The notes under the pieces are model-generated. The model did not search any database. It was not told the origin of the DNA and worked only from the letters and a program-made list of their open reading frames with translations. From positions 128,001-192,000 of the forward strand of contig JBLWTJ010000003.1 in assembly GCA_048270185.1 (NCBI GenBank): a stretch of 64,000 nt of DNA, read 5' to 3'. Below are positions 1 to 64,000 of this stretch, one piece after another (within the stretch, counting starts at the first letter, position 1; every line of letters begins with the position of its first letter). Both the position numbers and the translations under genes were made by a program. Source of the stretch: Bacteriovoracaceae bacterium (lineage in GTDB: Bacteria; Bdellovibrionota; Bacteriovoracia; Bacteriovoracales; Bacteriovoracaceae).

Positions 1-99
1 TATTGTGAAGGGAGAGGCCAGTTAATAGGGAGAGTTGATGACTTGACCAATCGGCCTTAGCTGATAGATTTAGCAAAATTAGGATAATGAAGAAAGATC

Positions 100-131
100 A
101 ACTTATGAGGGGGACAATGCCCCCTTAAGTT
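100..131. terminator. Probable intrinsic terminator hairpin
   Basis: AACTTA-tg-AGGGGG/CCCCCT-TAAGTT inverted repeat next to the stop of the 135..1655 gene. Confidence 0.55.
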
Positions 132-134
132 TTA

Positions 135-1655
135 TTAATCAATTTTATAAAGTAATTTATCAATCTGTGCCTGGTCTTGTTCTGGCGTTGGTGCTTTGGC
201 AAGGATCGCTTTTGCTGCTTCAATCTGTTCGGCCGTCGCATCTTTGTTTGCTAGTGTTTCTCGTGCTTTTGCTTCTTTTGCCAGACGCTCAACTCGTGCC
301 TCTTTGAAATCAATAATCTTCTTTCCTTCAGAGAGAACCTCATCGTATGATATTCCACCTGTTGGCCTTGCTGAAGGAGTCTGTGGTAAAAAGACAAAAT
401 CAGTTCTCTTAAGCTTTAATCTCTTTGATTGAGTTACCATGGCCTTAGCAAATGATTCAAATGCCTTTCTTGGTACATAGTGCTCAGTATCTTTCTTTAA
501 GATATAACGAAGCTGTGAAAGCGTTGAAGCATCAGTACCATTCTTAGGTGCTTTTGAGCTTACTGGAATATAAGTTTGGTAATCAAAAATATTGCTAATC
601 GCAAATTCATGAGCTCCTTTAATTCCAATTGCTTTCATTGTATCATTTGAAGTTGTTGTACAATTGTAGAATGGAGTGATCTCCAATCCTTTCTCTGTTC
701 TCACCTTATGTAATTGTTCTTCAAAGATATCACGAACTTTTAGCATATCTTCTTTTGAACGACTGTAGCCAATAAGGGTGTATGTAGGACGATAGTTAAC
801 TTGACCTTGAATAAGATGGCCAAAGTAGCTTACGAGGTCAGTGTTACTTGCTAGAACTTCTTTCTCACCTTTGAAATAAAAATTAAATGTCTCACCTTTA
901 ACTGTTAGATCATCTTGTAGCTCACCCATACCAATGGCAAAGTGTCCTGCTGCTGATCCTGGCTCTTCTCCTTGGCGTCCACTTAGAGTGACGATAAAGA
1001 CATGGTCTCCTGGAGTTGCTTGGTAATTATCTCTGTAGCGAATTGTTCCACGAAATGGTTTATCACTTTGTGAATTCTTATTCTTTGGCATTTCATTTAA
1101 GATATATTTAAGTCCATTCTTTTTAAACTTCTTAGAAGCCTCATAGTTATTCTCACCGGCCGTAAAAAGATTGGCGGGGATAATGGCATTGATGATAAAA
1201 GTATCATCTTCCATATGTCCTTGAGTATGAACTTTCTTGCCAACAAAGTAGTTACGACTTTTTTCATCAAATTCATAACCATAGATTTTCTTTGTACGGC
1301 CAAATTTTGCTTTTTGTCCATCAATGTAGAAGCCGTCCTCACTCTTGGTAAGTGTTCCGATACGATCTTCAATGTCAGCAACTACTCGTGGCATCTTATC
1401 GATATTTAATTTATCGCCCTCAAGATCACCATCAAATTCAAAAACATAATTAGGTGAGTTTGTTAGAACATGGTCGAGGTGTTTATTATACTTGCTTGGG
1501 TAGTTGATTAAGACATTCTTAATTTCACTTCCAACATGAATATTGGCCCGTACTTCATTTTCTTTCTTTAGTAATTTACCTCTAAAAGATTCTGCACTGG
1601 TATATGAGCTTAGTAGCATCAAGGCAACCATTCCAATATAGCTAGTATTTTTCAT
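135..1655 (-). CDS. Secreted hypothetical protein; possible permuted papain-like (GH...NC) domain
   Basis: 506-aa ORF, signal-peptide-like N-terminus, GGAGAG RBS, AAGHFAIG and FYNCTT motifs. Confidence 0.75.
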   Translation of the reverse strand: MKNTSYIGMVALMLLSSYTSAESFRGKLLKKENEVRANIHVGSEIKNVLINYPSKYNKHLDHVLTNSPNYVFEFDGDLEGDKLNIDKMPRVVADIEDRIGTLTKSEDGFYIDGQKAKFGRTKKIYGYEFDEKSRNYFVGKKVHTQGHMEDDTFIINAIIPANLFTAGENNYEASKKFKKNGLKYILNEMPKNKNSQSDKPFRGTIRYRDNYQATPGDHVFIVTLSGRQGEEPGSAAGHFAIGMGELQDDLTVKGETFNFYFKGEKEVLASNTDLVSYFGHLIQGQVNYRPTYTLIGYSRSKEDMLKVRDIFEEQLHKVRTEKGLEITPFYNCTTTSNDTMKAIGIKGAHEFAISNIFDYQTYIPVSSKAPKNGTDASTLSQLRYILKKDTEHYVPRKAFESFAKAMVTQSKRLKLKRTDFVFLPQTPSARPTGGISYDEVLSEGKKIIDFKEARVERLAKEAKARETLANKDATAEQIEAAKAILAKAPTPEQDQAQIDKLLYKID

Positions 1656-1687
1656 AACTCTCTCCTAAATTGATTTAGGAATATATT

Positions 1688-1703
1688 TGCAATGAATATG
1701 CCA
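1688..1703 (-). promoter_or_regulatory. Candidate sigma54 (-24/-12) promoter
   Basis: Minus strand TGGCAT-ATTCA-TTGCA with exact GG-N10-GC spacing, 32 nt upstream of the start at 1655. Confidence 0.65.
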
Positions 1704-1754
1704 GAATGTTTATTGATTTTTAATGACTTAGGACGAAATAAATGTTGATAAGAA

Positions 1755-1783
1755 GCCTATTGTCTAAGGAATAGACAATAGGC
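1755..1783. promoter_or_regulatory. Perfect 12-bp inverted repeat (terminator and/or activator site, core TGTCTA-N5-TAGACA)
   Basis: GCCTATTGTCTA-AGGAA-TAGACAATAGGC. Confidence 0.55.
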
Positions 1784-1797
1784 GTTCATTAATTGGA

Positions 1798-2388
1798 TTA
1801 GAATTGAGCATCAATATAATGACGAATTTCTGACATCGTCATCATATCTTCAGCGTCCATACAGAACTCACCACGAGCATCAGCGACACTGATCTCTTCA
1901 GCAACTTCTGATACTGATAGCTTCTTACTTACTGGACGTCTATCGTTAAGGTCTCCAACGAATTCAGCAAGAGTTGTTCCTGTTACAGACTGAGCAACAC
2001 GAGCTTCTTGGATAAGCTTAATTTGTGACTTATAGTTCTTTCTACTGCCATCAATGATACCAGTTGCTGCTAGTGTACTTGATGAACCATGGTATACAGC
2101 TTCAGTTGATGAAGTAATACCATCTTGCATTATGTCTAGTGCGATAAGATCAATAATAATATTGTCTGAATCTGCTAAAAGAGCAGCACCAGCAGCATAA
2201 GTGGCCGAAGCTAGTTCAAGTCCAACATAACCAACTGTTACTCCTGTTGTACTAAGTACAGCTGCCGTTTTAACTGCATTGTCACTTGGTGCAAGGTTCT
2301 TCTCTTTGTACATTTCAAGACATGATGCTTGAGTTGATAGTCCTGCCATTAAGCATAGTAGCCCTAGGGCAATAAATGATTTTTTCAT
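1798..2388 (-). CDS. Secreted hypothetical protein
   Basis: 196-aa ORF, signal peptide ending TQA, AGGAG RBS. Confidence 0.8.
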   Translation of the reverse strand: MKKSFIALGLLCLMAGLSTQASCLEMYKEKNLAPSDNAVKTAAVLSTTGVTVGYVGLELASATYAAGAALLADSDNIIIDLIALDIMQDGITSSTEAVYHGSSSTLAATGIIDGSRKNYKSQIKLIQEARVAQSVTGTTLAEFVGDLNDRRPVSKKLSVSEVAEEISVADARGEFCMDAEDMMTMSEIRHYIDAQF

Positions 2389-2401
2389 ATTCTTCTCCTT
2401 A

Positions 2402-3922
2402 TTATTTTAGTGTTTCTGTCCATCTTTCATGTAGAAACTGTAATTTACTCTGGTGGTTTAAAATATCTTCATTAACTAAGAGTCCTTTATATGGCCTTTT
2501 AGCTACTTGTATTCTTCTCTTTGTACGGTGATCTTGTTTCCATCTTGTGACGGCCTTTTTGGATTTCTTAATATTCTTTTTTTGAATTTCGCTAAACTTA
2601 GTTTCTCCATAAAAGTCTTTTAAGTCTTTTTTCACATCAGCAATACACTGGTCGTCCTTACAAATACGGTAGAGGTTTACTGGAACCTTTGTTAAACCAT
2701 GAAGCTCATCAAATTCCATCTTCTCAATACCTTTCATGACTGATTCATAGTACTTGAATGAGTCGAGGTCAAAGGCCACGATTTCAATAAGCTTTCGCAT
2801 CTCTTTCTTATTTAGCTTTTTCTCAAGCTTCTTTACTTGCTCAACTGAAAGATCGTATTGCAGATAGCTTTCGTCTTTGATTCCTGTGATTTTTACAACT
2901 TTCTTCTTAAGTTCACGTAATGAGTGAATCTTAATAATAGGGTATGGGTTTATCATTGCTCTTTGCAGATAATCTGGAAGAGTGAGAGGTATACGCCCTT
3001 TTAAACCAAGCTTCTTGTGATATGGAAGTCCTACTTGTTTGAAAAAGTTAACTAAGGCACCAGCACAGTTATTTGAGAAAAAGGTATAGTCTCCAAGTTC
3101 ACTACTTTCTGGAAGTGAATACATAATAGGGAATATTTGTTCGACACTTAACTTCTTGTTTTCTTCGGTCTGTGTCGGAACTTCTGTTCGAGGAATCGCC
3201 GATAGAGCGTAGAGAGCACCTGTTAATGATTTTAGTGGTAGAACTCCATATTTACCTTCTCCAAACTTTTCATCTGAATATTTCTTTAAATTATCGACAG
3301 TTGTTTGAAGTACTTCTTTTCTTGTCTCAAGTTGATGATTAACAACTAGTTGCCACTGCTCTTTCAATTGAGCGATGATTCTTTCTCTAATTTCTTTATC
3401 TGAAATAATAATATAGCGGTCAAGATCACGTCTTTGATTATTGGTGTAATCATCCATGAACATTCTTAAACTCTTTACTTGAGGAAAGACTGGGTAGCCC
3501 CCAAAGATTCCTTTAAAGTAATTAAGTTTTAATGAGTCCATATTGGCAACAAAGCTCAGAACTACGTCATCACCTTCTTCGCCAATATTATCGACAAAGC
3601 GAAGCATGGTATGGCCAAAGCCACTTTCAATATTTGACCAAGAGCTTGAGGCAATTACCAGCTCTAATCCAATTATTTGGCCCTTCTCGTGGCGATCAAA
3701 GAGGCGTTTAAAGAAGCGTGCATTTTGATTGATTAAGTCTTGGTAGCTGGCCGACCAATTGATTAGGTCTGTGCGTTTTTTGATTTTCTTTTCTTTGCGT
3801 TTCTCTTCACGTCTTTCGCGCTGTCTCTCTTCAAATTGAGAGTTGCCGTCACGACGAGCGTGAGCTTGACTCGAATTTAATAATGTCACTAATACTGCTA
3901 AGAGTATCGAGATTCGCTTCAT
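2402..3922 (-). CDS. DUF4105 / Lnb N-terminal-like domain secreted protein
   Basis: FGHTMLRF and YTFFSNNCA motifs typical of DUF4105; signal peptide; start moved to M5 behind GGAG. Confidence 0.7.
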   Translation of the reverse strand: MKRISILLAVLVTLLNSSQAHARRDGNSQFEERQRERREEKRKEKKIKKRTDLINWSASYQDLINQNARFFKRLFDRHEKGQIIGLELVIASSSWSNIESGFGHTMLRFVDNIGEEGDDVVLSFVANMDSLKLNYFKGIFGGYPVFPQVKSLRMFMDDYTNNQRRDLDRYIIISDKEIRERIIAQLKEQWQLVVNHQLETRKEVLQTTVDNLKKYSDEKFGEGKYGVLPLKSLTGALYALSAIPRTEVPTQTEENKKLSVEQIFPIMYSLPESSELGDYTFFSNNCAGALVNFFKQVGLPYHKKLGLKGRIPLTLPDYLQRAMINPYPIIKIHSLRELKKKVVKITGIKDESYLQYDLSVEQVKKLEKKLNKKEMRKLIEIVAFDLDSFKYYESVMKGIEKMEFDELHGLTKVPVNLYRICKDDQCIADVKKDLKDFYGETKFSEIQKKNIKKSKKAVTRWKQDHRTKRRIQVAKRPYKGLLVNEDILNHQSKLQFLHERWTETLK

Positions 3923-4020
3923 ATTTTTCTCCATATAAACATAGTTAATATAGAGTAAATAAGAGCTTTCTAGTTATGATTTGAAAATAATCAAGGGGGC
4001 GTCAATAATTTAAACACCCT

Positions 4021-4479
4021 TTAAAGACTTGAGTTTACGATATCAAGATCAATACCTTGGTCTTTAAAGTGTGTCTTAAGGTAGAGATTCTTTGCTTGAG
4101 GAGTGCCTTTTTCAATTAGCCCAAAAGTAACTCCTTTGATTTCAACAAAAGCATAGCTATCAAAGTTCATGGCATTTAGGATAATGGCCTGATTTGATTT
4201 TGATCCGCCAAAGGCCGATCCCATGAGACTTGCTGCGATTCCAGATCCACTTGGTTTTTCTTGATTGGCATCGAGTATTGCTTGGGCCTGTTCAATATCA
4301 TCATAGCCAACATCGTAACTCTTGATTTCGTTATTCTTAATTGTGAAGCCATAAGGGCAATGAAGACAACTTGTTTTACAACAAGAGCCGCGATTACGAA
4401 GAAATTGAGAGGTTTTCACCTCTCGTCCTTCTTCATTAGTATAAGTTAATTGTGCTTTATCTTTTGTGTTTTCTGACAT
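4021..4479 (-). CDS. DUF5522-like Cys-rich domain protein
   Basis: RGSCCKTSCLHCPYG motif; starts 2 nt after the yebC stop. Confidence 0.65.
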   Translation of the reverse strand: MSENTKDKAQLTYTNEEGREVKTSQFLRNRGSCCKTSCLHCPYGFTIKNNEIKSYDVGYDDIEQAQAILDANQEKPSGSGIAASLMGSAFGGSKSNQAIILNAMNFDSYAFVEIKGVTFGLIEKGTPQAKNLYLKTHFKDQGIDLDIVNSSL

Positions 4480-4481
4480 GA

Positions 4482-5213
4482 TTATAGATTCTCAAATCTC
4501 TCATCATACTGAATATTGTGATAGACCTTAAGAACGTCTTCGTCACTTTCAAGGCCATCAACCATTTTCATGACTGTTAGGTATGTCTCGTCATCAACTT
4601 CTTTAAAAGTAAGAGGGACTTGTTCAAGCGTCGCTTCTTCTGGAGTAATTCCCATTTCTTCTAATTTCTTTGAGATCGAACCAAAGACTTCCATTGGCCC
4701 TGTAATGCTAAAGTATCCATCTTCTACTTCAATATCTTCCGCTCCCGCATCAATCATTTCTAGTGTGAAATCGTCTTCGTCAAGTTCTCCAACTGGAACT
4801 TCAAAAAGGGCCTTGCGATTAAATACAAATTGAAGTGAACCAGTCGTTCCTAGTGATCCACCTGCTTTCTTGAAGTGAACACGAACATTAGCGACTGTTC
4901 TTGTGACATTATTTGTAGAAGCTTCTACGAAGATGGCAACACCGTTTGGCCCATAACCTTCATAGTTGATTTCTTCATAACCATCATCATCAGTACCAAG
5001 ACCTTTCTTAATAGCGCGGTCAATATTATCTTTTGGAACATTACTGGCCTTACACTTATCGAGTGCAATTTTTAAGAGAAAGTTTGAACCTGGATCATCA
5101 CCACCTGATTTAACAGCTTTTGTCACTTCAAATAGAAGCTTTGTGTACATCTGGCTCTTTGCCTTATCTAAGGCACCTTTTTTCTTAACAATATTGGCCC
5201 ATTTTCTTCCCAT
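4482..5213 (-). CDS. yebC: YebC/PmpR family protein
   Basis: KWANI, NIDRAIKK, YEGYGPNG and VYHN signature motifs. Confidence 0.95.
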   Translation of the reverse strand: MGRKWANIVKKKGALDKAKSQMYTKLLFEVTKAVKSGGDDPGSNFLLKIALDKCKASNVPKDNIDRAIKKGLGTDDDGYEEINYEGYGPNGVAIFVEASTNNVTRTVANVRVHFKKAGGSLGTTGSLQFVFNRKALFEVPVGELDEDDFTLEMIDAGAEDIEVEDGYFSITGPMEVFGSISKKLEEMGITPEEATLEQVPLTFKEVDDETYLTVMKMVDGLESDEDVLKVYHNIQYDERFENL

Positions 5214-5292
5214 AGAATCCTCTGTTTAAATAAATTTTCAATTTTGAGATAATAATCCCATAGGGGGAAGATGTCGAGAATTCAGAAGAATT

Positions 5293-5808
5293 CTAGGGAT
5301 TAGAGGCGAGGTATTGCTCTGCGCGCCAGATTCCAATAAAACTGAGTCCTGAGCTCATGGAAGTGACGTTTTCACCGTCTAAAAGGATCGTTGTAGGAGT
5401 GGATTTCACTTCTAGTTGCCTCGCAGCATAGGGTGATGAAATAAAGTTGAATTGATAAGGGCTCTGTCCAATAAATTTTCTTATGGTGGATTTATTCTCA
5501 AAGGCATTTATAGCATAAATTTGTTCAGGCCTAAGTTTTCCCTCAAGAACTGATTGGTGAAGTCTCTTCATTTCTATCTTGCAAGGGCCACACCAAGTCG
5601 CCCAGAAAATTGCTAAGGTTTTCCTATTTTTAGTTAATTCAGGGAAGTGGATTTTTGATTGTGTACGAATCTCAATATATTCTTTTGGCGCAAGCTTTGT
5701 TCCTTCTTTTTTAAAATTATTCACAACAGCAGGTGCTTGCTTATAAAGAATAAAGCTAATAAGTAATAGGGAAATGGTATTCGTTGCAATATTCCACTTC
5801 TTTTTCAT
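5293..5808 (-). CDS. TlpA-family thioredoxin-like disulfide reductase, membrane anchored
   Basis: FWATWCGPC active site and N-terminal TM segment. Confidence 0.85.
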   Translation of the reverse strand: MKKKWNIATNTISLLLISFILYKQAPAVVNNFKKEGTKLAPKEYIEIRTQSKIHFPELTKNRKTLAIFWATWCGPCKIEMKRLHQSVLEGKLRPEQIYAINAFENKSTIRKFIGQSPYQFNFISSPYAARQLEVKSTPTTILLDGENVTSMSSGLSFIGIWRAEQYLASNP

Positions 5809-5945
5809 GGCACATATTTTAGCATGTAATGAAATCTCAAGCCTTAAATAAATCCTAATTTTTTTAGAGGGTGTAAGTGCGCTAAAGTACTGTATTGATC
5901 GACTAAGAAATAGACGCGCTCCTTGATATGTAGTAATTTATAGAC

Positions 5946-6167
5946 ATGGAAAATAACGAATATGAAAAGAGATTGATCGCTTTAGAAGAGAAATTCTCGC
6001 ACCAAGATCATTTACTAACCGAACTAAATGCAATCGTGACAAAGCAAGAATTTATCATTGATGAATTAGTGAAGCATGTGAATCACTTAATCGCTAGCTC
6101 AACACAAGAGGCAACAGAGCAGATGACCCTTGAGAACCTTAAGGATTATAAGCCACCTCATTACTAG
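5946..6167 (+). CDS. slyX: SlyX family protein
   Basis: RLIALEEKFSHQD...ELN coiled coil and C-terminal PPHY. Confidence 0.9.
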   Translation: MENNEYEKRLIALEEKFSHQDHLLTELNAIVTKQEFIIDELVKHVNHLIASSTQEATEQMTLENLKDYKPPHY

Positions 6168-6175
6168 GAATCTCC

Positions 6176-7663
6176 ATGATCAAATTAGAACAGGCCTATC
6201 AGGGTCTGCGTGAATATAAGAATCTCTCAGGTTTTCCTGAGCAAACTCCAAACGCTCACTTTACCCGTGTCAAGCCTGAGCCAAGTGAGAATCCAAAACT
6301 GCTTTGTTGGTCTAGCGACCTTGCAAAGACCATGAAGATTGACGATTCTCAAAAAGATCTTTGGGTTAAGCTCTTAAGCGGAAATCAAGATATGTATGAA
6401 CCAAGTGCTGTGGCCACTCGCTATGGAGGCCATCAATTTGGTCATTGGGCCGGGCAGCTTGGAGATGGCCGTGCCATGACTTTAGGACTCCATGAAGGTT
6501 TAGAAGTTCAATTAAAAGGAGCAGGACTTACTCCATATTCAAGAGGAGCCGATGGAAAGGCCGTCCTGCGCTCATCTCTTAGAGAATATATTTGTAGTGA
6601 GGCCATGTTCCATCTTGGCGTTCCAACGACGAGGGCCTTGAGTCTAGTAGAGACTGGAGAAGATGTATTAAGAGATATGTTCTACGATGGAAATGCTGCC
6701 TATGAAAAGGGTGCTATCTGTTCTCGAATTGCACCAAGCTTCCTGCGCTTTGGCCATTATCAAATCTTTGCTAAAAACTTTGAATTAGAAGAATTAAAAG
6801 AGATTGTGGATTTTACTATTGATAATTTCTATCCTGGTATGAGTATTAAAGAAATGTTTAATGAGGTCGTTAGGCGAACAGCATTTCTTATGAGTGAGTG
6901 GATGCGCTTAGGCTTTGTCCACGGGGTCATGAATACTGATAATTTATCAATGCTAGGTCTTACTATTGATTATGGGCCATATGGATGGCTTGATCGCTTT
7001 GATCCGAATTGGACTCCGAATACAACTGACTTTAGAAATAGACGCTATCGCTTTATAAATCAGGCCAGTATTGCTTACTGGAATCTTGATCAATTAAGAG
7101 AAGCCTTACAAGATATAAGCTTAGAAAGTTTAGATGAAAATCTTGGAAAATTTCCTACTTACTTCAATGAGTTCTTCCAAGGAGTCATGGCCAAGAAATT
7201 AGGCCTTGTAACTTGCAGTGAAGGGTTTATTGATGGTCTATTTGATCTTCAGTATGAGCTTGAAGCTGATATGACGCTATTTTATCGCAGCCTCATGACA
7301 TTGATGAAAGGTGAAGAAGTTAATTGGTCTGAGGTCTTTTATAAAAGCTTAGGCGAGAGTGAACTTGGCCGTATCAACCGATGGGTAGAGAAGTGGCAGC
7401 GTGAGCAAAAACTTCAAAGAGTTGACTTTGGTGAAGCGCTAGTAAAAATGGCAAAAGTTAATCCTGTCTTTATTCCAAGAAATTATATCGTGCAACTCGT
7501 TCTTGATGATCTTGAAAAAGGTGATGAGAAGAGTTTAAGAAATTTAGAACAGGCCATTTTAAGTCCATATGAATTGAACGAATTCACAAGGCCATTCTTT
7601 AAGAAAGCACCAGAGTGGTCAACGACAAGGGCCGGTTGCTCGACCCTGTCGTGTTCAAGCTAA
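6176..7663 (+). CDS. selO: Protein adenylyltransferase SelO (YdiU)
   Basis: YGGHQFG, GQLGDGR, LKGAGLTPYSR, HGVMNTDN, IDYGPYG motifs; C-terminal LSCSS (Cys form). Confidence 0.95.
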   Translation: MIKLEQAYQGLREYKNLSGFPEQTPNAHFTRVKPEPSENPKLLCWSSDLAKTMKIDDSQKDLWVKLLSGNQDMYEPSAVATRYGGHQFGHWAGQLGDGRAMTLGLHEGLEVQLKGAGLTPYSRGADGKAVLRSSLREYICSEAMFHLGVPTTRALSLVETGEDVLRDMFYDGNAAYEKGAICSRIAPSFLRFGHYQIFAKNFELEELKEIVDFTIDNFYPGMSIKEMFNEVVRRTAFLMSEWMRLGFVHGVMNTDNLSMLGLTIDYGPYGWLDRFDPNWTPNTTDFRNRRYRFINQASIAYWNLDQLREALQDISLESLDENLGKFPTYFNEFFQGVMAKKLGLVTCSEGFIDGLFDLQYELEADMTLFYRSLMTLMKGEEVNWSEVFYKSLGESELGRINRWVEKWQREQKLQRVDFGEALVKMAKVNPVFIPRNYIVQLVLDDLEKGDEKSLRNLEQAILSPYELNEFTRPFFKKAPEWSTTRAGCSTLSCSS

Positions 7664-7672
7664 CCGGTAACC

Positions 7673-7883
7673 GGTGCACGCAACCTTTTCGAGATTCAAA
7701 CTACTTAAAGACTTTTGTTCTCGTTAAAAGGATCAACTTTCTCAAAAAGTAAGATGTTTATTAATTTTTCTAATAAAGAAAGATAGATAAACAGATTTCT
7801 ACTTATAGACAGGTGAGTTTCAAATGTTATTTGAGTTTCAACTCACTGTATGTAGTTAGTTTCACGAAAAGTATCCGCGTACC
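7673..7883. mobile_element. Putative MITE/REP-like element with imperfect 32-bp terminal inverted repeats
   Basis: 7673-7704 matches the reverse complement of 7852-7883 at 23/32 positions; the left end recurs at 54134 (23/25). Confidence 0.5.
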
Positions 7884-7885
7884 AA

Positions 7886-8323
7886 CTAGTTACAGAACTG
7901 CTCTGGAGCTCTTTGCCAAGTTGGTTCACACATACTTAGCCACTTTCCTTTGTAATAGTGAGCAAATCCGTACCACCAAGTAACGTGGTCTTTATTTGTT
8001 AGCTTCACTTCATCTGGGTATACATTTGGTTCAACGCCGTTAATAGCATAACACCAACCATGGGCATTCATTTCAAAGTCACTAATAATCTCCATGGCAT
8101 CAAGACCTGTTGGAGTATTAAAGATCGATTTCATCCCAACACGTGATCCTTGGAACTCAATACCATTGTCCGTTAGAATCTTTACTGTAGCATCACCAAC
8201 ATTTGTCTCAGAAATTTCAACAGTTGTTGAAAAGAGTGGCTTTTCAGCACATGGCCCGATAACTTCAAAAGTAGCTGCTTGTAGATAGATAGATGATACT
8301 AATAATAACAGTATTTTAAACAT
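7886..8323 (-). CDS. DUF4430 domain secreted protein
   Basis: GWCYAING and VTWWY motifs; start at M13 behind AGGAG. Confidence 0.7.
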   Translation of the reverse strand: MFKILLLLVSSIYLQAATFEVIGPCAEKPLFSTTVEISETNVGDATVKILTDNGIEFQGSRVGMKSIFNTPTGLDAMEIISDFEMNAHGWCYAINGVEPNVYPDEVKLTNKDHVTWWYGFAHYYKGKWLSMCEPTWQRAPEQFCN

Positions 8324-8402
8324 GAATTCTCCTTGTTTAGAGCTTTCTACCACGCTCATTTTGAGATTGCCATGACCCTAGGCGCATCACTATCATTCTT
8401 AC

Positions 8403-9434
8403 ATGACTAAATACGTTTGGGGTAGTGAAGAGACCCAATATTTCTTCAAATTAGGTCCTGATGCCATCCTTGATGCCATTGATGAGGTTGGCTTTAAGAC
8501 CACAGGTCGCTGCCTTCCTCTAAATAGTATTGAAAATCGGGTCTATGAAATTGAAGTGGACCGTCCTGATGCAGAAATAAATTCTCCAAGCGATCACTTT
8601 ATTGTGGCAAAGTTCTATCGTCCTGGGCGTTGGTCAAAAGAGCAAATCTTAGATGAGCATGAGTTCTTAAATGATCTGGTTGAAGCTGAAGTTCCTGTGA
8701 TCCCTCCAATTGTAATTGATGGTGAAACACTCTTTGAAATGAAAGAGCATAAGATTTATTACTGTCTTTATGAAAAGCGCGGAGGTCGAAATCCTGAAGA
8801 GATGAATACTGAGCAACTTGAAATTATGGGAAGATCTCTGGCCCGTATTCATAGTGTCGGGGCCTTACGAGGGGCCAATCACCGAATTAAATTGGGTCCT
8901 GAAAGTTATGGTGTGGCAAATATTGAATTCCTTAAATCCACCGATTTTATCCCAAGTGATATTCGTGAAAATTATCTTATGATGACGGATCAAATTATCA
9001 CCAAGGCCAAGACTCTCTTTACTGGTGTTGCGACTCAAAGAATTCATGGGGATTTTCATAAGGGAAATATCATCTTAAGAGGTGATGACTCTTACTTTGT
9101 TGATTTTGACGATATGGTGACAGGCCCCGTTGTTCAAGACGTGTGGCCAATTTGTCCGGGGGACGATCAGCAGTCAATCATTGATCGAAATATCTTCTTG
9201 GAAGCCTACGATAGTATTCGTCCATTTCCACATGAACAGATAAAGCTTATTCCGGCCTTGAGAGCTCTACGCTTGATTCATTTTTCAGCGTGGATTGGAA
9301 AGAGGTGGAGTGATCCATCTTTCAAGCATACTTTCAGTTACTATGAATCTCCAAATTACTGGTATGGCCAGATGAATGACTTTCGAGAAATCTTAGCAAA
9401 GATGAGTGAGAGCGATGAAGGATATTATTACTAA
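8403..9434 (+). CDS. srkA: Stress response Ser/Thr kinase SrkA/RdoA
   Basis: LNSIENRVY, KFYRPGRWS, HGDFHKGN, DFDD and RWSDPSF motifs. Confidence 0.92.
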   Translation: MTKYVWGSEETQYFFKLGPDAILDAIDEVGFKTTGRCLPLNSIENRVYEIEVDRPDAEINSPSDHFIVAKFYRPGRWSKEQILDEHEFLNDLVEAEVPVIPPIVIDGETLFEMKEHKIYYCLYEKRGGRNPEEMNTEQLEIMGRSLARIHSVGALRGANHRIKLGPESYGVANIEFLKSTDFIPSDIRENYLMMTDQIITKAKTLFTGVATQRIHGDFHKGNIILRGDDSYFVDFDDMVTGPVVQDVWPICPGDDQQSIIDRNIFLEAYDSIRPFPHEQIKLIPALRALRLIHFSAWIGKRWSDPSFKHTFSYYESPNYWYGQMNDFREILAKMSESDEGYYY

Positions 9435-9913
9435 TGCGTGATCGTGAAGTATTTCTTCATATTGAATCCTTAGAAAAGAAGCTTCTAATATTAAAAGATG
9501 TTTTAGAGGTCCTTGCTACTTCTAAAGTGATTATCTTCTATAAGGATCTGGACTTTATTGATCAAGTGAAGGCAGCAGGTTTTGATATACCTTGTGAGTT
9601 TATTAGCCGTGACTTTGAAGCACAAGAAAATGAGGAAAGTCTTAAGAGATTCCACGATGCTGATCATTCATATCTCTTTGTCTCTAATCTCGCTTCAAAA
9701 TCCTTTCGAATGGATGATTGCTTTTGCTTAATTAATTATGATTTGCCCATTGACCCAAAACTCTATTTGATTCGTCAGGAATTTGCGACTCAAATGGTGA
9801 GCTTCTACTGTGTTGGGGATGAAGATAAACTACGCCATATCGAGGTTCTCCTAGAGAAGCGATTTACTCTTCATAATATGAAAATGTTCATTAACCGACT
9901 TAATCAAAGCTAG
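9434..9913 (+). CDS. Stand-alone degenerate DEAD-box helicase C-terminal (RecA2)-like protein
   Basis: KVIIF, LKRFH and LINYDLP...YLIR resemble DEAD-box motifs IV-VI but HRIGRTGR is lost; coupled to srkA by TAATG. Confidence 0.55.
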   Translation: MRDREVFLHIESLEKKLLILKDVLEVLATSKVIIFYKDLDFIDQVKAAGFDIPCEFISRDFEAQENEESLKRFHDADHSYLFVSNLASKSFRMDDCFCLINYDLPIDPKLYLIRQEFATQMVSFYCVGDEDKLRHIEVLLEKRFTLHNMKMFINRLNQS

Positions 9914-9983
9914 ACGTATTCTATATCTTGCGAGAAAATTTAGATCTACAAAAGAAATTTATTATTTTAAAGCGAGGTTGAAT

Positions 9984-11879
9984 ATGGATATTCGTCTAAA
10001 GACTTTCGAAGAATACGAAGCTGCCTATGAGCAAGCAAAGAATAATCCTTCTGAGTATTGGGGAAATATTGCACAAAATTTTATATTTTCGAAAAAGTGG
10101 GATGATGTCACTTTAGGAAATTTTACTGATGGGGAAATTCGTTGGTTTAATGGTGCAAAATTAAATATCACTGAAAACTGCCTTGATCGCCACCTAGCTA
10201 CTCGAGGAGACAAGAAGGCCTTAGTCTTTGTTTCAAATGATCCAGATGAAGCAAATCGTGAATTCACATATAAAGAATTACATGCCCAAGTTTGTAAGAC
10301 AGCAAATATGCTTGAAGGACTTGGTGTAAAAAAAGGTGACCGCGTTTGTATCTATATGTCGATGGTTCCAGAGCTTATGTTTACCGTTCTTGCTTGTGCT
10401 AGAATTGGTGCCATCCACTCAGTTGTCTTTGGAGGATTCTCTGCTCAAGCACTGGCCGGAAGAATTGAAGATGCTCAGTGTAGTGTTCTTGTCACTAACG
10501 ATGGTGGATTTCGCGGAACAAAGATAACTGAACTAAAGTCAATTGTTGATGAAGCCTTAGATAATAGTGAATGTGCTTGTGTTTCAAAAGTTATTGTTCA
10601 CAAGAGAGCAAATAATAAAGTGACAATGAAAGAAGAACGCGACTTCTGGTGGCACGACCTCTTTGATAAAGCTTCCGATATTCACCTGGCCCCTCAGCTT
10701 GATGCAGAAGATCCATTATTTATTCTCTACACTTCTGGATCAACAGGAACACCTAAGGGTGTTGTCCACACTCAAGCTGGCTACATGGTGTGGGCCGCCT
10801 ATACTTTTGCTAATGTTTTCCAGGTCGAGGAAAATGATATGTACTGGTGCACGGCCGATATCGGTTGGATTACTGGTCACACTTATATTACTTATGGCCC
10901 ACTTCTAAATGGTGCCACAACGATGATGTTTGAAGGTGTTCCAACTTATCCAGATGCTGGACGCTTTTGGGATATTGTTGAAAAGAATAAGGTAACACAT
11001 TTCTATACGGCGCCAACAGCAGTACGCGCACTAATGGCCGCAGGAGATGATGTGCCAACTAAGTATGACCTATCATCTTTAAAGGTTTTAGGATCAGTAG
11101 GTGAGCCAATTAATGCCGAAGCATGGCATTGGTATAACGAGCATATTGGAAAGAAGAAATGTCCAATTGTTGATACTTGGTGGCAGACAGAAACGGGTGG
11201 AATTTTAATTTCTCCACTTGCGGGCCTTACAAAGACAAAGCCATGTAAGGCAACACTTCCACTACCTGGAATTGTTCCGGTTCTTGTTGATGATAATGGA
11301 CATGAAATTGGTGAGACCATGGCCGAAGGAAAGCTTTGTATTAAGCACCCATGGCCTGGAATGCTAAGAACTGTTTACAAGAATCATGAGCGCTTTATGA
11401 ATGCATACTTAAGAACATATAAGGGCTACTACTTCTCTGGAGATGGGGCCAAGCGCGACGTGGAAGGATTCTTTAGAATCACTGGACGTGTTGATGATGT
11501 TATCAATGTTTCAGGCCACCGTTTTGGGACGGCCGAGATTGAAAATGCCATCGGAAAGAATACGGCCATCGCTGAAAGTGCGGTTGTTGGCTATCCACAT
11601 GACGTAAAGGGTGAGGGGATTTACGCCTACGTTGTGACAAGTTTAACAGATGAAGCCGAAGTCATAAAACTTATCAATGAGACAATTGTTAAGGAAATTG
11701 GTGCTGTCGCTCGTCCTGATAAGATTCAAATTGTCCCAGGACTTCCAAAGACACGCTCTGGAAAGATCATGAGAAGGATCTTAAGAAAAATTGCTGCTCA
11801 TGATTTCAATAACTTTGGTGATACTTCGACACTTCTTGACCCAGCAGTCGTTGATGAAATCAAAGCCGGGGTAAAATAA
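9984..11879 (+). CDS. acs: Acetyl-CoA synthetase
   Basis: YTSGSTGTPKG, DTWWQTETGG and PKTRSGKIMRR motifs; ATG behind GAGG. Confidence 0.97.
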   Translation: MDIRLKTFEEYEAAYEQAKNNPSEYWGNIAQNFIFSKKWDDVTLGNFTDGEIRWFNGAKLNITENCLDRHLATRGDKKALVFVSNDPDEANREFTYKELHAQVCKTANMLEGLGVKKGDRVCIYMSMVPELMFTVLACARIGAIHSVVFGGFSAQALAGRIEDAQCSVLVTNDGGFRGTKITELKSIVDEALDNSECACVSKVIVHKRANNKVTMKEERDFWWHDLFDKASDIHLAPQLDAEDPLFILYTSGSTGTPKGVVHTQAGYMVWAAYTFANVFQVEENDMYWCTADIGWITGHTYITYGPLLNGATTMMFEGVPTYPDAGRFWDIVEKNKVTHFYTAPTAVRALMAAGDDVPTKYDLSSLKVLGSVGEPINAEAWHWYNEHIGKKKCPIVDTWWQTETGGILISPLAGLTKTKPCKATLPLPGIVPVLVDDNGHEIGETMAEGKLCIKHPWPGMLRTVYKNHERFMNAYLRTYKGYYFSGDGAKRDVEGFFRITGRVDDVINVSGHRFGTAEIENAIGKNTAIAESAVVGYPHDVKGEGIYAYVVTSLTDEAEVIKLINETIVKEIGAVARPDKIQIVPGLPKTRSGKIMRRILRKIAAHDFNNFGDTSTLLDPAVVDEIKAGVK

Positions 11880-11936
11880 CTCTTAATTTTTTACATAAGT
11901 ATTATTGATGCCTCTCTTATATGCTAGAAATAGCGT

Positions 11937-12953
11937 ATGAGAGAGGCCAATATCGAGCAAATGCGAGACATTCTAAAGAAGCATCACACCTTAAATAAGA
12001 CAAGAGTGTGGTTTGATCTTTTTAGTAACGCCCTTATTGGTTGGTCAGCATTCTTCTACACTTGCTTTCACTTTAACTTCATAACTTTCTTTGTGGCCAT
12101 CTTCTTCATTTATCGCGGAACGATTCTTGTTCACGAAGTCTCACATATTGCAAAAAAGATAAAGGGCTACCGTACGGCATTTAATATTCTCTTTGGTTGG
12201 CCAAATGCTTACCCTGTCTATCTAGGTGATGCCCATCTCTTTCATCATGGGAAGAGAACCTATGCGACGAAGCGTGATCCTGAATATAAGTATATTGCAG
12301 AATTTAATGTCGTGACTTTAGTGAGGCCGATTCTATCTTCAATACTTCTACCAATCGTTCAAATTCTACGCTTTGGAGTCTTTCCACTGGCCTATCTCTT
12401 CTTATCAAAAGAGCAAAGGGTATGGGTTTACCAAAATATATCAACTCTCGCTTTCTCAATGGACTATAAGAGGCCAATAAAGAATGTCGATCGAGAAATC
12501 AAAGTTATGGTTGGCAATGATTTCATGTGCTTCTTATACAAGCTCAGTATTGCTAGTGCGATTTATTTTGAACTTCTACCCATTGCGACGATCTGGGTTT
12601 GGTTAGGTGTTGTTGTCATTTCTTCTACCCTTAATATGTACCGCGCTCTCTTTAATCATCTCTATACGAATGAAAGCCTTGCGCCTCTTAGTTGGGAAGA
12701 GCATCTCATGGATACGGTAACCATCGAATCTGGAATCAGCTCATTTTTCATCTTTGTTAATGGCCTAAATTATCATGCCATTCACCACCTCTTTCCTGAG
12801 CTTCCATATACGAATCTTGCACGCGCTCATGCGGATCTAATGAGAGAACTACCAGCAGATCATATCTATAAATTAAATACTTATCCAAGTATCTTTCATG
12901 TTTTAGCAACTTCTCTCACTCTAAATCGGACAAGAGCGAAAATGAGTGTATAA
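11937..12953 (+). CDS. Membrane fatty-acid-desaturase superfamily protein
   Basis: His boxes HEVSH, HLFHH and HAIHH plus TM segments. Confidence 0.85.
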   Translation: MREANIEQMRDILKKHHTLNKTRVWFDLFSNALIGWSAFFYTCFHFNFITFFVAIFFIYRGTILVHEVSHIAKKIKGYRTAFNILFGWPNAYPVYLGDAHLFHHGKRTYATKRDPEYKYIAEFNVVTLVRPILSSILLPIVQILRFGVFPLAYLFLSKEQRVWVYQNISTLAFSMDYKRPIKNVDREIKVMVGNDFMCFLYKLSIASAIYFELLPIATIWVWLGVVVISSTLNMYRALFNHLYTNESLAPLSWEEHLMDTVTIESGISSFFIFVNGLNYHAIHHLFPELPYTNLARAHADLMRELPADHIYKLNTYPSIFHVLATSLTLNRTRAKMSV

Positions 12954-12961
12954 TACTCATT

Positions 12962-13513
12962 ATGAAAAGAATCATTCTTGGTATTTGCATATTATTTACT
13001 ATCTTTAGTTGTTCTAAACCAACACCAAGTCAAACTGTCGATACAGTAATTAAAGAGACATTTCTTTTTAATTTTGAAGAAACTTTCTCTTACTATGATC
13101 CTGGTTTCTCGTCACAGCAACAGATTGCGGATTACCGCGGCTTTGTGAAAGATATTGTTGAGTGGGAGAAGAATATCAAAAAAACAAAGAAGGAAGTTCT
13201 TAGTGCTATACAAGGACTTCTTTCATATAAAATTATCGCTGAAAAAATTGAAGGAAGAACGGCCTATGTGACAGCGGTTGTTATAGCTCCTGAGTTCAAA
13301 AATAAATTTGATATGCAGATTGCTCTTTTAAGCCTTACTCGACCGCCACTAGTTTCCAAAAGGCCTCAGGCCAATGCTACGATTTTAAAGAATATTAGTG
13401 AGACTCAGTATGAGTTAAATCCTTCAGAGATTATTTTCACTCTAACAAAGAAAGATAAGTGGCGTATTTCAAGTGTCACTAATCTAGGAAGTCTGTGGCG
13501 CTTTGAAAATTAA
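12962..13513 (+). CDS. Hypothetical lipoprotein
   Basis: Lipobox-like IFSC after a hydrophobic leader. Confidence 0.7.
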   Translation: MKRIILGICILFTIFSCSKPTPSQTVDTVIKETFLFNFEETFSYYDPGFSSQQQIADYRGFVKDIVEWEKNIKKTKKEVLSAIQGLLSYKIIAEKIEGRTAYVTAVVIAPEFKNKFDMQIALLSLTRPPLVSKRPQANATILKNISETQYELNPSEIIFTLTKKDKWRISSVTNLGSLWRFEN

Positions 13514-13793
13514 ACCACTCTTTCTATTAATCTGTCTGCTTTTGACTTGTTTTACAAGTCATGACAGCTATACAAGCACTTCCACTGAAGTCTTATATGA
13601 ATATCATCAACAAAGTAATGAAGTTGTCTCTACTGAAGAGCTTACTCATCTCGCGCCTGGTATTAGTGAGCTAAAACTTAGTGCGCAAATCGTCTCTTAT
13701 TACTTATTAAATCTTCGTCAATCAATTGCAAATTACACTCAATATAGCCTTGGCGGCCACTCTGGCCTAAGTCCTCCTTATCATTTGATTTAA
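13503..13793 (+). CDS. Putative secretory leader/arrest peptide ending GLSPPYHLI
   Basis: 96-aa ORF with TTG start, signal-like N-terminus, polar linker and terminal SPP whose codons pair with the downstream RBS. Confidence 0.6.
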   Translation: MKIKPLFLLICLLLTCFTSHDSYTSTSTEVLYEYHQQSNEVVSTEELTHLAPGISELKLSAQIVSYYLLNLRQSIANYTQYSLGGHSGLSPPYHLI

Positions 13794-13834
13794 TCATTAC
13801 ATTAAATTTCTAAATTTAAATTGATACGGAGGAT
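13771..13834 (+). promoter_or_regulatory. RBS-sequestering mRNA hairpin
   Basis: TCCTCCTTATCA (13772-83) pairs 11/12 with TGATACGGAGGA (13822-33); AT-rich pairing continues inward. Confidence 0.7.
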
Positions 13835-13836
13835 GT

Positions 13837-13992
13837 ATGGAAAACACATCAAGTAAATATGATTACGAAGGTAAAACAAGAGAAGTTGTGACTACAGAAG
13901 AAGAGGGTGGGGTACTAGGTTTCTATCTATGTATTGGAATCTTTATATTGATCTTCTTTGCAGTCATTCTTGTTAAAGTATTTAACCTATAA
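13837..13992 (+). CDS. Small single-pass membrane protein (51 aa; absent from ORF track)
   Basis: GGAGG RBS, ATG 13837, MENTSSKYDYEGKTREVVTTEEEGGVLGFYLCIGIFILIFFAVILVKVFNL, stop followed by a terminator. Confidence 0.75.
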   Translation: MENTSSKYDYEGKTREVVTTEEEGGVLGFYLCIGIFILIFFAVILVKVFNL

Positions 13993-13995
13993 AAA

Positions 13996-14015
13996 AAGGG
14001 CCAGTAATGGCCCTT
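13996..14015. terminator. Intrinsic terminator between convergent genes
   Basis: AAGGGCCA-GTAA-TGGCCCTT with flanking A tract. Confidence 0.75.
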
Positions 14016-14034
14016 CATTCTTTTATTAATCAGA

Positions 14035-15126
14035 TTATTTAAAAATAACTTCACCTGGAACTGGATCTGTAATGACGATATCACCGTCATTGTCATCTCC
14101 TGAGGTCGGATCAGTTGGATCAGTTGGATCGGTTGGTTCCTCGATCTCAAAAACAGGAGTTCTCTTGATATACTCTGGTCTAAAGCCTTTCTCAACTGCA
14201 ATTTGTACTAGCTCTTCATACTTGGCTTCATCAATTTCATTCTCACGAGTAAGAATGAAGAGAGTTTGTCGATTTCGATCCGCTACGATTGCTTCTGTAT
14301 ATTCTTCATCAAGGTGGATGATTTGATAATCTCCAGCACCAACGCCAAAGTATCCAAGAAGTGGTACAAAGCTAACTTTTAATTTCGCATTTGAAATTTT
14401 ATCAGAAACTTTAGCATAGGCCTTATCAACTTTTGTATCCCCATTAACTAACTGACAAGAGTTCTTTACACGGATTCTGTTGTGTTTAAGTTTGTACTGT
14501 GCTTTCGTTCCCTGACATCTCTTGTTAAAGAATGCATCATATGCACCTTGTTGGTACCAAGTTCCTAGGTATTTTTTTAGATCAACATATTCAACTGTTT
14601 GAAAATTATTAAGTGGTAGCTCTTGTGAAGGAATAAGAACTTCATTGATTTCATGAACAATAATTTTCTTATCATATCCTTTTAAAGTACTTAAACGTAG
14701 AGCAGCGTTGTTGAGGATGAACTCCTCTGAGTCTCGGTCAACGAGAATAACACGACCACCAAATGTTTTAACTTGTTTCTTTTTTCTGATGTCTTGCTTT
14801 TCATGACGGCCATACCCAATGTGGTAGAGAAGTACCTTTCTAAGCTCAAGTGGATTGGCCAGTAAGTACTCAACTGTTTCAGGTGGTAATTTTGCAAATG
14901 CTGCATCATTTGGTGCAAAGATTGTAATTGGATGATCGATTGTAACGATGTCATCAAGTCCTGCAAGGCGTGAGGCACTTAGAAAGTTTTTAAACTTTCT
15001 CGAATGTTTCATAGCACTTACTGTTTCAGTCGCAGATAATTTTGTTCCCTTAGCTTCTCTTGCATCTGCTATCGCAGTGTTAAAGAAGAATGGCAGTGTC
15101 GCCATTACTAGTAATAGTCTTTTCAT
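14035..15126 (-). CDS. Secreted fasciclin (FAS1)-lipocalin (Blc-like) fusion protein
   Basis: FAS1 motifs TIFAPNDAAFAKLP, VLLYH and IVHEINEVLIP, then lipocalin VDLKKYLGTWY and LFILTR; PTD repeat tail. Confidence 0.85.
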   Translation of the reverse strand: MKRLLLVMATLPFFFNTAIADAREAKGTKLSATETVSAMKHSRKFKNFLSASRLAGLDDIVTIDHPITIFAPNDAAFAKLPPETVEYLLANPLELRKVLLYHIGYGRHEKQDIRKKKQVKTFGGRVILVDRDSEEFILNNAALRLSTLKGYDKKIIVHEINEVLIPSQELPLNNFQTVEYVDLKKYLGTWYQQGAYDAFFNKRCQGTKAQYKLKHNRIRVKNSCQLVNGDTKVDKAYAKVSDKISNAKLKVSFVPLLGYFGVGAGDYQIIHLDEEYTEAIVADRNRQTLFILTRENEIDEAKYEELVQIAVEKGFRPEYIKRTPVFEIEEPTDPTDPTDPTSGDDNDGDIVITDPVPGEVIFK

Positions 15127-15180
15127 TTAATCCTCCCAAAGTTAATGGAAGAAAATGTAGCTTTTTATTAACACTATTGA

Positions 15181-15220
15181 TGTTTAAGATTGGTTAAGAA
15201 AGGTTAGGAGGTATTAAGAA
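15181..15220 (-). promoter_or_regulatory. Four 10-bp-phased direct repeats; candidate OmpR/PhoB-family binding array
   Basis: TGTTTAAGAT TGGTTAAGAA AGGTTAGGAG GTATTAAGAA upstream of the fasciclin-lipocalin gene. Confidence 0.5.
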
Positions 15221-15225
15221 TAAAA

Positions 15226-15250
15226 AAAGGGCCTAGAATTTAGGCCCTTT
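15226..15250 (-). terminator. Intrinsic terminator of the FKBP gene
   Basis: AAAGGGCCTA-GAATT-TAGGCCCTTT with a U tract on the minus strand. Confidence 0.8.
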
Positions 15251-15255
15251 CTAAT

Positions 15256-15861
15256 TTATGCGTTAGCTTTAATTAATTGTACTTTAAAGATTAGCGTTGC
15301 ATGTGGAGGGATTGCTTGACCGGCACCACGCTCTCCATAAGCAAGCTCAGATGGGATTGTTAATTCCCAAGTGTCACCTTCTTTCATTAGTTGAAGAGCT
15401 TCAGTCCAACCAGCGATAACACCACCAACTGGGAATTGGATTGTTTGTCCACGTTGGTAAGATGAATCAAAAACAGTTCCATCGATTAATTTACCTTCGT
15501 AGTGTACTTCAACAGTTGACTCAGCAGTAGGAGTAGCACCTTCACCGCTTTCAATTACTTTATATTGAAGACCTGTAGCTGTAACGTTTACACCTTCAGC
15601 AGCTTTATTTGTTTCAAGGTATGCTCTTCCATCTTCAGCAAGTTTATTTGCTGCTTCGGCAAGTTGTCTTGCCATGTGCTCTTGGAATTCAGACATAACT
15701 TTTTGAGTTTCTTCTTGAGAAAGTTTGCTTTCTTCTCCTTTCATTGCCGACTCTACAGCAGTTGTGAAGATTGCAGGATTGATTTCCATTCCCTGTGCAA
15801 CAAAATCAGAACCGATTTGACGTCCGATAATGTAGCTTACTTTTTCCATATGAGTTTCCAT
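15256..15861 (-). CDS. fklB: FKBP-type peptidyl-prolyl isomerase (FklB/Mip-like)
   Basis: KVSYIIG dimerisation domain; VHYEGKLIDGTVFDSS, VIAGWTEAL and LAYG motifs; start probably M15 or M19 of the ORF. Confidence 0.88.
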   Translation of the reverse strand: METHMEKVSYIIGRQIGSDFVAQGMEINPAIFTTAVESAMKGEESKLSQEETQKVMSEFQEHMARQLAEAANKLAEDGRAYLETNKAAEGVNVTATGLQYKVIESGEGATPTAESTVEVHYEGKLIDGTVFDSSYQRGQTIQFPVGGVIAGWTEALQLMKEGDTWELTIPSELAYGERGAGQAIPPHATLIFKVQLIKANA

Positions 15862-15930
15862 AAAATACCCTTTGTTTAATGAATAGCTTGTTATAGTGGG
15901 CACCTTAACACTATGGAATGCAGATGTACA

Positions 15931-16683
15931 CTAATCGCGCAGAGTTCCATTTGGGATTCCTTGTGGATACCAGCATACTGGTCGCTCAAGTCCTAGAATA
16001 CCGTTAATCATGGTGTCCATTCGGCATTGCGCGTCAGGGTAGAAGGAGGGAGAGTTATTGATTTCTGTTTGAATATGAGTCGAAAAGTGATCAAAGCTTG
16101 TCTCTTGTCCCTGTGACTTAAAGAAGGCCTGATCTGCTTCCATGGCAGTCATAAGCCTTAGACAAGTTGCTGAATCATGTTCATCTTGTTTGGCACAAAG
16201 CTTCTCATAGGTTGGATGAAAACTTATCTCTCTCATTTGAGGGAGATACTTAAAGACGATTGGCAGACAAATCTTTGTTGCATAGTAGTCCGCTTGCCCT
16301 TCCTGGGTGCTTCCACTTTCTTTATAGGGCCCACCACCAATACCATGTCCCATTTCATGACAGGCCGTTAAGGCAAGGCCATCTGGTGTCATTTCTGCAA
16401 GTCTCGCAAAGCCTCCCATTAAATAGATACGGTGTTCAGTTTGACCTTCGTCATTATCAAATTTCACATAAGAAGCATGAACCATTTCTATATCCCACCA
16501 GTAATCTTCACTAAGGCCTGGGATAGGGAGGTTAATTTTTAAAATATCATTTGTTGAGGGTGCTAATTCGCTATATGCTTGTTTTAGAGCTAGTTTGAGC
16601 TCTTCAAATTCTGCTTTTGAAACTGCTGCAATAGAAGACTTTGTCAGCAGTGCCAAAGTAATAAGTAGGATTAACTTTTTCAT
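15931..16683 (-). CDS. Secreted putative zinc metallopeptidase (HEXXH...E)
   Basis: Signal peptide; CHEMGH followed by EGQADYYA. Confidence 0.65.
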   Translation of the reverse strand: MKKLILLITLALLTKSSIAAVSKAEFEELKLALKQAYSELAPSTNDILKINLPIPGLSEDYWWDIEMVHASYVKFDNDEGQTEHRIYLMGGFARLAEMTPDGLALTACHEMGHGIGGGPYKESGSTQEGQADYYATKICLPIVFKYLPQMREISFHPTYEKLCAKQDEHDSATCLRLMTAMEADQAFFKSQGQETSFDHFSTHIQTEINNSPSFYPDAQCRMDTMINGILGLERPVCWYPQGIPNGTLRD

Positions 16684-16753
16684 AGAGACTATCTAGCCCA
16701 AGTGAGCATTGTTCACAAGTAAGTCGGAAATTTTTAGTCTAAGGGAGCAGTAT

Positions 16754-17290
16754 ATGTACCACGAAGTTACTGATTTTTGGTTTGATGAATTAAGCGATGA
16801 GCAGAAATGGCAGAAGAATCCTGACATTGATGAAGAGATAAGAAAACGATTCGGTAAACTTCATAAAATGGCCACAAGGGGAGAGCTATTTGACTGGCGA
16901 ACAAAGCACTTAGGAAGGCTTGCTGAAATTATTATTCTCGATCAATTTTCTCGTAATCTCTACCGCGATGACCCGCGTGCATTTGCCAGTGATGATATGG
17001 CCTTAACTTTGGCCCAGGAAGCAGTTTTTCAGGGGATTCATAAAGGTTTCACAAAGCAGAAAATGCACTTTCTCATTATGCCCTTTATGCATAGTGAGTC
17101 TCTTGAAGTTCAAAAAGAGGGGCTTAAGTACTTTGAGCAATTAGATTCACCTTCAGTTCTTCAGTATATGTATCAACACATGGCCATCATCGAAAGATTT
17201 AGCCGCTATCCTCATCGTAATAAGATATTGGGACGCGATTCGACAGATGAAGAGAAGGCCTTTCTTAAAGGAGCTGCTTCAAGCTTTTAG
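16754..17290 (+). CDS. DUF924 family protein
   Basis: FWF, IIILDQFSRN, PFMHSE and RYPHRN motifs; start at M16 behind AGGGAG. Confidence 0.9.
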   Translation: MYHEVTDFWFDELSDEQKWQKNPDIDEEIRKRFGKLHKMATRGELFDWRTKHLGRLAEIIILDQFSRNLYRDDPRAFASDDMALTLAQEAVFQGIHKGFTKQKMHFLIMPFMHSESLEVQKEGLKYFEQLDSPSVLQYMYQHMAIIERFSRYPHRNKILGRDSTDEEKAFLKGAASSF

Positions 17291-17291
17291 T

Positions 17292-18548
17292 TCATCGGCG
17301 GCAGGCGACGCGATTAAATGGAATCCCTTGTGAATTAATAATTGGAATGATTTCACAATCTCGTCCTTTATCAATTTCTTTTTGAACTGCTTCCATGGCG
17401 TATTCTTTATTCTGATACGAACTAATATGTTTTGGATAATTATCAGGATTTAATTCACTAACATAGACTACTTTCTTCTTACATCTAATTTCAAAGCGAG
17501 CTTTCTTATTTTGCTGAGAGATACATTTTGAACCAAATGAAATGGCCTCAAGTGCTTGCTGTGCTTGTTTTTGACTTGCATATTCTTCAACGACACTTCC
17601 GTAAAGATTGGCGATTATTTCTCCAATACCATCATAGGCAAGTTCATCAACTTTCTTTGAAGGGGATAGATTCTCCTGTGCACTTGAACAATATTGCGCA
17701 CCTTTTTCCGTTAGGGTTTCAAGAGCGCCATCTTGTGAAGGATCTTGGCTTGCTTGACTGAAGTCAACAAAGCCACCTCCGCGTCTTTTAACTTCTTTAA
17801 TTAGATCACCGAGGGCATCGCCTGTGATATTTTTGATATCATGAAAAACTGTTATTCCACCAGTTTCACACATCTTATCGGCGACATCTTTGACGAATTG
17901 TTTTTTGATAAGTTCTTTATTTGATCCTTTGGCACGATTGTACTTACCGTCGTATTCCCAATCTCGTGAGTCTGTCGTCCAGCCAACATTCATATCATAC
18001 TGACTTGAGAGAATATCATTCACCTGATTTCTCATCTTCGTATTGGCCCCACGAAATGGTTTTCCATAAGGAAGCCTAAAGGCATAGGGCTCAGTCATAA
18101 AGCCTTTTAGGACTTGAGTTGAAAGTTCAATATTTCTTTTCTTCTGATATGATCCCTTTAGATTTCCGGTTGGATATGCTTTGTCACCATCTTTAAAACT
18201 ATAGTGTCCAAAACCATGAGAGCCAATTTTATGACCAGCTTCCTTCATGCGCTTTAGAAGCCAGCGGCGCTTCTTATTCTCTTCAATACTATTGATTGCA
18301 CCCATCACCGGAGAGTAGAGCCTCTTTTCATCTGATGTTAATTTTGCCTGCCCAGAGTTAATATAGTGTGAGTTTACAAAGAAGGTTGCTTTGATCTTAT
18401 ATTTTTCTAAGGTATCAAATACCTTATTGGTCTTGCCCAGTAGAGGCCCGTCATCAAATGTCAGGTGAATATTTTGCTTACATTCGGCAAAGATATTAAG
18501 GTTGAGTAGGGCAAGTGAGATAAAAACTGATTTCTTTAACTTTAACAT
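17292..18548 (-). CDS. Secreted polysaccharide (peptidoglycan-type CE4) deacetylase
   Basis: LTFDDGP, GSHGFGH, FRLPYG, DSRDW and FHD NodB motifs. Confidence 0.88.
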   Translation of the reverse strand: MLKLKKSVFISLALLNLNIFAECKQNIHLTFDDGPLLGKTNKVFDTLEKYKIKATFFVNSHYINSGQAKLTSDEKRLYSPVMGAINSIEENKKRRWLLKRMKEAGHKIGSHGFGHYSFKDGDKAYPTGNLKGSYQKKRNIELSTQVLKGFMTEPYAFRLPYGKPFRGANTKMRNQVNDILSSQYDMNVGWTTDSRDWEYDGKYNRAKGSNKELIKKQFVKDVADKMCETGGITVFHDIKNITGDALGDLIKEVKRRGGGFVDFSQASQDPSQDGALETLTEKGAQYCSSAQENLSPSKKVDELAYDGIGEIIANLYGSVVEEYASQKQAQQALEAISFGSKCISQQNKKARFEIRCKKKVVYVSELNPDNYPKHISSYQNKEYAMEAVQKEIDKGRDCEIIPIINSQGIPFNRVACRR

Positions 18549-18554
18549 GGTTTC

Positions 18555-18581
18555 TTTTCGGTTAAGAAATTGATAAATTGA
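18555..18581 (-). promoter_or_regulatory. Candidate sigma28 (FliA) promoter
   Basis: TCAA-N15-ACCGAAAA ending 6 nt before the deacetylase ATG. Confidence 0.45.
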
Positions 18582-18620
18582 TAGTTAATTTAACTACTTA
18601 TAAAATTTTGGGAATATTAG

Positions 18621-18947
18621 ATGAAAGATGCAAAAATTGTTTGGTCAGATGACGGTGGTGATCTTCGAAAAAAGAACACGGCCACAAAAGATGGTGAAGT
18701 TAATGAATCTGAACTTGTTTTAAATATTAGACGTCTTACCTCAGGTAAAGGGCGTGCAATTATAGAAATTACTAATCTTCCGGAAAATAAGAAGTGGTGC
18801 CAAAAGCTGGCAAAGGAGATGAAGAAGTCTCTTGGCGTTGGTGGTGCTTATAAGAATGATTATATCGAAGTTCACGGTGAAAAACTTGAAGCGGTAAAAG
18901 AGCTTCTCAATAAGAAGTCACTTAAGTGGAAACAAATAGGTGGCTAG
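18621..18947 (+). CDS. yciH: Translation initiation factor SUI1/YciH family
   Basis: LAKEMKKSLGVGG and IEVHGE motifs, C-terminal GG. Confidence 0.85.
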   Translation: MKDAKIVWSDDGGDLRKKNTATKDGEVNESELVLNIRRLTSGKGRAIIEITNLPENKKWCQKLAKEMKKSLGVGGAYKNDYIEVHGEKLEAVKELLNKKSLKWKQIGG

Positions 18948-19133
18948 AGGCCCACGAAAAGAAATAAATTATAACTACTTAAAATTTAAGAAAAATCTTA
19001 AGCATTAAGGGGATTCTCACTCTCTTGATACTAGTGTTTAATCTTTAAACGTTCAATCTCATTATTTCAAAATGAATCCTCTCGATATCGAGATATGTTA
19101 TTTATAAGGAAACTAAATCGGAGAGAAATACGA

Positions 19134-19916
19134 ATGAAGAAAGCTATTATCCTGTCAACACTTGCCTTAATTTCAACAACAGTATTTGCTAATAGTATCG
19201 ATGAGGGCCTATCAACTTGTCGCTTCTCTAGTAAGTCTGCGGCCATTGACTTTGCACGTGCTCTTGATGGTTCTTCAAAGGCTTCTTATCGTTTATCTCA
19301 AGATGATCGCGACCAAGTTGAGGCTTGTTCGACTGCTATGACCATGGCCATCTCAGAAGGTGTCTCTTATGAAGAGCTTTCAATGCAGCTTGTGACGGAT
19401 CGTAATCATATTCAAAATGGAAGAGAGCTAAGAATTGATCTATATGGAAAAGATCGCTTCAAAGTTGAAAAGAATAAACTCATTGGAACTAAGTCTTCAG
19501 TTGAGGCAAAAATAAATATGCTCATCAATACTTATGGTGAAATCAATCATATTCAACAAAATCTGCCAGAGGAAATAGACGATAATCAGATGGGTATGGA
19601 AGTTATTTCAAAAAATGAAGTTCGTTTAACTCATAAGATCAGTAAGCTTGATACAGTTGTAAAAGCAAAAATTAAGAAATCAATACTTGGTAAGATTAAA
19701 TCAATTTCAATCTCCTCAAGTGAGCTTGAAAATGCACTCCGTCCGACTCTTGAGGCCAAAGGAATGCTCTTTGCAAAAGGCTTTGAGATGAATACGAAAG
19801 ATGTTTCATTTTCAATGGACTACGAAATTTCGGGAATGGAATGCGAAATTGATAAGCTTAGTGAAGAATTAGAGTGCCTTTCTTCATTTAAATTTGAATT
19901 GGCCGCGAAGTTCTAA
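19134..19916 (+). CDS. Secreted hypothetical protein
   Basis: Signal peptide starting at M14 behind GGAG. Confidence 0.75.
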   Translation: MKKAIILSTLALISTTVFANSIDEGLSTCRFSSKSAAIDFARALDGSSKASYRLSQDDRDQVEACSTAMTMAISEGVSYEELSMQLVTDRNHIQNGRELRIDLYGKDRFKVEKNKLIGTKSSVEAKINMLINTYGEINHIQQNLPEEIDDNQMGMEVISKNEVRLTHKISKLDTVVKAKIKKSILGKIKSISISSSELENALRPTLEAKGMLFAKGFEMNTKDVSFSMDYEISGMECEIDKLSEELECLSSFKFELAAKF

Positions 19917-19930
19917 TGCCTTAAATAATT

Positions 19931-19957
19931 GCTGGGACTTATCCCCCAAGTCCCAGC
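19931..19957 (+). terminator. Stem-loop after the 19134..19916 gene
   Basis: GCTGGGACTT-N7-AAGTCCCAGC; no clear U tract. Confidence 0.5.
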
Positions 19958-20043
19958 TAACTCATTAAAATCATATCAAAACCAACAAAAAGATTTAATC
20001 TCCGATATAATTACTCCGTTAAGAGTATGTAGAGAGGTTATAT

Positions 20044-21138
20044 ATGAGAAAGTCAGTCGTTTTATTTCTAGCACTTATACTTACGCAAGCTGCGTTTGCC
20101 AAAATGATTCATGAGAAAGAAGAGTATACATCTCATGATATGGTAAAAGATTTTGCGCTGGAGCGTGCTTACAAACGATTTCTCAATGTAACCAAAGAGT
20201 ATAATAAGAAGAGAGTTCAAAAACAGGACTTCGCTCAAACTTTTAGTGATTTGAATGATCGTCATCGCTATCTTGATTGGTTAGCTCAAAATGAAGTAGC
20301 AGTTCTGCCTCAGGCCAATATAAAAAATGGCGTCGCTATTATCAAAGTTGGTAAACATGAAATTCAATACTCTATTAAGACTCTAGCTGGAAATTACTTC
20401 TTACTAAATAACAAGCCAGTGGCATTAAAGAAGAGATCGTTTAATGAGTCTTTAAAATATATTAAAGGACTTGTTAAGGGGACAAAGAAGGTTACTCTCT
20501 TTGACTTAATAGTAGGGCCTGCTTATGCCGATGCTATGACAAGACTTGAGAATACTCTTATTGCAACAATTCTCTATATTAGCCATGACTTCAATGAAAG
20601 AGAGTGGTGTATTACGTGTGCAGATGAAAACCTAGCTGTTACTCAAAAAAATATTGATAAGCTTCTAAGTAAGATGAAAGGCTATTTAGATTCTTGTGAG
20701 AATGAAACATATGATGTTGAAGAAATTTATTATCAGTTAGATTTATTTACAGAAGGTGATGAGACTGCCTTTAGAAAGACTTCAGTTGATCGTCTTAAGA
20801 ATTTCTTTCCAGAGATTACAAATAATCTAAAAGATGTGACATGTGAGAACATGGTTTATAAAGCTTTTAGCGATAAGGTAACAACTGGAAAAGGTAATAA
20901 TTCAGGCTATTGGACAACATCAGTTCAAAGGGCCAATGGGAGAGCTCACTTTGAGGAAAGCTATAAGAAATTGATTCAAGATAAGTGTAATATTGTGCAA
21001 CAGCTTAATGCTTGTATGCTTAATCGAAACTATGCTGTTAGAGATGTATATGATGAATTACGCTCTCCTGGAGATAAAGAATATAGCCGTCGAACTCCAA
21101 TGAGTAAGACTTATAAAGTTAGAGGTATTTCTAAATAG
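20044..21138 (+). CDS. Secreted hypothetical protein
   Basis: 364 aa, signal peptide ending AFA, GAGG RBS. Confidence 0.8.
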   Translation: MRKSVVLFLALILTQAAFAKMIHEKEEYTSHDMVKDFALERAYKRFLNVTKEYNKKRVQKQDFAQTFSDLNDRHRYLDWLAQNEVAVLPQANIKNGVAIIKVGKHEIQYSIKTLAGNYFLLNNKPVALKKRSFNESLKYIKGLVKGTKKVTLFDLIVGPAYADAMTRLENTLIATILYISHDFNEREWCITCADENLAVTQKNIDKLLSKMKGYLDSCENETYDVEEIYYQLDLFTEGDETAFRKTSVDRLKNFFPEITNNLKDVTCENMVYKAFSDKVTTGKGNNSGYWTTSVQRANGRAHFEESYKKLIQDKCNIVQQLNACMLNRNYAVRDVYDELRSPGDKEYSRRTPMSKTYKVRGISK

Positions 21139-21170
21139 GAAGTTAGGGGAAACTGTGTTAAAAGGTCTTC

Positions 21171-21677
21171 ATGGAAGAAATATTTGAAAATATACTAGAT
21201 AAAATTGAGTTTAAGAAACAGCAGAAATTTGCGGAACTACTTCCAAAGTGTATCCATATTTCTAGTGATTCATCTAAAAGTACCTATGCGATTTATGAAA
21301 ATTTAATCTTCAAGCTTGATACTTTCTTCAAAGGTTTTGAGAATTTCCAAAATGAATTCGGAAGAGATAAGAAGTATATTGCCGCTTGCCATGCTCTAGG
21401 TGCAATTTTTGAAGAGCTTGGTTTTGATATTGAAAAAGAAGAACTTTTTATTCTCTATCATATTCGTGACCTTGGAAAATTTAGAAAACGTGAAAAAGAT
21501 CTTCACGATGAACTTAAAAAGTTATGGTCAAATTATCCATATAAAGAATTTGCCATGGATGATCAGGATTTCTCTCACTCGCTAAAGAATCTGATGAGAA
21601 TGAAGTTAATTGATTATCGTCGTGGAAACCTACACTCTAAGCAATCTGTAATTATTCGTTTTAGAAATCGTTATTAA
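21171..21677 (+). CDS. Hypothetical cytoplasmic protein (possible C-terminal winged helix)
   Basis: 168-aa ORF overlapping the recQ 3' end; fold assignment is a guess. Confidence 0.65.
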
Positions 21678-23526
21678 GCGCTTCCAGAAATAACTTACCA
21701 AAGCGTTTTAACTTCTTTGGGCCAACACCATAGATTGATTCAAGATCATCAAGAGTTTGAGGGCGAAGGGAAGCCATCTCCATCAGAGTTTTATCTGGAA
21801 AAATCTTAAAGGCCTGAGTACGCTTTTGTTTGGCAAGCTTTGAGCGAAATACTTTAAGATTTTCAAATGTTGTTTTTGCACTACCATCATTAGGTTTATA
21901 CGTGACAGTGGAACTTTTACGAGAGGCTTTCTTTCTAGTGGCCTTCTTCTTTACTGGCTTGGCCTTGGCCGCAGGAGCACCTTTTTTGAAATCCGCTCGA
22001 ATAAAGACTTCTTTGCGATCTTCAATGACATCGATGGCCGATTGAGTAAGTCTTATTTGAGAAGTACCATCCATAATCATCTTAAGATGACCTTGAGCGA
22101 TGAGTTGACGGCAAAGAGAGTAGAGGTAGCCTTCGTCTTCGTCTTTACAATGGGCAAAGCTTGTTATGTGGTGATGGCCATTCTTTTGAATTGCACCTCC
22201 AATATTTCCTTTTAAGACATCCACAATATAGTGAACATTATAGCGCTGATCGATTTCATAGACACAAGTAAGAACAGTTTTGGCCTGCTTTGTGGCATCG
22301 ACAAGTTTCTGCTTAGTTTGAGCATTAAGGCAAATATCACAATTTCCACATGGGCCCTGATAATGATCATTAAAATAATTTAGAAGAACTTCGCGGCGAC
22401 AAGTCGTCGCTTCACTAAAGCCAAGGATCGCATCAAGTTTCTCTTCGTTGACTCGACGACGGGCCGCTGAGCCGACTCCCTTATTGGCAATTCTCTTTAA
22501 GAGTACAAGATCTCGAAGCCCATAGAACATTAATGCCTTTGAAGGAAGGCCATCACGTCCGGCGCGTCCAGTTTCTTGATAATAGGACTCAAGACATTTT
22601 GGCATATCCATGTGAGCGACAAAGCGTACATCGGCCTTATCAATTCCCATTCCAAATGCAATTGTTGCGACAACGATAACTTCTTTATCATTGATAAATT
22701 TATCTTGGACTTTTTCCCGATAGGCAGTGCTCATTCCTGCGTGGTAGGCATAGGCCTTAAAACCGGCCTTAACTAATTTGTCGGCACATTCTTCAACGCC
22801 TCTGCGTGAAAGGCAATAAACAATACCGGATTGATTATCGAGATTGGCCTCCACGAATTGTTCTAGTTTGTAGAAGTCTTTTTCTTTTGTCGTCTTCTTT
22901 TGAACAGCGTAGCTTATATTTGGCCTGTCAAATGAGCTAATAAATATATCGGCCGTATGTAGATCAAGGCAGCGAATAATTTCTCCACGAGTGGCTTCAC
23001 CGGCCGTTGCTGTCAGAGCTATTCTTGGTACATTTGGAAATTTCTTTGCGATCATTCCAAGTTGCATATATTCAGGTCTGAAGTCATGGCCCCACTGAGA
23101 AACACAGTGGGCCTCATCAATGGCAAAGAGAGAGATTTCAATTCGTTCGAGGATTCTTTGAAAATACTCATTCATCATTCGCTCTGGAGAAACGTAGAGA
23201 ATCTTAATATTTCCGTTTAAAAGATTTCCAACGATATCATCTTGTTCACTATGACTAATTGAAGAGTTTAAGAAGGCCGCTTCAATGCCGCGATCAATTA
23301 GGGCATCAACTTGATCCTTCATAAGGGCAATCAGAGGAGAGATGACAACGGCCGTTCCCGAGCGCGCCAATCCTGGAATCTGATAACACAAAGACTTCCC
23401 ACCACCAGTGGGCATGAGAACCAGAGCATTATTTCCAGCAATAACGCTTTCCACAATTTCTTCCTGATTTCCACGAAATGATTCGTAGCCAAAAATTTGA
23501 TTAAGTATCTGTAGTCCTTCTCTCAC
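21661..23526 (-). CDS. recQ: DNA helicase RecQ
   Basis: [27 protein letters not shown] and [10 protein letters not shown] motifs, Zn-binding cysteines, RQC and HRDC domains. Confidence 0.97.
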
Positions 23527-23657
23527 TTAATTAGTTTAACCGATCAAAGACAGGCCAGCAAAGCATTATCAACCCTAATGTTAATTCTTTGTAAAAAAGC
23601 GAATTGAGCTTCGCTATTTTTGCTGTGATGCCCTAGAATACTTAAATTGGAGACTCT

Positions 23658-24248
23658 ATGAATAAATTATTATTAGTTCTATTAATTAGTTTTTCGACTT
23701 TAGCTGGAAGTAAGGTGCTATTTCTTGGTGATTCATTAACGGCCGGCTACGGAATAGATCCAGAGAAAGCCTACCCAAATCTAGTAAGAGATATTTTGAA
23801 GAAAGAGGGTATCGAGATCACTGTGATGAATGCAAGCATTAGTGGTTCAACCTCAGCGTCGGCCATGTCTAGACTTAAGTGGTCTCTACGTGGGAAGCCG
23901 GATGTCATGTTGCTGGCCCTTGGAGCAAATGATGGCCTTCGTGGAATTAAGCTTACAAGTACGAAAGAGAATTTAAAAGAGGCCATTAAACTAGCAAAAT
24001 CAAAAGGTGTAAAAGTGATCTTGGCCGGAATGCAAATTCCTCCAAATTACGGGCCTGAATATACAAGAGAATTTAAACAAATGTTTCCCGATCTAAAAAA
24101 AGAAGAGGGAATAACTCTTTTGCCATTCTTACTTAAGGGAGTTGCAGGAGATCGAAAGTTAAATATTGATGACGGAATACATCCAAATGAAGAAGGTCAC
24201 AAGGTCATTGCAAAAACAGTGGCACCATTTATTAAGGAGGCCCTATGA
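23658..24248 (+). CDS. tesA: Periplasmic arylesterase/thioesterase I (SGNH)
   Basis: GDSLTAGYG, LGANDGLRG, PPNYG and DGIHP motifs. Confidence 0.93.
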   Translation: MNKLLLVLLISFSTLAGSKVLFLGDSLTAGYGIDPEKAYPNLVRDILKKEGIEITVMNASISGSTSASAMSRLKWSLRGKPDVMLLALGANDGLRGIKLTSTKENLKEAIKLAKSKGVKVILAGMQIPPNYGPEYTREFKQMFPDLKKEEGITLLPFLLKGVAGDRKLNIDDGIHPNEEGHKVIAKTVAPFIKEAL

Positions 24249-24922
24249 CACAATTAGTTCTATCTCTTAAAGAAGTAAGAAAAGACTTCTCTCAAGGAGA
24301 AGATATTCTAAACGTTTTAAAAGGTGTTGATCTCAATGTTTCTGAAGGAGAGACGCTGGCAATCCTTGGAAAATCGGGAAGTGGTAAATCAACTCTACTA
24401 TCACTCCTTTGTGGAATTGATCACGCAACAAGTGGGGATATTACGTATCGTGAAAACTCGTTAAAAGAATTAAATAGCGAAGAGATAACTGATCTTCGTG
24501 CTAAGCATATTGGAGTTGTCTTTCAACAATTTCACTTACTCGAGCACTTAAATGCCTATGAGAATGTTCTTCTACCTCTAGAGGTAAACGGGCAAGCTCA
24601 TCAAAGAGATCGTGTTGATTACTTCTTAGAGAAAGTCGGAATGAATCACCGAAGAAATCACTTTCCTAATCAATTGAGTGGGGGAGAAAAACAGCGTATT
24701 GCCATTGCTCGCGCCCTTGTGACACATCCTGGAGTCTTACTCGCTGATGAGCCAAGTGGAAGTCTTGATGAGAATACAGGTAATGAAGTCATGGATCTAA
24801 TTTTTGATATTGTTCGTGATGAGAAAATGAGTCTGGTTCTTGTGACTCACGATAAGGACTTAGCAAAGAGATGCGAAAAAATTTATCATCTTGAAAATGG
24901 AGTCCTTAGTCTTGAAGCTTAG
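24245..24922 (+). CDS. ybbA: ABC transporter ATP-binding protein (YbbA/LolD-like)
   Basis: GKSGSGKST, LSGGEKQR and LADEP motifs; lies between tesA and the permease. Confidence 0.85.
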   Translation: MTQLVLSLKEVRKDFSQGEDILNVLKGVDLNVSEGETLAILGKSGSGKSTLLSLLCGIDHATSGDITYRENSLKELNSEEITDLRAKHIGVVFQQFHLLEHLNAYENVLLPLEVNGQAHQRDRVDYFLEKVGMNHRRNHFPNQLSGGEKQRIAIARALVTHPGVLLADEPSGSLDENTGNEVMDLIFDIVRDEKMSLVLVTHDKDLAKRCEKIYHLENGVLSLEA

Positions 24923-27401
24923 AATGGTCTTAAGGGAGCTTCGTTCAAGCCCCGTCTTCTTTTTAATATTTGTTTTAAACCTATCAATCGGAATGGTTGG
25001 GCTCTCTACAATTGAAGTCTTTAAGGCCTCTTTTGATAGCGCTCTTAGCGCAAAGTCTAAGTCTCTTTTAGGTTCGGATATTTCTGTCAGCTCTCGTATC
25101 GCTATCACTAAAGATAGTGAAGAGATTGCTCAAACTAATCTCGACTACAGTGAGATGACTCGCAATCGCTCTCTCTATTCGATGCTCTTTAATGGAGAAA
25201 AGTCTCGCTTAGTAAATGTTAGAGGTCTAGGAGAAGGTTTTCCTTATTACGGAGAGATCAAGGCCAAAAGTGGCAAGAGTTTTAAAGAGATTAAAGATAA
25301 TGAAGTCTTTATTTACCCTGAGCTAGTTGGACAACTAGGCCTTGAAGTTGGAGGTACTGTAAAGATTGGAACAAAGGTCTTTAAAGTTGCTGGCATTGTG
25401 GAAGAAGATGGTTCGGCAGGCTTTTCTATGGGGCAACTTGCACCAAGACTCTATCTTAAAAATGAAGTTTTAAATGAGACGAACCTTATTAAACCTGGTT
25501 CGACTTTGTGGCGTTCAATGCACTTTAAGCTTAAAAAGAACCACGACGACAAAGAACTTAGAATAATTGAAAAGAATCTCGAATCAAAAATAATTGATTC
25601 TTCGATTCGAATTCGTTCTCCTAAGTCTAATTCGGAAAGAGTTGGACGTTCCATGGACTACCTCAGTGACTTTCTAGGGCTTGTTTCTCTGTGTGGATTA
25701 TTTCTAGCAGGTCTTGGTCTAATCTATTTATTTCGCGGCTTCTTACTTAAGAGAAGAAAGGATCTGGCCATTCTAAGCTTTATTGGAATGAAGAAGAAGG
25801 ATATCTTTAAGATTTATACACTAAAGTTACTTCTGCTTGGCCTTGTGGGATCACTTCTAGGAATTATTATCGGAAGTGCATTTGGCCCAGTCATTCAAAC
25901 TATGATTAGTAAGAATCTTGGCATTGATATAAAACTTAAGTTTAGCTTTGTGACTTTCTTTGTCACTATGACCGTAGGGGTTGCCTCAACTGTTGTACTT
26001 TCTCCTGCCTTGATCATCCCTTATCTTCGTCTTGATCAGAAGGCCTTATTTGAACACGACTCAAGTCTTTCAAAGAATTTCTATGACTATCTTCTCTATA
26101 TTCCAATTATTCTCTTTTATTGGGGGATGGCCATTTACTTAAGCTCTAGCGTGGTTATAGGCAGTGCCTTTATTGGAGTCTTCTTAGTCATTTTAGGCGT
26201 TTTCTTTCCTCTTGGGAGTTTCTTATTAGAGAGATTTAGTAGGCTCAATCTAAGGCTTAATTTGTCTTCAAGTATGGCCTTTAAGTACGTTACTCGCCAT
26301 AAGGTTTCAACTCTCTTTATCTTCTTATGTCTCTTTATTTCAACGAGCTTAATGACTCTTATTCCTTCGGTTAAAAATATTATTGGGGCCGAGCTCTCAA
26401 TGCCGGCCGAAGAAAGACCGATCTACTTCCTCTTTGATATTCAGCCCGAGCAAGTCGATGAGTTAAAAGAATTTATCAGCGATAAGAAGTTAGATATTTT
26501 AAATTTAAGCCCAATGGTTCGCGGCCGATTAGTTAAGATTAATGGGGAAGGCTATAAACCTCAAGAAGGTGAAAATCTTACTCGTGAAGAACAACGAGAA
26601 CAAAGAAGCCGCAACCGAAGCTCTAACCTCAGTTATCGTGATCATCTCGTGCGTGGAGAAGAGATTATCGAAGGCCGCTTACCTCAAAAATTTGATTTTG
26701 AAAAAGATGAGTTTGCAGAAGTTGGACTCGAGTATCGATACGCTAGTCGCTTAGGTGTGAAACTTGGCGACGAACTTGAATATAATGTTCTAGGGATGCC
26801 AATCCTAGCAAAAGTCGTTGCCCTTAGATCAATTCGTTGGACAAGCTTTCTACCTAACTTCTTTATTTCTTTCGGACCAGGTGTACTTGAAGATGCGCCA
26901 AAGACTTATATTGCAGCAATAGGTATGGGAAGTGCTATTGTTAATGATGAGCTTCAATCTCAATTCGCTCAGAAATTTCAAAATGTTTCTCTCATTGATA
27001 TTCAAAGCTCTCTTAAAAGAGTTGCTGCTATTATGGAGAGTATTACAAAGATTCTTGTTACCATGAGCTTCATTGTCTTCTTAGTGGGACTTCTTGTTAT
27101 CTACTCGCTTATCTCACACCAACTTGAATCACGTCGTAGTGATATTTCACTTTTAAATATTATTGGAATTCGTTACCGAGATATTAGAAAGTCCATTATG
27201 AAAGAGATGGCCTTAATGTCTCTTAGTGCTGTGGTTGTAGGAGTTGTCTTAGGACAACTTGTGACTTTTGCCGTAGCAAAACTTCAATTTGATTTGAATT
27301 ATGTCTTTAGTGGATTTGAGATTTTTAGTTTTGCGATTTTAATAATTGTTCTATCGATCTTAATTTCATTTTCTTCTTTTACTCGTTTTATTCGCAAATA
27401 A
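24897..27401 (+). CDS. ybbP: ABC transporter permease with duplicated FtsX/MacB domains (YbbP-like)
   Basis: Two TM clusters; FPYYG, FLFDIQP and WTSFLPNFF motifs; exact start uncertain (24891/24897). Confidence 0.85.
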   Translation: MESLVLKLRMVLRELRSSPVFFLIFVLNLSIGMVGLSTIEVFKASFDSALSAKSKSLLGSDISVSSRIAITKDSEEIAQTNLDYSEMTRNRSLYSMLFNGEKSRLVNVRGLGEGFPYYGEIKAKSGKSFKEIKDNEVFIYPELVGQLGLEVGGTVKIGTKVFKVAGIVEEDGSAGFSMGQLAPRLYLKNEVLNETNLIKPGSTLWRSMHFKLKKNHDDKELRIIEKNLESKIIDSSIRIRSPKSNSERVGRSMDYLSDFLGLVSLCGLFLAGLGLIYLFRGFLLKRRKDLAILSFIGMKKKDIFKIYTLKLLLLGLVGSLLGIIIGSAFGPVIQTMISKNLGIDIKLKFSFVTFFVTMTVGVASTVVLSPALIIPYLRLDQKALFEHDSSLSKNFYDYLLYIPIILFYWGMAIYLSSSVVIGSAFIGVFLVILGVFFPLGSFLLERFSRLNLRLNLSSSMAFKYVTRHKVSTLFIFLCLFISTSLMTLIPSVKNIIGAELSMPAEERPIYFLFDIQPEQVDELKEFISDKKLDILNLSPMVRGRLVKINGEGYKPQEGENLTREEQREQRSRNRSSNLSYRDHLVRGEEIIEGRLPQKFDFEKDEFAEVGLEYRYASRLGVKLGDELEYNVLGMPILAKVVALRSIRWTSFLPNFFISFGPGVLEDAPKTYIAAIGMGSAIVNDELQSQFAQKFQNVSLIDIQSSLKRVAAIMESITKILVTMSFIVFLVGLLVIYSLISHQLESRRSDISLLNIIGIRYRDIRKSIMKEMALMSLSAVVVGVVLGQLVTFAVAKLQFDLNYVFSGFEIFSFAILIIVLSILISFSSFTRFIRK

Positions 27402-27403
27402 AA

Positions 27404-27425
27404 AAGGCGACCCTAGAGTCGCCTT
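27404..27425. terminator. Intrinsic terminator between convergent genes
   Basis: AAGGCGAC-CCTAGA-GTCGCCTT with an A tract. Confidence 0.75.
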
Positions 27426-27443
27426 CGAGTAAGTATTGAAAAA

Positions 27444-28226
27444 TTACCAGTTATATCTTTCTGCACAGAAATAACGATAATTATTTGAGTAATAATTTAA
27501 GTCATCTCTTAGGTCTGCACACAGGTCATACCCAACAGAACAAGTGTAAGAGTAGAAAGTTCTCTCAACTGAGTCTGTGTAGCTATCAACAAGCTCATAA
27601 TTACATGAGTCGTATGAGCTGTAACGGTGACGGTATCCATTGTAGATAAAGTATGGATAGTCGTAATCCCAGTAGTAACCATCAGAATATGAAACAGATA
27701 CTCTTAGCCAGCGGTTATTGTAGACATAGATTGGTCTAACTGTTCGGTGGTAGTCACGTGGAATTCTCCAAGTGCGGTTATGTCTTACGTGATCACGGTA
27801 TGGAGTGTGACGATAGCGAGTGTAGGTACGAGTTGGTCTTGTTGTTGTGCGACGGTCGTCATATCTTCTATCATCGTAGCGTCTATCATCATATCTTCTG
27901 TCGTTATCACGTGTGCTTCTTCTATCATCATATCTTCTATCGTTATCACGCGTGCTTCTTCTATCATCATATCTTCTGTCGTTATCGCGCGTGCTTCTTC
28001 TATCGTCATAGCGTCTGTCATTATTGCGTGAGCGACTATTAGTGTAGTCTGTGTTTCTGTTAGAACGTGAGTCTCTTGAGTAGTCACGATTTGTATTTCT
28101 TGAATCTCTTGAATCTCTTGAGTTAGATCCGCGACGATCTCTATCATCACGTCTACTATTGCGAGATTGTGCAAATGTCGTTGCTGTCAGTGCTGTAACA
28201 ACGAGTAAAAGAACTAATTTTCTCAT
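27444..28226 (-). CDS. Secreted Arg/Asp/Tyr-rich repeat protein
   Basis: Signal peptide, RD-rich repeats and a Tyr-rich C-terminal domain with 4 Cys. Confidence 0.8.
   Translation of the reverse strand: MRKLVLLLVVTALTATTFAQSRNSRRDDRDRRGSNSRDSRDSRNTNRDYSRDSRSNRNTDYTNSRSRNNDRRYDDRRSTRDNDRRYDDRRSTRDNDRRYDDRRSTRDNDRRYDDRRYDDRRYDDRRTTTRPTRTYTRYRHTPYRDHVRHNRTWRIPRDYHRTVRPIYVYNNRWLRVSVSYSDGYYWDYDYPYFIYNGYRHRYSSYDSCNYELVDSYTDSVERTFYSYTCSVGYDLCADLRDDLNYYSNNYRYFCAERYNW
27852..28023 (-). repeat. Coding tandem repeat: 39-nt unit (NDRRYDDRRSTRD) x3, then 15-nt unit (RRYDD)
   Basis: Visible in both DNA (TTCTATCATCATATCTTC) and translation; boundaries approximate. Confidence 0.85.
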
Positions 28227-28400
28227 GGAAATTTCCCCCTAAATAAATAAAGATTTTATTTTTGATATCCTAGGGGCAAAGCTTTTTAAATTTAATTATC
28301 TTCTTAATTATTTTTAGGAGAATTCTTACAGCAAATTTTATGGGATTTTGGCTAGTTAGGAAAATTTCTTACAGTGCTGTGGGCCAAATAGTGGCAAAAA

Positions 28401-28441
28401 GGCCTCTTTTGATACTAGGTGATCCAGTAACAAAAGAGGCC
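28401..28441 (-). terminator. Intrinsic terminator of the ABC-F gene
   Basis: GGCCTCTTTTG...CAAAAGAGGCC stem with a minus-strand U tract. Confidence 0.7.
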
Positions 28442-28451
28442 ATATATTAGA

Positions 28452-30047
28452 TTAGTTCTTTGATTTTAAGTAGTCGTCGTAGCTTATGTACTTATCTTCA
28501 AGGACTTTTCCTGTTTGCGAATCAATGTCAATAATACGATTGGCAACAGTTTGAATGAACTCATGGTCATGTGAAGTAAAGATGAGATTACCTTTAAATC
28601 TTGTGAAACCATCGTTGACTGATGTGATACTTTCTAGGTCAAGGTGATCTGTTGGACCGTCAACAAGAAGAACGTTTGCACCAGAGAGCATAAGCTTAGA
28701 CATCATACAACGAACTTTTTCTCCCCCTGAAAGAACATTTGTCTTCTTAAGGGCCTCTTCTCCTGAGAAGAGCATCTTTCCAAGGAAGCCTCGAATAAAT
28801 GTTTCATCCTTATTTTCTGAGTATTGTCTCAGCCAATTTACAAGGTCGTTCTTTCCGTCCATAAAGTAGCTTGAGTTATCTTTTGGAAAGTATGATTTTG
28901 TAATTGTTACTCCCCATTCAACAGTTCCTGAATCTGGCTCCATTTCACCCATTAGAATTTTCATCAGAGTTGATTTAGCAACATCATTCTCTCCAAGAAG
29001 AACAATCTTGTCGTCTTTGTTGATCATAAACGAGATATTATCAAGAAGCTTTACACCATCAATCGTCTTAGAAATGCCATCGACGCGCAGAATTTCTTTC
29101 CCTGCTTCACGCTTTGGATCAAATTGAACGAATGGGTACTTTCTCGTTGTTTTAGGTAGGTCATTAAGTTCAAGTTTTTCAAGTTGCTTTGCTCTTGAAG
29201 TTGCCTGAGAAGACTTTGAAGCGTTGGCCGAGAATCTTTGAATGAAGGCCTTAAGTTCTTTGGCTTTATCCTCAGCTTTCTTATTTTGATCGGCACGAAG
29301 TTTTTGAGCAAGCTCTGAAGACTTTCTCCAGAAATCGTAGTTACCTGCATATGTAGTAATCTTACCGAAGTCGATATCGGCAATGTGCGTACAAACTTTG
29401 TTTAAGAAGTGACGGTCGTGGGATACAACGATAACTGTCTTTTCATAATTTAAAAGGAAGCTTTCAAGCCACTGAATCGCCTTGATATCAAGGTTGTTTG
29501 TCGGCTCATCCAGTAGAAGAATATCAGGAGAACCAAATAGTGCCTGAGCTAGAAGAACCTTAACTTTTTCTGGCCCTGTCAGCTCTTTCATATATTTGTA
29601 GTGATATTCAGTTCCAATACCAAGTCCCGAAAGTAGAATTCCGGCTTCAGACTCAGCTTCATATCCATTCATTTCTGCAAATTCACTTTCCAGCTCAGCA
29701 GCCTTCATTCCATCTTCATCGCTGAAGTCTTCCTTCATATAGATGGCATCTTTTTCCTTCATAATTGAATAGAGTTTTTCATTCCCCATTAGAACTGCTT
29801 GAAGAACTTGCTCTTCTTCGTAAGCAAAGTGATCCTGTTTAAGAATTGAAAGTCTTTCACCTGGAGTGATATTTACTGAACCAGTATTTGGCTCTATTTC
29901 ACCTGAGAGAATTTTTATAAAAGTTGATTTACCAGCGCCATTGGCCCCAATTAAACCGTAGCAGTTACCTGGAGTGAATTTAATATTAACGTCATCAAAT
30001 AGCTTCTTGCCACCAAAGCTTAGAGCGATATTGGAAGTGGAAATCAT
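28452..30047 (-). CDS. ABC-F family ATPase (YbiT/YkpA-like)
   Basis: Two NBDs without TM segments; GANGAGKST, LLLDEPTNNLD and the RFSANASKSSQATSR linker. Confidence 0.92.
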   Translation of the reverse strand: MISTSNIALSFGGKKLFDDVNIKFTPGNCYGLIGANGAGKSTFIKILSGEIEPNTGSVNITPGERLSILKQDHFAYEEEQVLQAVLMGNEKLYSIMKEKDAIYMKEDFSDEDGMKAAELESEFAEMNGYEAESEAGILLSGLGIGTEYHYKYMKELTGPEKVKVLLAQALFGSPDILLLDEPTNNLDIKAIQWLESFLLNYEKTVIVVSHDRHFLNKVCTHIADIDFGKITTYAGNYDFWRKSSELAQKLRADQNKKAEDKAKELKAFIQRFSANASKSSQATSRAKQLEKLELNDLPKTTRKYPFVQFDPKREAGKEILRVDGISKTIDGVKLLDNISFMINKDDKIVLLGENDVAKSTLMKILMGEMEPDSGTVEWGVTITKSYFPKDNSSYFMDGKNDLVNWLRQYSENKDETFIRGFLGKMLFSGEEALKKTNVLSGGEKVRCMMSKLMLSGANVLLVDGPTDHLDLESITSVNDGFTRFKGNLIFTSHDHEFIQTVANRIIDIDSQTGKVLEDKYISYDDYLKSKN

Positions 30048-30230
30048 AATTTGTCCTTATTTAAAATTGATAAACCTAACTTATTATATTTACTGCATTT
30101 AGTCTATGGATTTAGGGGATAGTTAAAGGGAAATTATTTTCAAGTAAAGCCACTTCATTTTCATAAAAAGATTTTTTTGACCGTGATAAAATCTGACCGT
30201 TTGAATTTTTGAAATTACAAGGAGTTAACG

Positions 30231-31187
30231 ATGAAGACCTATGTGTTGCTATCGGTTCTCTTCCTATTATCCTCTTTGTGGGCGCCGCAAGCACAAGCCG
30301 ATAATTCTAAGGTTAATCGTGTAGCAACTACTTATTTTATTAAGATCTCAAGTGATGGCCATCCCGCTGCCATGCTCGAATTACCTATTAATTATCGCTC
30401 CAAAGAAAAGTGGCCACTTATCATTAATGTCCACGGCTATACCGGCTCAATTTTCTTACAATACATTTTAACAAGATTATCTGTGTACAAAGATATTATG
30501 GGCTTTATGATTCTCACCCCCCAGGCCCGCAAGGATATTAAAGGAGACCGCTATTGGAACGGAGGGAACTTCTGTTGTGACTTCTATCAGTCAGGAGTGA
30601 GTGACACCCTCTATATTAAGAATCTTATCGATCATATTGATGCTAGCCCAAAGTATGGCCGAATAGATCGTAAGCGAATCTATTACTTTGGTCATTCAAA
30701 CGGTGGCTTCTTCTCCTATAAGATGGCCTGTGATTATCCTGATTATGTCACAGCAGTAGCAACCTTAGGAGCATCTCTTGACCTTCGTGATGAGAACGGC
30801 GAGATCATCGTCGAGCAAGACCCGTGTCCGGAAGTTAAGGCGACACCTGTCTTTCATATTCATGGAACTCGTGATGAAACGATTCCCTTTGCTGGACGAG
30901 ACTATGCCCCTCAATACTTATTTGGTCATATTGGAGCTGAAGAAGCCGTGGAGAAGTGGACGCTTCATAATCGTTGTAATACTGATCCCGATAAGTCACG
31001 CACTAATGCTACTTTCTTTGTGCGAGGAAGGGAGACAGTGATTGAAACTTACGGTGATTGTGAAGATGATGCCACAGTTAAATTTGCCATTGTTAAAAAG
31101 GGGAAACACTCTGAGCTGTTGAGATTTCACTTTTATAAGAAGGTTTTAAAATTCCTCCTTAAACAAAGAAATACTTCAGTTGAATGA
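30231..31187 (+). CDS. Secreted alpha/beta-hydrolase (PHB depolymerase/LpqC-like esterase)
   Basis: Signal peptide; HGYT, GHSNGG and HGTRD motifs. Confidence 0.85.
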   Translation: MKTYVLLSVLFLLSSLWAPQAQADNSKVNRVATTYFIKISSDGHPAAMLELPINYRSKEKWPLIINVHGYTGSIFLQYILTRLSVYKDIMGFMILTPQARKDIKGDRYWNGGNFCCDFYQSGVSDTLYIKNLIDHIDASPKYGRIDRKRIYYFGHSNGGFFSYKMACDYPDYVTAVATLGASLDLRDENGEIIVEQDPCPEVKATPVFHIHGTRDETIPFAGRDYAPQYLFGHIGAEEAVEKWTLHNRCNTDPDKSRTNATFFVRGRETVIETYGDCEDDATVKFAIVKKGKHSELLRFHFYKKVLKFLLKQRNTSVE

Positions 31188-31278
31188 ATTCATAATTAAG
31201 GTGCAAATTAATATTTCTTTTCTACTAACAGATTTTTAAAAGTCTATAATGAAAGAAATCAAGAGCAAGGTGGTTAAC

Positions 31279-31740
31279 ATGAGTAAGGAATACCAAATTA
31301 TCTACATCAGCGAGAAAACTAGTGAGTTCAAACCTGATAATGATTTAAATAAAATTATCTCATCTTCGTTTCGAAATAATAACGCCAGAGATGTAACAGG
31401 AGTTCTTATGTATAATGGCGGATTCTTCTTTCAAGTGATTGAAGGGAAGAAGGAAGATGTTGTCTATACCTATAATAAGATTATTCTTGATCCTAGACAT
31501 CAGAACGTCAATTTACTTGCGGATCGTGAAATTGAACATCGCAATTTTGAAGACTGGCCTTTGGCCTTGGTCAAACTAAGTGATGTTGATCTCGATGTGA
31601 TAGATCATATTGTTGCATGGAACGATCTTATTAACTATTCGCGCAAGCACGAGCAGATTTCTGAAGATAAGATTGACCGGTTAATTGAAGCACTTCGCTA
31701 TAAAATTGATATCGATACAGTATCAACGAAAGCAGCTTAA
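31279..31740 (+). CDS. BLUF domain (blue-light/flavin) protein
   Basis: IIYIS, RNN...VTGVL, FFQVIEG, DPRH and RNFEDW motifs; start at M11. Confidence 0.9.
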   Translation: MSKEYQIIYISEKTSEFKPDNDLNKIISSSFRNNNARDVTGVLMYNGGFFFQVIEGKKEDVVYTYNKIILDPRHQNVNLLADREIEHRNFEDWPLALVKLSDVDLDVIDHIVAWNDLINYSRKHEQISEDKIDRLIEALRYKIDIDTVSTKAA

Positions 31741-31777
31741 ACTTTCCTCGCACTTATTGGCATGGTAGAATTCTACC

Positions 31778-33007
31778 ATGAACGATAATGTGAAAATTGC
31801 CATTGTTGGAGGAGGCCCGGCCGGCCTCTTCTGCGCTTATGAATTATTAAACTCTGGCCTTGATAATATTGAAGTTAATCTCTACGAACAAACCGGTGGT
31901 GTTGGAAAGAAATTTCTAGTTGCCGGCAATAGTGGACTTAATCTAACTCATAGTGAAGATTTAGCAACTTTTGCTACTCGCTATGGAAAGAACCATGAAC
32001 TCTTTAGTGAATTAGTTAATGAATTCACTCCTAGCGATCTTGTCAATTGGGCCCAAAGCTTGGGAACAGAAACATTCATTGGAAGTAGTGGACGAATTTT
32101 TCCCAAAAAAATGAAGGCCGCCGATATTCTCTATCAATGGATGAGTTATCTCAAAGATAGACCAAATTTCCATCTCCACCTAAAGCATGCCTTAGAAGCT
32201 ATAACGAATGATGCTGAGCTAGTCTTTCGCCACAATCACAGCCAGAAGGTAGTGAAGGCCGATTACTATATTCTAGCTCTTGGTGGTGGAAGTTGGCAGA
32301 AAACAGGTAGTGACGGTAAGTGGATGGATTTTATTGAAGAACTTGGAGTCACGACTGCACCTCTTAAGCCAATGAATTGTGGTTTTGAAGTAGAGTGGAC
32401 GCCATTATTTCTTGAAAAGGTTGATCGTGGTTTTGTGAAAAATATTACTGTGACAAGTTCAAATGGAGAGTCTTGTCGTGGTGAAATTATGCTTACTCCT
32501 TACGGTATCGAAGGAGGTGCTCTCTATGGTGTTTCTCATCATATACGTGATGAATTAGAATCCAAAGGTAAGGGGATAATATCAATCGATCTAAAACCAG
32601 ACTTAGAGCTTGAAGAAGTCATTAAAAAACTTTCTAAATCGAGTAAGGATTCTTTAACAAATCGACTTCGCAAGAACTTAGGAATTGAAAAAGTTGCTCT
32701 ATCACTTCTTTACGAAGTACTCGATCGCAAGAAGTCTTTTGAAGACGTAAATTATCTTGCAAGAACTATTAAAGAGTTGAAAATAGAGACAAATAAATGT
32801 CGACCTATTGATGAGGCCATCTCAACTTCAGGTGGAGTGTGTTTTAAAGATTTAACTAGCAATCTATCTGCTAAGAAGAATGAGCGCTATTACTTTGTTG
32901 GTGAAATGCTTGATTTTGAAGCGCCTACTGGTGGTTATCTTTTACAAGGATGTTTCTCAACAGCTTACCGAGTAGCAAAGAGTATTAAGGAGAGAGAAGG
33001 TGTTTAA
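31778..33007 (+). CDS. NAD(P)/FAD-dependent oxidoreductase, BaiN/HI0933 family
   Basis: GGGPAG, KFLVAG, GSSGRIFP, AISTSGGV and EAPTGGYLLQ motifs. Confidence 0.9.
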   Translation: MNDNVKIAIVGGGPAGLFCAYELLNSGLDNIEVNLYEQTGGVGKKFLVAGNSGLNLTHSEDLATFATRYGKNHELFSELVNEFTPSDLVNWAQSLGTETFIGSSGRIFPKKMKAADILYQWMSYLKDRPNFHLHLKHALEAITNDAELVFRHNHSQKVVKADYYILALGGGSWQKTGSDGKWMDFIEELGVTTAPLKPMNCGFEVEWTPLFLEKVDRGFVKNITVTSSNGESCRGEIMLTPYGIEGGALYGVSHHIRDELESKGKGIISIDLKPDLELEEVIKKLSKSSKDSLTNRLRKNLGIEKVALSLLYEVLDRKKSFEDVNYLARTIKELKIETNKCRPIDEAISTSGGVCFKDLTSNLSAKKNERYYFVGEMLDFEAPTGGYLLQGCFSTAYRVAKSIKEREGV

Positions 33008-33398
33008 ACTTCACGAAACTTTAGAAAAAGACTTAGTTGAAATTTGTAATTTAAAATTATCAAAACTTATGCTCTTACCAGATAGTGAAAACCCTTGGGT
33101 TGTTCTTGTTCCAATGAGAGATGATATTCGTGAAATTTGTGAGCTTGAGTGGGATGATCAAGTCGAGCTACTGCGAGAAATAAATATGATCAGTCGATAT
33201 TTATCGTCTAATTTTTCCCCTGATAAGCTCAATATTGGGGCCCTTGGGAATATGGTTCCACAATTACATATCCATTTAATTGCAAGATTTAAGACAGATC
33301 GAGCATGGCCTGGTGCGATCTGGGGCACTAAGTCGACTAAAGAAACCCATGATATCAATAAGTTAGAAATCTCTCTGAGAGAAGTGTTTGACGTTTAA
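33000..33398 (+). CDS. HIT domain protein
   Basis: KLNIGALGNMVPQLHIH and DRAWPG motifs; GTG start behind AGGAG. Confidence 0.88.
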   Translation: MFKLHETLEKDLVEICNLKLSKLMLLPDSENPWVVLVPMRDDIREICELEWDDQVELLREINMISRYLSSNFSPDKLNIGALGNMVPQLHIHLIARFKTDRAWPGAIWGTKSTKETHDINKLEISLREVFDV

Positions 33399-33502
33399 TG
33401 ACTTATATTATCAAAATAAATTTTTTTTCCTTTTTCTTAGGAATTGTGGAAAAATTAAGGTAAAATATTTTCATTAAAAACAATTTTTAAGAGGTTAATT
33501 AA

Positions 33503-33700
33503 ATGAGTACAGGTACAGTAAAATTCTACAATTCAGCGAAAGGTTTTGGATTCATCACTAAAGAAGATGGTGGAGATCTATTCTTTCACATTTCATCAGT
33601 TCAAGGTGGAGAGCCACACGATGGTGATAAAGTAGAATATGAATTAGGTGACGGGCCAAAAGGGCCATGTGCTGTAAACGTTAAAGTTGCAAATAACTAA
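33503..33700 (+). CDS. Cold-shock domain protein
   Basis: GTVKFYN, KGFGFI and LFFHIS motifs. Confidence 0.95.
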   Translation: MSTGTVKFYNSAKGFGFITKEDGGDLFFHISSVQGGEPHDGDKVEYELGDGPKGPCAVNVKVANN

Positions 33701-33727
33701 TTTATATACATACATTCATTAAAGAAG

Positions 33728-33755
33728 AAGGCCCACTTTTTGTGGGCCTTTTTTT
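33728..33755. terminator. Intrinsic terminator after the csp gene
   Basis: AAGGCCCAC-TTTTT-GTGGGCCTT followed by a T tract. Confidence 0.85.
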
Positions 33756-34590
33756 ATGAGTTTAATTTAATTCCATCTTTTGAAATCGTAATGATTTTAT
33801 CTTTATAGAGCATTCCAATCGAACTCTTAAAAGTTTTCTTACTCATGCCAAGATAATTCTTAATTTCTTCTGGGCTACTCTTATCGTGAAGAAAGCTTCG
33901 ACCACCATTCTTCTTTAAGAATTCAAGAATAACATCTTTAGAATCCATAAGGTTTTGAACACCTTGGATTTGAAGTGCAACATCAACAAGTCCATCTTCA
34001 CGAATCTTTTTAACAAAGACTCTATAAGTCTTTCCTAAATGAAGTTTTTGAAAGACCTCATTTTGATAAATCATTCCAATGAATTTCTTATTTAGTATAA
34101 CTCGATAACCAAGTTCAGACTTCTGTGCAATTTGAGCATCAACTTCGTCACCAACTTGAATATCGAAGTCAGATCCTTCAATGAATTGTCCTAGCTTAGT
34201 TGTGCCAAAAATACGTCCCGTAGCATCTTCTTTACAGATACGTACGATATGAGATTCAAACTTTCTTACCTTAATCTTTTGCTCATTACCTGGAACAAGT
34301 AGGTCCTTATCAATACCTAAGTCAAAGAAGGCACCAAAGTCTTGAACCTCAACAACGTCAAGAAGTGCATATTCACCAACCTGTCCGTATGGCATCTCAC
34401 TTGTTGCAACGAGATCACCCTGAGTATCAGGGTAGATAAAAACATCAAGTTTATGGCCGTGATTTGTATTGAGGGGAGCGAAGTCGTTAGGCATGAAGAC
34501 TTCATCAGTCTTCTCATCATCAGTTAAGAAGAAGCCGTTATGAGTTTTTCGGCTTACTGTAAGATGGTTTACTTTTCCTATTTGTAACAT
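33754..34590 (-). CDS. cvfB: CvfB family S1 RNA-binding protein
   Basis: GAFFDLGIDKDLLVP and DKSSPEEI...GMSKKTFK...IGMLYK motifs. Confidence 0.9.
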   Translation of the reverse strand: MLQIGKVNHLTVSRKTHNGFFLTDDEKTDEVFMPNDFAPLNTNHGHKLDVFIYPDTQGDLVATSEMPYGQVGEYALLDVVEVQDFGAFFDLGIDKDLLVPGNEQKIKVRKFESHIVRICKEDATGRIFGTTKLGQFIEGSDFDIQVGDEVDAQIAQKSELGYRVILNKKFIGMIYQNEVFQKLHLGKTYRVFVKKIREDGLVDVALQIQGVQNLMDSKDVILEFLKKNGGRSFLHDKSSPEEIKNYLGMSKKTFKSSIGMLYKDKIITISKDGIKLNS

Positions 34591-34867
34591 TTGTTTTTAC
34601 CTTTGCTGGTTTTGGTGCACTATTAGCTTGTGCCTTTTGGGCCCTTTCCTCACGTGTTCCGCGATTCTTAATGATTAGGCCATTTAAAAATTTTCTTAGA
34701 ACCTGATCTCCACATTCTTTATAATTTGGATGATCGTCTTTTCTAAAAAGTGCCGATAATTCGGTCTTAGTCATTTCAAATTCAACAAGTTTTAATATTT
34801 CAATTATTTCAAAATCTTTCAGTGATAATGCAATTCTAAGTTTTTTTAAAATATCGTTATTCGTCAT
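34538..34867 (-). CDS. DUF1456 (YehS-like) protein
   Basis: NNDILKKLRIAL and ECGDQVLRKFLNGLI motifs; 53-nt overlap with cvfB. Confidence 0.85.
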   Translation of the reverse strand: MTNNDILKKLRIALSLKDFEIIEILKLVEFEMTKTELSALFRKDDHPNYKECGDQVLRKFLNGLIIKNRGTREERAQKAQANSAPKPAKVKTNVTNRKSKPSYSKPKNS

Positions 34868-35268
34868 TACTTGCGTCCTAAGTGATCAAGTAGGTCATCA
34901 AGTCCGCGGCGACGACGTTGTTTCTTTTTAAAGATGATTTCTTCTTTTGCTTCTTCTTTTTCTAGTTTCTCTTTTGAGATCTTAGAAGCTAATTTTACCG
35001 ACTTTTCTTTCTTTGCCTCTTCAAAATTATCTTTTGCAATTGATACTTTGACAGTACGTCCATCAAGGACAGTTCCATCAAGAGAGTCGATTGCTTTCTT
35101 AGATGATTTTGCATCGGCCATTTGTATAAAAGCGATTCCGCGACTTTTTTGAGTACCTGGAATTGTCAGTAGATTTACTGATTTCACTTTGCCATAACGT
35201 CCAAAAATTCCTTGGAGTTGTTTTGCATCAATCTTATAATTTAGGTTTCCAATATAAACCGTATTCAT
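34867..35268 (-). CDS. RRM-domain RNA-binding protein
   Basis: RNP2 VYIGNL, RNP1 RGIAFIQM, DGRTVKVSIA; basic tail. Confidence 0.9.
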   Translation of the reverse strand: MNTVYIGNLNYKIDAKQLQGIFGRYGKVKSVNLLTIPGTQKSRGIAFIQMADAKSSKKAIDSLDGTVLDGRTVKVSIAKDNFEEAKKEKSVKLASKISKEKLEKEEAKEEIIFKKKQRRRRGLDDLLDHLGRK

Positions 35269-35380
35269 ATATGCCTCTTAAGTTGTAAATATGGGCCAAC
35301 TTAGCATCATTCAAGGCAAATTTGTGAAAAACCTTTGAAATTAGGTAATAATTACGCTTGGTATAGGACTTAAGTACCTG

Positions 35381-36247
35381 TTAGAAGGAATCCCAAATAA
35401 ATTGAGCAACTTCTCCAAGACCATGTTCCTTCTTATGCCCTAAACAAAAATTGACGCTTACTTTTTTTTCTAGATTTTTAAGATAGACGAGATCCCCTGA
35501 TTTAAGATCATCTTTGATAAGAGTCGCCGGTAGACGCCCCCAACCAAATCCATTTAAAATCATCTCTTTCTTTGATGGGGTATCTGTAACGTGCCATTTT
35601 AGTGCATCTTCATTAATACCAATTTTGATATCATCATCTGGGATGGTACTTCGTTGAATAATTTGTGGATAATTAGCAAGGCTCTTAAAGCTTTGTTCTT
35701 TCTTTGGTAAGTTTAGAAATGGATGATCCTTGGCCACCACTAGATACATATCAACTTCACCAATTTGCTTGTACTCGTAATTCTTAATGCTTGAGAGATC
35801 TTCAAATATTGCAAGATCCACCTTTCCGCTATTTAACATCTTCTCACCACTTAAGATTTCACGTTCGATTATGATCTCTGTTGAGGGAGAAAATTCCATG
35901 GCCTTCTTTATGATCGGGTACAACTTTTCAAGTCCGTAAATTCCTGAAACTGATAAAGTGAGCCTTGTTTCAACGTTAGATGATATTTGTTGAGTCTTTT
36001 GAATTAGCTCATCATATTGATTTGTAAGCTTCTTTGCTTCATTAAGAAATTCACGGCCTTTTTGTGTGATGGTTGGTCGATAAGAATCTCTATCAAGCAA
36101 AGCAAAGCCAACTTGTTCTTCAAGATTGTTAATTGAGTAAATGACCGCTGACTTTGCCTTTGCTAAAAGGTTTGCGGCCTTGGTGAAACTTCCGGCCTGA
36201 TCTAGGGCCTGAAGACATTTTATCTGCTCTATTGTTATCCAAATCAT
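35381..36247 (-). CDS. LysR family transcriptional regulator
   Basis: GSFTKAA...SAVIYSINNLE HTH and GWGRLP motif. Confidence 0.93.
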   Translation of the reverse strand: MIWITIEQIKCLQALDQAGSFTKAANLLAKAKSAVIYSINNLEEQVGFALLDRDSYRPTITQKGREFLNEAKKLTNQYDELIQKTQQISSNVETRLTLSVSGIYGLEKLYPIIKKAMEFSPSTEIIIEREILSGEKMLNSGKVDLAIFEDLSSIKNYEYKQIGEVDMYLVVAKDHPFLNLPKKEQSFKSLANYPQIIQRSTIPDDDIKIGINEDALKWHVTDTPSKKEMILNGFGWGRLPATLIKDDLKSGDLVYLKNLEKKVSVNFCLGHKKEHGLGEVAQFIWDSF

Positions 36248-36361
36248 GGTCTAATTATAGCACAAGATGGTGGGGTTAATGTTCTTTATTTTTAAGGTTT
36301 TTTTGCTACTATTATATCAACAAATTAAGTAATAATTCATAATCGATAACGGAGGAATATT

Positions 36362-36901
36362 ATGAAAAAACTAATGATATTAGCAATTGCTGCTCTAACA
36401 ATGTTTACTGCTGGTGCTGCTCAAATTGATACTGCAAAATCAACTGTATACTGGCAAGGGACTAAGGTAACTGGCCGTCACTTCGGAACAGTTAAAATTA
36501 AATCAGGTGAAATTAAGCTTGAAAAAGGACAACTTGTATCAGGGACTGTCGTTGTTGATATGAACTCTTTCACTGCAACTGACCTACAAGGTGAGTGGCT
36601 TGATAAGCTAAATGGTCACCTTAAGAATGAAGATTTCTTTCATGTTTCAAAGTACCCAACTGCAACTCTTAAAATCAAGAAAGTTGAAGGTTTCACTGTA
36701 ACAGCTGATCTTACAATTCTAGGAAAGACAAATGAAGTTAAATTTCTAGCAGCTAATCAAGGAAATAAATTTGTTGGAACACTTGAATTTGATCGTACAG
36801 AATTTGGTCTTAAATATGGTTCGGCTTCTTTCTTCAAGAGCTTAGGTGATAAAGCGATTGATAACAAAGTAAGCTTAGCATTTGATGTTGTTGTAAAATA
36901 A
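36362..36901 (+). CDS. YceI family periplasmic lipid/quinone-binding protein
   Basis: Signal peptide; WQGTKVTGRHFG, HLKNEDFF and DRTEFG motifs. Confidence 0.9.
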   Translation: MKKLMILAIAALTMFTAGAAQIDTAKSTVYWQGTKVTGRHFGTVKIKSGEIKLEKGQLVSGTVVVDMNSFTATDLQGEWLDKLNGHLKNEDFFHVSKYPTATLKIKKVEGFTVTADLTILGKTNEVKFLAANQGNKFVGTLEFDRTEFGLKYGSASFFKSLGDKAIDNKVSLAFDVVVK

Positions 36902-36947
36902 ATAAAACACTCTCTCAAAATTTATTTTAACATCCAGACAAAAAAAG

Positions 36948-36975
36948 AAGGCCAGCAAATGCTGGCCTTTTCTTT
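36948..36975. terminator. Bidirectional intrinsic terminator
   Basis: AAGGCCAGC/GCTGGCCTT with A and T tracts. Confidence 0.85.
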
Positions 36976-38016
36976 TTATTTTCTTTTTGGATATAAGTGA
37001 TAATAGTAGTCAGTAATGGTCTCTTCATATGAACGATATTTGATGAGTCCTGTCTCAAGTGATTTTGAGTTATCAATTTTTAATTGATGGCCTACATTCT
37101 TACTAACGTACTCGCGAGTAAAGTTGGCCAAAGGCGCAAAAAGCCATAGAGCAGGTTTCGGAAGATGAAGTCTTGGAAAGAGTAATCCACCTACTTTTTT
37201 TCGTAGTGTCTTTCCAATATCAAGTAGATTACAGTTTTCCGCTGATACGATATTTCTTCCACTCATTGATGAATCAAATCCTGCATTAATATGTGCTCTT
37301 GCAACATCTCTAACATCGACTATGGCAAGGTTAATATCAGGACATCCAAGCATCATTGTCCCGTCACAAAATTGTTTAAATATTTTCTTTGACTCATATT
37401 GTGCGTCTTTCTTTATTGCGGGGCCAATAATCCATGATGGATTAATAACGACAAGATCCCATTGATCTTGTTCTGCTACCATTTTCCATGCTTCTTTCTC
37501 TGCTTGTAGCTTTGAGAAAGAATAGGGGGCATGAGTAAGAGAGGAAGTTGTATTCCAATCATTTTCATTAAATGTGAAATTATCTTTTTGGGCCGCATCG
37601 ACACAATCACCAAAAATACTGGCAATACTACTAGTTAGAACAACTCTTTTAATGGAAGATGATTTATTTGCAGACTCAAGGATATTTCTCGTTCCGTTCA
37701 GTGCTGGCTCGATCAATTCTTTTTGTGGGTCTTTCTTTAAATCATAGAAGAAAGGAGAGGCCGTATGAATAATTAATTCACAACCTTCTATCGCTTCTTG
37801 ATAGCTCCCTTCTTCGAGTAAATCAGTTTTAAAGAATCTTATCTTTGATTTATCTTGTGTTAAATCTTGTAAGTGAGCAATCTTAGCTTCATCATCAGGA
37901 CTTCTTACACAACAATGAACACTATAACCATCATCTAGTAGGTATTTTACGATCCAACTAGCTAGGTAACCTGTCGCTCCTGTAACGACAATTGGTTTAT
38001 TCTTATCGATTTCCAT
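36976..38016 (-). CDS. NAD-dependent epimerase/dehydratase (aldehyde/dihydroflavonol reductase-like SDR)
   Basis: TGATGYLA, HTASPF, LTSS and YSFSK motifs. Confidence 0.9.
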   Translation of the reverse strand: MEIDKNKPIVVTGATGYLASWIVKYLLDDGYSVHCCVRSPDDEAKIAHLQDLTQDKSKIRFFKTDLLEEGSYQEAIEGCELIIHTASPFFYDLKKDPQKELIEPALNGTRNILESANKSSSIKRVVLTSSIASIFGDCVDAAQKDNFTFNENDWNTTSSLTHAPYSFSKLQAEKEAWKMVAEQDQWDLVVINPSWIIGPAIKKDAQYESKKIFKQFCDGTMMLGCPDINLAIVDVRDVARAHINAGFDSSMSGRNIVSAENCNLLDIGKTLRKKVGGLLFPRLHLPKPALWLFAPLANFTREYVSKNVGHQLKIDNSKSLETGLIKYRSYEETITDYYYHLYPKRK

Positions 38017-38021
38017 TCTTC

Positions 38022-39296
38022 CTAGCTCAAGCTTTTCTTATCTAAGTATCTTTGTGTTACAACCGCCCCGATGATATCACCCTCGACATTGACGGCCGTT
38101 CTAAATGTATCCAGTGGCCTTTCAATAACTAATAAGATTCCAATGGCCTCAAGAGGAATACCGGCCGCGAGAAGAACCATCTGCATTCCCGACATTGACC
38201 CCGATGGCATTCCTGGCGCACCAATTGATGAGAGCATGGCCATAAAGAAGATCGAGAACATGGCAACACCTGAGAGTTCAATTCCGTAAAGGTTTGCTAA
38301 GAAGATCGCTGCGATTCCTTCAAAGAGTGCCGTTCCATCCATATTCATTGTTGCCCCAAGAGGGAAGACAAATCCACTTACTCCTTTGGAAACCCCAAGC
38401 TCCTCTTCACAAGTCTGCATTGTCACAGGTAGTGTTGCCGAACTTGAAGCAGTTGATAGGGCCAGAAATAGTGGTCTTGCGGTTTTCTTAAAAAGGTCAA
38501 TTGGATTAAGTTTTCCAAAGAACCAAGCAATTGATGGCAGAACAAGGAGCCCGTGAACCATCGTTGCGCCAAAGACTAAGAGGGCAAAGGAGAGTAGTTC
38601 TGAAAAGATGTCCCCAGAGACCTTGACTTTAAAATCAAAGACGATGGCAAAGATTCCAATTGGACTTAAGTTGATAATCCAATGAAGAACTTTATTGACG
38701 ACGATATTTAAGTCCTTAACGATTTGATAGAGAGGACTTGAAGTTTGATGGACAATTAGAAGGGATAATCCAAGAAGTAAGGCCGCAGTAACAATTCCTA
38801 GAATATTATTATTTGCTAGTGCATGGAATGGGTTCACAAGAGCTGTATTAAAAACATTCTGAATAACAAGTGGAATTGAATTTGATCCTTCAGCAATAAA
38901 CTTAGCAGGCTTTTGCTGTTGCATTGTCTCAGGTGTTTTAATTGTCACTCCTGAATCTTTCCAAGGGTGAATAAAGAAGACGGCCGCAAGTCCAATGCAG
39001 ATGGCAATGATTGTCGTTGAAATATAGTAGGTGATCGTAACCATTCCCATTGACTTTAATTTTGTGATTTCACCGATACTAATAATCCCTCCAATAAGAG
39101 AGAAGAAGATCATTGGTGCAATCATCATTTTAAGGGAGCTTATGAAAACCGATTTTATCATCACAATGATGAGGTATAAATTTGGTGGTGTCTTCATTGA
39201 TGCCCAGGCCGGATCACCAAAAATAGAACCGAATATATAACCAAGAACTCCTGCGACAAGAACCCAGAAGCTTAAGTTTTTGACTACTTTACTCAT
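38022..39296 (-). CDS. Dicarboxylate/amino acid:cation (DAACS) symporter
   Basis: STASSSATLP, PLGATMNMDGT and DTFRTAVNVEGD motifs. Confidence 0.95.
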   Translation of the reverse strand: MSKVVKNLSFWVLVAGVLGYIFGSIFGDPAWASMKTPPNLYLIIVMIKSVFISSLKMMIAPMIFFSLIGGIISIGEITKLKSMGMVTITYYISTTIIAICIGLAAVFFIHPWKDSGVTIKTPETMQQQKPAKFIAEGSNSIPLVIQNVFNTALVNPFHALANNNILGIVTAALLLGLSLLIVHQTSSPLYQIVKDLNIVVNKVLHWIINLSPIGIFAIVFDFKVKVSGDIFSELLSFALLVFGATMVHGLLVLPSIAWFFGKLNPIDLFKKTARPLFLALSTASSSATLPVTMQTCEEELGVSKGVSGFVFPLGATMNMDGTALFEGIAAIFLANLYGIELSGVAMFSIFFMAMLSSIGAPGMPSGSMSGMQMVLLAAGIPLEAIGILLVIERPLDTFRTAVNVEGDIIGAVVTQRYLDKKSLS

Positions 39297-39375
39297 TTAT
39301 TAATTCCTTTCTTTTATACGTGAGTCTCTATTTTAATCCTTAAACATGATTAAAAAAAGGGTTATAATGGATTGG

Positions 39376-39954
39376 ATGAAAGAAAGATGCCCATGGCTTA
39401 AATTATCCAATGATGAATATGTTGATTACCACGATCGTGAGTGGGGGCGTCCCGTCCACGATGATCGAACACTTTTTGAGTTCTTAATATTAGAAGGTGC
39501 ACAGGCCGGTTTAAGTTGGGAAACTGTTCTTAAAAAAAGAGATAATTATCGTAAGGCATTTTTTAATTTTGACGTAAGGAAAGTTTCAAGAATTTCTCCT
39601 GCAAAAGTTGAAAAGCTCTTACAAGATCCAGGGATCATCAGAAATCGCCTCAAAGTTGAGTCAACTGTCTCTAATGCGAAGGCTTTCTTGGCCATTCAAA
39701 AAGAGTTTGGAAGCTTTGATAAGTATATTTGGTCATTCACAAATGGAAAGACGATCTACAATAGTTTTAAGACTCACAAAGACTATCCATCTAAGACTGA
39801 ATTAAGTGATACGATTTCAAAAGACTTAAAGAAGCGAGGCTTTCGCTTCGTTGGAAGTACGATTGTATATGCTTTCTTGCAAGCTTGTGGCATCGTACAA
39901 GACCATTCAAAAAATTGCTATCTACATGGAAAGAAATTAAAAAGATTGACCTAA
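39376..39954 (+). CDS. tag: DNA-3-methyladenine glycosylase I
   Basis: RCPW, YHDREWG, LEGAQAGLSW and IIRNRLK motifs; start moved to MKERCPW. Confidence 0.95.
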   Translation: MKERCPWLKLSNDEYVDYHDREWGRPVHDDRTLFEFLILEGAQAGLSWETVLKKRDNYRKAFFNFDVRKVSRISPAKVEKLLQDPGIIRNRLKVESTVSNAKAFLAIQKEFGSFDKYIWSFTNGKTIYNSFKTHKDYPSKTELSDTISKDLKKRGFRFVGSTIVYAFLQACGIVQDHSKNCYLHGKKLKRLT

Positions 39955-39985
39955 AGTCTTTTAAACCCTAGGCCAATATATTGAA

Positions 39986-42900
39986 TTAGTTTAGAAAGAC
40001 TTCTTCTTCAACTTCCTCTTTCTTTATAACGAATCTTGTTAATAGTGAGAAGATTGATGGTGTTAGAAATAGGGTAATAATAGTTGAGATTGCTAGGCCC
40101 CATCCCATCGTCAGCATCATTTCTGATAGCATTGAGTCGTATCCTGCAAATCCATAGGCCGTTGGAAGAACCCCAATAACTGTTGTAAGAGTTGTCAGGA
40201 TAATCGCTCTTAGACGAGTTGAAGAGATATGGGCAATTTGCTTATAGAGCTCATCTCGATTTGGAGTATACTTTGTTTCATTTATCAGCTTATCGATGAG
40301 AACGATGGAATCGTTGACGACAACACCGATCATACCAAGAGCACCAATGACGGCAAAGAATCCAAAGATTGCCATATTGTGGGCCAGGAGAATATAGATC
40401 ACGCCAGAGATTCCTATTGGAATAATCGTCATGATTATGAGTGGTGCCGATAATGATTTGAATTGAATCGTTAGAATCATATAGATGAGGGATATGACGA
40501 GGAAGCCTGCCATCATAAAGTCACCTGTTGATTCACGAGTCTCTTCAATCTCACCAACAAAGTTAATAATTGCTGATGGGTATTGTTTTAGAATATCTGG
40601 AAAGACATCATTCTCATAATAATCAGCGATCTCCAGTGGCGTTGTATTTGCTCCATCTTCAATATCTGAGTACACCATTGTCGTTCTTTTGTAGTTAACA
40701 CGTTCAATATTGGATGGCTTAACAATCTCCTCAACCTTAATAAAGCGAGAGATTGGTACATAACCACCCTTACCATTATCAATACGAAGCTTCTCTAGGC
40801 TATCAATATCAACTTTGTAGTTCTTATCAACGGTGAGTCTAACTTCAACTTCTTCATCACTACTTTTAAGAGTGTAGAGAACTGAGCCTTGAACAAAGGT
40901 ACGTAGGGAAGTTGTGACATCACTTGGAGTAAGTCCAAATCGTAAGATTTCATTTTGATTGATTTTAAAATTATATTCTTTAGCGTCGATTGGTTTTTCA
41001 ATCTCAACATTTTTTAACTTCTTATTGGCCGTCTGGTGATCAGCAATGAGCTTGGCAATTTTTCCTCTTATCTCATCATTATTTTCTTGAATTTGAACTT
41101 CAATCGTAGAGCCCGATCCACTTCCCCAACGTGATTTAAAAAAGCGAACTTCGTCAAGATTCGGAAGTCCTGCTAAACGTCCTTCAAGGTGTTTAATAAT
41201 TTCATCGGCAGAAAGCTCTCTTTCATCGGCGGGAAGAATTTCAATATTGATACTGGCGCGATTATAGTTGACAGCCCCACCTCGTCGCGACTGACCGATA
41301 TTCGATCTAAAGCCAATAATACTCATTTTATCGGCATCTTCTAAAAGAATATCTTCAACTGGTTTTAGCCATTCATTCATCTCTAACTTAGAAGTTCCTT
41401 TCTTAGTTTTTATACTTAAACTAAGTTCCTTACTTTCTTCACGAGGAAACATAACGAACTTTAGCTTTGAAGAGAATAAGTAGCCAGATAAGAGAGTCGA
41501 ACAAATAAAACCAATGATTATAAGGAAACGGTATCGAAGGGCCTTTTCTAAGAAACGAGCATAAATTCCTTCATATTTTCTAAACCAATGAGCTCCATGT
41601 TTCTTCTTTGGCTTTTTCGAATAAACGTGGGCCGGCAAAACAGTGAAGGACTCTATGAGAGAGGCCACAAGCATCATTGTAATAATAAATGGAAGAACAT
41701 AGACGAATTTACCAAACCATCCTCCAAAGAAGAGTAGTGGTACAAAGGCCACACAAGTAGTGGCAATGGCACTTGTAATTGGCATAAGAAGTTTCGCAAC
41801 TTCTGATGTTACTTTATCCATTAATTCTTTTAAAGTACCTTTATGGTCTTCGGTTATTCGGCCAATATTTTCGGCCACAATAATGGCATCATCAACAACA
41901 ATACCCATAACGATAATAATTGCTGCAAGGGTCATATTATTGATGGTGTAGTCAAAGATCAGCATACAAATTAAGGTAAAACATAGAGTAAATGGTATCC
42001 CCATACTTACCCAAATCCCTGATTTAAAATCAAGAAAGAAGAATAGGACGAGAACGATAAGGGCAAAACCTAAGATACCATTACTCGCAACAATTGAGAG
42101 CCTATTCTTAACATCGTAGGATTCATCATCTAGAGTTACGATTTTAAGATCATCGTGTTGACCTTTTTTATACTTATTAATAAAAGCAAGTGTTGCTTTA
42201 TTGGCCTCAAGAATGTCTACATTGTGACTCTTCTTAAGGTTTAGCATGACTCCTTCGTGGCCATTAATCTTATATATTGAATTCGTCTTCTCAAATGCTT
42301 TCTTAAAAGTAGCAATTTGATCAAGAGTAACTCCTTCTCCGTCATAATTACCTGTGATAAGAAGATCTTTAAAATCACGCTCATCAATTAGTTCATTGAT
42401 GGAAGTAACTTTTGATTGCTGAGTATCTTCAAGAACACCAATAGGTGATCGAATATGACTTTCTCTTAAGCTTGAAACGACCTTGTGAATTGAAATTCTA
42501 TTTTGCTTAATTTTTGCAGGATCTAAGAGGATGTGATTTTCTGGATCGAGGTAACCGCTGCGATCGACTGCAGATACTGCTGGTAGAGTCTTTACCTGAG
42601 TTTCAAAATTTCGAACAAGTTGTTGAAGTCTTGCGCGGTCATCAACACTTAAGTCTCTCTTGCCTTCAAGATAAAAACCGACATCAATATAAGCTTTCTC
42701 TGTCGACTTAAATTGTCTGAAGCTTGGAACTTCCGCTTCATTTGGAAGATCAGCTCTTAAGACGGCATCTTGAATATCTAAATAGACTTCTCTTGGATTG
42801 GGGTAATTCTCTAGCATCACAACTGTGATAGAGCTCGAACCAGTTGAAGAAACAGATCTTACTTCATCAAGGCCTGCGACATTTTTTAGCTCTTCCTCAA

Positions 42901-43102
42901 TTGGCTTGGTGATAAAGAACTCGATATCTTCAGCACTGGCCCCAGGATAAATTGTTGATACACGAATATATGGTGATTCAAATTCAGGCATTTCTTCTTT
43001 TGGAATTTTTGTCCACGCAAAGATTGCTATGACAAAAACACTGAAGAATAAGACGTTGGAAATAAGGAGATTATCAATAAAGTATTGGATGAATTTTTTC
43101 AT
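39986..43102 (-). CDS. RND efflux transporter permease (AcrB/CusA superfamily)
   Basis: 1038 aa; YPGASAEDIE, GIVVDDAIIV and RLRAIILTTLTT motifs. Confidence 0.92.
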   Translation of the reverse strand: MKKFIQYFIDNLLISNVLFFSVFVIAIFAWTKIPKEEMPEFESPYIRVSTIYPGASAEDIEFFITKPIEEELKNVAGLDEVRSVSSTGSSSITVVMLENYPNPREVYLDIQDAVLRADLPNEAEVPSFRQFKSTEKAYIDVGFYLEGKRDLSVDDRARLQQLVRNFETQVKTLPAVSAVDRSGYLDPENHILLDPAKIKQNRISIHKVVSSLRESHIRSPIGVLEDTQQSKVTSINELIDERDFKDLLITGNYDGEGVTLDQIATFKKAFEKTNSIYKINGHEGVMLNLKKSHNVDILEANKATLAFINKYKKGQHDDLKIVTLDDESYDVKNRLSIVASNGILGFALIVLVLFFFLDFKSGIWVSMGIPFTLCFTLICMLIFDYTINNMTLAAIIIVMGIVVDDAIIVAENIGRITEDHKGTLKELMDKVTSEVAKLLMPITSAIATTCVAFVPLLFFGGWFGKFVYVLPFIITMMLVASLIESFTVLPAHVYSKKPKKKHGAHWFRKYEGIYARFLEKALRYRFLIIIGFICSTLLSGYLFSSKLKFVMFPREESKELSLSIKTKKGTSKLEMNEWLKPVEDILLEDADKMSIIGFRSNIGQSRRGGAVNYNRASINIEILPADERELSADEIIKHLEGRLAGLPNLDEVRFFKSRWGSGSGSTIEVQIQENNDEIRGKIAKLIADHQTANKKLKNVEIEKPIDAKEYNFKINQNEILRFGLTPSDVTTSLRTFVQGSVLYTLKSSDEEVEVRLTVDKNYKVDIDSLEKLRIDNGKGGYVPISRFIKVEEIVKPSNIERVNYKRTTMVYSDIEDGANTTPLEIADYYENDVFPDILKQYPSAIINFVGEIEETRESTGDFMMAGFLVISLIYMILTIQFKSLSAPLIIMTIIPIGISGVIYILLAHNMAIFGFFAVIGALGMIGVVVNDSIVLIDKLINETKYTPNRDELYKQIAHISSTRLRAIILTTLTTVIGVLPTAYGFAGYDSMLSEMMLTMGWGLAISTIITLFLTPSIFSLLTRFVIKKEEVEEEVFLN

Positions 43103-43157
43103 AATTAGATTTTAAGTATCCTAAATCACGAGGTCAAACTCTTAATTAATAAGCGAT

Positions 43158-43183
43158 GTAACATTAAGTTAAGTCTCAACGAA
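43158..43183 (+). promoter_or_regulatory. Candidate ECF-sigma promoter for msrAB
   Basis: GTAACA-N16-CGAA. Confidence 0.5.
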
Positions 43184-43227
43184 TACTTATACGAGTATAG
43201 TAAGAATAGGTTTCATTGGAGGTGAAA

Positions 43228-44295
43228 ATGAAGCTCATCATATTGATTAGTTTAATTGTGTTAGGACCTGAAATCCTTGCTAAAACAGCTACTGCAACCC
43301 TTGGAGGCGGATGCTTCTGGTGCATGGAAGCTCCATTTGAAGAGATAAAAGGGGTTCATTCTGTAACTTCTGGCTATATGGGAGGGAAGGTTAAGCAACC
43401 TAACTATCAGCAGGTTGCAAGTGGTAGTAGTGGCCATGTCGAAGTTGTTCAGATTAAATTTGATGATACCAAGGTTAGTTTTGAACAACTGCTCGATATC
43501 TACTGGCAAAATATTGATCCCACCGATAGTGGCGGACAATTTGCTGATCGTGGCACCCAATACCGAACAGTTATCTTCTATGAAAATGAAGAACAAAAGA
43601 AAGTTGCCGAGTATTCAAAGAGTAACCTCGATGCTTGTAAGAAATATGACAAACCAATAGTGACCGCAATAGAGAAGGCGCAAGAGTTTTATCCCGCCGA
43701 GGATTATCATCAAAATTACTACAAGAAGAATCCTTTGCGCTATAATACGTATAAGAAGCTTTCTGGGCGTGCTGGCTATATCGAAGATATTGCGGCAAAG
43801 CCAGTTCGTTGTGAGAGAAAAGATAATCTAAAGAAATTAAATAAGGATACAAAAGTGAATTACAAGAAACCAACAAAAGAAGAATTGAAAGAAAAACTAT
43901 CTCCTCTTGAGTTTGAAGTGACTCAAAACGATGCCACTGAAAGACCATTTGCCAACAAGTACTGGGATCACAAGGAAGAGGGGATCTACGTTGATGTAAC
44001 AACTGGCGAGCCACTTTTTAGCTCCCTTGATAAGTATGATTCAGGATCAGGCTGGCCTGCATTTACAAGACCAATTGATGAAGCTGTCGTGACAACAAAG
44101 ATTGATAAGAGTCTCTTTATGGAAAGAACAGAAGTTCGATCTAGTACTGGGGACTCCCATCTTGGTCATGTTTTCAATGATGGGCCTGGGCCTTCCGGTA
44201 AGCGCTACTGTATCAACTCCGCTTCCATGAGATTTGTTGCTAAGGCCGACCTTGAAAAAGAAGGCTATGGGAAGTACTTGGTTCTTTTTAAGTAG
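43228..44295 (+). CDS. msrAB: Periplasmic bifunctional methionine sulfoxide reductase MsrA/MsrB
   Basis: GGCFWC and YHQNYY (MsrA); [14 protein letters not shown] and RYCINS (MsrB); signal peptide; GGAGG RBS. Confidence 0.95.
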
Positions 44296-44328
44296 TTAAA
44301 ATTACATCATTTCTTCAGTTGATTTTGT

Positions 44329-44356
44329 TAAAGATTAGGCCCCAAGTAGTCGATAA
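44329..44356 (+). promoter_or_regulatory. Candidate sigma28 (FliA) promoter
   Basis: TAAAGATT-N12-GTCGATAA. Confidence 0.5.
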
Positions 44357-44370
44357 GACGACGAGGGCCT

Positions 44371-45897
44371 ATGAAAAGACTGATTACATCTATTTTAATT
44401 CTATCGACATTAAACGCACAAGCATCTTGTATTGATGTTTTAAAATCATTTATGACTGTGAAAAAGAACTCATTCTATGACAGTCCTGAATTTGCCTTAA
44501 AAGAAAAGATCACAAAATTAGAAAATATAAATTCGGCCCTTAGAAACTCAAGTGAGAATAAAGAGCCGGCCATGACGCTTGCGATTTGGAAGAAAATCGA
44601 AAAGCTCGATAATAACCTCTTCACAAAACACTTCAGCGTGAATGTAAAAGACTGGGAAGTTTTCTTTCGTGAATTTGAAATCAATTATATTTCATTTAAA
44701 CGCTTAAAGGCCGTTCTTGATTTCTTAAAAGTAGGAGAAGCAACAGAAGCTGGCCTTAGTCAATTTTGTGCCCAAAAAGGTTACTCTCAAGAATTCCATG
44801 ATTTTATCATTTCTAAGTTTAAGAATACTCCCAGCATTGAACTACTTAAATCAAATCTCGATGATGAGATTAATAAGAATATGATTCATCTTGGTAATAA
44901 CTATTATGAATACCGCTTAGTAAGAGAGCACTTAAGAGATCTTAAGGGAAGTAATCTTTGTAATGCAGAATGTGAGAAAGAGCTTGCAAAGACTGTTAGT
45001 AACCTTGGAGTTGCAAGTGAATCAAATCGTAAGAGCTTTCCGTTATTTTTAAAGGGTGAAAGTCGTCCCGATCTTGATGAATTGACAAGTATTGTTCACG
45101 AGAACCCAATGATTCATATTACAAGGCTTAAGAAAGAAAGAAATCAAGAAGTAATTAACTGGCTTATTTCTCTGATGCTTCAACCTGAAATTGTTGATGT
45201 GATAATGGGCCTTGTTTATAAATCAAAAAGACTAGGGAAGTATCGAGCTGTGCGCTTCTTTCAAGCATTTTATAATGCTCAAGCACGTAATATCCACTTT
45301 CCAAAAATTAATAATGTCGTAAAGAGTTTCAAAAACGATATGGACAAGAGTTTTGCCCATCTAAAAACGGTAAATACAACAGTTCCAAAAGATGAGATTC
45401 TTGTGACTTTTGCTCGAATGGTTGACGCTCTACCTGTAAAAAAATGGAAAATGTTAAAAGAGTATGCCAAGGCCAATGATGCTAAATTCTATACCAGAAT
45501 GTTAGAGGCCGAAGAAAAGGCCATTGCTCGAGGTGATATTAGTATCACACATCGTCGAAGTATTATTGGGCAACTCATTCAATTTATACCGGCCTCGACA
45601 CCAATCTATCTCTACCAACATCATTATCTTGATCTAGATGATAAACCAACCGTTACGGAAGTTGATACTGATGGAAACGAAATTGATTCAGATAGTAAAG
45701 GTGGCCAAACTGTTGAAGAAGTAGATCCTGTCATTCCTATTGAACATGGAAGTGATATGGATAGTACTCTTCAAGAAGTCTCAGAAGTTATTATTACTAA
45801 TGAGGAAGGAAGTCGTGATCCATCATCAGTAAAACCAAGTTGGATGACAGGTATACTTGAAATGATCACTGTGTTTTTTAAAGGGGAAGTAAAATAA
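44371..45897 (+). CDS. Secreted hypothetical protein with acidic tail
   Basis: 508 aa, signal peptide ending AQA. Confidence 0.8.
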   Translation: MKRLITSILILSTLNAQASCIDVLKSFMTVKKNSFYDSPEFALKEKITKLENINSALRNSSENKEPAMTLAIWKKIEKLDNNLFTKHFSVNVKDWEVFFREFEINYISFKRLKAVLDFLKVGEATEAGLSQFCAQKGYSQEFHDFIISKFKNTPSIELLKSNLDDEINKNMIHLGNNYYEYRLVREHLRDLKGSNLCNAECEKELAKTVSNLGVASESNRKSFPLFLKGESRPDLDELTSIVHENPMIHITRLKKERNQEVINWLISLMLQPEIVDVIMGLVYKSKRLGKYRAVRFFQAFYNAQARNIHFPKINNVVKSFKNDMDKSFAHLKTVNTTVPKDEILVTFARMVDALPVKKWKMLKEYAKANDAKFYTRMLEAEEKAIARGDISITHRRSIIGQLIQFIPASTPIYLYQHHYLDLDDKPTVTEVDTDGNEIDSDSKGGQTVEEVDPVIPIEHGSDMDSTLQEVSEVIITNEEGSRDPSSVKPSWMTGILEMITVFFKGEVK

Positions 45898-46235
45898 TGC
45901 GCTTATTTATTCTCTCTCTTCTGACTTCTTCTATATTTGCGGCACAAACTCTAAAAATGCAAATCTATGAAAAAGGTAAATTCAAAGATATCGAAATCTA
46001 TGTAAAAGATGCCGCTTTTATGAATAAGAAATGCTTTGAGTCTGAAGACTGTCAAAAGATGAAAGGTAAGCATGAGCCATCTGGAGGCCTTAGTGGACAT
46101 CCTGGATCTGAAGCTTGTAAATCAATCGCAAATTCAGAGTATAAAATACTAAAAAGACAAAATGGTAATCAAATTGGGTTCTGTCGATTTGCCGACGGAA
46201 GTATGAAAAGTGCAAGGAGTCTTCTAAGTGAATAG
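45897..46235 (+). CDS. Small secreted Cys protein with DUF333-like C-terminus
   Basis: HPGSEAC...GFCRFADGS resembles the DUF333 NPAS.YC...G.C..PDG pattern. Confidence 0.55.
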   Translation: MRLFILSLLTSSIFAAQTLKMQIYEKGKFKDIEIYVKDAAFMNKKCFESEDCQKMKGKHEPSGGLSGHPGSEACKSIANSEYKILKRQNGNQIGFCRFADGSMKSARSLLSE

Positions 46236-47475
46236 AGGGCTGCCTTTTATATTCACCCTTTTCATTAGTACAACTTCAGCTCAAGTTCTTGACCGAGGAC
46301 TTGACGATGATTCTTGGCGTGCTTATCACCACAAGGCCTATCAGGCCAACAGTCCACGATTAAGTGAAAGGATTGCTGAAACAAGACAAGTTGCAACTAA
46401 TCCTGCAATTCGCGATCAAGATGGATTTGGTACATGCTATCTCTTTGCGGCCACTTCTCTTATGGATCAAGCTTGTCAAAAGAGTGGAATGTGTAATGAA
46501 GATGATCAGATTTCAGTTCTAGATGTTCTAGGGAAAACCCAGGGGAAGGACTCTGAGTTTCATGGCCTTAATGGTGGTAATTTAAGACAAGTCTATCAGT
46601 CTATTAATCCTGATCCAAATAAGAGAGTTAAGTTTGCTCGTGAGCAATGTGCTCCATATCAACAAATCGAAAACTACAACAATGCATCAAATGATTTCAG
46701 TATACAGGATTATCCTCAATTAAATGCGATTAAGAAAATATATGAAGATGCAAAGAAGCCTAAAAATAAAGCCGATTGTGAAGATTGCACAACTAAAGCT
46801 TTCAAATCATACTTTGCTTTTAATAATGAAATTCTTGAAAACTTAGAAAAGGCCGTTAGTAAGATTGCAACGATTAATGCCTTTTCAGACTTTCTAGATG
46901 AAGTACTAGTTCCTGAAAAGTGTAAGAAAGACTTAATCGAAATGCCCAAGTTTGAAATGAAAGAAGAACATATTCCTACAAAAATGGGACTTCGAAAAAA
47001 GTTAATTGAATTAGTTAATAAAGATCAATCGATTGCTATTACATCTTGTACCTGGACAAGAAGTTGTGAAGACTCGAGTATTAAAAATATTAATGAATGC
47101 CCACAAGAGTCTCGTAACCGTGTGTGCGGAGGTCATGCTTACCTTCTAAGTGGATATCGCCGAATTTGTCCAAAGCGTGCGCGAGGACCTAAGCTGTGTC
47201 GTCATCAGTATAAAGTACACAATAGTTGGGGAGAAGATTTTAATTTCTACAATGCAGACGGCTGGGTTGATGAAGATGAAGTTTTCAAAGCCTATAAAGA
47301 CCTAGGAGACGAAGTTGTTACATACGTCGATAAAATAGAAGAAACAGTTTTTAGGCCACCAATGAAACAAACAACTTTTAATGAGGTGTACTCATGTGAA
47401 GGATCAAGCTCATTCGGTGATAAAGCTTGGGCCTTAAATATGAGATCTAAAGGCTTCTTTTGCTACCCTCGATAA
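46228..47475 (+). CDS. Secreted papain-like (C1 family) cysteine peptidase
   Basis: QDGFGTCYLFA (Gln/Cys), GGHA (His) and HNSWG (Asn). Confidence 0.85.
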   Translation: MNRGLPFIFTLFISTTSAQVLDRGLDDDSWRAYHHKAYQANSPRLSERIAETRQVATNPAIRDQDGFGTCYLFAATSLMDQACQKSGMCNEDDQISVLDVLGKTQGKDSEFHGLNGGNLRQVYQSINPDPNKRVKFAREQCAPYQQIENYNNASNDFSIQDYPQLNAIKKIYEDAKKPKNKADCEDCTTKAFKSYFAFNNEILENLEKAVSKIATINAFSDFLDEVLVPEKCKKDLIEMPKFEMKEEHIPTKMGLRKKLIELVNKDQSIAITSCTWTRSCEDSSIKNINECPQESRNRVCGGHAYLLSGYRRICPKRARGPKLCRHQYKVHNSWGEDFNFYNADGWVDEDEVFKAYKDLGDEVVTYVDKIEETVFRPPMKQTTFNEVYSCEGSSSFGDKAWALNMRSKGFFCYPR

Positions 47476-48587
47476 TCTTTGGCTTCAAATTTAATTTTAC
47501 AACGATCATTTCTTGTCTCTAAGTGAATATAATTAATATTCTCATGATTTTTTGAAACATTAAGAGCTCGTCTTTCAAGATTATAGAAAACTGCTGAGTC
47601 TTGATTTTCATCACAATTCTCACTCCAAGATGATGTGATCTTAATTATACGATTTGCACTTTTCACTAGTTTAGATATTGAAATATAGTCTCCAAATTTT
47701 TGAACACTACAATCATAACATTCATCCTGAGCTGCTTTAAGTTGGTACTGCATAAATCCATCTTCAAACATATAAGACATCGCTTCATTTGCATTTTCTC
47801 TAATAGATTCAATATTATCGATAAGTAAATTACCATCACATGAGTAATTTAAGTAATCTTTGAAGGATTCTTTCATCTCTGTAATCTTATCATTTGTCAT
47901 GGATTGGCATTGCTCATACTCGTAACAATCATCACCAAAGAACTCATCAAATTCCATGACTCTCTCATCGACATGTTCACACACGGCCTTTTGTCGTCGG
48001 GCAAAGGGGAGGACTTCATAGAGACCTTTGAAGTCCATATCATTATAGTAGGCAACGTCTTGAATAATTGATCCAAGATCAATCTTCTTTTCCATATCGA
48101 GTGTATTTAAAATGGCCTTATGATCTTCTGATAGGCCAAGTTCAGATGTCACTTGTTCATTAATAATTTTTCCAAGACTTTGAGCAATGGAGTAGTTGTC
48201 ATGGGTTTTATTTTGGTTATTTCGAATAAAGGCAATGGCCGTATCGATTTTGGCGTCATCAGAGTCTTCAATGGCCATTTCAAATTCAACGCTATGTCGA
48301 TTTCTCATAATCCATTCGTCATCTGTCGACGAAGTTTTATAAAGTGAGTCAAAACTTTCTAGATCTTTATTCTCTAGATACTTGTTTAAAACTTGTCTCG
48401 AAAGATACTCTTGGTAAGCAGTACCTTGTAGAATATTGTTAACTTGATCAGGCCCTTCTAACGCCAGTTTCTCAAGACATTCTTTTCTACAATTATCTAA
48501 ATTATATTGAGTTCCATCGGCCGCATAGAAAACCGACGCTTGTAGAGAAAATGTACATAGAAGTGCAGTAAATAGCGCCTTTTTCAT
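47463..48587 (-). CDS. Secreted acidic hypothetical protein
   Basis: 374 aa, signal peptide, paired Cys residues. Confidence 0.8.
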   Translation of the reverse strand: MKKALFTALLCTFSLQASVFYAADGTQYNLDNCRKECLEKLALEGPDQVNNILQGTAYQEYLSRQVLNKYLENKDLESFDSLYKTSSTDDEWIMRNRHSVEFEMAIEDSDDAKIDTAIAFIRNNQNKTHDNYSIAQSLGKIINEQVTSELGLSEDHKAILNTLDMEKKIDLGSIIQDVAYYNDMDFKGLYEVLPFARRQKAVCEHVDERVMEFDEFFGDDCYEYEQCQSMTNDKITEMKESFKDYLNYSCDGNLLIDNIESIRENANEAMSYMFEDGFMQYQLKAAQDECYDCSVQKFGDYISISKLVKSANRIIKITSSWSENCDENQDSAVFYNLERRALNVSKNHENINYIHLETRNDRCKIKFEAKDYRG

Positions 48588-48625
48588 AAGTAAATACCTT
48601 AGTTCGAGTAAGTACTTATATTTAA

Positions 48626-48642
48626 AGCAATAGAGGTGCCAA
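48626..48642 (-). promoter_or_regulatory. Sigma54 (-24/-12) promoter
   Basis: TTGGCAC-CTCTA-TTGCT, a consensus match 38 nt upstream of the start at 48587. Confidence 0.75.
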
Positions 48643-48647
48643 AAAGA

Positions 48648-48663
48648 AGGGCCCTAAGGCCCT
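48648..48663 (-). terminator. Probable intrinsic terminator
   Basis: AGGGCC-CTAA-GGCCCT with a minus-strand U-rich tract. Confidence 0.6.
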
Positions 48664-48671
48664 CTCTTTGA

Positions 48672-49577
48672 TTATCTGATAATGTGGTTTTCGATTATCG
48701 TTTTAATTTTTTGAGTTGATTCTTTTGAATCATAAGCTGGTCTTGTGCTCATTTCGTCATCAAGCTCAAATAGGCGAGACCATAGAGGAGCACCAGTTTT
48801 CTTAAAGTCGATTTTTACAGAAGCTTGCGAGTAAAGTTCTTTATCCCAAACCTTCACAACGTCACGCCAGAAGTACTTATGTCCTTTCCACCAATCGATT
48901 GCTGGTTGACAACGGCTATCAGCAACTTTTTCATAAGTGTTGTAACTCTTCTCCATGGCAAGCTTAAGCTCCATTCCATTCTCAAGCATATTAACTTTGA
49001 TATTATTTTGGTCGTGAACGTGACCGTATGAAGTTTGCTCATGGCGATTTGTTCTTCTAAGTACATTGTAGTCAGATCGAATTGAGAACTCACGTCTAGG
49101 CAGAGGAGCATTTGCCGTACATTCCCAGTAAGAATTCTTATCTGTGTGAATCCATGGCGCCGAACACTCGTATCTTGGAGAGTCATCAACTTGATAAACT
49201 CTTTGTACCCAATTACCTTGTGGGCTTTTTACAACAGAGTTATTCCAATTATTGAAACCTCTGTAATCAAGAGCAGTTTGAGCTTCCCAATCCCACTGTT
49301 GTCTCCAATGCTTAACGATTGCATGTGGAGTCACTAGAATATGTTGTATATTAACCATATTTTCATTTTCTGAATCAACAAAGATCCACTCAAGTGCACC
49401 TGAAGCATAGCGATCATAGAAATCGTAATCATTGCTATAAGCGAAAGTCTCTGCTGATTGAAATTTAACAGCGTAACATCCTGTCATTTTCTTGATTTCT
49501 TGGATGTCCTTATTCTTATCGATTGTAAGCCCTGCAAATGCTGGTAGCGCAAGAGCAAGAAGAACTAAAAACTTCAT
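48672..49577 (-). CDS. DUF6607-like secreted protein
   Basis: QHILV, KHWRQQW, VYQVDDSPRY and PLPRRE motifs. Confidence 0.75.
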   Translation of the reverse strand: MKFLVLLALALPAFAGLTIDKNKDIQEIKKMTGCYAVKFQSAETFAYSNDYDFYDRYASGALEWIFVDSENENMVNIQHILVTPHAIVKHWRQQWDWEAQTALDYRGFNNWNNSVVKSPQGNWVQRVYQVDDSPRYECSAPWIHTDKNSYWECTANAPLPRREFSIRSDYNVLRRTNRHEQTSYGHVHDQNNIKVNMLENGMELKLAMEKSYNTYEKVADSRCQPAIDWWKGHKYFWRDVVKVWDKELYSQASVKIDFKKTGAPLWSRLFELDDEMSTRPAYDSKESTQKIKTIIENHIIR

Positions 49578-49717
49578 ATTTTCCCCCGTTTTTGGTTGTG
49601 TGTGAATTTGAATGGTTGATTATTGAAAATAGAGTTTGAGTTGTCAAACAATATTAACTTAACTTTATTGGTGACGCGCAGGCCGTGGACGAAGTAGCCG
49701 GTTTTATTATAGAATAG

Positions 49718-51985
<2,268 letters not shown>

Positions 51986-52001
51986 TAAATAAAAGCTAAA
52001 A

Positions 52002-52030
52002 AGGATGGCCCTCACTATGAGGGCCTTCCT
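52002..52030. terminator. Terminator hairpin between convergent genes
   Basis: AGGA-t-GGCCCTCA-CTA-TGAGGGCC-t-TCCT. Confidence 0.75.
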
Positions 52031-52034
52031 GATT

Positions 52035-52802
52035 TTATACAGCACGCATTGAATCTTTCAATTCAATATTTCGAAGCCAGTTCCTTGCCTCGTCAATCGC
52101 GCCGTACTCGAAAACTTTTGCATCCACATCTTTTAAATGATTATTCACTGCTGGAAGAGCATTTCTAACTAATTCACTATCAGTACAGATTGCAATTTTT
52201 TCAATATGTTTACGATTATCTTTTAAAAACTCAAAATGCCTCAATAGCCCGCGAAGATCTTCCCAGCCAGGAAATTCCTTTGTATTAATAATTAGTCCTG
52301 AGATTACTTTCGTTTCTTTGTAAACTTGAGAGAGGAGGTTTTGCATCTTTTCAAAATCATTTATTCCTAGTGCATGAGATGGAATGATCGTTAGAATATT
52401 ATCATTCTTGTCATAGTGAAATTCGATATCACTTTCAGGTTCTTCATTAAGCCAAGCTTTTGCATCGGCAAGTTCACTAATTTTATATGATTTAAAATCA
52501 ATAGGAACAATTGGAGCAAATAGTTTTACTGCTCCTGTAATAAGGGCACTATCTGTGACAACAGCGCATTTCTTCATAACATTGAAGTATTTTAGGCCCA
52601 TTGCTGAATCTTCAAAAACAGCTCCTGGTGTATAACCTTCGTATGTCTCATTTAGGTAGAAGAGGATGGCCACACGCTCTTCTTTATCTCGGGCCTTATC
52701 TAGAATTGGCCCTAGTACATTGATATAGTCTTCTTTAGTGATTCTTCCAGAGCCTTCAATACCCACGATGCCTTTTTGTAGGCCTTGCATTACCTTTAAC
52801 AT
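52035..52802 (-). CDS. Tandem STAS/SEC14 (SpoIIAA-like) domain protein
   Basis: Two repeats ending AKAWL and ARNWL, with CAVVTD and IAICTD; ATG behind AGGAG. Confidence 0.8.
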   Translation of the reverse strand: MLKVMQGLQKGIVGIEGSGRITKEDYINVLGPILDKARDKEERVAILFYLNETYEGYTPGAVFEDSAMGLKYFNVMKKCAVVTDSALITGAVKLFAPIVPIDFKSYKISELADAKAWLNEEPESDIEFHYDKNDNILTIIPSHALGINDFEKMQNLLSQVYKETKVISGLIINTKEFPGWEDLRGLLRHFEFLKDNRKHIEKIAICTDSELVRNALPAVNNHLKDVDAKVFEYGAIDEARNWLRNIELKDSMRAV

Positions 52803-52887
52803 ACACAATCTCCTTTCCGCTGAATGATTACTTCTTTAGTAGTCATCTCATCGGGAAGGAGGTTAGTGTATTAACTTAAGATTTTAT

Positions 52888-54084
52888 TTATTTTGCTAGG
52901 ATTTCATCAGCAAGTTCTTTTGTCAGATAACCATCTGGAACAAGACCTTGAGATACTTGATAGTTCTGAACTGCTGCCATTGTTTGCTTACCTGGAATAC
53001 CATCAACAGGACCAGCGTCAAAGCCTAGTTCATTAAGTTTTGCTTGAATTAATTTTGCCATCTCAAATGACATGAATGATTCTTCTTTTAAGTTAAACTT
53101 AGAAAAGTAATCAGCACGGTCATTAATAAGATCCGAGAGAACACCAATACCAAGTGCGTATTTTTCAGAGTTATTCCATTTAAAGATTGTGAAGAAGTTA
53201 GGGTAGACAATAAAGGCCGGACCTTTCGCTCCTTGTGGAAGATAGATGGCCGTCTTTCCCGCTGTATAAGGAAGTTGTGTTCCACCCTTTAGAGTGATGC
53301 CTCGATCAACCCAGTACTGTAGATCTTCTTTATACTTAAGTCCTGAGTGGAAGAAATCAAAATTCTCTGGTAGCTCAACTTCGTGGCCCCAGCTCTCTTC
53401 ACCATTCCAACCAACGCTTGTTAGAAAGTTTGCAGATGAGCCAAGAAAGTCATGACGATTTTCCCACATATTAATAGCGCCATCTTTATCATAATCAATT
53501 GCATAAGCTAGCATTGTTGAAGGCATGAATTGAGTTGAGCCCATTGCTCCTGCCCATGAACCTTGCATACGCTCACTTGGATAAGTGTAGATACCTCTGT
53601 CTAACATTGTAAGGGCATTGATTAACTCTTTCTTAAAGAAGGCCGAACGTCTTCCATCATATGTAAGAGTCGTAAGGGATCTAATAATATCCAGCTTTCC
53701 AGTGATGGAAGAAAAGTTAGTTTCTAGGGCCCAGAATGAAAGAAGAAATCTTGCTTGAAAATTATAGTCATCGCGAATACTCGCAAAGATATCAGCAAGT
53801 TCATCTTTGTACATTTGTCCTTTCTCAACGCGCGTACTACTTATAACGATACTTAAGTAGCGTCCCATACTCATGACAAATTCAGGTTGTCTGCGGTCAT
53901 ACTTTATAACGTCTTGGTTAAAAGTGACGCCTTCAAATGCTTCATCAAGAAGAGCATAAGAGAAGCCTTGAGTTTCATTTAGCTCGGCCTTGAGGTTATC
54001 AAGCCAGCTGTTAAACTCTTGTGTTGTTGGAGTTTGCGCAAAAGCGCTTAGTGCAATAAGTGTTGTTAGGATTATCTTTTTCAT
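52888..54084 (-). CDS. Lytic murein transglycosylase (MltB/Slt35 family) with C-terminal PG-binding domain
   Basis: WALETNF, GSWAGAMGSTQFMPS, EF-hand DYDKDG and DGIPGKQT motifs. Confidence 0.93.
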   Translation of the reverse strand: MKKIILTTLIALSAFAQTPTTQEFNSWLDNLKAELNETQGFSYALLDEAFEGVTFNQDVIKYDRRQPEFVMSMGRYLSIVISSTRVEKGQMYKDELADIFASIRDDYNFQARFLLSFWALETNFSSITGKLDIIRSLTTLTYDGRRSAFFKKELINALTMLDRGIYTYPSERMQGSWAGAMGSTQFMPSTMLAYAIDYDKDGAINMWENRHDFLGSSANFLTSVGWNGEESWGHEVELPENFDFFHSGLKYKEDLQYWVDRGITLKGGTQLPYTAGKTAIYLPQGAKGPAFIVYPNFFTIFKWNNSEKYALGIGVLSDLINDRADYFSKFNLKEESFMSFEMAKLIQAKLNELGFDAGPVDGIPGKQTMAAVQNYQVSQGLVPDGYLTKELADEILAK

Positions 54085-54133
54085 CTTGAGACACTACACA
54101 CAATTTTCCTTGATATGAAGACGCACCGAGTAA

Positions 54134-54171
54134 GGTCCACGCAACCTTTTCGTGATTCCAGTACTTTAGAC
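54134..54171 (+). repeat. Second copy of the REP/MITE-end-like repeat
   Basis: GGTCCACGCAACCTTTTCGTGATTC versus GGTGCACGCAACCTTTTCGAGATTC at 7673. Confidence 0.65.
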
Positions 54172-54192
54172 TCGTTGGTTATCTTGATTATG

Positions 54193-54220
54193 TAAAGTTT
54201 ATTGTCTTTAATTCCGATTA
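54193..54220 (+). promoter_or_regulatory. Candidate sigma28 (FliA) promoter
   Basis: TAAAGTTT-N12-TCCGATTA ending 7 nt before the ATG at 54228. Confidence 0.55.
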
Positions 54221-54227
54221 TAGGAGC

Positions 54228-55052
54228 ATGAAAATACTAATATCTTTATTTCTTTTGTCTAATTTTACCTTTGCTTCGGCCCGTGTTTGTAAAAAAGATG
54301 GTGCACTTGAAGTTTACTCAAACCTAATCTTCTATGGTGAAAAGGCCAGCGAGCACGGGGCAGATTGTGCGCAAGAGATATATTCAATGTTTAATGCACC
54401 CAATGCCAAGATTAAGATTAATGGAGAAGAATTTCCTGTAAAGTTTAAAGTCTCTTACCAGATAGAGAATGAGAAAGATGTTTACGCTTCAGTAAATATT
54501 AATAAGCGAGTTGAAAATAATTATATTCGTATTGAAGATAAGACTACAAATATCGAATGGAATCGTTCAAATCATACCTTAAGTGGTAATTGTGGTTTTT
54601 ACACTACTGGTGATAAGTTAGGGCACTCAACAACTTGTACCCATGAATTTGCTCACGGGCTAGGGCTGACTCATTATACAGATCGAGGTAGTGGTTACGG
54701 CTCTGACGGTAACTTAATTGGTAAGGGGGCCCCTGGGATCATGGCGGCCCGTGGTTTCTTCGTTGACAGAAAATATCAATATAATAAAAAAGCATCTCCC
54801 GGAACAAAAGGTGGGACAATTAATCCAATCCATCGAGTCGTTAGACAAGAAGATGTTGAAGATCTCGGTCTCGAATTTCTTAGTTTCGATGAAGATGGTT
54901 GTGCAGATCTCGGTTCAAACTTAGGCATGGCCTACACGAAAGAAGGGGATATTGTAACAGGTAAGAATTGGTACGCTTTCGATGCTCTAAATTACATTGT
55001 TAACGACTTCACTGGTAATCTAAATAAGCCAACTCAGTGTGGTGAAAAGTAG
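54228..55052 (+). CDS. Secreted metzincin-type zinc metalloprotease
   Basis: HEFAHGLGLTH (HEXXHXXGXXH) and a GIMA Met-turn candidate. Confidence 0.8.
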   Translation: MKILISLFLLSNFTFASARVCKKDGALEVYSNLIFYGEKASEHGADCAQEIYSMFNAPNAKIKINGEEFPVKFKVSYQIENEKDVYASVNINKRVENNYIRIEDKTTNIEWNRSNHTLSGNCGFYTTGDKLGHSTTCTHEFAHGLGLTHYTDRGSGYGSDGNLIGKGAPGIMAARGFFVDRKYQYNKKASPGTKGGTINPIHRVVRQEDVEDLGLEFLSFDEDGCADLGSNLGMAYTKEGDIVTGKNWYAFDALNYIVNDFTGNLNKPTQCGEK

Positions 55053-55104
55053 TTACCAAACTCCATATTTCTTAATTTATTCTTCTTGCGCTTAGTCCCT
55101 GGCG

Positions 55105-55292
55105 GGACTGAGGTGGCGCGGCCGGGAGGACTCGGCCTCTCTACGTCGGCATCCATGCCTCCTTGTTCGGCCCGACTCGCTCGCTTCCGTTCGCATCCTG
55201 CTCACTCTTCGCTATCGCGCGCTCCCTCGCTTCTCGTCCTCCTCATTCAATGAGGATACTATGTAATGTAATTAATCTATGCTTGAAATAGA
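55105..55292 (-). repeat. tRNA-linked element: 30-bp duplicate of the tRNA 3' end plus a GC-rich palindromic insert
   Basis: 55105-55134 is identical to 55293-55322; internal inverted repeats. Confidence 0.75.
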
Positions 55293-55301
55293 GGACTGAG
55301 G

Positions 55302-55378
55302 TGGCGCGGCCGGGAGGACTCGAACCCCCGACATTCAGATCCGAAGTCTGACGTTCTATCCAACTGAACTACGGCCGC
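55302..55378 (-). tRNA. tRNA-Arg, anticodon UCG
   Basis: 77-nt cloverleaf GCGGCCG...CGGCCGC-G-CCA; anticodon arm TCAGA-CT-TCG-GA-TCTGA; T loop GGTTCGAGTCC. Confidence 0.95.
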
Positions 55379-55425
55379 ATATCTTAAATTATAAAAAGAG
55401 GAAGAGATAAGGTAAAGCAATAAAA

Positions 55426-55448
55426 AAGGCCAGCATTACGCTGACCTT
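55426..55448 (-). terminator. Intrinsic terminator
   Basis: AAGGCCAGC/GCTGACCTT (G-U pair on the minus strand) with a U tract. Confidence 0.75.
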
Positions 55449-55454
55449 AGTTTG

Positions 55455-58166
55455 TTATTTACATTCTTGAGTTGAAGGAAATTCAAGCTCTCTTTCAAGC
55501 TTAGTGAATTTTTCACCGGCCATTGTAAGCTTAAGCTTAAGTCCACAGTTCTTTCCTGTTTCATAAAGCTTCTTAAAGATATGCTTGCTTGAGAATACTG
55601 ATTTTCCGAGTTTCGCATATTGCTTAACGAATTCTTTATCATCTTTGTTGAAGTTTGCTTTCATTTTCTTTGCATATTTCTTCACTCGAGAAAGAGTTGA
55701 TCTAGCAACACTTGTCTCGCGATCAATACATTCTAGACGACGATCATTAAAAGAATTTCTCTCAGTACAATCTTTGTTGATTGCGTTGATTAGAGCATAC
55801 TTATGTGTATCGTAGCTTAAGTCTGCATTCATCAGGTAGTTTGCAAAGTCCTTAGAGTAGTTCACACTAACTTCAAGTTTTGTATAATTCAGTTTTCCTT
55901 TCTTCTTTCCGATTTCAACATCAAGGAAATTCGTTAGGGAAGTGAATTCAACAACTCTCTTAAGTGCTCTTCTAAGTTTCTTGTATGTTCCATTATTTGT
56001 TTCATAGAACCATACGAAGCTTGCACCGTTATTTTCTAGATCGACATTTTCAACATTTGCTTTTGCAACTGAAGTGTAGAAAGACTTAAGTGAAGTTCTT
56101 GCAAGGTCAGCAAAGTTTGATCTTGTTACACTTGTATAGACTCCGTAGTCTCTGTGAGTTTGAACACCATTTGCATGAGTTTCAGTATCAGAGAATCCTG
56201 AGTATAGACTCTTAGAATGATTCCAAGACAGAAGTTGAACAAATGGAGTCTTAAATCCAATATTAAATTCTCTACCTTTTAGCTTGAAGTTCGTTGTATG
56301 AACTTTCGTTACTCTAAGATCAGCATATGATTCACCCATTTCCTGAGCTTTTAAGAAGTTACCTTTAAGTACGTCTTCGTATACTTTTGCTGTGTACTCA
56401 TCAGAAAGATCGAAGATATAAGAAAGGTTTTTCCCTTCTTTCTTCACTTTCGCTAGAGACGCATTAGCATAGTAGATACCAGTTGAAAGCATTGCTGACT
56501 CAAGATCAGTTCTTGTAATCTCAACATATACTTTCTTATCTTCTAACTTCTCAATATAGTATTCGTAAGAACCTTTAAAGATTCCTGCAATCGTTGCTGG
56601 TACAGCGTTGTAAATTGCAGAGAATGAAAGGGCCACGCCACCTTCAGTTGTGTAGTTTACGCTATTACCAATATTCCAGCTATCAAGGTCACTTGCTTTA
56701 AATGGAAGCTTTCCTTTAAGTCTTAATTCTTGTGCTTCAGCTAGAGTTGGTGCTGACATCTTATAGATAACTTGTGAGTTGTGAAGAATAGTCACACCAA
56801 GGGCCAGAGAAGTATTAGCTAGTTTAGGGTAGTGCTCTCCTGCATTAGGGAAGTTCCAAGTACCGGCCATTCCAAGACCAATATCGTATTTTCTCATTGC
56901 AGTTACAAGGTATCCACCTGCTTCATCTGTATACTCAAGCTTTGTTGGCTCTAGGAATCCTTCACCAACAGCTTCAATACTTGAAGTTGACCAAATATTT
57001 CCAAAAACAATTGGCTTGATTCCTGCAAATTTTAAGACAAGCTCATCTCTCTTGCTTGGGCCATTGTCTGGAGTTGTCGTTGATGGTTGGTCGCCACTGT
57101 TATCTTCTCCATTATCTCCATTGTCATCGCCACCGTTGTCGCCATTGTCATCGCCACCGTTGTCGCCATTGTCATCGCCACCGTTATCGCCACCATTGTC
57201 GCCACCATTGTCGCCACCATTATGGTCGCCACCACCGTTACCGTTGTCTCCGCCATTGCCTTGATTGCCGTCAGAGCCACCGTTCCCGTTTCCATTATTT
57301 CCGTCACCGTGGTTTCCATTGTCGCCATTATTGCCGTTGTCACCACCGTTTCCGTTTCCGTTTCCGTTCCCGTTCCCGTTCCCGTTCCCGTTCCCGTTCC
57401 CGTTCCCGTTTCCATCACCGTGGTTTCCATTATCGCCATTATTGCCGTTGTCACCACCGTTACCATTTCCGTTATCACCAGAGTTTCCTTGGTCACCTGA
57501 ATGACTTCCGCCACCGTTACCATTGTCTCCACTATTTCCATTGCCTTGGTTTCCATCAGAGCCGCCTACGCCGTTTCCGTTGTTCCCATTGCCATGGTTT
57601 CCGTTATCACCAGAGTTTCCATTTGATCCAGAATTTCCATTAGATCCAGAATTTCCGTTTGATCCTGAGTTACCATTTGAACCAGTGCTACCTTGGTCAC
57701 CTGAATGACTTCCGCCACCGTTACCATTGTCACCGCTATTTCCACTGCCTTGGTTTCCAGCAGAACCGCCTACGCCGTTTCCGTTGTTCCCATTGCCATG
57801 GTTTCCGTTATCACCTGAGTTACCGTTTGAACCAGAGTTTCCATTGTCTCCAGAACTCCCGTTGGATCCTGAGTTACCGTTTGACCCAGAGTTACCATTT
57901 GAACCAGTGCTACCTTGGTCACCTGAATGGCTCCCGCCACCGTTACCATTGTCACCGCTACTTCCACTACCTTGGTTACCAGCAGAACCGCCTACGCCGT
58001 TTCCGTTGTTCCCATTGCCTTGGTTACCATTATTATTTGAATTACTATTGTTTGAAACTTGTGATCCATTACCGCTACCATTTCCGTTATTCGAATTATT
58101 CGATTTACCGGCATACGAGTTTTGCATCAGAAGTAAGACGAGAGTTAGTAGTAGGCTCTTTTTCAT
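55455..58166 (-). CDS. Large secreted protein: about 350-aa Gly/Asn/Ser/Asp low-complexity N-region plus about 530-aa unknown globular domain
   Basis: 903-aa ORF, signal peptide ending SYA, AAGGA RBS. Confidence 0.85.
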   Translation of the reverse strand: MKKSLLLTLVLLLMQNSYAGKSNNSNNGNGSGNGSQVSNNSNSNNNGNQGNGNNGNGVGGSAGNQGSGSSGDNGNGGGSHSGDQGSTGSNGNSGSNGNSGSNGSSGDNGNSGSNGNSGDNGNHGNGNNGNGVGGSAGNQGSGNSGDNGNGGGSHSGDQGSTGSNGNSGSNGNSGSNGNSGSNGNSGDNGNHGNGNNGNGVGGSDGNQGNGNSGDNGNGGGSHSGDQGNSGDNGNGNGGDNGNNGDNGNHGDGNGNGNGNGNGNGNGNGNGNGNGGDNGNNGDNGNHGDGNNGNGNGGSDGNQGNGGDNGNGGGDHNGGDNGGDNGGDNGGDDNGDNGGDDNGDNGGDDNGDNGEDNSGDQPSTTTPDNGPSKRDELVLKFAGIKPIVFGNIWSTSSIEAVGEGFLEPTKLEYTDEAGGYLVTAMRKYDIGLGMAGTWNFPNAGEHYPKLANTSLALGVTILHNSQVIYKMSAPTLAEAQELRLKGKLPFKASDLDSWNIGNSVNYTTEGGVALSFSAIYNAVPATIAGIFKGSYEYYIEKLEDKKVYVEITRTDLESAMLSTGIYYANASLAKVKKEGKNLSYIFDLSDEYTAKVYEDVLKGNFLKAQEMGESYADLRVTKVHTTNFKLKGREFNIGFKTPFVQLLSWNHSKSLYSGFSDTETHANGVQTHRDYGVYTSVTRSNFADLARTSLKSFYTSVAKANVENVDLENNGASFVWFYETNNGTYKKLRRALKRVVEFTSLTNFLDVEIGKKKGKLNYTKLEVSVNYSKDFANYLMNADLSYDTHKYALINAINKDCTERNSFNDRRLECIDRETSVARSTLSRVKKYAKKMKANFNKDDKEFVKQYAKLGKSVFSSKHIFKKLYETGKNCGLKLKLTMAGEKFTKLERELEFPSTQECK
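57090..58100 (-). repeat. Nested coding repeats: three long GNGVGGS...GGGSHSGDQG blocks, a (GN)n 6-bp microsatellite at about 57346-57413, and GDNGGDDN units
   Basis: Visible in DNA and translation; boundaries approximate. Confidence 0.9.
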
Positions 58167-58348
58167 TTCTATCCTTTTTCCTTTATTGAGAATAAAGTAT
58201 GAATAAACTATTAAAATTTGCTCACAATTTAATGAAAAAATATGCCCAAGTAAATAGAATATGAACTAGTTACAGCGGAATTAATCAAAATTTAAACAAA
58301 ATTATCTCTAGCTTAAGAAAAGGATGATATAGGTCATGAAAATATGGA

Positions 58349-58732
58349 CTATACCTTATTGTAGGCCATTTCTTCGAGGGCCTTCATTGGGATAACGGCC
58401 AGGGTTTCTTCATGGCATGCTTCAAGAATAATAGGGCAGGCCTTGCCTGCTTTGTAGGCCGTAAGCCAACGGCCAGCACAGAGGCACCACTTATCTCCGG
58501 GGTTAAGTCCTGCAAATTGAAACTGAGGCATTGGAGTAGACAGATCATTGCCGTCGGCCCTTGAAAACTCAAGAAATTCTTCAGTCACGATACAGCAAAC
58601 AGTATGCATACCGCGGTCATTAATATCAGTTCGGCAAAAGCCATCACGCCAGAATCCTGTCATGGGAGTACAGCCACACATCTGTAGGGGAGTTCCTAGG
58701 ACATTCAAATGTTCTTGCGCATCTTGACTCAC
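58349..58732 (-). CDS. DUF2237 family protein
   Basis: NVLGTPL, PMTGFWRDGFC, GNDLSTP and WCLCAGRW motifs; GTG start. Confidence 0.9.
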   Translation of the reverse strand: MSQDAQEHLNVLGTPLQMCGCTPMTGFWRDGFCRTDINDRGMHTVCCIVTEEFLEFSRADGNDLSTPMPQFQFAGLNPGDKWCLCAGRWLTAYKAGKACPIILEACHEETLAVIPMKALEEMAYNKV

Positions 58733-58747
58733 TTTTTGCCTTCCTTC

Positions 58748-59092
58748 TTAATACTCATTTTCTTCGAAATCTATATAAGTATATGAGATCGTATTTAGTT
58801 CATCAATACTATCGAGAACATGGTCTTCGCTAGTAAAGTTTTTCTCCATAAAGGCCAAATAATCTTTAACATCACCTTGAGTCTTAACCGTTGTTAATGA
58901 GTTAAATGCAATAAAGACGATCAAAGTAACAAGGGCGCCTGAGAGGCTAAAGAAGAATCTTTGTTTTCTTATCTTCTTCTCACGGTGAGCCTTAAAGGCC
59001 GTGTTGAAATCCTTTGCCATTGTTCTTGGGTAAGGGATATCAATTTTACTATTTAATGTATCCTTTAACTTCTCGTTAATTGAATCCTTCAT
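58748..59092 (-). CDS. Putative single-pass anti-sigma factor
   Basis: ATGA overlap with the ECF sigma gene; one TM after a basic stretch. Confidence 0.6.
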   Translation of the reverse strand: MKDSINEKLKDTLNSKIDIPYPRTMAKDFNTAFKAHREKKIRKQRFFFSLSGALVTLIVFIAFNSLTTVKTQGDVKDYLAFMEKNFTSEDHVLDSIDELNTISYTYIDFEENEY

Positions 59093-59673
59093 AAAGACTC
59101 CAGCTCTTTCTCAAGTAATTCTTTTAGTTTAACTTTTGCACGATTTATTAAATTCTTTGATGCCTGCTTCGACTTGCCTAAGACATCAGCAATTTCTTCA
59201 CCAGTATAATCATCCATCCACATGAGAATTGCTTCTCGTTGTGATTCAGGTAAGGCGATTAAAGCTTCTGAAACATTCTTTGAAGTGGCCGAATCAATAA
59301 GCTGCTCAAGTGCCGAATTCGTCTCATCTTCAATATTAAATAAGATCTCATCCTTTAAACATGCTTCTTTGGACTTCTTTAAGTAATCGTAACTCTTATT
59401 TCGAGCAATGGTCCAAAGCCAAGTCGTCACTTTATATTCTTGGCGGTAACTCTTTCTCTTATCGTATAAAGATAAGAAAGCATCATGAACAAGGTCCTGC
59501 GCCTTTTGTTCATCAAGAACAATGAAGTAAACAAATTGATAGAGCTTTATATGGAGAACACGATAGAGCTCTTCAAAGGCCTTATGGTCATCATTCTTTG
59601 CCACCAAAGACATAAGCTCAGATGGTTCTTTTTGACGTGAATTTTTCCAAATCGAGTTACTCATTACACGCAT
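59089..59673 (-). CDS. ECF RNA polymerase sigma factor
   Basis: AFEELY, AQDLVHDAF and WLWTIARNKSYD (region 2); LPESQRE, EEIADVLG and INRAK (region 4). Confidence 0.93.
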   Translation of the reverse strand: MRVMSNSIWKNSRQKEPSELMSLVAKNDDHKAFEELYRVLHIKLYQFVYFIVLDEQKAQDLVHDAFLSLYDKRKSYRQEYKVTTWLWTIARNKSYDYLKKSKEACLKDEILFNIEDETNSALEQLIDSATSKNVSEALIALPESQREAILMWMDDYTGEEIADVLGKSKQASKNLINRAKVKLKELLEKELESL

Positions 59674-59678
59674 ACCAT

Positions 59679-59706
59679 TTATACGATTAGAGGTTAGAAA
59701 GGTTTC
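59679..59706 (-). promoter_or_regulatory. Candidate autoregulatory ECF promoter
   Basis: GAAACC-N16-GTATAA. Confidence 0.7.
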
Positions 59707-59752
59707 GCTATCTAAAATTGATGCTATAATATTAGATACTTAGCACAAGAGT

Positions 59753-59780
59753 GAAACCTTTTATCTATTAGCCAGTATAA
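59753..59780 (+). promoter_or_regulatory. Candidate ECF promoter for the divergent gene
   Basis: GAAACC-N16-GTATAA, the same elements as the minus-strand copy. Confidence 0.7.
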
Positions 59781-59805
59781 CAGGTAACTGTCTAAATAGG
59801 AGAAA

Positions 59806-60339
59806 ATGATGAAAAGATTAACAATATTTCTAATGACTTTTTTACTAGCATTTTCAGTTATGGCCGATCGAGGAGACGGTAGTCGTAAAAAACGTGGCGG
59901 AAAAGAAAGAGGAGCACGCCATGAGCAGATGAAAGAGTTAGATGAAGATATTTCTAAACTTTCAAAAGAAGACCTTAAGAAGTTGGAAGCTGAGTTTGCT
60001 AAGTTCCAAGAAGAACAACATAGGAAGAAGATTGAACTTGAAAAGAAAGTATTTAAGCTTAGAGAGAAATTTTTAAAAGAAAATGAAAAGAAAGTTTTCG
60101 CTCACCTGGAAGAAATAAATAAATTAAAGAAAGGTCTTAAATTTGGACAAAAAGATAAGAATAAAGAAATTAGAAAGCAAATAAAAGATAAGAGTCGAGA
60201 ATTTAGAAAAGAGATGAAAACTGCAAGACATGAAGATCAGCGCGGTGAAATAAAGAAACTAAAGAAAGAGTTTCATGAAGAAATGAAAGAAGCACGAAAG
60301 AAGTTTAAAGAAAAAATTAAATCTTATCGAAAGAAGTAG
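59806..60339 (+). CDS. Periplasmic highly charged helical protein (possibly Spy/CpxP-like)
   Basis: Signal peptide, Lys/Glu-rich body, AGGAG RBS. Confidence 0.7.
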   Translation: MMKRLTIFLMTFLLAFSVMADRGDGSRKKRGGKERGARHEQMKELDEDISKLSKEDLKKLEAEFAKFQEEQHRKKIELEKKVFKLREKFLKENEKKVFAHLEEINKLKKGLKFGQKDKNKEIRKQIKDKSREFRKEMKTARHEDQRGEIKKLKKEFHEEMKEARKKFKEKIKSYRKK

Positions 60340-60348
60340 ATAGAAAAG

Positions 60349-60377
60349 AAAAGCCGCTTATAAAGCGGCTTTTTTTA
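60349..60377. terminator. Bidirectional intrinsic terminator
   Basis: AAAAGCCGCTT-ATA-AAGCGGCTTTT overlapping the lipB stop. Confidence 0.85.
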
Positions 60378-61098
60378 TTTCTTTAATTAATTGATCGATT
60401 AATTTGAGCCTGTACTCATCCTGACTCTCAATCTTACTTGTCGAAATACTACAGAGTGTATTGTAGATATCCCCTGGAAGTCCACAAGGGAAGGTCAGTC
60501 TTAGGGCCGAGTTCATTTTCTCTGATGGATAAACATTTAAGGCCATTCCATGCATTGAAACAAAGCGCTTAAGTTGGACACCCATTGAAGCAAGTTTCTT
60601 TTCTCCATGCCAAAGACCTAAGAGAGGTCGATCAAAATCAAGACTTTCAATTGTCTCATCATTTGCACCAATTGAATTGACAGTCATTTTAAAGAGATTA
60701 TTAATGAGCTCAATCGTTTTTAATTTTTGTTCAGCTATGTGAATGATAGGGTAAACAATTAATTGTCCTGGATGGTGAAAAGTTAAGCCACCACCTCTTT
60801 TAATATTTACAACTGGAACATCGATCTTATCAACAATGGCCTGATCAAAGTCAACTAAACCATGTTCTTCAATTTGATTGCGTTGAAGTCCTCGGCCCAT
60901 TGTGAAAACTTCTGGGTGAGAAGTGATAATATAGATCATCTCACTAGAATTATTGTAGATATATTCATTGGACTTCTCTTGGAAGGCAAGTGCCTCTTCA
61001 TAGTCCCAATTATCTTTGTGAAAGATATGAAGCTTATCATCTGATTCCAGCTGATAATTAGAAATATTTAAATCAGTGATTAATTCTTTAAACGTCAT
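60358..61098 (-). CDS. lipB: Octanoyltransferase LipB
   Basis: HPEVFTMGR, RGGGLTFHHPGQL, KLASMG, HGMALNV and PCGL motifs. Confidence 0.92.
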   Translation of the reverse strand: MTFKELITDLNISNYQLESDDKLHIFHKDNWDYEEALAFQEKSNEYIYNNSSEMIYIITSHPEVFTMGRGLQRNQIEEHGLVDFDQAIVDKIDVPVVNIKRGGGLTFHHPGQLIVYPIIHIAEQKLKTIELINNLFKMTVNSIGANDETIESLDFDRPLLGLWHGEKKLASMGVQLKRFVSMHGMALNVYPSEKMNSALRLTFPCGLPGDIYNTLCSISTSKIESQDEYRLKLIDQLIKEIKKAAL

Positions 61099-62074
61099 GA
61101 CCTTTCGCTCTTAAGTGGTCAAGGTAGTCACCGGCCTTATAGCTTGAACGAACAAGAGGCCCTGAAGCGACAAATTCAAATCCCATGTCATAGGCAGCTT
61201 GCTTATAGAATTCAAATTCTTGAGGTTTGTAGTATCTTTCAACTTTTAAATGTCTCATCGTTGGACGCATATATTGCCCAAGAGTCACAATATCACAACC
61301 AACATCACGAAGGTCTTGCATTGTCTGCAGAATTTCTTCGTGAGTTTCACCAAGTCCTACCATAATAGAAGACTTAGTTGAGATATGTGGGTAATTTTCT
61401 TTATAGAATTTTAGACAAGCTAGAGTTTGTTCATAACCTGCACGACGGTCGCGCACGTCATGAGTTAGTCTTTTAACAGTTTCAATATTTTGTGCAATAA
61501 CAAATGGGTTACTCTTTGCAAGAGTGTGCATATGTTCTTCAACACCGTTAAAGTCAGGAATTAAAACTTCAACAAGAGTATCAGGGTAGTCTTTATTGAT
61601 TCTTTTAACGACGTTTCCAAAGTGGCTTGCTCCAAAGTCAGGCAGATCGTCACGATCAACACTTGTGACAACAAGATACTTTAGTGACATTGTCTCAACC
61701 ATATTGGCCGCATTTTCTATTTCATTAAAATCAACAACACCTTTTGGATTTCCTGTATCAACGTGGCAGAATTTACAAGCACGAGTACATGTTCCTCCAA
61801 GGATCATCATCGTCGCAGTCTTTGCCGACCAGCATTCTGAAATATTAGGACAACTTGCTTCTTCGCAAACAGTGAAGAGCTTCTTTTCGCGAAGTTCTTT
61901 TTTTACTTCTTTGAAGTTATCTCCGGTAGGGATTCCGACTCTTAGCCACTCAGGTTTTCTCTCAAGGTTACGAGCTTCAAGCTCCTTTCCTTTATTTAGT
62001 CGGGCCTTCTTTTCTTGAATTTTCTGGCGTTGGGCCTCGTAGCTACCGGTCTTCTGGTCTGTTACTTGTGTCAT
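61088..62074 (-). CDS. lipA: Lipoyl synthase LipA
   Basis: CEEASCPNISEC, CTRACKFC and PLVRSSY motifs. Confidence 0.97.
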   Translation of the reverse strand: MTQVTDQKTGSYEAQRQKIQEKKARLNKGKELEARNLERKPEWLRVGIPTGDNFKEVKKELREKKLFTVCEEASCPNISECWSAKTATMMILGGTCTRACKFCHVDTGNPKGVVDFNEIENAANMVETMSLKYLVVTSVDRDDLPDFGASHFGNVVKRINKDYPDTLVEVLIPDFNGVEEHMHTLAKSNPFVIAQNIETVKRLTHDVRDRRAGYEQTLACLKFYKENYPHISTKSSIMVGLGETHEEILQTMQDLRDVGCDIVTLGQYMRPTMRHLKVERYYKPQEFEFYKQAAYDMGFEFVASGPLVRSSYKAGDYLDHLRAKGHDV

Positions 62075-62156
62075 TTAAAATACCTCAAAATATGTCTTAG
62101 CTTATAGCAGTTTAGGGCCTTTAAGTTAAGACATATGATGAGTTAGTATGTAATTT

Positions 62157-63998
62157 CTATGCTTTAGACTCGACTTTTGAGCTCTTCATACTCAATAATG
62201 CGGCCGGGAGCACAACTAAGTCCGCTAAAAGCGCCAGTGATAGAATAATTGAACAGTAAACACCAAACTTTTGATTTGGCACAAAGTCTCCAAGATAGAA
62301 GAGTCCAAAGGCCACTGTTAGCATCGCTGTTGTTAGGGCCAAGGCCTTTCCTGTTTGGTGCATTGTTGATGCAAGAGCATCGTGCCCATTCATGCCTTGT
62401 AGAACCTTGAGCTTGTAATTGGAAATAAAGTGAATGGTATCATCGACAGCAATCCCTAAACAGACTGCAAAGACGATAACGTTTCCAATATTTAAATCAT
62501 CTCCAACTAAGTACATTATTCCGGCCGCCACTGAAAGTGGGAAGACATTTGGAATAAGAGAGAGAAGAGCTAATTTAAGATCCTTGAAAACAAAGAGGAT
62601 AATTAAGAAAATAATCGGAAGAGAAATACTCATGGAAGTCAGAAGTGTATTTACAACAAGATCATTAACTCGATTATAAATTGGAGATTGTCCTGCTTCA
62701 TAGATATGAATTCCAATCTCTTTTGCTTTCTTTAAGATCTCATCTGTTTTTGCAATCGCCGCTGTTGAGTCATTGATATCCCACATAACAAGAACTCTAA
62801 ATCTTCGATTATCAAGTGATAGTTGGTTCTTTAAATCAAGTCCTTGCGGAAGCCCTAGTGTATAGAGGAAGAGTTGGTCGGCAATGGCCCTTCTTGTATC
62901 AGGGACAGCATAGAAATCTTCATTATCACTATGAAGAGTTTTATTCATTTGCTTTACAATATCTAAGACTGAACTGACACGAATAATTTTTTCGTCCTTA
63001 AGCATCCACTGAGTTAGTTCATCAGCTTTTTTCATGAACTCTGGATCTTTTACTCCCTCAGGCTTTTCAGAATCAAAAACTAGCTCAATCATTCTTGAAC
63101 CGCCAAACTCCTTACGAACCATATCAAAAGCCTTTTTCACTGGAGTATGGTCATCAAAGTACTCAATTGGATCGGCATTGATATAATTTTGCATTCCAAA
63201 ATAAATTGAAGCAATTGTCACAATAGGTGTGATGATATTAATGGCAAGCTTATATTTTTCAGCGAAATTAAAGATTCCATCAAATGCAGTAAATTTACTA
63301 TCATCGTATCTTTCTACTTTAAAGTGAACCTTTGTTAGTAGCGGCCCTAGGAAGAAGTAAGTATAGAACCAAGCAATACAAGTCCCAATTCCTGAAAGAA
63401 TTCCCAGATTATAAATTGGCTTAATTTCAGTTGAAGTAAGTGAGAAGAATCCAATGGCCGTTGTTAGTGTCGTAAGAAGAGTTGGTATGAAATTCTTCTT
63501 AAGAGCAGCTATTGCTGCATCATGCTCATTCATGCGATCAAAAATATAAAAGTGCCTATACGTAATAAGAATATGAATAGAGTCCGCAAGTCCAATCGCA
63601 ATGAGAATTGCAGGTAGAGCGGCAATAATACTTGAGAGCTCAATTCCTAAGTGCCCCTCTACTCCAAATGCTGAAATAATTGAAAGTCCAACAAGTGAGA
63701 AAGGAAGAATGATTCCCAAAAAATTTCTAAAGAAAAGAAAGAGGATAAGAGATAGGATTCCAACAACAATTGGAAACACAACCATCATATCACGGTCTGA
63801 TGCTCGCTGGAGTGACTCATTAATAAATGAAATACCTCCAAGGTAGAATTTAACATCCGGAACTTTATTGTGATACTTCTCAAGAAGTGCTTCCGTGTCG
63901 ACAACGACCTGATCATACGGAGGCGTTCCATCAAATGTATCAAGGAATGCACGAATATAAGTAAAACGTCCTGATTTAGAAATTGTCGAATTTACTAG
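62157..63998 (-). CDS. MMPL/RND-family transporter (5' end outside the window)
   Basis: GLADSIH and GIAVDDTIHF motifs; reading frame stays open from 63788 to the window edge. Confidence 0.9.
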   Translation of the reverse strand, partial: LVNSTISKSGRFTYIRAFLDTFDGTPPYDQVVVDTEALLEKYHNKVPDVKFYLGGISFINESLQRASDRDMMVVFPIVVGILSLILFLFFRNFLGIILPFSLVGLSIISAFGVEGHLGIELSSIIAALPAILIAIGLADSIHILITYRHFYIFDRMNEHDAAIAALKKNFIPTLLTTLTTAIGFFSLTSTEIKPIYNLGILSGIGTCIAWFYTYFFLGPLLTKVHFKVERYDDSKFTAFDGIFNFAEKYKLAINIITPIVTIASIYFGMQNYINADPIEYFDDHTPVKKAFDMVRKEFGGSRMIELVFDSEKPEGVKDPEFMKKADELTQWMLKDEKIIRVSSVLDIVKQMNKTLHSDNEDFYAVPDTRRAIADQLFLYTLGLPQGLDLKNQLSLDNRRFRVLVMWDINDSTAAIAKTDEILKKAKEIGIHIYEAGQSPIYNRVNDLVVNTLLTSMSISLPIIFLIILFVFKDLKLALLSLIPNVFPLSVAAGIMYLVGDDLNIGNVIVFAVCLGIAVDDTIHFISNYKLKVLQGMNGHDALASTMHQTGKALALTTAMLTVAFGLFYLGDFVPNQKFGVYCSIILSLALLADLVVLPAALLSMKSSKVESKA

Positions 63999-64000
63999 CT

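Follow-up and report, generated by a model that had tools for sequence, protein, structure and literature searches.

In the SecM-secA system of E. coli, as outlined in part of the LudP preprint, the Shine-Dalgarno (SD) sequence of the downstream gene is buried in a stem-loop until ribosome arrest melts it, and translocation releases the arrest. The locus described here resembles SecM in that its predicted product is short and secreted, with a Sec signal at the N-terminus and, a few codons before the stop, a proline-ending putative arrest motif. It differs in the motif itself (FxxxxWIxxxxGIRAGP in SecM as opposed to [S/T]GLSPP with Phe, Leu, or Tyr at position -9 here), in length (170 residues versus ≈100), and in the target, which is SecA for SecM and either a microprotein or a free P1-head protein here. 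A Pfam search at E values up to 1 gave no SecM match and just a chance match to Trans_reg_C (0.14). MifM-yidC2 of Bacillus subtilis, a membrane-insertion monitor of ≈95 residues whose hairpin masks the SD of its target, is also similar to our leader, although MifM carries an N-terminal transmembrane (TM) anchor, uses an acidic, multi-site arrest sequence without Pro-Pro, and has an insertase as its target. Systems of the hok/mok type, in which the SD of a small hydrophobic peptide is sequestered and its translation depends on an upstream ORF, share these features with our cassette; mok, however, has neither a signal peptide nor a conserved stall motif and is part of an antisense RNA control, whereas the alternative target here is a soluble periplasmic domain. 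A likeness in overall layout (a uORF with a signal or TM segment, a conserved proline-containing motif at the C-terminus, a spacer that diverges, and a target connected with export) is shared with VemP-secDF2 of Vibrio, ApdA/ApdP, and the RQH-family uORFs that precede secDF and have RAPP or RGPP motifs. In relatives of our locus, the target appears to derive from the SecD P1 head; it is not secDF itself.

Criteria for finding Sec/YidC monitoring substrates are set out in the portion of Fujiwara 2024 (PMC10987492) on which we draw: an uORF directly upstream of a sec or yidC gene, an N-terminal secretion signal or TM segment, a conserved C-terminus joined to a nonconserved spacer of sufficient length, and a stem-loop that sequesters the SD until an arrested ribosome disrupts it. 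Judged by that portion, the GLSPP design agrees with this description save for the identity of the target in our window. There, the downstream gene encodes a 51-residue TM microprotein that belongs to no family, in place of a sec or yidC product; across the leader family, 11 of 24 loci have a target related to the protein-localization machinery, as a domain homolog and not as secDF itself. A secretion signal is recognized heuristically in all 23 of 23 leaders, the conserved C-terminus and variable spacer are features of the whole leader family, and the SD-sequestering stem is present, if weak at nine of the 23 loci. Excerpts of the same paper give RAPP, RGPP, RAGP, RAPG, HAPP, QAPP, TGPP, and RDGP as RAPP-like arrest motifs, and sections of a second study (PMC12992588) report RSPP only as a partly permissive mutant. 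In 22 of our 25 leaders, Leu-Ser occupies positions -3 and -2 (P-S, S-S, and L-A in the others), with Arg, Gln, or His at -3 in none, so that this motif, lacking the Arg/Gln/His-Ala/Gly pattern, is not RAPP-like. L-S-P-P thus lies outside the RAPP-like motifs shown to arrest, which counts against an arrest reading. CutF-cutO of Rhodobacter capsulatus, mentioned in an excerpt of Fujiwara 2024 (PMC10987492), offers a parallel of another kind, a leader with a proline-rich C-terminal stalling sequence that controls a non-Sec gene; CutF differs in sensing periplasmic copper, in its motif, and in its multicopper oxidase target.

The window that we analyzed is a 64,000-nucleotide stretch of DNA from a Halobacteriovorax genome. 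The features of the locus are as follows.

12962..13513, + strand: lipoprotein-like gene, 183 aa (MKRIILGICILFTIFSC...), context lying outside the conserved cassette
13503..13793, + strand: leader ORF, 96 aa, TTG start, ending in GGHSGLSPPYHLI; candidate secretion-monitoring arrest peptide
13503..13559, + strand: signal-peptide-like N-terminus (MKIKPLFLLICLLLTCFTS) with a basic n-region and a hydrophobic core, assigned heuristically
13749..13778, + strand: C-terminal motif L-G-G-H-S-G-L-S-P-P, positions -9 to 0, recognized by its conservation among leaders
13772..13783, + strand: 5' arm of the hairpin (UCCUCCUUAUCA), overlapping the Pro-Pro codons and the following two codons, from pairing and RNAfold
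13822..13833, + strand: 3' arm of the hairpin (UGAUACGGAGGA), containing the GGAGG SD (13828-13832) of the microprotein gene, from pairing and RNAfold
13837..13992, + strand: microprotein gene, 51 aa, with a polar N-terminus, a conserved G-[LF]-Y, one TM helix (approximately residues 27-49), and a short tail
13996..14015, + strand: terminator-like GC hairpin closing the unit, bidirectional and common to a convergent fasciclin-lipocalin gene

Everything that the original prediction had described as observed at this locus is present where it was placed. This includes the 96-residue leader with its GGHSGLSPPYHLI C-terminus; the pairing of TCCTCCTTATCA (13772-13783) with TGATACGGAGGA (13822-13833) at 11 of 12 positions, with the GGAGG inside the 3' arm and followed after 4 nt by the ATG at 13837; the 51-residue ORF at 13837-13992, with a single hydrophobic stretch; and, for the terminator said to follow it, the terminator-like hairpin at 13996-14015. 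A promoter within the hairpin had been named as evidence that would speak against the proposal. No promoter-like site was found in the hairpin, and a scan of the + strand from 12955 to 14200 detected no sigma-70-like promoter.

The stop codon of the upstream lipoprotein-like gene overlaps the TTG start of the leader, which argues that the pair is translationally coupled in Halobacteriovorax. The lipoprotein is 67-97% identical among six Halobacteriovorax genomes, has no family in Pfam, and is absent near the cassette in other genera; used as a query against five Halobacteriovorax genomes that lack the cassette, it gave no match. The sole RNA-library run yielded one 171-nt contig, which falls within this gene.

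The leader had been described from a single locus; homologous loci could indeed be collected, and the family is not confined to the window. Leader-type ORFs of 94-119 residues occur at 24 loci in Bdellovibrionota genomes, those of marine predatory bacteria and their kin, all with a signal-peptide-like start, an unalignable spacer, and a C-terminal [S/T]-G-L-S-P-P followed by 1-7 residues. The gene downstream encodes a microprotein at 13 of the 24 loci and a SecD P1-head-like protein at the other 11. A leader was present at 11 of 11 small-ORF matches of the microprotein searches, loci that had been found independently of the leader, and in nine of the nine genomes matched by a P1-head-like profile (A7) in an equally leader-independent search of 301 genomes of the phylum; the microprotein tally leaves out four matches within frames of 332-566 residues. 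The leader profile (A8) in turn gave 22 full-length matches in the 301 genomes, every one adjoining either target, a count that leaves out weak or partial matches, mostly to signal peptides within long ORFs. Each genome holds one copy of the cassette, and its neighborhoods vary. An exact scan of 185,579 species genomes for [LFQ]G[IGT]HSGLSPP matched nine stretches, the two listed being out-of-frame chance matches in large genes of GC-rich genomes. The leader shows no similarity to the N-terminus of SecD and is therefore not a secD remnant.

The prediction that relatives would keep the signal peptide and diverge in the linker was borne out. All 23 leaders begin with 1-3 Lys or Arg residues followed by a 12-residue core with a mean Kyte-Doolittle value of at least 2.0, a heuristic assignment, and several contain AxA-like sites. 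The linker is 13-28% identical between genomes in which the flanking lipoprotein is 67-97% identical, and the distance from the hydrophobic core to the second proline is 74-93 residues at 22 of 23 loci. Between two of the genomes (G011 and G004), the flanks are ≈90% identical in nucleotides and the lipoprotein 97% in amino acids, whereas identity drops to 40% in the leader and 28% in its spacer. The leader and the microprotein diverge in concert and far outpace their flanks, making the cassette a divergence hotspot between otherwise similar genomes; some other kind of selection could also produce such a hotspot.

Against this background, the C-terminal motif is retained at the amino acid level, as anticipated, although [S/T]GLSPP together with a hydrophobic residue at -9 describes it better than the bare GLSPP first proposed. 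Both prolines (positions 0 and -1) and the Ser/Thr at -5 are present in 25 of 25 leaders, Ser at -2 and Gly at -4 in 24, and Leu at -3 in 23; position -6 is His in 12, Pro in four, Arg in four, and Lys in two, and position -9 is Phe, Leu, or Tyr in 20. Conservation thus spans ≈10 residues and ends precisely at the proline codons that pair with the SD, and the 1-7 residues beyond Pro-Pro vary in sequence and covary with the bases preceding the SD. At the first 14 loci, the Gly is written with four codons, the Leu with six, and the Ser at -5 with four. That the motif persists through so many synonymous changes indicates that selection acts on the peptide and not on the nucleotide sequence. A point against arrest is that EF-P usually relieves pausing at X-P-P. 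LSPP occurs once in the proteome of the organism against 5.2 expected occurrences, ranking 9 of 85 XYPP words, a depletion that is not distinctive.

The SD-masking hairpin was examined both in the window and across the family. Folded as had been suggested, 13760-13845 gives -19.4 kcal/mol (z = -3.2), with none of 200 dinucleotide shuffles as stable; in a 201-nt context, z is -2.3, and four of 200 shuffles are as stable. The AT-rich extension of the stem over the leader stop codon, also part of the original prediction, is present in the minimum free energy structure but differs in the centroid, and this extension is therefore weak. Across loci, the SD pairs with the motif codons or with codons adjacent to them, and the first proline codon lies 56-74 nt from the target start. 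Registers and loop lengths differ, so that RNAalifold gave no consensus structure for the MAFFT alignment, and duplex tests anchored at the motif were used in its place. When the motif region is paired with the 25 nt upstream of the start codon, the most stable duplex takes in the SD region at 23 of 23 loci. Cognate arms pair with a mean of -12.8 kcal/mol versus -9.55 kcal/mol for arms swapped between loci, and none of 20000 permutations reaches the cognate mean. The compensatory changes that had been foreseen in the stem are likewise seen across loci: the covariation score on the plain MAFFT alignment is 0.305 versus 0.128 for shuffles (none of 500 as high), and slid registers score at most 0.154. 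The strength of the stem varies, with a duplex z relative to shuffled 5' arms of -2.0 or lower at 14 of 23 loci and weaker values at nine; the hairpins of G006 (-5.3 kcal/mol) and G071 (-6.4 kcal/mol) are weak. Two CCN codons are inherently complementary to GGAGG, so that any Pro-Pro supplies some of this pairing automatically. Rfam returned nothing at gathering score and no antisense RNA family; matches to MIR1120 were set aside, as they reflect the hairpin shape alone.

The second type of target, found at 11 of 24 loci and in the majority of the other leader-bearing Bdellovibrionota, is a free-standing, secreted periplasmic protein resembling the P1 head of SecD. One such protein, from genome G041, matches Pfam SecDF_P1_head (PF22599) with an E value of 5e-11 and 42.9 bits against a gathering cut-off of 27. 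Four A7-type proteins fall below that cut-off (E 0.029-0.11 in three, none detected in one); the E value of the G120 target is 0.089. In profile-profile comparison with hhalign, the A7 family aligns with the G041 protein at a probability of 86% (E 4.7e-6) and with 26 SecD P1 heads at 43% (E 2.5e-4), whereas the probability against a single SecD is 0.14; a sequence-profile search of the PDB gave chance matches only. When an AF2 model of one A7 member (pLDDT 73) is compared with the PDB, SecDF structures fill the top eight places among the fold matches (E 1e-3, probability 1.00, TM-score 0.54). It takes the G041 protein, the 26-sequence P1 profile, and the fold search to make the link to SecD clear, and the A7-type targets are tied to the P1 head provisionally, through profile-profile comparison and predicted fold. 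The presence of this SecD P1-head-like target in relatives links the leader to protein export.

The microproteins, in contrast to these soluble targets, are single-TM proteins of 34-59 residues. Relatives form 13 clusters among 5.8 billion proteins, all of them hypothetical by name and all from Halobacteriovorax or Bacteriovorax. The 51-residue protein has no Pfam or NCBIfam family, and the nearest ESM Atlas clusters are unnamed; an Asp4 identity was rejected, as the ESM Atlas cluster, at 0.87, falls short of what a trusted lead requires and there is no Pfam Asp4 match. No sec or yidC gene lies near the window locus, and the secDF operon of the genome is located elsewhere and has no such leader. 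As a guess, the microprotein may assist or protect the export machinery of the inner membrane.

The hairpin could also operate by plain translational coupling. The leader would then be a secreted peptide whose GLSPP tag serves binding, processing, or recognition, and the stem would tie the downstream gene to ribosomes traversing the last leader codons without any peptide-specific stall. Any ribosome that reads or terminates at the leader end would melt the stem, the Pro-Pro codons would be a convenient anti-SD, and the joint rapid divergence of leader and microprotein is what interacting or polymorphic protein pairs show. A tag at a variable distance from the C-terminus, followed by 1-7 variable residues that track the pre-SD bases, is nevertheless unexpected on such an account, as are a mature body that is unalignable yet conserved in length, one leader design serving two unrelated targets, and conservation of ≈10 residues that stops precisely at the SD-pairing proline codons. 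We regard plain coupling as unlikely.

The invariance of both prolines in 25 of 25 leaders would suit a sensor in which an S-P-P pause tracks the activity of EF-P or the availability of prolyl-tRNA instead of export and thereby sets the downstream level; pausing at di-prolines is EF-P-dependent, and proline supply is sensed by leaders with proline codons such as MgtL. Such a sensor leaves unexplained the signal peptide, the spacer length, the S/T-G-L-S and -9 residues, and the export-related target, and it seems to us quite improbable. Lower still we place a small membrane toxin of the type I kind, with the leader acting as mok does for hok, or else a bacteriocin-like peptide that is secreted and paired with a small immunity protein in the membrane; in either case, the hairpin would keep the hydrophobic peptide tightly repressed. 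A 34-59-residue single-TM peptide whose SD is hidden and whose translation needs an upstream ORF would fit, as would a cassette that is hypervariable between close genomes and set in varied neighborhoods, but the soluble SecD P1-head-like target at 11 of 24 loci is no hydrophobic peptide, the cassette is single copy in each genome, and the Rfam search gave neither a match at gathering score nor an antisense RNA family.

We favor the reading in which the leader is a Sec-monitoring arrest peptide that forms, with its target gene, a two-gene translational switch, and we give this a probability of about 0.62; the arrest, the way export would relieve it, and what the microprotein does are inferred. 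The comparative tests came out as this reading predicted, and the export-related target in relatives lends it unexpected support. According to this model, the leader would be synthesized with a Sec-type signal peptide until the first proline codon of the pair (13773-13775) occupies the P site and the second (13776-13778) the A site. The last ≈10 nascent residues (hydrophobic at -9, His/Arg/Pro at -6, then S/T-G-L-S-P) would slow peptide-bond formation and cause a pause, and the paused ribosome would cover the Pro-Pro codons and the next 12-15 nt, which form the 5' arm of the hairpin. With the 5' arm held by the stalled ribosome, we propose, the SD is freed and the next gene translated. A spacer of 74-93 residues would be long enough for the signal peptide to engage the translocon, and pulling on the chain by active Sec would end the pause; termination would follow 1-7 codons on, the hairpin would re-form, and the target would be switched off. 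Target output would in this way rise when export is slow.

More speculative, and in our estimate doubtful, is a broader proposal that [S/T]GLSPP leaders constitute a new, phylum-wide class of force-released arrest peptides whose two interchangeable targets are unrecognized Sec helpers. One would be a soluble periplasmic "mini-SecD" consisting of the P1 head only. The other would be the 34-59-residue inner-membrane microprotein, which in Halobacteriovorax and three sister genera would have taken over the same feedback slot and would act on SecYEG/SecDF or on membrane integrity during export stress.

The secretion monitors identified so far came to light through searches upstream of secA, secDF, and yidC, and most have RAPP-like motifs; the GLSPP family escaped notice because its targets do not carry annotations as Sec genes. 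We found no description of an [S/T]GLSPP leader family in the literature, and none in the sampled text or the supplement parts covered of PMC10987492 and PMC12992588. Most likely, both the motif, which is not RAPP-like, and the targets are new for a Sec-monitoring arrest peptide. If the stall is real, structural studies of the silencing of the peptidyl-transferase center by nascent chains would gain a new arrest sequence, and the family would indicate that monitoring leaders can persist while their targets are swapped. By regulatory logic alone, the free P1-head protein and the membrane microprotein would then stand out as two export-related factors that await study.

The window is drawn from contig 3 of a 3.35-Mb genome that the database names of its homologs assign to Halobacteriovorax, a genus listed under Bdellovibrionota, Bacteriovoracaceae in the GTDB-based genome list of PMC10987492. 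A 96-aa leader ORF with its C-terminal end, a 51-aa ORF with one transmembrane helix (the microprotein) and a terminator had been predicted here, and all are present as follows.

13503-13793, + strand: leader ORF, 96 aa, TTG start, C-terminal end GGHSGLSPPYHLI
13772-13783, + strand: hairpin 5′ arm UCCUCCUUAUCA, 11/12 pairs with the 3′ arm
13822-13833, + strand: hairpin 3′ arm UGAUACGGAGGA, complement of the 5′ arm, 11/12
13828-13832, + strand: Shine-Dalgarno sequence (SD) GGAGG, 4 nt from the ATG of the 51-aa ORF
13837-13992, + strand: microprotein ORF, 51 aa, single hydrophobic helix
13996-14015, + strand: GC-rich terminator-like hairpin directly 3′ of the microprotein ORF

The proposed pairing of the leader's Ser-Pro-Pro-Tyr-His codons with the SD-bearing arm is likewise borne out. 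The 86-nt segment 13760-13845 folds into a stable stem (−19.4 kcal/mol, z −3.2, none of 200 shuffles folding equally well) that is retained when folded in 201 nt (z −2.3). A promoter inside the hairpin, which the original prediction named as an outcome against it, was not found: the promoter scan detected no sigma-70-like site on the + strand within the leader or hairpin. A 183-aa lipoprotein-like gene lies upstream, and its stop codon overlaps the leader start; in the window (13503) and five same-genus loci, the leader TTG lies within the final lipoprotein codons (…RFEN stop). Leaders of other genera have their own ATG, and the two examined (G113, G043) lack a same-strand gene directly upstream. 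The convergent neighbor (14035-15126, − strand) encodes a 363-aa secreted fusion of fasciclin and bacterial lipocalin (Blc-like) domains with a C-terminal PTDPTDPTDP repeat.

Using the 51-aa protein as query, we recovered five same-genus homologs (E 1e-13 to 2e-7), all five in the gene order desaturase, lipoprotein, 105-114-aa ORF, microprotein. The expected combination of a conserved signal peptide and GLSPP with a divergent linker is seen in all five and beyond: the same-genus leaders share only 24-37% identity with the window leader, and all begin with MKI(K/R) and a hydrophobic core and end in G-x-H-S-G-L-S-P-P followed by LS, FS, YHLI or YHSFS. Because the motif codons vary synonymously across the genus (GGC/GGT/GGA, CAC/CAT, TCT/TCA/TCC, CTA/CTC/TTA, AGT/AGC, CCT/CCA), selection appears to act on the motif peptide rather than the nucleotides. 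The anticipated compensatory stem changes are also found, with bases after Pro-Pro co-varying with those before the SD (UUAUCA/UGAUAC, AUUGU/ACAAU, AUUUU/AAAAU, AUA/UAU).

A microprotein profile matched 17 places in 237 Bacteriovoracaceae genomes; 13 of these places were inspected, and the other four lie inside 332-566-aa frames. A leader lies upstream in the six known loci and in five new small-ORF matches (genomes G113, G006, G116, G042 and G107), and two more matches, both in G046, show no cassette (leader plus target gene) on inspection. Signal peptides made the leader profile noisy; it contributed three more full-length members (G043, G163, G120). Motif variants among these wider leaders are NSGLSPP, YSGLSPP, PTGPSPP, FTGSSPP, HSGLAPP and HTGLSPP. 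Both families are small, with 13 microprotein clusters, every one named "hypothetical," and 12 leader representatives among 1.84 billion clusters. Cassette neighborhoods vary by genus: one has RND/TolC-like genes along with a DUF3124 lipoprotein, others a cation/proton antiporter-like gene. What is conserved as a unit is therefore the leader with its target. The DUF3124 gene follows the cassette in G113, G107 and G116 (L084, L085, L086; Pfam E 1e-46, G107 alone scanned). In two of these three, the next genes are an ORF of 475-476 aa whose start resembles a signal peptide and one for a ~1045-aa membrane protein, judged by eye as TolC-like and RND-type pump-like. The 500-aa antiporter-like membrane protein adjoins the cassette in two genera (L087, G042, 7074-8576; L089, G163, 5082-6590). 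It lies downstream and on the cassette's strand in one case, upstream and on the other strand in the second.

In G120, the leader precedes a 109-aa secreted protein instead of the microprotein. This protein belongs to a family, A7, of 73 public clusters, mostly from Bdellovibrionota, one member of which is named "preprotein translocase subunit SecD" in one source. An A7 profile search of 301 genomes sampled across the phylum, independent of the leader, matched nine genomes in five families. All nine A7 genes have a signal-peptide ORF 40-60 nt upstream (94-114 aa by the chosen start codons) ending in PTGLSPP, RSGLSPP, RTGLSPP, KSSLSPP or KTGLSPP plus 1-4 residues. A 24-leader profile found 22 full-length members in the same genomes, each adjoining one of the two targets, along with six partial N-terminal matches. 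The 121-aa target of G041 matches Pfam SecDF_P1_head above cut-off (E 5e-11, 42.9 bits), and A7 aligns with it across 83 columns (Prob 86%, E 4.7e-6) and, in the expected register, with a SecD P1-head profile built from 26 sequences (Prob 43%, E 2.5e-4). For an AF2 model of one A7 member (pLDDT 73), the eight best PDB matches are SecDF (3AQO, 5YHF, 5XAN and others; E 1e-3, probability 1.00); weaker earlier tests of the A7-SecD link came out negative. As a predicted SecD P1-head-like protein, the second target ties the leader to protein export. By sequence comparison the leader bears no relation to SecD, and in the window genome no leader precedes secDF, which sits in an ordinary yajC-tatA-like-secD-secF operon, and the A7 profile detects no A7 gene. 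That operon (L152, contig 1, 517500-523500) reads tgt, yajC, a 94-aa TatA-like gene, secD, secF, an unusual placement for a tatA-like gene. In G460, G413 and G466 (L103, L104, L105; oriented 1501-1710), the P1-head-like target occurs in a short form of 68-69 aa that ends after a conserved KLSKSGKAK segment. Comparable 63-85-aa forms occur on many public contigs; the short form may represent either a genuine variant or a truncated pseudogene.

Residues of the leader motif, anchored on the second Pro (n = 25 leaders)
Position 0: P, 25/25
Position −1: P, 25/25
Position −2: S, 24/25
Position −3: L, 23/25
Position −4: G, 24/25
Position −5: S or T, 25/25
Position −6: H, P, R or K, 22/25
Position −9: F, L or Y, 20/25

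Beyond Pro-Pro, the leaders carry a further 1-7 residues that vary in sequence, and the first 14 loci use all four codons for Gly(−4) and six for Leu(−3). A basic n-region and hydrophobic core are present in 23/23 loci analyzed; the core ends 74-93 aa before the second Pro in 22 (107 aa in the exception, whose start codon is doubtful), and the first Pro lies 56-74 nt from the target start. When the motif region is paired with the 25 nt preceding the target start, the best duplex takes in the SD region in all 23 loci; its z against shuffled 5′ arms is ≤ −2.0 in 14 and weaker in nine. Across 22 loci (one near-duplicate dropped), cognate arms average −12.8 versus −9.55 kcal/mol for swapped arms; 0 of 20000 permutations were as good, not a strict probability because related genomes share arms. 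With 14 loci aligned by MAFFT and the alignment left unrefined, helix covariation scored 0.305 versus 0.128 for shuffles (0/500 as high) and ≤0.154 for slid registers. In G041 (L145, oriented 1777-1880), a second GAGG...CCUC hairpin nested within the leader-SD stem allows alternative pairings.

Between G011 and G004, flanking genes show ~90% DNA identity and the lipoprotein 97% protein identity, whereas the leader body retains 50-63% DNA and 28% protein identity and the microprotein 53%. The leader spacer is apparently free to change, or swapped among strains, with motif, spacing and stem held. The cassette is a sharp divergence hotspot (L020 of G011, 1135-1670, versus L023 of G004; equivalent to window 13550-13990), 50-73% identical in nucleotides between flanks of ~90%, a pattern suggestive of exchange of cassette alleles or of diversifying selection.

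The leader combines an export signal, a spacer and a Pro-ending motif a few codons ahead of the stop, and a ribosome paused at the motif would have the SD-masking stem under its footprint. SecM (mechanism summarized in the LudP preprint), VemP, MifM and the RAPP-type leaders follow this design, MifM with an acidic multi-site arrest sequence in place of Pro-Pro; criteria for secretion monitors are set out in Fujiwara 2024 (PMC10987492). Because of this match, we favor a candidate Sec-monitoring arrest peptide, at a probability of about 0.62. Against this, LSPP is not among the RAPP-like motifs shown to cause arrest, its depletion in the organism's proteome is not distinctive, and the 51-aa target matches no Pfam or NCBIfam family. 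The Pro-Pro codons are, moreover, anti-SD by nature and the hairpins weak in some loci. Plain translational coupling, with the leader a functional secreted peptide, is a less probable reading. A sensor of proline or of Pro-Pro/EF-P status, which the invariant prolines would also suit, seems improbable, and a toxin-like small-peptide system more so still.

GLSPP does not belong to the RAPP-like motifs (R/Q/H-A/G-P-P/G), and RSPP is reported in PMC12992588 only as a partly permissive mutant. No such family turned up, by motif or by taxon name, in the text and searched supplement parts of PMC10987492 and PMC12992588. Full-text searches for GLSPP, TGLSPP, SGLSPP or "LSPP motif" returned unrelated work only, no paper named both "Bdellovibrio" and "arrest peptide," and none of the matches listed for arrest or stalling named Halobacteriovorax or Bacteriovorax. 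Overall, the leader-hairpin-target feature is real and conserved, and it is best read as a variant of the secretion-monitoring arrest peptide in which the motif and both targets are new.
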